This document shows, piece by piece, positions 1-41,225 of a stretch of 41,225 bases of DNA (the first letter of the stretch is position 1; each line of letters opens with the position of its first letter). Position numbers and translations under genes: made by a program. Location: contig NW_025214654.1 of NCBI RefSeq assembly GCF_004010195.1, forward strand, positions 1 through 41,225, given 5' to 3'. The notes below the pieces were generated by a model. That model worked only from the letters and a program-made list of their open reading frames with translations, was not told where the DNA came from and ran no database searches. Origin of the DNA: Chiloscyllium plagiosum. Its lineage: Eukaryota.

Positions 1-452
1 ATCGGCATCACGTGGTCAGTCAGCTCGCGCACTGTCTGGAGAAGATCTTGGTGAAAGGTACAGTGCTGCAGTCAGTGACTGCAGTGTTAAAGTGTGACAT
101 TTACTGTACTAATTCATTACAATATACGCTTTAAAGATTTATGCAGCCTCGGTTTGGATGGAATGGATAAGGGTTGCTGAGGGATAGACCATAAATCGTT
201 TAATCTTTTTAATCTTTCTTCCCGTATGTGGGAGTATTGTCGGGACACTGCACTGTTGTATATGTTTCACCCTGTTTATAAAAGGGGGCATGAATAAAAT
301 AACAGACGAGCTGCATAAAATGTTTGCTGGAGAAGTTTCTAGATACCATTATCTAATGCTGTTCCAAGTTTGAAATTCCCTGCTATCAAGTCCTTTTCTA
401 ACCTTATGCCAACTTTCAGAGCATTGAAATTGCTGCTCAGGAACAGAGAGAA

Positions 453-578
453 ACAGGAGGTAGTCACACAACTGCTCGATACTGGGACACAGGGACAGGA
501 GACAGTCTTTCAACTGTTGGAGACTGGGACACAGGGATACGAGGTAGTCACTCAACTGCTCGAGACTGGGATACAGGG
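453..578. repeat. 42-bp tandem repeat, 3 copies
   Basis: Units start at 453, 495 and 537 (acaggaggtagtcacacaactgctcgatactgggacacaggg and variants). This explains the repeated peptide in ORF 370..903. Confidence 0.85.
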
Positions 579-599
579 AAATCTGGAGGCTACTGACGC

Positions 600-1190
600 C
601 CAAGATTTCTGTTTCCCAGGAACAGGAGGAGGTGACCCACTACCCACCAATGTGGGACACTGGGAGAAAAGGGAAATTGGCATGTTACTAACAGAAATTC
701 TGAATAAGTTGCATGAGCGAGCCATTCAATCCTGCTCCAACTTCTTCAAAATCATGACTGATCTGATTGCAATTCCCTCATCCCATTTTACAGAGATTCC
801 CCTCTCTGTAGTCTCTGCTCCATTTGTTGGTCATGTTGCAGATCCAGATACTGTAACTACAGTCACCATGTTTCATCCAGAGTTGGGTCACCAAAGCCTC
901 TGAATTTCCACAGCAGTTTAAAACATAGCCTTCCGGAAACCATCCCCAGCATTTCCACGAACGTACAAAAACTAGAGTTAAGTCAAATCTCAGTCAAATG
1001 CAAGTGAGAACCTGGTCTGAATCATTAACAGTTGTGGGGATTCCTCATGTTACTGAGCACATGAGCAGCAGAGAATGATTAACACAGGCATTCAATGGTA
1101 GGCACAGAGCAAGTTACAAAGATGTGCCTCAAAACTGCTAAAACCCCACTATCCAACATGGAGCACATGGAGCACAGGACACTGGCACAC
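600..1190 (-). mobile_element. Harbinger/PIF transposon 5' remnant plus flank (copy A)
   Basis: Aligns by eye with 13600-14080 and 38200-38510 (e.g. tgtaactacagtc...catccagagttgggtcaccaa), which continue into recognisable HARBI1-like coding sequence. Confidence 0.65.
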
Positions 1191-1409
1191 ACATAGAGAC
1201 AACACATGCACACAGACCCATATGGACACAAAGACACATTAGCATCTTTAGGATATAACTAGATAAGTTATGCTTAATAATGGGATCAAGGCTTGTTGTG
1301 AGAAGGCAGGAGAATTGGGTTGAAAAACATGTCAGCCACGATCAATAGCTCAGTCGAGTGGATGGGCCAAATGGCCTTTTATTCTGCTCTAATTATTTAC
1401 GGTCTATGG

Positions 1410-1590
1410 TACGTGCATTTGTCTGTGTTTGTGCGTATACTTTTGTGTGCATGTTTCTGTGTGTGACCGTGTTTTCGTGTCTGTGTTTTTGTGTGTTTGA
1501 GTGTGTCTGTGTGTACATGTCTGTGTGTGTGTATTTGAGTGTGCTTTCCTGTGTATGTATCTGTGTGTGTGTCTGTGTATGTTTGTGCTC
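1410..1590. repeat. degenerate (GT)n microsatellite
   Basis: TG-rich run. Confidence 0.9.
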
Positions 1591-1809
1591 CTCAGTATTA
1601 TTAGAAATGGAAATATCAATGTACATTTTTGTAATTTCTATTCTGTTTGACATTCACCTTTCCTTCATAATTTGAGGAACTTTGTTTTCGTCATGAATTT
1701 GTTATTTTAACAAATGAAGGAAATCAACCTGACCTCTTCCGAGGATGACCCTGACCCAATGTGAGACCTATAACATTGGCCATATCATCAACTTAGTTAC
1801 ACCGATAAT

Positions 1810-2670
1810 TTGCTGTGACCAATGGAAAAGTGGCTGTAGAAAAGAAAACAGTTACCCAACAACCGAAGGAACTCTGAACCAGTGAGCCTGACATCAGTGG
1901 TGGGTGAGTTGTTGGAGGGGATTCTGAGGGATAGCCAATTGCATGCATTTTCACAGGCAAGGATTGATTGGGGATAGTCACCATGGCGTTTTGCATGAGA
2001 AATTGTGTCATAATAATTTGACTGAGTTTGTTAAAGAGATGACAAAGAAGATTGATGAAGGCAGTGTTGTAGATGCTTTCCATACAGACTTGTTCGACAA
2101 TGTTCTGCATATTAGGCAATTTAGTAAGGTTAGGTCACGTGGGAACCAGCGCACCGACGCCAATTGAATACAAAATTAGATTGAAGGGAGGAGACGAGGG
2201 GAAAGATTTTAGAGGGAACTTAGACGCAATGTTTTCATACAGGGGGAGGTGTCCATATGGAATTAATTGCCAGAGGAAGTGGTGGAGTCTGGCATCTTGA
2301 TGGGTATCTGAATAAGGAGGTTTAGAGGAATATGAGCTAAATGTTGTCAAATCAGATTCGATCATAATGGGATGTCTGGTCAACACTTACACATTTGCAT
2401 GCTATATGACTCGATAAGAGGGATGAGCAGAAATTCTAAACAGGCAATTCTCTTCCCCACAAGTTTGAGATGTTTCTTTGTTTATCTTTATTCAACGCTG
2501 AGTTAGTTAAATATTGGACAGAGAAGTGTTTCTTGGATAAAGGCACACAGACAGGGAAGTGGAGCTGAGACCACAACCTGATCAGCCACAATCTTAGTCC
2601 CTGGTAGAGAAGGCTCCAAGTGCCCAATGACTCACTCCTGCTCCTCAGTCCCATGTTTCTGTGTTCCATT
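1810..2670 (+). mobile_element. CR1 LINE fragments (RT region and two 3' ends)
   Basis: Translation QGLIGDSHHG...NLTEFVKEMTKKIDEGSVVD matches CR1 ORF2, followed by CR1-type 3' UTR sequence ending in ...actcctgctcc...catgtttctgtgtt. Confidence 0.8.
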
Positions 2671-2769
2671 CAGCCCATCAAACCTGCTAGACCGGAGCAA
2701 TTAGAGGCTAGCTACTCCTTACACAGAAATAGAGGAGACCATTCAGCCCCTCAAAACTGTCAAACCCAG

Positions 2770-2980
2770 TTTGGTTTGGTTTGGAAAGTGTAATTGGAAA
2801 ACCCAGGCTGCGGTATGAAAGAGGCTCCTCATCACTCATAACTGAGCTTCCCCTTTCTGCAATTTGTTCTTCGTTTGTAGGTCAAGTTGTAGACCCAGTT
2901 TCACTGTGAGTACAGCCCCCATTCCTCACCCAGAGATGGTCCAGACAATCTGGTAATATTCAATAACAGACCTTCCAGGA
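2770..2980 (-). mobile_element. Harbinger transposase 5' remnant (more diverged)
   Basis: Minus strand atgggggctgtactcacagtg...tgcagaaaggggaagctc parallels atgtggactgtagttacagc...tgcagagaggggaagctc in copy B. Confidence 0.5.
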
Positions 2981-3109
2981 AAAGAACAGCCTCTACTTTC
3001 CAATAATAGAATGTGAAAACGCCATAAACAGGATATGTCATCCATCCACAAGCCACGCCACCACCAACCCGCCCACCACCACCCCTTCCCGCAAACATGT
3101 CTTCACCCA

Positions 3110-3640
3110 CAATGAGGTTTAATATCCTCTTTCATGTCCAATTCTTCATAGCCCTCAACTCTGGTCAAAAAGCACTTCCTGCCCCCACATTGTGACCTAT
3201 TGATATGAGCAAAAGACGTGAACACAAGGGCTCAGGGAAGAGTGACCGGCCCTGACATCAAGGCATCATTTAACTAAGGACGGTCTCAAGGAGCCTGAAC
3301 AGAATTGCACTTAATGGGAATGAGGTGTAAGCTTCCCTGGTTAGAGTGATTTAAAGCATAAAGTACAATGATTGTGGCTTGTGTACAAAAGTCCATGCAG
3401 TCCTGGACATGTCTGCAAAAGATCCTCAAGATGGCTTCCTCAGCACAAACATCTTCAGCTGCTTTATAAATGTCTTGCCCCTACCATAAGATTAGAAGTG
3501 AGGGTGTTCACTGAAGATCACACAATATTCAGGGAAAATGTCCCCCTTCAGCTCCTGAACTAATCTGTGTCCATGTGCAGCAAGACCAGGACAACATTCA
3601 GGGTTGTGCTGTTGGAAGTATCGGTAACATTCATGTAGCA
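3110..3640 (+). mobile_element. CR1-group LINE RT fragment (second family)
   Basis: gccctgacatcaaggcatcattt (xDIKASF, close to LDIKAAFD), catcttcagctgctttataaatg (IFSCFIN) and gtgttcactgaagat (FTED, close to FADD). Confidence 0.75.
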
Positions 3641-4079
3641 GTGCTGCTGGACAGTGCACAATTCCACAGTTAAAAGGAGGAGATTATTCAACGCCTCACG
3701 CTGGCTTCACAGGAATATAAGCAAGTTATTCAGCTTAATTAAATTATTTGAGAAGTGTCGAGAAGTGCCTCCAACCAATTACACGGGAAGAGAAGGAGTC
3801 ACGTGTTATGGACGACAGCAGAGTCCCTCAAAAATATTTGAAGGCGTTGGCCTAGCCTCTATTAATAATTAACTGTTCTGATACAATAATATCCCTAAAA
3901 ATATGTACTTGGCAAAAAGGAAAAATCAGACACAGATTCTCAGATGCAGTTCTACAATCGAGGAGGGAAAACAAATCAAGTGAAAATTGAGAGAGAGTTG
4001 CAGCCAGGAGACTTCCACTGAAGCTTCCAATTCCGTGGAGACCTCAATAGCTTCTGATGTTACTGAGAAACCAAACCAC

Positions 4080-5100
4080 TTGCTGTAATGTGGCTGCCAG
4101 AACTGCACACAGTATTCTATCTATGGCCTAACCAATGGCATGTTTAACTCATATTATGTCGCCTCGATGAATGAACACTATGCCTACAGTCCCGTTTGAT
4201 TTCTTAACTGGCTATTAAACTGTCCAGTCACATTCACGGATATGTGGAGAAACCCACTCCACATTCACATTTACATGATTTATGTATACCACAAATAATT
4301 AGATACATTGCACTGCTCGCTGTGGTACACCACCAGATACTGGTCTATTTCTACCACCTTTCCAGTAACTTGGGACCACATAGCTGTTCTTCAGTCCTCT
4401 AGTACCTCCCTTGAGTGGTCAGTTTAGACTTAAACATTTAGGTCAGGACATTTCCTCTCTTGTCTCCAACAGCATCCTGCGATACAACACATTTGGACTT
4501 TACATCATCTAAAATCATCAATCCCAACTTGCATCTTATATCAAACTGTTCGAGGGCTTTCCAGTCCATCTTCTTGAATTCTGTACCTACATCTTCCTTC
4601 TCCCAAATAAAACAGATGTGAAGCTCTCATGTCACAGTCTATGAACGTTCCCCTGTTTCGCATACTGATTACCCCCATGGTTTCGAAATGGGTCCTAATT
4701 TTTCCCTGGTTCAGCTTGATGTTTTTGCAGAACATCTTGGGTTCCCCCTAACTTTGCCTGCTGCATTTGTTCATTCCCCTGTCTGAGTCAGTCTGCTGTG
4801 GGTGAATTTTCTAAGTTTTCCTGAGATCACCTCTCATTCTTTGAAACAGTACAGAACACAGGTATAATCTCATCCACACTGCATGCAATCTGTGCAGAAC
4901 GCCTTTACATCGATATTCCAATTTCCGTTAACTGAAGGCCAACTTCACTTTTACCTTTCCATTTCCAAAAGTCACCCCGAACCACGTTGGTTCAATTTTA
5001 TTTACTTTTCACTTTCTGAACTCTTACACATCCACTTGAATATCTAATATATCAAATCCAATAGATCTCCACTGTCTCCCCCTACAAAACACATCTTCAA
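4080..5100 (-). mobile_element. old CR1 fragments
   Basis: Minus-strand MQFWQPHYSK (close to VQFWSPHYRK); 4540-4860 is homologous to 33225-33555. Confidence 0.65.
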
Positions 5101-5233
5101 ACCATTTCAAAAAGCTCTGCACCAGAAGCCAGACAAAGTGATGCATTCACCCTCTCTTTCTTCCCTATTGTGATAAAATTGGTCGTTTTTGATCCCCAGT
5201 ATTGCTCTCTGCCATTTTAAGTGAGGAAGGAAA

Positions 5234-6070
5234 ATGACTAAGGGAAAAGAACCACGAGAAACACAACCAGCAGCGCACAGCAGCAATGGATACATCCGCC
5301 GCGGTGACGTCAGCCTCTGCCAACGCCCCAGGGGACTTATCTGTGGAGTAGAGCCTGGTCTCGGATTTCAGAGCCTGCGAGAGAAGATTGATTCAGCGAT
5401 GGAGGAGACCCAAACTCGGCTAGAAACTGCAGAAGCAGGACCAGGAGACGATGAGTCCCGGGCCGTGCAGTGTCAAGGTGGAACAGCAGACTGCGGCTTC
5501 GGAAACCATGGCAGAATCCTCGGCGGGTCGGGTCCAAGCCCTGGAGTGGTAGGTTACGGCTTTAATAGAGTAGGTCGACGACCTCGAAAATCGGGGCGGT
5601 CAGAAGAACATCAGCCTGGTCGGGCTGCAGGAACGAGAAGAAGAAGGCTAGCTCTTCAGCTTCTTGGAGCAATGGCTCATACAATATTTGAAGCTGGAAG
5701 TAAGGGCAGACTGGGTGCGCGTCGAGTAGGCCCAGCAGGTCGCAGTGTGCAAGCCTGGATCGGACCAGCGTCCCTACCCGGTCCAAGTGCAATTCCAGCA
5801 CATAGTGAAAAAAAAAGTGCTGTCAGCTTCTCGATCTCTGGGGAAGGATCCATAGGCTCTGATCTACAAAGGATCACGAATAATGTTTTTCGAAGACCTT
5901 TCTACGGCTGTGTCCGCAAGAAGCAGGCCTTTGATAAGGTAAAAAGGAGACTGAGGGATGTGAATAATCTGGTAGGATATCCGACAATCTTATGTTTCAG
6001 CCATGGAAGGTCTGTGTTTAATTTTGACTCACCGGAAAACGCAAAGAACTTCCTGTACACCTTAAAATAG
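5234..6070 (+). pseudogene. L1 ORF1 (RNA-binding protein), frameshifted
   Basis: Across frames: VDDLENRGGQKNISLVGLQEREE...KGSRIMFFEDLS...KKQAFDKVKRRLRD...YPTILCFSHGRSVFNFDSPENAKNFL*, which are typical L1 ORF1 RRM/CTD motifs. Confidence 0.85.
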
Positions 6071-8169
6071 ACTGGCTGGTTCAAATAATATGGACAATTA
6101 TATTCTCTTTGATTTCTCTGGGGTTTGCCTGGTTTACCTCCTTTTTTTAGTATGTGGATGTCCCATTTTTTTCCCTTTTCTCTCTACTCCTTTCTTCCTC
6201 CATTCCCATTATCCTTTGTTTTTCTATCATTTGCTTTTCACTTCTCTCACTTAGCTCGGAATGGGAAAGGGGGATTGGGGGTAGTGGGATTGGTTACATT
6301 TTGTTTCACCAGGACTGCCTCAGATCAAAGTATGGATGGGACGGATTGAATTCCCACTTTTAATTTTCTTGTTGTAAGATGCATACAACTTTTTAAAACT
6401 TTGTTTTGCCTGGGTTTGGGGAGCAGCTTCAGCTAGGAGGACCCATGGGGGATTAATGGGTAATATGAACACCGTCTGCCGGAAGGGGGAAAGTCTCTGT
6501 TATATGTCGGTTCATTGTAGAAATAGTTGTTAGAAGTTTGGTTTGGATGTTATTGTAGTTATATCTTCAAGTTTTTAATAACTGTTTACTGCTTTCACTT
6601 GACGTGCCATAAATGGGGTTCTTCTCCTAATGGGTCATGGGCTGCTTCGGATGGCGATGGTTAACCGCTCGTTTAAATGGTGCACCTGGAGTCACTCACT
6701 GATTAAGAGAAAAACATACTTTCAAGCCTCAGAAAGGAAGGGGTCGATGTAGCCTTGCTACAAGAAGCATATCTAACTGCTAAGGAACACTTAAAGTTAC
6801 AGCAGGGAAGATTCGGCCCGGTGTTTATTTCATCCTTTAATTCCAAAAGTAGAGGAGTAGCTTCACTCATTGATACAAACCTGTCCACTTCAGTTGTTTG
6901 ACCAAATTAAGGAAGATCGTGAGTGGTTTCTGATCCTTAAAGCTTTGATACATGGAGAAGAATATGGGACATTGTATAATATTGTCCCCAGCACCCACCC
7001 TCAAATTTCTAATGGTTGTAATCTCCAGGTGGATGACCATTGGGGAACATCGTACAATTAAAGGGGAGACTTTAACCGACTTATGGACCCTGAAATGGAC
7101 AGGACGTCAAGGGATCTCACGGGTATTTCCCCGGCATCAAGGCAGCTAGTGGACTTGAACAGGGAGCTGCGTTGGTGGACGTTTGAGATGTCTTCACCCT
7201 GAAGGTTGGGATTTCACCTTTTTTCCAACCCACATAAGTGCTATACCAGAATTGACATATTTTTTGCCCCATTGGCCTTTTTAAATTCGATGCTGCTTTG
7301 CAAAATTCTGATCATGCAGCAGTGTACGTGGATGTTAAGGCCGATGGCGATGGGACAGGCTCGCAGCACTGGCACATGGATCCTTGCCTCCTGAAAGATA
7401 GCAAATTCATTGAGCACTTTTCGCGGGAATTTAAGTTTTTATTGGGACATTAACTTGGGTACCGCCAGTAATCCGTCGGTGTTCTGGAAGACTGCCAAGG
7501 CCTATGCAAGGGGTTTGATTATTTCTTACTTGGTGACTCGGAAGCGGCAGAAGGGAAAGCAGTAGCACATGCTTAAGGCTTAGCTAAAGGCAGCTGAGAC
7601 AGCATACTTTGACAGACTGTCTGCAACTAAGTTGCAGGAGAATACAGCCCTCCGGGCTGCTCTGAATACTGCGCTCACCCAGAAAGCAAAGAGGGAGATT
7701 TCCTTTGCGAAACAGAGATTATTCAACTCTGGTGCTAAATTGAGAAGGCGCACTTGGCCAGAAAGAAGAGTGCCCGCATACTACTACATCCATTAGAGAG
7801 GGTGCTTGGATATATTCAATTATTTTTATAGACAGGACTACCTCCCATCCTCTCAGAGAGAAGCAAATATTCCTCTTCTTCTCAAGAGAAGGAAAGCATT
7901 GGAGGATTGCGTATTCGTATAGACCTATGTGGACTTTAAAATTTTGTCGAAAATACTAGCGTTGAGGCTGGAGAAGATATTTTCCTTCATTGTGAAAGAG
8001 GACCAGACAGGTTTTATTAGGAGTTGCAGGTCCTCTATTAATATTATGAGAGTGCTAAATATGGTTCAGGTGTGGCAGCAAGCTCGATTCCAGGCTTGGT
8101 AGTCTCGATGGATGCAGAGAAAGCATTTGATTGGGTGTAGTGGCCATACCTCTTTTATGTCTTGGAACT

Positions 8170-8341
8170 TTTTGAGGAGAAAGTGAGGACTGCAGATGCT
8201 GGCGATCAGAGCTGAAAATGTGTTGCTGGAAAAGTGCAGCAGGTCAGGCACCCTGAAGAAGGGCTTATGCCCGAAACGTCGATTCTCCTTTCCCTGGATG
8301 CTGCCTGACCTGCTGCGCTTTTCCAGGAACACATTTTCAGC
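8170..8341. mobile_element. short Penelope-derived hairpin insertion with 14-bp TSD
   Basis: tatgtcttggaact at 8156-8169 and 8342-8355; inverted arms at 8210-8250 and 8302-8342. Confidence 0.85.
8253..8280 (+). ncRNA. minimal hammerhead-ribozyme-like core
   Basis: CTGAAGA-A-GGGC ttat GCCC-GAAA-CGTC: both conserved core boxes, a 4-bp stem II and a GUC cleavage triplet. Stem I is poorly formed. Confidence 0.6.
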
Positions 8342-9065
8342 TATGTCTTGGAACTGTTTGGCCTTGGAGGTGTTTTTGCCTGGTGGATGGCAGAATTATA
8401 TAGTGACGTTAAAGCAGCAGCAGTTCTCACTAATGGTGTAAGGTCTAATGGTATAATTTTAGCATCGGCAGAGGCAGCCATTATTATTTGCATTGGTGAT
8501 TGAGTCGTTGGCAGAAGCCATCCAGAGCGGTCCCAATATAACTGAATGGGTGGTAGAGTCAGGAAGGCATAACATCATCGTTTACACAGATGATGTTCTT
8601 CTCTCTCTCACTAACCGTATGATATATTTGCCCCGTTTAGTTGAAGTGATTGATTTATTTGAATCTTTCTCGGGGTATAACATCAACTTTATGAAATCGG
8701 ATGCCATGCCTGTTGGGGTGTTATTCGAGTACCTGATCGTGGGGGTGCAATCCGATTCCCTTTCAGATGGTCACAATGAGGTTTCCTCTATTTAGGCATT
8801 TTTATCACACCGGTCTTCTGTCAATTATATAAAGCAAACTTCGTGCAGGTGCTCGAGAAGATAAGACAGGACCTTCCGCTCTGAGAAGATATTCCAATAT
8901 CCTGGTTGGGTAGAATACTTCCGGTTAAAATGAATGTACTTCCTCGTTTCTTCTATCCCATGCGAATAGTACTTTTGATGCTCTCCAGGCCAGTGCTATT
9001 GAGGCTTTACAGTTGGTTAAGCTCGTTTATCTGGCACCACAGGTGGCCTCTTATGAAGCTCACAA

Positions 9066-10325
9066 AATTGCAGCTTCTGCAGGAGATGCGGGGTGTGACT
9101 TTTCTGGGCTTCAACAAATACCAACTAAGTTCCCTGAAATCCTATGTGGCTGATTGAGGTTGCAAAGACCTGCGGTCAGTTTGGCTGGCCATTGAAGCAT
9201 CACAGCCAAAATGCCCCCTCATTAATCTGCTGTTCATGGACAAGATGATGACTGTTATGGACCATCGGAGAAAATCAATTGCCCTTAACATAGTTAAAGC
9301 CTGGAAAATGATGCGACAAAGTGAGGGCAATTTACAAAAATAAACTTCCCCTTTTAGTCCCATTGTAGGATTGGTAGGATCCCAGCTATGACTGATGTAT
9401 TATGGCTTTCGGCTCTGGGAGACGAGAGGAGTTTCCTGTTTGGGAGAATTATTTGACGTGGTGGTCAGGATGGCTTTTGTTTAGCTGAGCCAGAAATATG
9501 AATTATCTTGGAGGGGCCTGTTTCGTTGCTTTCAGATGAGAAATTTTATACAGAAAAAAAGATTACATTAATGGTTAGTCCCTATAAGTCGGAAATGGAG
9601 AGAAGAGTGCTTCGGTCCACATGTGCTCTCTCGGTCAGCAACCTGTATCATTTATTAGGAGATAGAATCTCAAAGGATATAGAGCGGCTCTATGGAATTG
9701 CAGCTTCTGCAGGAGATGCGGGGGGTGAATTTTCTGGGTTTTAACAAATACCAACTAAGTTCCCTGAAATCGTATGTGGCTGATTGAGCTTGCAAAGACA
9801 TGCGGTCAGTTTGGTTGGACATTGAAGCATCCCAGGCAAAATGTCCCCTCATTAATCTGCTGTTCATGGACAAGATGATGACTGTTATGGACCATCGCAG
9901 AAAACCAATTGCCCTTAACATAGTTAAAGCCTGGAAAATGATGCGACAAAGTGAGGGCAATTTACAAAAATAAACTTCCCCTTTTAGTCCCATTGTAGGA
10001 TTGGTAGGATCCCAGCTAGGACTGATGGATTATGGCTTTTGGCTCTGGGAGACCAGAGGAGTTTCCTGTTTGGGAGAATTATTTGACGTGGTGGTTAAGA
10101 TGGCTTTTGATTAGCTGAGCCAGAAATATGAGTTATCTTGGAGGGGCCTGTTTCGTTACTTTCAGATGAGGAATTTTATACAGAAAAAAAAACTACATTA
10201 ATGGTTAGTCCCTATAAGTCGGAAATGGAGAGAAGAGTGTTTCGGTCCACATGTGCTCTCTCGGTCAGCAACCTCTATCATTTATTAGGAGATAAAATCT
10301 CAAAGGATATAGAGTGGCTCTATGG
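9066..10325 (+). repeat. 630-bp tandem duplication inside L1 ORF2
   Basis: 9066-9695 and 9696-10325 align without gaps, with scattered substitutions and AAT microhomology at the junctions. Confidence 0.95.
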
Positions 10326-10829
10326 AATCTGGGCTCAGGAAGTGTGGGTGGATATCTCACCAGAGGAGTGGGAAGATGTTTGGGAGACCGTAAGGAAGAT
10401 TTCAATTTGCAATGGACGTAGGCTATGCAGTTTAAGGTACCCCACAGGGTTTAATTGACACCAGAGCAGCTTGTCAAATTTAAGACAGGAGAGTCACCAA
10501 TGTGCCCCAAATGTACAATAGATATTGGTGCTCTTACTTATTAACTGTGATCATGCCACAAGTTACTTAGGGATTGATGCACTATACCAAGAGTTTGGAA
10601 GGGATTTTGGGAACCGAGGTCAAGGCAACTCTGGTGCCTCTCCTCTTGGGTTCGCTGAACCTTCCCTCTTTAGACTTGCATCGGAAGAAATTGTTTAGTA
10701 TTCTTTCATTTTGTGGGAGGAAGAACATTCTGATGAACTGGGTTCCAGGAAACCTCCCAGGAATCTGATCATGGTGTTATGGAGCTCATGTCCTGGACAT
10801 CCTTACGAGTATGGGCACCAGAAAAAGGA

Positions 10830-11049
10830 GGTGAAAATGTGTTGCTGGAAAAGCGAAGCAGGTCAGGCAGCATCCAAGGAATAGGAGAATCGACGTTTCG
10901 GGCATAAGCCCTTCTGCAGGAAGGCCTGAAGAAGAGCTTATGCCCGAAACGTCGATTCTCCTGTTCCTTGGATGCTGCCTGACCTGCTGCGCTTTTCCAG
11001 CAACACATTTTCAGTTCCGATCTCCAGTATCTGCAGTCCTCACTTTCTC
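10830..11049. mobile_element. short Penelope-derived palindromic insertion with 14-bp TSD
   Basis: caccagaaaaagga at 10816-10829 and 11050-11063; 89-bp arms at 10832-10920 and 10925-11013, each with a hammerhead-like core. Confidence 0.9.
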
Positions 11050-11469
11050 CACCAGAAAAAGGAACATTGTTATAGGACGTAGCGGCCCTATTTCAACCAT
11101 ATGGACATGGTTTTATTGGCTATATTGGTCAGTGCATTTGTGTAATAGTGAGGGTTGTGTCTGGTGGCCCGGGGGTCTCTGAGAGGAATAATTCTGAACA
11201 AATACGGGTATGGCAACTCATGCGACCGGTGATGGGGAGCTTTGGTAAAATTGTGCTGGGTGTTGTAACTTCATGTAATTTAATTTAATTTGCCTTGGTT
11301 CAGCTCGGTTTAATCTATGTTTTGTTTTGATTTTGTTTTGACATCAGCCCATTGATTTTGTGCACAGGGAAGAGAATGAGTCTTTTCAGCCACTCATGCC
11401 TCTTACACAGCAACCAGAGTAGGTCATTTCACACCATGTGTCAATTATACAGGATTGGAGGGAATGAAG

Positions 11470-13260
11470 AGAATATAGAGAGGTGAGAATTCAAGATTAT
11501 CACCTTCATGATGGAATATAACGTAGTGAGAAAACTGATGGAATTTAAGAAAATTGTTAAAATCGATTATTCAGAAATTAAAGAAAGGACATTTACAGAG
11601 CCAAGCCACAATCCATCCGAATCAACATAATTTTACAAAGGATGAATCGTATTTTCCTTATTTATTTGAGTCTTTAAGAACGTAACAAGCAAGCTGCATC
11701 ATGGGGATCCTGGAGATGTAAAATCAGGACTTGCAGAAGACATTGAATAAGGTGTGCACAAAAGATTAATCTGCAGAATAAGATCACATATGGTTAGAAG
11801 TAATTTGTTCGCTTGGATATAGGATTGGTGAAGCAAAGAATTGCAGTGAGATGGAAAAACTGGTTCATTTTCTGTTTCCGAAAAATACCATAGGGCTCAG
11901 TCCCCAGGCCCCAACTAATAGCAATCAATACTATCACTTATTTGAGGGGATGGACATGCTATAATCAGTTTTTCAGAATACACTGACTCAGGTGAGAAAG
12001 TGTAATGAATTTTTATGGATAGGTTGGGCCATTATTTGTCAGATGAAATGAAACAATGAAAAGTATGCGGCCGTTTTTGTCGGTGTAACAGAAGAGCAAC
12101 TTACTATCCAAACAGAGGGAAACTCCAGAGTTTTAAGGTACAGAGGGATCTGGTATCCTCATCCATATCGCAAAAAACACAGATGCAGGTATAGCAGATA
12201 ATGAGAAAGGCAACTGCAAATTTGGCATTTATTTCTGAAAGAATAGATTATAAAGCAAGGGAGGTGTTGCTGCAATAATGCCAGGCATTGTGAGATCGCA
12301 ATTGAGTACTGTGTACAGTTTTGGTATCCTGACTGCAGGAGGGATGTAATTACCATGGAGGCAGTTCAGAAGAGGTTTACTAGACTGATTCCAGAGATAA
12401 GGAGTTTGTCCTCTGAAGAGAGATTGAGCACTTCAGGTCTATACTCTCTGGAGTTTAGAAAAATGGGAGGAGATGTCACTGAGGTCTGGACAATGCTAAC
12501 GGTGATTGATAATGTCGATATGTATTGGGTATTTCCTCATGGGGGCAATCTAAACAAGAGATAATAGTTTTAGGATAAGTGGAGCAGAATTAAAACAGTG
12601 ATGAGAGAACTTCTCTCAAAGGATTGTAAATCTGTGTAATTCACTGTTCCAGAGTGGAGTGGATGCTGGGTTATTGAGTAACTGACGGGATATGGAGAGT
12701 GGGCCGGAAAGTGGGACTGAGACCGAGATGACATCAGCCTTGAGTGTATTCAATGGTGGAGCAGGCTGACATCACATATGATTGTATTCAATGGTGGAGC
12801 AGGCTGGAGGGGCTGGATTGCTGACTGATGTTCCTCGTCCTTATTCAGCCCTTCGAATGGGGGAACACAGGAATGGGGAAAGGCTGGTTATTAAACAGAA
12901 AGCAGGCACTCCAGATAAATCAGTTATAATCAGTTTTAAAGAATGTAACCAGTAGGGTCACACAATGACCAGTGCAGGGTCTTCAACTATTTACCATCTA
13001 TATCAATGATCTAGAGAAGTGGAACAAATGTACTGTAACTAAGTTTGCCAATGGAACTAAGATAAGCAGGAAAATAAATAATCAATGGAAGTTGTAGAGT
13101 CTGTAAATGGATATGGACAAGTTAATCAATGGATAAAAGTTTGGCAGGCGGGATTTAACGTCATATATAACCTGTCATTTTCTTCCAGGAAGAACGGCAA
13201 GCAGTATGTTACTGAAATACAGAGGGATTACAGGACTTAGTGATACCGTGTGTATTGGAG
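11470..13260 (+). mobile_element. two old CR1 fragments in tandem (block W)
   Basis: MEAVQKRFTRLIPEIRSLSSEERLSTSGLYSLEFRKMGGD, CR1 3' UTR to about 12840, then a second RT fragment. There is a 38-bp local duplication at 12729-12804. Confidence 0.85.
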
Positions 13261-13329
13261 GGCTCACTCTGAGCCGTTCAGACACGGCAAGTGTTTCTCC
13301 ATCACCCTGATCGTTTGCTGCCTGATGTT

Positions 13330-14080
13330 CTCAGCGGGCCTATTGCTCTCATCCACCATATATATCCTCCGTCACTGAATGATGACACTGATGTTGAGAT
13401 CGGAGAGATAATGGAGCCATCACCCACTCCTGCCTGGAAAGTTCAGGAACATAGAAGCTGAATGAAACTGTGACCATAAAGGCCACTGATAGCACCGCCC
13501 TCCCCCTGGTGTGAAGCTGCAGGTCGTGTTGAAGGAGGTGACACCGCTCTGTGACCAGCTGCTTGTTCAATCAGTGTCCCCTCAAACTCTGCTCCTGGGT
13601 TAAGTGGAGCTTGGGAAGCTGTTCCTGGAAAACCTGAGGTGGATCCAGCAGATCCCTTTCTCCAGACATACGCACCGCGTGGTTTCAGAGCTTCCCCTCT
13701 CTGCAGCCTCTGCTCCATTTGTTGTTCATGTTACAGACCTAGATGCTGTAACTACAGTCCACATGCTCCATCCAGAGTTGGGTCACCAAGTCACAGGTCT
13801 CCCTGAATGCCTGAGGCATCTCACAGCACAGCCTCCCGAAAACCATTCCCAGCACTTCCACTAACTTTCCAATAACAGGAGTCGGTCAGAAGCCCCTCAG
13901 TTACACGTTTGATGCCTGGTAATTAACAATAATACTCGAGGGGCTTCCTCGTGTAACTGACCGCATGATCAGCTGAGAGGGGCAAACACAGATGTTCAGT
14001 GAACAGGCACAGGACCAGGTTCAAAGACGTGTCTCAAAGCTGCTGGGACCCCCTGTCCACCATGGATCACCACATGGGAC
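13330..14080 (-). mobile_element. Harbinger transposase remnant (copy B)
   Basis: PPQVFQEQLPKLHLTQEQSLR...KQLVTERCHLLQHDLQLHTRGRAVLSVAFMVTVSFSFY resembles the HARBI1-type N-terminal HTH region. Confidence 0.75.
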
Positions 14081-14879
14081 ACAACGGGAAGTGAGCAACA
14101 GCCAACACACACTCTCCTGTCCATGGAGCACCACATGGGACACACCGGGAAGTGAACAGCCCGAGACACACCATTTCATTGTTTCTGAGCTTCAAGTGCC
14201 AGCTCTTGATACATTAACGATCCAAATGGGACCCACAGCCGTGATGTATAGAAGAGCATGAGCCGCACACTTTGCATGTTGTTTCTGAACTTCATAATTA
14301 CGTCCCCGGGGATTCAGGGATATGAGAACCAACGGCCAGGTTAAGGTACAGAAAGACGGATATTCGTGTTATATTTGGATGATTACTTGATCAACAAGTT
14401 GAAAAAATATAGCTCTTCTCAGAGAAATGGGATTAGCTGGAGGAGTCAGACACTGGCGGGTCCAATGACAAGAATAAAAGCATAAAATAAATATGCTGAC
14501 AGATTAGCTCAAATGATCAGTTATGCCAGATACCAAATCCGCCTCACAGAATCAGACATCGTAATCCAGATGAGATATCTATTCAGCGTGAAGCACTGTG
14601 CAGACCAGGCCAGTGTACCGCTCAATACAACCCAGCAATCTGTACAGACTGTGCAGACCACATCAGTCCACGGGGAGCTGTGCAGTGAATAACTCTGTAA
14701 ACCTGGAGCAGTTACCCTTCCAGCATGTAGAGCTGTGTCCACCATCCCAGTGCATGCTCAGTAACACTGTGTTTGATCACTGCCCATGTCGGGAAAATTG
14801 CTGTCCATGCTGGAGGTGACAGGATGTGCAACTCCCATCCATTTACAGCTCCATACGTTCATTGTGCCAGGCGCTTTAG

Positions 14880-16995
14880 AACATCTAGTCAAGAGGAAGG
14901 ATGAAGCTTGCTTAAGGTTGAGGAGGCAAGGGTTAGACAGGGCTGTAGAAGGTTGCAATGATACCAGGAAGGAACTGAAGAATGAACTCAGTAGAGATAA
15001 AAATGGGCATGAAAAAGCCTTGGCGAGTCGGATTGAGATAAAACCTAAGACGTTCTACACTTATGTGAGGAACAATAGGATGGCCAGAGTGAGTGTAGGG
15101 CTGATCAGGGATAGTGGAGGGAACTTGCGCCAGGAGTCGGAGGAGATAGTGGAGGTTCTTAATGAATGTATTGCTTCAGAATTCACTAACGAAAGGGACA
15201 TTGCCGTTTCTGGGGACAGCATGAAACAGGCGGATATGCTAGAACAGGAGGATTTGCTGAAAAAAATGAAAAACACACGGATAGATAAATTTTCTTGGGC
15301 AAACAGGATATGCCCTAGGATACTATAGGAAGCGAGAGAAGCATTTTGCGATGATTTTTGCATCTTTACTGTCCACTGGAGTCTTGCCAGATGACAGGAG
15401 GCTGGCAAAAGTTATTCCCTGGTTCAAGGAAAGGAATAGACATAATCTTGGGAATAATTGGCCAATCAGTCTTACTCCAGTGACGGGCAAAATATTGGAG
15501 AGGATTTGCGAGGCAGAATTTATGAATGCTTGGAAAATTATAAATGATTAGAGACAGTCAGCATGGTTTTGTGAGGAGCAGGTCATGCCTCATAGATCTT
15601 ATTGAATTCCTTAAGGATGTGACATAACACGTTGATGAATTAGAGCAGTGGATGTGGTATATATGGATTTTAACAAGGCGTTTGACAAAGTTACCCACGG
15701 TAAGCTCATTCACAAAGTAAGGAGGCATAGCTTACAGGGAGAGCTGGCTGTCTGGATGCAGAATTGGCTGGCCCACAGAAGACAGAAGGTGGTGGTAGAT
15801 GGAACAGATGCAGCCTGGAGCATGGTGACCAGCTTGGTGATCTGTTCTGGGATCTCTGCTCTTTGTGATTTTTTTAAATAAGAGAGTTGGATGACGAATT
15901 GGAAAGGTGGGTTCATAGGTTTGCCGATGTCACAAACTTTGGTGGAGTTGTGGTTAGTATGGAGGGCTCTTGTAGGTTGCAACAGACATTGACAGAACTG
16001 TGCTGATGAGTGACAGATCGAGTTAAAACTGGAACAGCGGGATCTTGAGGTCCATGTCGATAGATCCTCAAAGTTGCATCTAGTTGATGCTGTTGTTTAG
16101 AAGGCGTATGATGTATTGGCTTTCACAGCCGGGGAGCTCAGTTTTAGAGCTGTGAGGTTATGCTGCAGCTCTATAATCCCACTGTTTAACCCACAGTAAT
16201 AAAGTTGAATGCTGTTCTGCATTGAGAGCTTGCAAGTACTTGTCATATGACGAGCTAATATTTTCAGAGTGCACTGGACAATTTAAACTCTGTAACATTT
16301 GGCTGTGAAACAGATATGTTGAGCTTTGGTTGCTCTTTTGACAACTATTCGAATTTAACCAATTAAGTTGAAATTATGTCCCGCTATACTAAACCCAATC
16401 AATTTTAAATTTATTGTTTTGCCAACATCAAACCAAGGAGGTGAGCTGATGTTGAGGGATTAAAGAGGCACGCATTTTGGAAGTTAGACAGAAAGTAAAC
16501 TGCCATTGTGCGAGTCTGCCATGAACAACATTCTCTGTGCAAGATACCTTTTTTTGGACGGAAAAATCTTGCATTAACAGACATAACATGACCCAGGGAG
16601 ATATTCATTGGAAAGAAGGAGGGCATTGGAGATTGTCTGGTTTATGTAATTTTAATACAGTTTTTCTTTAATTTGAAGAGTATATTATTAAATGTGGAGG
16701 AAGATAACAAACAGTTCAGAGAAAGGGAAGCTTAGAGTGGGACTAACTGTTGTTGTCAATGTTCACTTTTAGAATTAAGGAATACATTGATATTATTTTC
16801 TATTACGTAATGGAATTTGCGAGCTCTCTATCACTCGACTTTAACAGATTCTGAGCGAGGTGAGCTTTTCTCAGTGTTTGGTTTAATTAGCAGAAGGGTT
16901 CATCGCCGTGTCATAACACACATTTGTAATACCGCGTTCTGGTCACCTCATTAAAGGAAAGAGGTGGAAGCTATTGACAGGATGCAGAGAATTAC
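14880..16995 (+). mobile_element. CR1 LINE ORF2 fragment interrupted by a probable solo LTR
   Basis: HEKALASRIEIKPKTFYTYV, NNWPISLTPVTGKILE, DVVYMDFNKAFDKVTHGKL. Confidence 0.9.
16195..16918. mobile_element. probable solo LTR (about 720 bp)
   Basis: Non-CR1 block that starts agtaat (close to TGTAAT) and ends gtgtcataaca. CR1 sequence resumes in register afterwards (...gttctggtcacctcattaaaggaaag). Confidence 0.55.
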
Positions 16996-17129
16996 CTATG
17001 GAACAGCAGAAAGATTGACACAAGCCAGACAGAGTGAGTGAAATATTGAGAAAGTCACCATATGAAAAAAAACACTGGCAGGTTCCAGTGTGCATAAACA
17101 TCAGTGTGGCAGTGGAGGTAGTGCGTCTG

Positions 17130-18390
17130 TATTGATGACTGGGTATCTGTGTGTGTGTGCATCTGTGTATCGGTATTTGTTTTTGTGCGCCTGTATTAGT
17201 ATATGTGCTATTGCATCAGTCTCCGTGTGTGGCTATGCATCTATATTCATTTCTGTGTGTCTCTGCATGTCTGATTTTGTCTCTGTGTGTAAAAGTGTTT
17301 CTGCATTTATCGCTGTGCTTATCTGCATGTCTGTATTTGTCTCTGTGCATATCTGCGTGCCTGTATTTGTGTCTGTGTGCATCTGCATGTCTGTATTCGT
17401 CACTGTGTGTATCTGACTGTCTGTATTCACCTCTGTGTGTATCTGCGTGTCTGTATACATCTCTCTGTATATCTACGTGTCTCTATTCGTCTCTGTGTGT
17501 ATCTGCGTATCACTGTGTGTATCAGCGCGTCTGTTTTTGTCTCTGTGTATATCGGTTTATCTGTGTTCAACTCTGTGTGTATACGTGTATCTGTATTCGT
17601 CTCTGTTGGTATCTGTGTGACTTTAATCGTCTCTGTGTGTAACTGTGTGTCAATATTTTCCATTCTGTGTATCTGCGTGTCTATATTTGTCTTTCTGTGT
17701 ATCTGTCTGTCTGTATTCGTCTCTGTGTGCATCTGAATGTCTGCATTCATCTCTGAATCTGCGTGTCTGTATTCATCTGCGTGTCTGTATTCGTCTCTAT
17801 GTGTTTCCGTGTGCCTGTATTCATCTCTGTATCTGCGTGTCTGTATTCGTCTCTATGTGTTTCCGTGTGCCTGTATTCATCTCTGTATCTGCGTGTCTGT
17901 ATTCGTCTCTATGTGTTTCCGTGTGCCTGTATTCATCTCTGTATCTGCGTGTCTGTATTCGTCTCTATGTGTTTCCGTGTGCCTGTATTCATCTCTGTAT
18001 CTGCGTGTCTGTATTCGTCTCTATGTGTTTCCGTGTGCCTGTATTCATCTCTGTATCTGCGTGTCTGTATTCGTCTCTATGTGTTTCCGTGTGCCTGTAT
18101 TCATCTCTGTATCTGCGTGTCTGTATTCGTCTCTATGTGTATCTGTGTGCCTGTATTCATCTCCGTTGTGTATCTGCCTGTCTGTATTTGTCTCTGTGTA
18201 TATCTGTGTGCCTGTATTTGTTTATGTGTGTCGCTGCACGTCGGTATTCGTCTCTCTGTGCGCCTGTGCATCTGTATTCATCTCTGTGTGTCTGTATTTG
18301 TCTCTTTGTGTATTTGCGTGTCTGTTTTCATCTCTGCATTTTGTCTGCGTGACTGTATTCATCTCTGTGTGTATCTGTGTGTCCATGTGC
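17130..18390. repeat. TG-rich minisatellite (about 30-bp unit) with a homogeneous 56-bp higher-order core
   Basis: Six identical 56-mers start at 17779, 17835, 17891, 17947, 18003 and 18059. Confidence 0.95.
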
Positions 18391-18899
18391 ACAGCAGATC
18401 TGTCAGCCTCTCTAGTGTTTAAGGTGATGCAATGTCCCCCTCTGCTAGCCTTCACACTCCTCTGCGTTGACAGCACCGCAGGGTGACAACCATCAGGGAA
18501 TTCAATCTGGGAGGGAGGGGGAGGGAGGCAGCTCATAGCGCCATCCAAACTGATAGAACCATCTGCACACGCACACACACACAGTTTGGTATATGGAGGA
18601 TTGTAATCGTACTGAGGACTTTTAGAGTGGATAATGTTCATGCAAAGTTATGTCTATGGTCGCTCTGCAATGTGGAAGTGATTTGTCTTTGAAGATTATT
18701 CATGACACAGAGTGCGCAAATTAAAGAGTATTTCTATCGCAAATGCATCCAAGCAAGGTTGACAGAACCAGTTGTAAGTCAATGCAATGAAAATATTGCA
18801 CGTTCATTGATCCAATGGGATAAGTGGCCTGATTCTGGTCCATTTTCCCATTTTCAGGAGAGAGTCGCTTTCAAAGGTTGAATTTGAATGCAGCTTACA

Positions 18900-19640
18900 G
18901 GGTCAAAGGTAGGATTCTTGGCAGTGTGGAGGAACAAAGGGATCTTGGGGTCCACGTCCGTAGATTCCTCAAAGTTGCCAAAGCCCTCAAGGTGATTGGG
19001 CTGTTAAGAATGTGTATGATGTGTTGGCTTTTATAAGCTGGGGGATTCATTTAAGAGTTGCGAGGTTATGCTGCAGCTCCATAAAGGCCTGGTTAGATCA
19101 CAATTGGAATATTGTGTTGTGTTCTGTTCGCTCCATTAAAGGAAGGATGTGGAAGCTTTAGAAAGGGTGCAGACTGGAGTTAGCAGAATGTTGTCTGTTC
19201 TGTAGGGCATGTCTTACGAAGACGGTTTGAGTGAGCTTTAGCTTTTCTCATTAGAGTAAAGAAGGATGAACGGTGACTTGATAAAGGTGTGCAAGATGAT
19301 GAGAGGCACAGATAGAATGGATAAGTAGAGTCTTTTTCATAGGGTGGAAATGGCTAACACGAGGGAAACATAATTTTAATGTGATTGGAGGCAGGTTTGG
19401 GGAGATGTCAGAGGCAGGTTGTTTACACAGGTAGTGAGAGGTGCGTAGAATGCACTTACAGCAGTGGTAGTAGAATCAGCTACAGTAGGGATATTCAAGT
19501 AACTCTTGGATAGGCACATAGATGACAATAGGATGAAGGCTCTGCAGTCTAATTTAATCTTAGAGCAGGATAAAAGGTCGCCACACCATTGAGGGCTGAA
19601 GGGCTCTCACTGTGCTGTACTGTTCAATGGTCGCTGTTCT
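18900..19640 (+). mobile_element. CR1 3' portion
   Basis: ggattcttggcagtgtggaggaacaaagggatcttggggtcc... through the 3' UTR gagggctgaagggc...tgtgctgtactgttc. Confidence 0.9.
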
Positions 19641-19659
19641 AATTTCTTGACCTCTCGTG

Positions 19660-20870
19660 AACATATTGTACCTGGAGTTCCTTTAACTTCACTGGAGGTT
19701 AATCTGGTCAGTGTTTGATTGTCGAGGGTTAATGGAAATTTCGGGAGGTTTGAGGGGCTGAATGGTCTATATCTGTTCCTAACCGTTGTGTCAAAAGAAT
19801 AATGATTGGTTTGAGCGTAACGCATTTTGAGAATAAGGGCATTCCTATTTCAGACTGGGAAGGGGATGTTCCTTTCTCTTTAGGAATGTGTGGTCTGTGG
19901 ACTTCTCATGCCCAAGGAGCAGTGAAGACTGGGTTGATGAAAACACTCAAGGCGGAGTTATATCGATCTTTGAGGAACAAGAGAATCAATGTTTATTGGG
20001 AACAGACAGGAAAGGGATGCTTAGTTATAATCACATCAACAATGAACATTCTGAATTGTGCAGCAGGCTCGAGGGGCTGAATGGCCACCTGCTGCTCTTG
20101 CTTCATGTGTTGTTCACTCACCCAACCCCTCGATGCTGTTACAGAAGGTGAGGAAGATCACATTCAGCCATTCAGGATCGATCTGCCCCTCTAAGTAATT
20201 ATAAAGAAATAGGATGAAGCTCTTCAGCCATTTCAGTACATTATGCAGCACAAGAGGAGGTCACACCTACTTTCTAGATTGCTACACAGGAACAGGGGAG
20301 TCCTGGGTAACTATCAGAAAATAGATAGTCGGGAATAATGTGTATTTTCAGATTGGAAATCTATAACTTGGTGAAGTGCATCAGAGATCAGTGCAACATC
20401 AAAAGCTATTTAGAATCTGTCAATGATTTGCGTGTGGGAACTGATTGGATGGAACTCAATTGGCTCAACCACTAAGATTCGATAAGATGTCAAGTGGAGG
20501 TAGAGAGTCTGTAATGTGAAATAGACAGGGAAGGTTAGTGTGCAAATCTTTGGCAGAAACAGGATAACATGGACTACCGAGGTTTGTGCTATGGCAGAAG
20601 GGTAAAACAACAGTAAACTAATTAAAAGAAGAGAGATCACAAAACTCAGTTGTACAAAGGGTAGATACATCACACGGGGTTAGTATGCATATTCAGCAAG
20701 TAATTAGGAAGGTATTTTGAATGATTACTGCATGAAAAGTCTGTCAGGATATTTTACTGCATCTGTACGGAGGATATCTGAGTCAACATCTGTGAGCAGT
20801 GATGATTCCATAAACTGAAAAATAAATATACTCAATAGCTTTAGAAGCTTTGCGAAGATGTTTCACTGCA
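19660..20870 (+). mobile_element. cluster of old CR1 fragments
   Basis: CR1 3' ends (gcaggctcgaggggctgaatggcc at about 20063-20086) and a decayed RT segment at 20320-20870. Confidence 0.65.
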
Positions 20871-20899
20871 CTTGCTCCTGGAAAGAAGGCCTTATTCCG

Positions 20900-21250
20900 T
20901 CATTCCGCACGGAACAGACCCTTCGCTGCACCATGTCCATGCCGACGAGATGTCCTAAATTAATCAAGTTCCATTTGCCAGCACTTGGCCCATATCCCAT
21001 AAAAACTTCGTGTTCACTCAAATGGCTTCATTCAAATGGCTTTAAATGCTGTAGCTGTCCCACCCTCCAACATTTCCTCTGGCAGTTCATTCTATACACT
21101 CTGTGAAAAGTTACCACTTTTGTCCCTTTTAAATCTTTCTCCCCTCACCTTCAATCTATATGCTCTAGTTTTGGACTGTCCTAAGCTCGGAAAATGTTCT
21201 TGGATCTTCACCATTTCCTTGCTCCTCATGATGTTATAAATCTACATAAG
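20900..21250 (-). mobile_element. CR1 3' end, antisense
   Basis: cccatttgcc-like sequence, gcacttggcccatatccc and ctctggcagttcattc...aaatctttctcccctcacctt are typical reverse-complement CR1 3' sequence. Confidence 0.8.
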
Positions 21251-22669
21251 GCGAGAGCACTTCAGGGTTGAGAAGGAGAGACGTTCGTATTGAACTGTGT
21301 AAGACATTGAGGAGAGTGTATCTGGTGCATAGCCTATGGACATTTTCTCTGGTATGGGAGTCTAGAACTGAGGATTCAAATTTAAGAAAACAACGGTATA
21401 TGTTATATATTCTTTTCATAGTATAAGAAAACAAATACTATGAAGACATGATTTGCTTGGACAAAAATATGAGGACACATACAAATGTATCTTCATTAAA
21501 ACTCCTACATGGAGTAGAGAATAGGGACAGAATCATACAGTTCCGAGAATGTTCAAGGAGGCCTCACGTGGTTCAGTTTGGTTTTCAGATAACATTATTG
21601 TATATTTCTGCTCAGAGATGGAGAAAATGCAACATGTTGGAGAAGCCACTGCTTATTGCTCCCTCTCTTTCCTTGTTCCTGCTCGCAGCAATGTATGAGA
21701 GGTGAAAACTGTTCAGTCAAATTATCATTCATGTAGGATTACTGTTGAGGAATCATTGGCATCTCCCTACTGCCTAAATTCAAAGGTATTTCAGCCAATC
21801 CGACTGTTCCAGGAATAAATCCTGCTTGTCTGAGCAGAACAACTTCAGAGGCAGAATAACATTTAATTATTTTGCTTTTGTCTTGAGTTTAACTATTGCT
21901 TGGACAAAGCTCTTTCAAGCTGATATTTTGCAGCTTTTTTTTCCTGCTTGTATTTAGGTATGTGTATGTGTGTGTCTGTGTGCACTTGCGTGTGTGAGAT
22001 ACTGTGTATGTCTTAGTATGTGTGTCTGTGTGTATGCTCAGACTGCATCTCAGTATGCGTTCAAAGATAAATATTAATGTAAATATTTGTCCAAACTGTT
22101 TGCACTTTATTTTTCCATCTTAGCTTTGAGTAACTTTGCTTTGGTGAATTATTTTTGCAAATGTAAGATATCGAGCTGACTTGTCCCCAGCAAAGAACCT
22201 GACCTAGTCTGAGACCTATATCATTGGTCATATCACCAACCGGGTCACATTTAAAAGTTATCATGATCAATGGAGGAACGGGACTAGAAAATGAAACAGT
22301 GGTCTGTCCAACCCCAGTCTGAACACAGATGAGGAGAATTTCACAAAGGGTTGTTTGAGTGGGAATGCTCTTCCCCAGAAGTTTGTGGTGCCTGTGTGTT
22401 TTCATTTAGTCAAAGCATTTAGATATTGGACAGTAAAGGCCAATGAACTACAGATATGGAAGTGGGGCTGAGAACACATGCAGATAAACCACGATCTTAC
22501 TGCCTAGTTGAGAGGGCTTAAAGTGTCTAATGACATACTCCTACCCCTCAGTCCTACGTTCCTATGTTCCATTCAGTTCCTAAAAACTGCAAGACAGGAG
22601 CACTTGGAGTTCATTTATTCCGATAACCTGGTGCACAGAAACAGAGGAGACCATTCACTGACTGAAGAC

Positions 22670-22765
22670 TCGGGAGTGTAACGCTGTAAAAGCACAGCAG
22701 GTCAGGCAGCATCCGAGGAGCAGAAGAATCGCCGTTTCTGAGCATAAGCTTCTGCCCGAAACTTG
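22670..22765. mobile_element. truncated Penelope-derived terminal repeat
   Basis: aaaagcacagcaggtcaggcagcatccgaggagcag...gcccgaaac is the same family as the 8170 and 10830 insertions. Confidence 0.75.
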
Positions 22766-23049
22766 GTTTCAACAGAATACAAGGACGCTATTCAATCCAT
22801 TGAAACTATTGGATAAGAATAGGGATAGCCCATTCAGACCCTTCTGCCTATTACATAAGGAGGGAAGGAGTGTAGCCAGCACATCGAGATGTTAAACAGG
22901 AACCGGATTCGCCAAGTCAGGTCCTTGAGCAGCTTCCAGATGACCAGGACGTAGCCATTCAGCCTATCAAACCACATATACAGAAATAGGAAGATGTTTT
23001 TGATGCCCCAACATGACAAAGAGTGAAGCAGAGTCTACACAGATAGACT

Positions 23050-23420
23050 GTTCTATGTTGTTCCTCCTGGTTCCTTTGCTTGTGGTACACATGCGTCACT
23101 TTAACTTGGTTTGCTGAAGATGAGAGGGAAAAGTGAATGGTTTGTGTCAAGTCTCCAGGAAATGTCTTCTCTCTCCGAGAAGACATTATTGTACTCCTAT
23201 GGAGGCCAGACACTGATTGGAATGGCGAACTATTTCAGGAGTAAGGCATTAAGGCTGCTGATAGATTTATGAACAGTGCAGAGACACACACCAAATGCAC
23301 ACTGAGATGATGAGAATTCATTCAGAGCCTGGAGCTCCCTCTCAACCAGCATAAGGGTCTCCACACTGAAATGTGAACTGTTGGGAATTACATATCATGG
23401 GGAAAATGCAATTTCTCACA
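23050..23420 (-). mobile_element. Harbinger DDE-domain remnant, highly decayed
   Basis: Colinear similarity to 37600-37900 (gattggaatggc...ggctgctg...gagctc...ttgggaat). Confidence 0.5.
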
Positions 23421-23686
23421 AAATCATCATCTTTTTTTTCTGGACATAATAACTGTTAGTCCATAACCCTCAAGTTTAAATGTAATCGCTTGTTATTCTC
23501 TCGCTGTGCTAGTAATTTGCTCGATTATACTCTCATAACTTTTATCAGTTAATTATCGTTTACACAATGTAATTCAATAATTTGCTTGCAAAGGTTGAAA
23601 CATCTTATTGCACAGTTTATATGCCTTTTCTTTTTTATATATTTGTTTTAGGCTTAGCACAAAAGTAAATGTTTTGTTTTCTGAAC

Positions 23687-23940
23687 AGCATTGGGCACCT
23701 GTCTGTGTGGCGTTTGCCCATTCTCCCCGTGTCTGCGTGGGTTTTCTCTGGGTGCAACGGTTTCCTCCCACAATCCAAAGATATGCAGGTTAGGTGAATT
23801 GGCCATACTCAATTGCCCATAGTGTCAGGGGTGATTAGAGGGAAGGGGAATGGGTCTGGATGGGTTACTCTTCGGAAGGTCGATGTGGACTTGTTGGGCC
23901 GAAGGACCTAATTCCATATTGTATGTAATCTAAAAAAAAA
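23687..23940 (+). mobile_element. HE1-type (V-SINE) SINE, 5'-truncated
   Basis: cattctccccgtgtctgcgtgggtt...tttcctcccacaatccaaagatatgcaggttaggtgaattggcc; CR1-like tail and A-run. Confidence 0.85.
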
Positions 23941-24199
23941 GTGACCTGTTTATCTGGATTCAAGGGTCAGACACAATATGTATTTTCCATGGGCTAAGAA
24001 ACAAAAATGAATAGAAGACAGTGACTGTGGAGACTGATGAGGAGTAAAGTTACACCCCCAAGTCCCCAATGTCTTCTTGACAGACAGAATAAAATCAAAT
24101 GTAGAGAAAGAAACAGAATATATTCGGAAGAAGGAATTGCAAATGACAATGTAAACAAAACAGGATAATTTGAAATGGAAAGGCCGAACAGTGATTGAT

Positions 24200-24450
24200 C
24201 AGTGTGTGTGTGTGTGTGTGAAAGAGAGAGAGAGAATCTGTGTGTGTGTGTCTATCTGTGTGTGTGAGTTTGTGTATGTCTGTGTGTGTCTGTGCATGAG
24301 TGAGTGTGTGTGTCTGTGTGTGTGGGTGTTTGCATGTGTGTCTCTGTATGTGAGAGCGCGTCTGTGTGTGTGGGTGTCTGTGCGTGTGTCTCTGTGTGTG
24401 AGGGTGTCTGTGTGTGTGTGTGTGTTAGTGTGGATATCTGCGTGCAGATA
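24200..24450. repeat. (GT)n microsatellite
   Basis: TG runs. Confidence 0.9.
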
Positions 24451-25059
24451 CATAAGACTGTTCATATGTGTGCACCATACTCAGAATGAACAAGAGAGAC
24501 ATATTTAACAAAATGATGCATGTGATGTACAAAATTTATAAAACTTTAACATGTTATTTAATCTTCAGCTGAGATGTTATGTTCCCCTTCTTACAATGTA
24601 CACTCTGCCTCCTGCCACTTCCTTGCATTCCCAGACCTAATCTCTAATTCTAATCAGGATGTATGTTATAAATTTCTGCTTCTTGAGTTCCAATTTATTT
24701 CAGTTAATCAATTTTCTACCGGGAAACATATACATTGGCCTGCTGGTTCTGTCAACAGCTGTTGCCTGTCATATTGATGGAGATAAAAGTTCTGGCATCA
24801 GACTCACATTTCAACATACTATTCTGTTGCACATACACTGTACAAAGGACCTCAACACACAGGAATTGTCAAATCAAATACAGAAGTACATCTATATCTA
24901 TCAGTCATGTAGACGTCTCCATTTTTATATTTCCATGTCTATATTCTCTCTCTCTGTCTCTCGATTTCTCTTTTAATCTAATTAATAAATCGTCCAGTCG
25001 TTCTTTCTGTCCCATGCCTCAGACTTCCCTCCTTCTGTTTACATCTATTGCTCACTTTT

Positions 25060-25930
25060 GAATGTGATGTCTTATAATTGAGTAATGTAACTACAAGACA
25101 TGAGGGAGCAGTTAGCAAGAGTTAGTTGGAAGCTGAAGCTGAGCACGGGAAGATGGTGAAGCAACAATGGCAGAGGTATCTGGAGATAATTCAACAACAC
25201 ATCAGAAACGCACCCCCAGGAAGAAGAACAATATTCAGCAGAAGACAAGTCAGCCGTGAGTGATAACGAAAGCATAAAAACAAAAGAAAGTACCCGCAAT
25301 ATGGTGAAGATTATTGGGAATCCAAAGGATTACGAAGTCTACAAATTCCAGCACGGATAGCTAATAACAGCAAAAGGGAGGAGAGGGTGAAATATAATAT
25401 TAAGCTTCTTAATCGTGTAAAAGAATATGGAAAGCGATTTTTAGATTTATAACAAGGAAGACAGTGAGTAAAAAACAAACAAAGGACTGTTGGAAAATGA
25501 GATTTGAGTATTTATGGGAAGCAATGGAATGGCAGAGGAATTGAATAGATACTTTACATCAGTCTTCACGACGAAGACACCAGCAAAATGTCAGAACTTC
25601 AAGACAGTCAGGGTATAGAGGTGAGTATACTGACTTCAGTAAGGAAAAGGTGCTAGGGAAGGTGAAGTTGAATCAATCAGCGATACCAGTTGGACAACAG
25701 CTCGTACTTCTAAAGAGATATCGAAGGTAATTGTGGAGGCATTGCTGGTGATCTTTCAGGAAACTTTGGAGAGAGGGAGGACTGGTAAATGTAACCTCAC
25801 CATATAAGAAGAGAGGGACACAGAAGACAGGAAATTATAGAAGGACTTATTGGATCTTGGGGTTTATGAATAGATGTGTGGAGTATAAGAACAAGGAAGT
25901 TGTGAAGCATATTGGAAATAGTGTGATTAA
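25060..25930 (+). mobile_element. old CR1 ORF2 fragment
   Basis: aatggcagaggaattgaatagatactttacatcagtcttcacg (MAEELNRYFTSVFT) and aagacaggaaattatag (KTGNYR). Confidence 0.8.
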
Positions 25931-26174
25931 GCTACAGCATAACAAGAGTTACAATTACAATGCCACTGCAGTGATGAAAGTATGGTTAAAACAAAGGAAA
26001 TCAGTTCGAAGCAGACAGGAGCATTAGTTACAAAAAGACTGTTTTCTAGATCCTGCATTGAGAATGTTGCGATAAGCTTGTGAGTAAACAGACAACAAGG
26101 AATGCATAAAAAGCACAATAAAATCTGTTGCTGATAAGGTCTCAACGTGCAACTATATAGCCAATACATATGAA

Positions 26175-26720
26175 GCTGAAAAAGCAAAGCAAGTGAGACA
26201 GCATCCTAGGAAGAGGAAAGTCAACGTTTCAGGCTGAAACACTTTATCAGGATTGGGGTGGGAAAGGGGAGCCGGGAAGTAAATAGAGGGAGGGCCGTGG
26301 GGCTGGTGGAAGAGTAGGCGATGGGGGATGCAGGCAGGGAATTATTGTGATTGGTCAGTGGGAAGGGTGCAACAGATATACGAATGGGAAGATGGACAGC
26401 TTTGGTCAGGTCAGGGAAGGGGACATGGGTAAGACTGTGGGTAGAGAAATTTGAAGCCAGTGAAATCAATATTGAGACCATTGAGCTGTAAGGTCTCCAG
26501 CTGAAATATCAAGTTGTGTTCCCCAGTTTCTGTTTGGCTTCACTCTGAAAGTGGTGGAGCCCAAAGATGGACCTGTTGCTGGATGAGCAAGGGGAGGGGA
26601 GTGATTGAAATGGATGGCAACTGGAATGCTGAGTTTGTTAAAGCGTGCAGAGAGCATATGCTCCATGAATATGTCCCTGAGTCTCCCTTTCGTCTCCACA
26701 ACATAGAGGAGACCACATTG
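26175..26720 (-). mobile_element. Penelope-like element 3' end (GIY-YIG endonuclease tail)
   Basis: LYVMETKGRLRDIFMEHMLSARFNKLSIPVAIHFN resembles YVGETKRRLGDRFAEH...PVAxHFN; it ends in the terminal repeat with a decayed CTGATAA...GAAACGTT core. Confidence 0.8.
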
Positions 26721-26739
26721 GGAGTTGGAGACGAGCTCG

Positions 26740-27230
26740 GTGGGCCAGGATCAGGCTCTGTGTGGAGTATTAGTGCTCTGCACGAAACAACTAACCCGAC
26801 TTTCCAGTTACCATTCATTTTAATTTCCACTCCCACTCGCCCGGCGACATGCCCATCCTTAGCTTGTCCACCGTTAGAGGAACACCACCTGAGAGTTTAC
26901 CTTTGAAGCTGATAGCCCAATGACCTGAATATTGACTGAAGCCACTTCAAAAGCCCTCACCCACAGCCTTATCCCATGTCCCTTTTCACTGACCAGACAC
27001 ACATGTATCTGCTCCATCCTTCCCACTGACCAATCACAGTAACCTCATACCTGCATGTGCCTACCACCATCATACCTACCCGCCACCCTTCCATATCCCA
27101 TCACTCCATTTCTGGGCTCCCCTGGTCCTCATCAAACCTGACGAAACGTCCAAGATCAAAATAGTGTGTTTGCTGCTCCTCTGATTCTGCTGGTCTGCTG
27201 TGTTTATCCAGCTCCAAGTTTATTAACTCT
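26740..27230 (+). mobile_element. Penelope-like element 3' end, inverted partner
   Basis: PDFPVTIHFNFHSHSPGDMPILS...LEEHHL...PNDLNID, then a pyrimidine-rich UTR and terminal repeat. Confidence 0.7.
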
Positions 27231-27399
27231 GGCCTCCCTCACCTATAGTACTTCCTCTCTCCAAGCTGTGGAGCTAGGTGGTCTAGATATAAGAAGAAAT
27301 AAATTTGGACATTTGAAAAGATCGCGGACACATTCGTTATGTCATAACAACCCAATACACACCTTCTAGATGAAGCAGCATTTAATTTGTACTCTTTCA

Positions 27400-28900
27400 A
27401 TCCAGTCTCCTGTCATTGCTGCTCACAATGCAGTCTCCTTTACATTGGGGAGATCAAACAGAAACTGTTTTGAGGAAAACTCCCACTCTGTCTGTGGGAA
27501 TAACCCTGACCTTCTCATTGTTTCCCATTTCAATAAAGTACCTTCCTGTCATGCTAACATTTCAGTCCTGAGCTGCTGTAATGCTCCAATGAAGCACAAC
27601 TCAGCCTCGAGTAACACCTCACTTTAGACCTTGGTACGTTCTGTCCTGAAGTAGTTTTTTATTCAATTCCATACTTCCACCGCCTGACCACATTATGGCT
27701 GTTCTCCATTCTTCACACATTCTTTCTCCTGGTCTCCCAATAGAACATAGAACATAGAACATAGTTTGTCTTGCACTTAATTAAGGAACCCACTTCCCCC
27801 CTTCACAATCTAATTAATACTCATTTTACATTTGATTCTGTTTTACCAGAAATAAAAGTCAATTTGTCAATGGCATTGCTCCTCCACACCATCTTGTTTC
27901 CCGTCACCCCTCCTCTACCTCGGTCAAGGGAGTTAAAAGCCCATTTTCCAATCCTTTCCTGTTCTGAAGAGGAGTCACACTGGACTTGAAATGCTAACTG
28001 TGTTTCTCTCTCTCCGCAGATGCTGCCAGATCTGCTGTGTTTCTCCAGAAATGAAAAAAAAGCACATTTTCAATTAAACAAATAACTCTGGATATCCGGA
28101 ACTCAATTCCTCTACCAATAAAAGCCAGTACGCCATATGCCTTCTTCACTGCACTATTTACCTGGGTGGCAACTTTCAGAGATCTGTGTACATGGACACC
28201 AAGATCCCTCTGCTCATCCACACTACCAAGTATCCGACCATTAGCCCAGTACCCCATCTTTTTGTTATTCTTCCCAAAGTGAATCACCTCACACTTAGCT
28301 ACATTGCATTCCATTTGCCACCTTTCTGCCCAGCTCTGCAGCTTTTCTATATCCTGCTGTAACCTGCCACATCCTTCCTCACTGTCAACAACTTCTCCGA
28401 CTTTCGTATCATCCGCAAACTTTCTCACCCAACCTTCTAACCCCTCTTCCAGGTCATTTATAAAAATGACAAACAGCAATGGTCCCAAAACAGATCCTTG
28501 TGGAACACCGCTAGTGACGGCACTCCATGAAGAAACTTTGCCATGATCTTGCCCTGTTTGTGAATCGTTTGTCTTGCACTTAATTAAGGAACCCATTCTC
28601 ACCCCCTTCACAATTTAATTAATACTCATTTTACATTTGATTCTGTTTTACCAGAAATAAAAGTCAATTTGTCAGTGGCATTGCTCCTCCACACGATCTT
28701 GTTTCCCATCACCCATCCTCTACCTCGGTCAAGGGAGTTAAAAGCCCATTTTCCAATCCATTTCTGTTCTGAAGAGGAGTCACACTGGACTTGAAATGCT
28801 AACTGTGTTTCTCTCTCTCCGCAGATGCTGCTAGATCTGCTGTGTTTCTCCAGAAATGAAAAAAAAGCAGATTTTCAATTAAACAAATAATTTTGGATAC
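27400..28900 (+). mobile_element. third Penelope-like 3' fragment, disrupted by a CR1 insertion and duplication
   Basis: ctttacattggg-agatcaaac (LYIGE.K), PDLLIVSHFN; terminal CTGAAGA-G-GAGTC..GACTT-GAAA at 27964 and 28769. Confidence 0.7.
28095..28543 (-). mobile_element. young CR1 RT fragment, open frame
   Basis: VTSGVPQGSVLGPLLFVIFINDL...KFADDTK...QRDLGVHVHRSLK with no stops; detached (CTATGTT)n tail at 27740-27764. Confidence 0.95.
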
Positions 28901-29090
28901 TTGAAATCTGAAACGAGAACAAAAAAAAACCTGTGAGCCTTGAAAAATGGTCAGTGCACCCAAATGATTAAGTCTGCTTTCACTCCACTGAAGCTGCCAG
29001 AACTGCTTCATTTCTCTAGCAATTTCTGCTTTTCTCCACGTTTCAAAGACATGTGTCAACGTGGCTCAAATGCCCTGTTCACTGGAGCGC

Positions 29091-29153
29091 TATATACCGG
29101 GAAGTGAAAGATAACACAAGATGCACAATTTCCGTGTCTCTGAAATGACGTAA
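29091..29153 (-). promoter_or_regulatory. possible Pol II promoter motif cluster
   Basis: On the minus strand: TTACGTCA, GGAAATTGTGCAT, CTTTCACTTCC, then TATATAG, all within 63 bp of non-repeat DNA. Confidence 0.3.
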
Positions 29154-29349
29154 AGCTGGCATCACTGAAACTGCAGAGTTCTTACTGTTAGTCAGAGAGA
29201 GAAACAGAGGGACACGCATTCACTCTAAACAAAGAAGGTAGCACATACTGGAAAGGAAAGGATTCAGATGATTATGTTAAAGGGTGTTGTGCAATGAGAC
29301 AAATTGTAAGTGTGACACCATGGAGAGACCCTCAGTAGAATGAGAATAT

Positions 29350-30270
29350 AAAATTGGAAGTGTGCCACGTCAGAAACCAGAGTAGTTCATGGAGTACATG
29401 GCTGATGGGTGAGTGGGACTTGGTGTGAACTGGGGGCAGAACTGTATTGGAGATGTTGCAGCTCAAACTGCGTGTTCTACGTGATACTGTAGACCACAAC
29501 AGCAAAAGAAGCAAAATTATATTCAACCATAATCTGTAACTTTTTGCCTGGGATTATCCCTCAGTCTACCATTAACAATAAGCGAATCTATGCTTCAGGG
29601 ACGAGTGTGGTGAACATGCCAGGGCAGAACTATGTGTACCTAAAACTGATGGCAAACCATAAAGCTACCACACTTGACTGTTTACATTCCAAACAGCAGA
29701 ACTACCATCTGATAGGGAGGGCGGAATGATAGCAAGACCAACAGATGAGTTCGAAGCTCTACAGTCCTGCCAGATCCAATCGTTAATGGATCAAACAACG
29801 CACTGCAGGAGAGGACCCAACGCATGTCCCCTTCCTTAATAATGGAACAGCCCTGCACATCAGTGCAAAAGACAAGCATGTAGTTATCTGCGCCATACTC
29901 AGCCAGAAGTATTGAGTCAATGATCTACCTCACATCGTCAGGATGCCCATAGAATTACAGATGACAGTTTTCAAACAATCTGATTCGCTCTATGTGACAT
30001 GAAGCAACATCTGAACAGTAGATATGACAAAGGCAATGTACAACAAGCCATGTCCCTGGGGAAGCTGTTTCATTCCAATTCCAACTCTGACATCTATATG
30101 GCAATATGGAAAATTACTCAACTATGACAAGTCCCTTAAGAGGAGAATAATTACAGTATGACCAACATCACCCTCTCAATTCCATATTGACAGTCAAATT
30201 GTTGGGAGTTCTTTTTGACAGAGTTGTCAAGCAGCACAGAAATAAACTGCTCAGTGTAGTTTGCGACAGA
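29350..30270 (+). mobile_element. decayed CR1-group LINE (same family as 3110-3640, upstream part)
   Basis: Recognised by nucleotide resemblance only; heavily decayed. Confidence 0.55.
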
Positions 30271-30279
30271 TTACTATGT

Positions 30280-30720
30280 GGAGATGGAAATGTCACTGGA
30301 TTTCTAAACCAGACCAGGCTAATGCTCTGGCAGCTGGTGGAAGTTAATAACAATTAATAAAATATCGAGATCTAAAATCTTGAATCAGTAATAATGACCT
30401 TGAAGCCAATGTCAATTATAAACACCAATTTGCTTCCCCAATGTACTTTCAGGGAGTGAATCTCCCGTGTTTTCCTGGTCTGGCCTAAAAGTGACTCCAG
30501 ACACACAGTCATGTGATATACTCTTCAATGGTCTCTGAAATGGCCAAACAAGACACTCAATTGTATCAAACAGCTCCGAAATCTTAAAGGATAAATCCAT
30601 TCAGAACACCCGGCATCAGCTTCTACATCAGAAAAGGGAAACACAGACCTGTCAACACTGCAGAGGCCTCCTTCTTAACATCTGAGAGCTTGTGACAACA
30701 TTGACAGTGCTTATCCACAG
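30280..30720 (+). mobile_element. tRNA-headed SINE or LINE 5' repeat
   Basis: aatgtcactgga...ccaggctaatgctctgg...cctggtctggccta...gtgactccagac...ctctgaaatggcc, recalled as a common shark repeat. Confidence 0.55.
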
Positions 30721-31789
30721 ATTACATAGAAACCTTTGGAAAGGAGTAGGTCATTCAACATAGTGAGCCTCCCACGTTCTCATCATGGCCGAGAATCTCC
30801 TCAATGCATTTCTCCTACAGCAGACTGAGATATATTGCAATTAATTCCGTCAACCAAATGTTTGAGGTGTTTGCGAATAGCTGAGACCCAAGGGCCTAAT
30901 CCCGAGATACTCCACGAGCCTTCATCTCCAATAAAAAGATCCTTTTATTCCTGTTTTTCTGGTCCAGGTGCTTCTTTGCTGACCTGCTTTCTTTTTCTTA
31001 TTTTCTCCTCCACTTTTCTTTTTGTAATTTACTGACCTCAAGCTGGACCCAGCATTTGGAACTCAAGTTGAGCCCAGTGCGGAGGAGAGTGAGTCCTTAC
31101 TTACTTTTCCGGTGCAAGCACATGACCTGGAATTGGCAGCTGCAACATCAGCAGAGTCAATGTGAGTGAGATAGGGCCCAGAAGCAAAAGGTGATGCCTG
31201 AAGATTGGAGACATGTTGTTGATTGGGTCCTGCACTGGTTATGGTGAAGGGGATAGTGGAAGGCCATGATGGTAACATCGATGAGGTGGGCCCAGCAGTA
31301 AGAGACATATCTCTGACATTGGAATGGCCTGGCAGAGGAGATAATGAGCTGGTGATGGAGGAGTATCTGCCCAGTGGCAAAGATGGTTCCTGAGGAACAG
31401 AAACTTCAATGTTTCTGGGGTCTGGTATAGATGGGGATGAAGCTGTCATGAAGGGGTTGGGTTGCAGGAGTGGTCGATGATGAGGAGCTGTCTCACAACC
31501 CATAAACTCTCTTCAGGCTGTATCCTCTGTTTATTCCATTGTCTTCAATTATTCAAAATGGCACCACTTTGTGGCAACAAGTGAAAGCATTTCACTGTAT
31601 TTTATTGTATTTATCCTGGAAAATACACCTGGTCATAAAATCAAAATCAAAAACTTTTACTCACTCTTTCCTGCCAGCTGTCCCATTCTGTAACTATGTC
31701 CAAATATTTGCCACAATCGCATAAGATTTGATTTTGCACACTGGGCTTGGGACTTCAGCAAAACTCTTTCTGGAAATCCCCCTCGTAAC

Positions 31790-33555
31790 TTATCCTTGTG
31801 AATCACCTCTCTCTCAGCCTTCTCTGCTCCAAAGTAAACAACCCGAGCTTATCCAGCCTCTCTCCATAGCTGATATGCTCCATCCCAGGGAGCATCCTGG
31901 TGAATCTCCTCTGTACCCCTCCACTACAATCACATCCTTCCTGCAATATGGCTCCCAGAACTACGCACAGTGTTCCAACATGGCCTAACCATTGACTTGT
32001 ATAGCTCTGACAATCTATACGTCGGTGAATGAAGGCTCTGCCTACGGTTCACTCTGCCTTATTAACTAATGTATTAACCTCAGTCAAAAAGTATATTGCT
32101 GGAAAAGCACAGCAGATCAGCCAACATCCGAGAGGCAGGAAAGTCGACTTTTTGAGAATATGCTTCACATCAGGAATGTGGCCACCAATCCTGATAAAAA
32201 CCTTATGATCAAAACATCGACTCTCCTACTCCTTGCATGCTGCTTGACTGACTGTGCTTTACAAGAACTACACTTCTTGATTCTGATCTCAAACATCTGC
32301 AGTCCTCATTTCTTTCCCCTAACCTATTACCCTGTGCCGTCACATTCAGGGATCTGTGGAGGAACACCCTCTCAGCTTCTTAGTGTGTTGCAATTCATTG
32401 TATACCCCCATTTTTGTTTCCTTCTTCCAAAGTGCATTACCACATGTTTATCGGGGTTACATTCAAGCTGACTATCTGACCATTCCATCTGTATCTTTCT
32501 GTAACATAAGGCCTTCCTCCTCACTGCCAACCACCCCGCCAATATTTGTGTCAAATACAAACTTAATTAGCACACTCCCTCACACCACCCCCACCCCGCT
32601 AACACATTCACATTTATGAATACCACAAATAATAAGATACACTGCACTGATCCCTGTGGTACATCAGGGAACATCGGTCTCCAGTCACACAAACAGCCTT
32701 CCTCCACCATCCTCAGTCTCCTGCGAATAAGATAATGTTTGATGTAACTCACTAAGCTACCCTGACTTCTTTTTTTATCAGTTTCACATATGGGGCTTGT
32801 CAAAGGTCTTGCTGAAAAACCAAAAGAACAACATGCTCGGAAACAGGCAATAACATTCACTTGGAATGACTTCCCTCCTATGATGTCATGCTGACTCCCC
32901 CTGGTCAAACCTTGCCTCTGCAAATAGAGAAAACCTTGCCTCTGCAAATAGAGATAAATTTTCTCCTTTCTTATTTTCTCCAGTACTTGCCCGAACACGG
33001 ATCTAAAACTGACTGGTTAACAGTCAGTCTATTTACACCATCCTTCCTGTAAAGTGGGACCATATTCGTTGTTCTCCAGTCATCTGGCAACTCCAACTTC
33101 CCTGTGGTCAGATTTGACTTAAACATTTGAGTCTCTAACAGCAGCCTGTACTTCAACTTATCCAGACCTGGCAATCAGTCCAATTTTATACCAGCCAAGG
33201 CCTCCAATCCCTGCTCCCATCTTATATCAGTCTGTTCAAGAGCTTCCCAATCCATCTTCTTGAATTCTGTCCCTGCATCCTCCCTCTCCAAGTAAAATAG
33301 ATATGGAACTCTCATGTAACGATCGATCAATGTTCTCCAGCTTCGCACACAGAGTGCTCCCTTGGTCTCTAATGGGCCCTAGTTGTGTCCTGGTTATTCT
33401 GTTCCGATTGATATACGTGGACAACATCTTGGGATTCTCCCTAACCTTGCCTGGGAACACTTCTCCATGCCCCTGTGTCAGTCCGTCTCTCTGTGTGAAT
33501 TTTCTAAGCTTCACTGCGATCTCATTTCATTTTTGGCAATCACTGGAGAACACAA
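31790..33555 (-). mobile_element. CR1 LINE, antisense, with nested hairpin repeat
   Basis: LPDDWRTTNMVPLYRK, DVPQGSV, CNPDKHVVMHFGR; 24-bp duplication at 32907-32954. Confidence 0.85.
32085..32320. mobile_element. older, diverged copy of the Penelope-derived palindrome
   Basis: ttgctggaaaagcacagcag...catcagg / cctgata...catctgcagtcctca shows the same layout as 10830-11049. Confidence 0.75.
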
Positions 33556-34999
33556 ACTGAATTTCTCCATCAGTTAATCTTGCCTCTAATAAGATTGGCA
33601 TGAAAGTAACTGTTTAACTACTCTGTAATTTCCAAGTTCTCTGCAAGAAACTATCGTGTTTGGATATTCCCCATTCCACACGTGTCCTTGCCTTCACTTT
33701 CCCATCAAGTATCGAGAGAAGCATTTGGTCATCCCAATGTTTCCTTTTAGTTTGCATTTTTTTTTATTATTTAATTATCCGTTCAGTGGTCCTCAAATGT
33801 CTCTGAATCCATGGCTTACAACAATATCTGACAATTTCCGGAGCTGCTTCCTTTGATCTAATGCAATCTTTAACTTATTTTGTTAACTATTGTTAAGTCA
33901 CCTTACCCCTTTGCTGATTGAACTGTGGTGGACATGTGTATATTGTACATTCTAAGGTATTTATTTAAACAATAACGATTGCCTGTCTTCCAGTAAATCT
34001 TTTTCATGTACTTCTCCAATTCACTGAATCTAATTTTAGCCTCACACTTTCGTGAATTGCATGACTCAGGTTTATAACCACAGTTTCAAAAATAACTGGT
34101 TTGCTTTCAGACATCATATAAAATTCAACATATTATAAATACTATTCCCGAAATCTCCTTTTCAGCAGGGTTTTCAATTAGCTCTTCTGATCACATAATA
34201 TCATTTTCAAATGATCCTCACTCTACCTCAGTACTCAACATACTGTTAAAGGAAACCACCTCAAATACGCTAATGAAATCCATTTTCCCAGCATTATTAT
34301 TCACGTGGATTACCACAGTTTAGATGTACCTTGAAACTGTTCATTTTTACTGCGGTACCCACAAACCTGGATATCTAGTTTCCTTTTTTATATCATACCC
34401 AACATTTGTATTGCAACTTTCACTTTGACATATAACTTCCATCAATCTTTTCTTCTCCTTGCTGTTCCTAAGCTTCACCTTACTAGATTCTGTGGAATCT
34501 GAGTGATGTGGCCTCTGGAGAGATTAATGGTAGATTCAGGTGAGATATTTGGTGAAGCCTATTTGGACGTTGAGATAATCTTGTCACGTTATTCATTATT
34601 CTCAAGTGTTATTATGACATTTTCACCAGATCCCCCGTTATGCTGGTGGAGTAGAGAAGGACAATGATCTTTCAACAATGCTATGCTTTCACCCAGACAG
34701 CTGAGACTGCTCTAACCTAGGTGGGAACCTTACAGCAGGCTGGTAAAGTGTTGCTGATATTGTACAGGATCTTAATCAGATCACATCTGGAGTAGTGTGT
34801 ACAGATTTAGTCTCCTCACTGAAGAAACGATATTGCTATATTGGAAGCAGATCAGAGATGCTTCCTACAACTGATTCCTGCAATGAAGCGGTTAACTTAC
34901 AAGGAAAGGTTTATCAGGTTGATCCAATACGCATTAAAGTTTACAAGAATGAAAGATGACCTTATTTTTACATAGAACACCGGAAAGAATCCACAACAG

Positions 35000-35730
35000 A
35001 AGCCAATTACAGAGCCAATTCCACTTATCCAGCCTGTAACACAGGAACAGCAGAATGATATTCAGGCCTTCGACTCTTTTACACCAAAATAGGACGAGGT
35101 TATTCAGCCCCTGGAGCCTGATATACAATTACAGGAGACGGCTAATCAGCCCCTCGAGTCGACAACACTGCACGCACAGTAGGCCTTGAGGCACCAGTAT
35201 CCTGTTATGCAGCAGCAGAACCAGTCGATTCAGCCTCCTCAATCTCTATCACAGGAACTGAAAGAGATTGGTACACGAGACTAACAGAAGGCCATTCAGC
35301 ACGAGAACTAAAGAAGGAGATACAATTATTTGAGACTTGTGATGGAAAGGTGCAGGCAATTCACCCATGTTTCTGTTGTATCTGAACAGGAGGAGACAAA
35401 TGCAGGAGTTATTGTTCAGTATCTCGAGCCTGTTGTGAAGGAATATGAAGAGACCGTTCAGCCCCTCAAAATGTTGTACAGCAACAGGAAGATTTCACAA
35501 TCCCTCGGGCTTCTGGCATATTATCAGGAGGAGGAGAAGCAGATTTTGAATCTGTAAATCAGGACATTCCGGCCAGTGAGTCTATAATGTAGGAATACCA
35601 TGGGGACATTCAGCCCATTGAGTGTATAAACCAGGAACTGAGTGACTCCATTCAGACACTCATGTCTATTACACAGCGATTGGAGCATATCTTTTAAAGC
35701 GTTGTGCCTGTTACACAAGAACATGGGTAA
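35000..35730. repeat. degenerate satellite with a unit of about 40 bp
   Basis: Recurring caggagNNgccattcagcccctcgagcctgtt-like units. Confidence 0.75.
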
Positions 35731-35749
35731 GGGAACGTAGAGGTTACAA

Positions 35750-37460
35750 AAAGTTAGGAATTAGGATAATCAGCTTCACTTGTCACTAAAAGGTTGTGAG
35801 TAAACTGTTGGGAATTAAGGGAAATTGTGAGAATCCGTTATTAATTAATTAACAACAGGGGATTTACAAAGTAAAACCTGAATACATCAGAATCAGCATG
35901 ATTTTTTTAAGAATTTGTTGGCTCGAATTTTTAAAGATGTTACAAGCAAAGTAGACCATAGGGATCCTGGAAAAGTAAAGTTCCCGGACTTTGAAAATGC
36001 GTTGATTAAACGCTGCACAAAATATTAAGCTGTAAACTAAGAGGACATGGGTTTGGGAGAAGGCTATTCACCTGGATAGAGGGCTGGTGAGCCAATAAAA
36101 TGCAGAGAGATGGAATAGTTGTTTCGTTAGTGTTTGGCAACTTCTGGAGTTCCATAGAGTTCAGACCACATGACCCGACAATTTACCATACATTGTATTA
36201 CTTGGATGAGAGGAGAGAAAACACGACAGCCACATTTTCAGTTGATACTAAAACAAGTGAAAAAGTAGGTTGATGTAATGAAGATGTAGAAAAACTACAA
36301 ATGGACATGAAAAGTTTAGATGAATGTGCCAACATCTGGCAGCTAAAATGTAACATGGATAATATGGGATTAAACATTTTGATCAGAGGAATTCAACATG
36401 TTATGGAAATGGAGAGCAACTTCAGAGTGCTTTCGTGCAGAGACATGTAGGTGCGCATGTACATACCACAGAAAACTCACATGCAGGTACAGCAGGGAAT
36501 GAGAAAGGCAAGTGCAATTGCAGCATTTACTTGTAAAAGAATAGAGTATAAAAGGAGGGAAGAAATACTGCAACTCTGCAAGGTATTAGTGAGAGGGAAA
36601 CTGACGTACTGTGTTCAGGGTTTATTGTCCTGACTGCAGGAGTGACATTGGTTCAACGAAGGCAGTTCAGAACGAGGACATTAGATTGATTCCAGAGATG
36701 AATTTGTCATTTGAAGCGAGTTTGAGCAGTTCAGGCCGATGCTCTCTGGGTTTAGAAGAATGAGAGGAGACCTCATTGAAGTCTGGAGGATGTTAAAGGT
36801 GATTGACAATGTCGGTATTGAGGGGACATTTCCTCATGTGGGGCAAACTAGAACAAGAGATCATAGTTTTAGGATTAGACCGAGCATATTTTAAACGGGC
36901 TGAAGAGATTTTACTTCTTTCAATGGGTTGTGACTCTGTGTAATTCATTGCCCTAGTGTTCAGGGGATGCTGGGACATTGAGTAAATGAATGGATATGGA
37001 GAGCAGGCAGGGAAATGGAACTGAGCCGGCGATGACATCAGTCATGATTGTATTCAATGGTGGAACAGGCTTGAGGGACTGGATTGTTCCTCTTTCTTAT
37101 TCAACCCTTCGACTGTGCTTCAAAGGAACGGGGAAGGACTGGTTTTCTATCAGGAAGCAGGCACTCCGGATAAATCAGTCTTAATAAGTTTGATAGAACG
37201 TAAGCAGTGGAGTCACACAGGGACCAGTGCTGCGTCCTCAACTCTTTACAATCGATGTCAATGATCAGGACGATAGAATAGATGTATACTACTAAGTATG
37301 GTGATGACACTAAGGTAAGCAAGACATTAAATTATCAACAGAATGATATCAACAGAATACTTTATCAAGTGGAATATAACGGAATGTACAACCTGCCAGC
37401 TTTTTCAGGAAGAATGAAAGGCAGTATGTTACTGAAATGGAGAGGGATTACACGTCATAG
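35750..37460 (+). mobile_element. two old CR1 fragments in tandem (block W', paralog of 11470-13260)
   Basis: Same CR1/CR1 junction: ttattcaacccttcga...agcaggcactccggataaatcagt versus 12841-12925. Confidence 0.85.
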
Positions 37461-37589
37461 TCATACAGTGTGTTCTGGGGAATTCACTATAACCCATTCA
37501 GATATGGGACATGTGGCTCCATCTCCCTGATGGTCTGCTCCTTGACATTCCCAGTGGTCCTATTGCTCTCAGTACACACAGGTTATTTC

Positions 37590-38510
37590 GATGTGGTTGG
37601 TTGGCAGTGGGGAATGGTGAGGGGGTGGGTGTTTTGAGGCGTGTATCAAGGGGACAGCCTTTAGCCAAGAGGATATACTTTCTTTCCGAATGAAGACCAA
37701 TGACGATTGGAATGGCTGACTGCTTCTGAATGAAGAAGCGGTGGCTGCTGCCAGTACAGTGAGTATTCACCAACACGATATACTGTGCATGGGCGCACTG
37801 TAACATTAATGGGGTGAGAGTTCCTTCAATTCCTCGAGCTCTCTTCATTAACATGGGAACCCCACAGAGCCATGTACATCATTGGGAATCCTGCTATACG
37901 GAGATTACACGGACAAACCCTGCAGTTCTCTGCTGAGAGAGAAAACCTTCACCTCATCCACCACATATATCCTACTTTTCCGAATCTTGATATTGATGGC
38001 GACATACTGGAAGATGATGGATATGTCACCTAGTCCTGCCTGGACAGTTCCAGAACATAGAAGCTGAATGAAATAGTGACCCCAACAGCCACTGGCAGCA
38101 TCGCCCTTTCCCAATGTGAAGCTGCAGATTGTGTTGAAGGAGGTGACACCGCTCTGTGACCAACTCCTTGTTCAGTCAGGGACCCCTCACAATCTGCTCC
38201 TGGGTTAAGTGTAGCTTGGGAAGCTGTTCCTGGAAATCTCGGGGTGGATACCGCAGATCCCTTTCCCCACATAAAAAACTGCGTGGTTTCAGAGCTTCCC
38301 TTCTCTGCAGCCTTTGCTCCATTTGTTGTTCATGTTACACACCCAGATGTTGTAACTACAGTCCCCATGCTCCATCCAGAATTGGGTCACCAAATCCTCA
38401 GGTCTCCCTGAATCGGAGGCAACTAACAGCACAACCTCCAGCAAACCATCCCCAGTCCCTCCACTAACTTTTCAATAGCAGTGGACAGTCAGAGGCCCCT
38501 CAGCTACAAG
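37590..38510 (-). mobile_element. Harbinger transposase remnant (copy C, most complete)
   Basis: MLPVAVGVTISFSFY / SGTVQAGLGDIS; VLVNTHCTGSSHRFFIQKQSAIP...ILLAKGCPLDTRLKTP resembles HARBI1-type VNARYPGSxHDAFIL...LLGDKGYPL..WLMTP. Confidence 0.8.
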
Positions 38511-39172
38511 TGTTATAGACCAGACCAGACCCCGTCAAAATATTTTAAGCAGGCAGCCTCGACCTTAACTTTTTCTTATTTTAAATGTAGATGTGAACTG
38601 TATGTTCCAGATGTGTAGCAACTGGTCAACCCACTCAACGTTAAGCAAAATGTAATCCATTCAAACGCTGTAGTTAAAATACAATCAAAGAGAAGAACAG
38701 TTTGTGATACCTTCTCTACAGGAACACCTATGCAAACAACAGATATGGTGCCTTCTACTAATTAACTGAGCGAATACGGGAACATCCCATAAACACCCCC
38801 CCCCCCTCCCCCGGCAAAACGGTAAATTCAGACACAAAATCTTGTGTGCAGTTCTTCAATCCAGGAGGAAGCAACTTTAAGAGAGTTTTCAGAGAGAATA
38901 GCAGCAAGGTATCATGTATTGACACTTCCAACCTTTCTGTGACACCAAACAGCTTCTGAATGCTGCAGTTCAAATCAAAACGAGAAGACCTGGTCTGTGA
39001 GAGCTCGGCGCTGTCCTTCCATTGTTCCCACCTTTTTAATAAAACCTAAAAGCCTTCTCAGTTATGTACTTAAGCTGTTTTCAGGCGGCAATTCGGCATC
39101 TCTTCCTTTAAGACCTAATTTCGTAAAAAAAAAAGAGAAAATAACCTTTTTTAAAATGACAGTATCGTCACA
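38511..39172 (-). repeat. 3' LTR (662 bp, TG...CA)
   Basis: Termini tgtta... and ...tcaca. The first 58 nt match 41168-41225 at 38/58 positions without gaps. Confidence 0.75.
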
Positions 39173-40857
39173 ACTCCCAGTTTGAAAAAAAAACATCAAT
39201 ATAAAAAGATGGCCTCATTTTAAAGCCTCTGTTCTTACTGTTTCAGTAGGTTACAATACGTATATATTTCATTGACACTAAGCATGCAAACATTCAAAAC
39301 TATTTCAGTCAGTTTACTTCTGCCACAGAATGCCTCTGTTTTTCTTCATCCAAGTCTCGACAACTTGTCAGCAAGTATGCTTTCTCGTCCTGTCACTTGT
39401 ATAACTTCCAAGTTGAATGGCAACAATGATAACTCTATCTGAACAGACTTGAAGTTTTCTTCCTAAAGACTTCACACGTTATGGGCAATGTAAATGCTGA
39501 AATGTTGTAATGCCAACACCAAGCTCAAGGCGTCCATCCCAATTGTTAAATATTTCTGTTGATGGTTCCATCGGACACTCCTACCACACGTTACATTATT
39601 GAGCACTTCTCATCTCTCCAATAGTCCTTCTGAATGAAATATCTCCTCATTCCTCAGCTTAAATGATTTACATGCTTCTGTGTCTCTTAATGCTCTAACT
39701 CTTTTTCCTGCTACTCCTGGTGTATGCCAATAAACCTTACACATAAGTATATATTTTAAGATCTTGCACATTTTTCCCAAGCCCTCCCAGAAGCCAAACA
39801 TTGATTTACAGACCAACTGATAATCATTAACCATTTCAGATTCTAATCATGACATTTCAACTCTCTATTCTTCCACACGAGTTCTCACGACTGCAGGAAG
39901 TGAGTTTTTGAACTCGTCCAAAGTAAGAATCTCTCTCACAGTTTAATAATACCTTGACTCACCTTTCAATATTCCTTTGTTTAATCCTTTCAACTCAATG
40001 TACGTTTAACCAGGGACGAAATTATAGATTCTAAAACACTGTCAGTAGGCTTCTGGCACAAGCTCATATACACTTCAGATGGCTTACTTCACCTCCTCAT
40101 ACTGACCAGATACCTCCTCCGATAGGGATGCAAATACCTCAGTTCTTATATCAACCAGCTTTGTTTGGATCAACTAAATCCACATGGTCACAGGTCAGTG
40201 CATCCGTTTAGGCACTTTCTCAAATGAAATTGAAAAGACTTCTACATCCTTCCCATGAAATGTAGACAATGCCTGGACATATTTAAACAGATCCCCATCA
40301 GGCCTTTGGCTACCATAGAGTTGCACATCCTCACTATCCTCCTCATCCAGCCTACCGTCTCCCTTCATCTTAACCCTGCTAAGTCGACTTTCCTCTCAAA
40401 TTGCGAACATTTGAAGTTGAAACTCTCTCGCTTTTTGCTTTTTTTCTTTCTTGTTTCTTCCTCTCCTTTTCTTTGAATTCTACTTTTAATCATATTTCAA
40501 ACTGTCTCAATTCCTTTTCGTGTTCAATCTGCCTTATCTGCAAATGAATTACAGCCATTTCCCAAGATTCTCATGTGTTTCCAACAAAATTTGAATGCCA
40601 AGCTACAGCTGTAATTATCTCTCCTTTTCTCACAGACAAATACAAACCCAACTCCAGCTTGTATGCTAATTCTAAAAGCTTTGCCTTGCTCACCTTTTGT
40701 AAAATCTCTAACTTCACTTCTACTACACCCAGACAAGTCTTTGAGACAGAAATAGCCATTGCTACACAAAGCACTGTACAAACCAACCAAATTCCACACC
40801 GAGACCAAAAGACACAAAACAAACAAAAGACGCTGCCTTTGAGCCCAAAACTCTCCC

Positions 40858-41113
40858 TGTGCACATTCTCCCCGTCCCCGCATTGGTTTTCTCCAGGTGT
40901 GCCATTTTCTTCCCACAGCCTAAAGAAATGCAGGTTAGGTGAAATGGCCAAGTTAAATTGCCCGTACTGTTCAACAATGTGTAGGTTAGTTGCACTAGTC
41001 AGGGGTAAATATAGAATAATGGGGAGGGAAATGCATCTGGGTAATTTACTTTTCGGAGGGTTGGTGTTGAGTTGATGGGCCAAATGACCTGCTTCCACAC
41101 TGTAGGGATTCTA
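40858..41113 (+). mobile_element. HE1-type SINE nested in the Gypsy leader
   Basis: gcacattctccccgt...tcccacag...tgcaggttaggtgaaatggcc...ttccacactgtagggattcta; homologous to 23687-23940. Confidence 0.85.
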
Positions 41114-41225
41114 ATCCTGAAGCCAATTTGGGATTATCGATTTCGAACCGGACAAGTGTCCCCAGTTTGCTGTGGAACAGAGCAGACTGAGCTAAAATAC
41201 TTTAAGATGGTTACCTGGACGCCAA

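Follow-up and report, generated by a model that had tools for sequence, protein, structure and literature searches.

The 41,225 nucleotides of Chiloscyllium plagiosum DNA analysed here, hereafter the window, contain at 10816-11063 a short insert, A, whose two halves mirror each other and each carry a hammerhead-like core, which raises the question of how such a structure was built. Our answer is that A is a truncated landing product of a Penelope-like element (PLE), in which two ribozyme-bearing ends are joined back to back. With a probability of about 80%, we judge from its sequence and from analogy to related elements that A is the one-step integration product of an endonuclease-positive (EN+) Penelope/Poseidon-type retroelement in a cartilaginous-fish genome. 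Taken alone, A matters little, being a dead stump with a published architecture, and its value lies in the record that it keeps of the mechanism.

Anatomy of the insert and its hammerhead cores

Insert A spans about 220 bp and has no ORF. With the element numbered so that unit 1 corresponds to window position 10925, the layout reads as a duplication, an inverted arm (unit 91 to about -1), a direct arm (unit 1-125) and the second duplication copy (Table 1). As the preliminary description had stated, two 89-nt arms (10832-10920 and 10925-11013) enclose a 4-nt loop and the 14-bp flanking duplication is exact. The arms are complementary at 85/89 positions (95.5% identity), with mismatches at 10856, 10882, 10910 and 10916. 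An alignment of the ends showed that the final 2 nt of the left duplication also match the element at the untailed priming site, and positions 10921-10922 agree with the upstream family consensus obtained from loose ends in public sequencing runs. Loose ends in those runs also bunch at both edges of the 35-nt tail.

Table 1. Positions of insert A, its relatives and its host within the window.
Feature	Position	Strand	Remarks
Host of A and B: old, broken L1-type LINE (presumed)	5225-11160 (limits approximate)	+
Sister insertion B (8170 element)	8156-8360		orientation opposite to A
B, tailed arm	8175-8250	-	unit 52-127
B, untailed arm	8252-8341	+	unit 1-91
A, left target-site duplication	10816-10829	+	14 bp, exact repeat of 11050-11063
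A, inverted, untailed PLE end	10830-10922	-	unit about -1 to 91; 95.5% identical to plus arm over 89 nt
A, minimal hammerhead core	10892-10919	-	A6 -> C; helix II intact
A, inversion junction / 4-nt loop	10921-10924		AAGG; no clear microhomology
A, direct PLE end (pLTR 3' part)	10925-11014	+	5'-truncated at first base before hammerhead core
A, minimal type I hammerhead core	10926-10953	+	one helix II mismatch; helix I 5' strand absent
A, PLE 'tail', 35 nt, one end only	11015-11049	+	from arm alignment; no mirror in other arm
A, right target-site duplication	11050-11063	+	first base also fits tail
Copy D: untailed minus arm	22663-22770		plus arm reduced to 24 nt
Copy E: 1.1-kb head-to-head version	26155-27260		tail on plus arm only; junction near 26760
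Older copy C: untailed minus arm + tailed plus arm	32066-32333		duplication decayed, 12/15

The sequence of A is predicted to fold as a single hairpin of -169.6 kcal/mol (z = -22.9; 0/200 shuffles as low), which agrees with the earlier expectation that read-through RNA would form a long hairpin. Such a very stable fold, together with an Rfam match to mir-680 at 35 bits, could point to a hairpin RNA gene selected by the host, either a miRNA-like precursor or an editing substrate. However, the match lies far under the 104-bit gathering score, which led us to reject a mir-680 precursor, private changes in the arms break pairs (4/89), and the location is a broken L1, all of which make a host gene of this kind scarcely credible. 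The high copy number of the family implies many 90-bp perfect hairpins in shark genomes, which would be candidate substrates for editing or silencing if transcribed.

The hammerhead-like cores previously noted on both strands are indeed there, each with a defect. The core on the plus strand is complete, and its helix II contains one A.C mismatch, at position 10935, which is private to A; about 97% of the family depth in public runs has G there. The minus core reads CUGCAGA. Both arms of A, like B, retain the core, the extra base, helix II and GAAAC-GUC, and neither A core has the 5' strand of helix I. An active ribozyme would combine an intact core, three helices and free folding, a combination that the A cores lack, and the predicted hairpin buries both cores in any read-through transcript. 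Judged from sequence and predicted fold, both hammerheads look dead or unlikely to work, and A, with its crippled ribozymes and no reading frame, is an inert copy. Rfam returned no hammerhead match in the window up to an E of 5, which is unsurprising for minimal motifs that are truncated. No pile-up of RNA ends was listed at the cleavage site (10953/10954) in the one RNA run, and a joint that lands on 10954 was discounted as a sign of cleavage, as the letters there resemble the start of the tail. The front edge of the hammerhead, where the arms stop, precedes the cut site by 29 nt. The poorly agreeing consensus (0.36) of the loose ends before 10925 may pair with conserved positions at unit 45-49 to form a distal helix I.

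Link to endonuclease-positive Penelope-like elements

The family assignment of A draws on copies E and F, which carry upstream of the terminus a C-terminal GIY-YIG with a CCHH motif that is absent from A. In copy E, the endonuclease remnant starts from 26732 in the minus arm and from 26762 in the plus arm and is followed by UTR and pLTR, and this pLTR is 77% identical to the A unit over 77 nt. A further GIY-YIG remnant lies at 27348-27567. The minus arm of E matched chondrichthyan PLE proteins (tblastn E 1e-11 to 1e-14), and a HMMER search with a GIY-YIG-like piece of E returned 13 proteins at E <=0.001 among 1.84 billion, of which 4/6 checked have shark or ray source labels. When an alignment of six such proteins served as query, 161 matches were obtained in 7999 candidates scored, including P0015 and P0056, which are RT + GIY-YIG proteins. 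P0020 (source label Stegostoma tigrinum) is a shark RT + GIY-YIG protein that runs through the 3' UTR, and its end peptide agrees with the hammerhead frame of B at 7/9 residues; the match is not significant by score (7th of 40 short matches listed) and counts because of its position. The GIY-YIG remnants and the position of the P0020 peptide therefore indicate that the terminus belongs to an EN+ PLE lineage of cartilaginous fish. At the protein level and in other species, P0015 combines RT with GIY-YIG, and P0020 reads on into the hammerhead-frame peptide.

No intact element or RT remnant with the exact A terminus was found in the window or in viral and metagenome contigs. Pattern scans of these contigs gave 0 matches, and the intact PLE protein P0056 yielded 88 candidate stretches in metagenome contigs, 0 of which were confirmed. 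Word-based protein searches that used individual fragments of broken GIY-YIG returned nothing, and Pfam also missed those pieces. A itself displays PLE insertion traits, namely a minimal type I hammerhead, a one-sided tail in the 30-40 bp range and an inverted 5'-truncated copy, and the target duplications of the window vary in length as those of PLEs do (14; 14 exact or 18/19; 12/15).

The window also contains a second PLE family, at 27327-28090 and 28602-28899, with a GIY-YIG remnant, UTR and, at 27964, a hammerhead with a longer helix II. A CR1-like RT fragment is flanked by two copies (96%) of at least the last 298 nt of this family.

Sister copies, target sites and the origin of the inversion

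A and B lie in an old, broken LINE, which we take to be L1-type from its endonuclease and RT motifs (RVT_1 match at 8463-8795, E 7e-4, under the Pfam cutoff, with endonuclease- and RT-like peptides as well). Excising B together with one copy of its duplication produced an unbroken L1 RT frame, which indicates that B is a true insertion; around A the host frame is already broken, and the same check says nothing there. Two young insertions of one subfamily thus sit 2.7 kb apart (8156 and 10816) inside the same old L1, and they have arms in common, in inverted orientation (90% over 82 nt). The host L1 also features a direct repeat of 300 nt (9066-9365 / 9696-9995, 95%, spacing 630 nt), which suggests a local tandem duplication. 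Elsewhere in the window, a degenerate 30-nt tandem array (17133-18340) encloses a recent, near-perfect 56-nt array (17775-18166), and two copies of a composite repeat, matching at 77-92% in blocks, lie at 12300-13910 and 36620-38520, separated by about 24.3-24.6 kb; part of a third copy is found near 780-1010.

Comparison of the copies revealed what is constant and what varies. As previously described, the longer terminal arm is on opposite sides in the two young insertions, the extra 35 nt lying right in A and left at the 8170 element, and arm alignment confirmed that their inversion points differ. The arms of B are separated by a single extra C, and each holds sequence that the other lacks (unit 92-127 vs 1-51). 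Related copies that had been reported near 22670 and 32085 were found at 22663-22770 (D) and 32088-32313 (C). Both arms of C begin ~7 nt upstream of the hammerhead core, and the two arms of D meet within helix II, where they share a self-complementary 4-mer (22747-22750). In copy E, both arms comprise a GIY-YIG remnant, a pyrimidine-rich 3' UTR and a pLTR, and are merely 61% alike; E is an older subfamily and may be the product of two events. Exactly one tail per insert was present in 4/4 window copies with both ends surviving (A, B, C, E).

The family was also traced in four public runs, three DNA-type contig runs and one RNA run, with a single A arm and its right flank as query; the best share of words was 0.31, with no RNA run among those listed by shared words, and the runs may come from another species than the window. 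Matching contigs amounted to 50,785 of 18.8 million, 60,202 of 19.4 million and 59,467 of 25.2 million in the three DNA-type runs, and no sequence spanning A into its flank was found in the runs. Loose ends before 10925 were present in 576-760 contigs per DNA-type run, with conserved last letters and an overall agreement of 0.36, and at loose ends behind 11006-11014 the consensus continues to the untailed end and then disperses. Among the joints listed (15 of 57), seven switch strand, and four of these are distinct 5'-5' joints: 10927/11019 (3/3 DNA-type runs), 10932/10978, 10936/11008 and 10941/10991. Their 5'-5' geometry is fixed because the listed side lengths exceed the sequence left of the first position. 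In joint 10927/11019, an arm that consists of tail alone (32 letters from 11019) meets one whose first position is 10927, and a form with non-overlapping arms is also present among the joints. Tandem duplicated tails (11047-11054 back to 11019-11028) rank with the deepest joints in each of the three contig runs. Opposite-strand 3'-3' joints (11007/11050, 11007/11051 and 11011/11048) link an untailed-type end to a tailed end, as in whole palindromic units side by side or in re-insertion at an element end.

The RNA run is a single-cell poly(A) library, poorly suited to mapping RNA starts. Matches were found in 2,930 of its 13.0 million records, in both orientations and with about 2/100 of the run covered; the listing showed no accumulation of starts or ends, and no record fell on the unique flank. 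A>G and T>C places numbered 17 and 29 in this run vs 6-8 and 16-22 in the DNA-type runs. However, A>T, C>A, T>A and G>C were also elevated, and strand asymmetries appeared in non-editing classes, which led us to dismiss the excess as evidence of RNA editing.

The inversion junction differs in 5/5 window copies examined, and the four 5'-5' joints among those listed add further positions. This variation, across window copies and related genomes, indicates that the inversion is made at each insertion, as the preliminary description had proposed. It also argues against a DNA MITE or fold-back transposon moving as a fixed palindrome, which the short, non-coding sequence, long inverted repeats and many copies might otherwise bring to mind. 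The ends of A are not mutual inverted repeats, as the 35-nt tail stands on one side outside the palindrome, no single fixed structure recurs among the five copies, the duplications measure 14-19 bp, and the terminus is tied to GIY-YIG. We rejected this explanation, which has next to no likelihood.

We also evaluated the target duplications, for which a fixed cut stagger of about 14 nt had been suggested. An exact flanking repeat of at least 14 occurred in 25/3000 random window position pairs, a rate that is probably inflated by real repeats, and the end-anchored score of the A duplication was matched by 10/1500 random pairs. At B, the exact 14 bp previously reported are present, and the match extends to 18/19 (8156-8174 / 8342-8360) by four more bp after one mismatch, which makes 14 doubtful as the length of this duplication. 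The tail of B ends flush with the 19-mer, and the sequence that follows the tail in other family members (loose ends behind 11050, run X21) differs from the extra five of B, which suggests from the sequence comparison that the B duplication is probably 19 bp long. The duplication of copy C (12/15) has p = 0.03 (45/1500 random pairs), and none was found for D or E (p = 0.45 for E). Lengths of 14, probably 19 and about 15 do not support a fixed stagger. Even two 14-bp duplications would be weak evidence for one, because L1 duplications peak at 14-16 bp (PMC2912911) and PLE target duplications are described as variable in length (PMC8557442).

How, then, did the mirrored arm arise? Self-priming of one strand, by which a cDNA folds back on itself with no second target-primed cDNA, was proposed for rotifer Penelopes from palindromic junctions (PMC3846280), and it would suit the near symmetry of A, C and D and the short palindromes at the C and D junctions. 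However, fold-back of one cDNA cannot make B, because each arm of B holds sequence missing from the other, and the tail-only joint 10927/11019 in all three DNA-type runs also speaks against it. In A, the untailed arm extends upstream by 2-4 nt beyond its supposed template, the tailed arm, which is a weak point in the same direction, and palindromic junctions arise unaided when both arms halt at the same base. We consider fold-back improbable for these copies.

A second question is whether A derives from a non-autonomous element, a short unit headed by the hammerhead whose own RNA starts at the front edge and which a PLE protein mobilises in trans, with the palindrome still formed during insertion. 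Three young arms start at most 4 nt from unit 1, those of copy C lie about 7 nt away at most, and the low-agreement consensus before 10925 looks as if most copies begin nearby. However, stalling of RT at the structured hammerhead explains this clustering equally well, and in copies E and F the same kind of terminus continues into UTR and GIY-YIG. Copy D begins within helix II, neither tandem units nor an internal promoter were seen, and the RNA run, within the limits of a poly(A) single-cell library, listed no accumulation of RNA starts or ends. Such a unit is therefore a rather doubtful source of A, and the arm stops at the front edge may reflect either RT stalling or an RNA start.

For one-step integration by an EN+ PLE, which we favour, the following course is consistent with the window copies. 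An RT-GIY-YIG protein would nick both target strands, 14 nt apart at A, as suggested by two-strand nicking by another PLE in vitro. One 3' end would prime at an outer start site and give the tailed arm, and the other would prime at an inner start site, ~35 nt upstream, and give the untailed arm. Both cDNAs would halt early, at A on the hammerhead front edge; made in one event, they would presumably be joined 3' to 3', and fill-in would leave a duplication, the inverted untailed arm, the direct tailed arm and the second duplication copy. At the insert ends, 1-2 bases fit both target and element, as short-pairing priming would give. The absence of microhomology at the A junction counts against this explanation.

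A twin-priming-like origin had been suggested for the inversion, and priming from both target strands is the part that we retain; the simple L1 type does not apply, as the arms copy the same stretch. Arms produced by L1 twin priming overlap little. The template stretch was copied twice over 89 nt at A and about 40 nt at B, and there is no poly(A), and an L1-type twin-priming inversion was rejected. Because A and B copy a stretch twice, either a second RNA or strand displacement is needed. One tentative possibility is that PLE inversions are programmed twin priming on one RNA, in which a protein dimer would place the two strands at the inner and outer sites. The inner RT would run to the 5' limit of the template at the hammerhead front edge, and the outer RT would have to displace the first cDNA and would stop between the inner site and the same limit. 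Priming of this kind would give each insert exactly one tail, and the tailed arm would never extend further 5' than the untailed arm. The tailed arm is not the further-reaching one in B and E clearly and in A marginally, and C is tied. Among the four 5'-5' joints, the later-starting arm is tailed in three, with one undecidable and none against, the tail status of the partner arm being invisible; as two of these three joints are detectable only that way round, the unbiased count is 3/3 (p about 1/8). This possibly new pattern favours one RNA with displacement and, given the small counts, serves as a lead. Published work still describes the way in which PLEs acquire inverted termini as undefined (PMC8557442, PMC11167929), and small inserts that preserve two ends, the junction and an unambiguous duplication can separate fold-back from priming on two RNAs or on one. 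If priming on one RNA is true, an open step of the PLE cycle becomes countable in shark genomes, which hold tens of thousands of such stumps.

Comparison with known systems

The preliminary description regarded the locus as the most system-like signal of the window, which overstated its novelty, as the architecture is the published insertion signature of PLEs. An inverted truncated copy with a one-sided tail is reported as typical of PLEs (PMC8557442, PMC3846280, PMC2377424). As described in these papers, canonical EN+ elements share with A the head-to-head copy, the one-sided tail of 30-40 bp and the duplication, and with the window copies the variable inverted part and the palindromes at some junctions. 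The one or two 34-bp repeats of D. virilis Penelope resemble the tail dimers among the public-run joints. A differs from the canonical elements in being a miniature without an ORF and in that the 5' ends bunch at the hammerhead front edge; the window duplications measure 14-19 bp vs 8-10 bp in the rotifer PLE examples. In the literature covered, with subscription papers, Repbase/Dfam and supplements outside the scope, we found nothing on the shark family of A or on a two-primer model of PLE inversion.

Opposite-strand pairs of minimal hammerheads 100-700 bp apart have been reported, along with many solo motifs from truncated PLEs (PMC4209133). The hammerheads of that report resemble those of A in the type I core, the extra base before helix II, G10.1-C11.1 and the palindromic minimal helix III; those of A differ in a helix II of 4 bp and in cores merely 6 nt apart, and the available text of the paper never names 'shark'. 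Non-LTR retrozymes, reported in one chondrichthyan (10.64898/2026.07.22.740005), are likewise small, non-coding and PLE-derived with a type I hammerhead. However, they are described as head-to-tail tandems with complete hammerheads, whereas A is head-to-head, truncated and mutated, and A was rejected as a retrozyme because it has no complete head-to-tail units.

A process comparable to the course proposed here is that of the Anolis carolinensis Poseidon element in vitro, for which nicking and extension of both strands and two RT start sites bounding the tail were reported, with a protein predicted to be a dimer and no requirement for hammerhead cleavage (PMC11167929). That report and our RNA run are alike in showing no RNA ends at the hammerhead cut site. 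In the accessible part of the report, inverted insertions are not derived from these activities and duplication lengths are not given, and the preferred Poseidon target is AT-rich with ATT whereas the window sites are merely mildly AT-rich. L1 twin priming (PMC2912911) also resembles A in that both target ends prime and two cDNAs are joined, and it differs in that the window copies have no poly(A), the inner priming site is fixed rather than set by chance homology and the same stretch is usually copied twice. Taken together, the architecture of A is already known, as the inverted copy, the one-sided tail, the opposite-strand hammerheads and two-strand, two-site priming have all been published.
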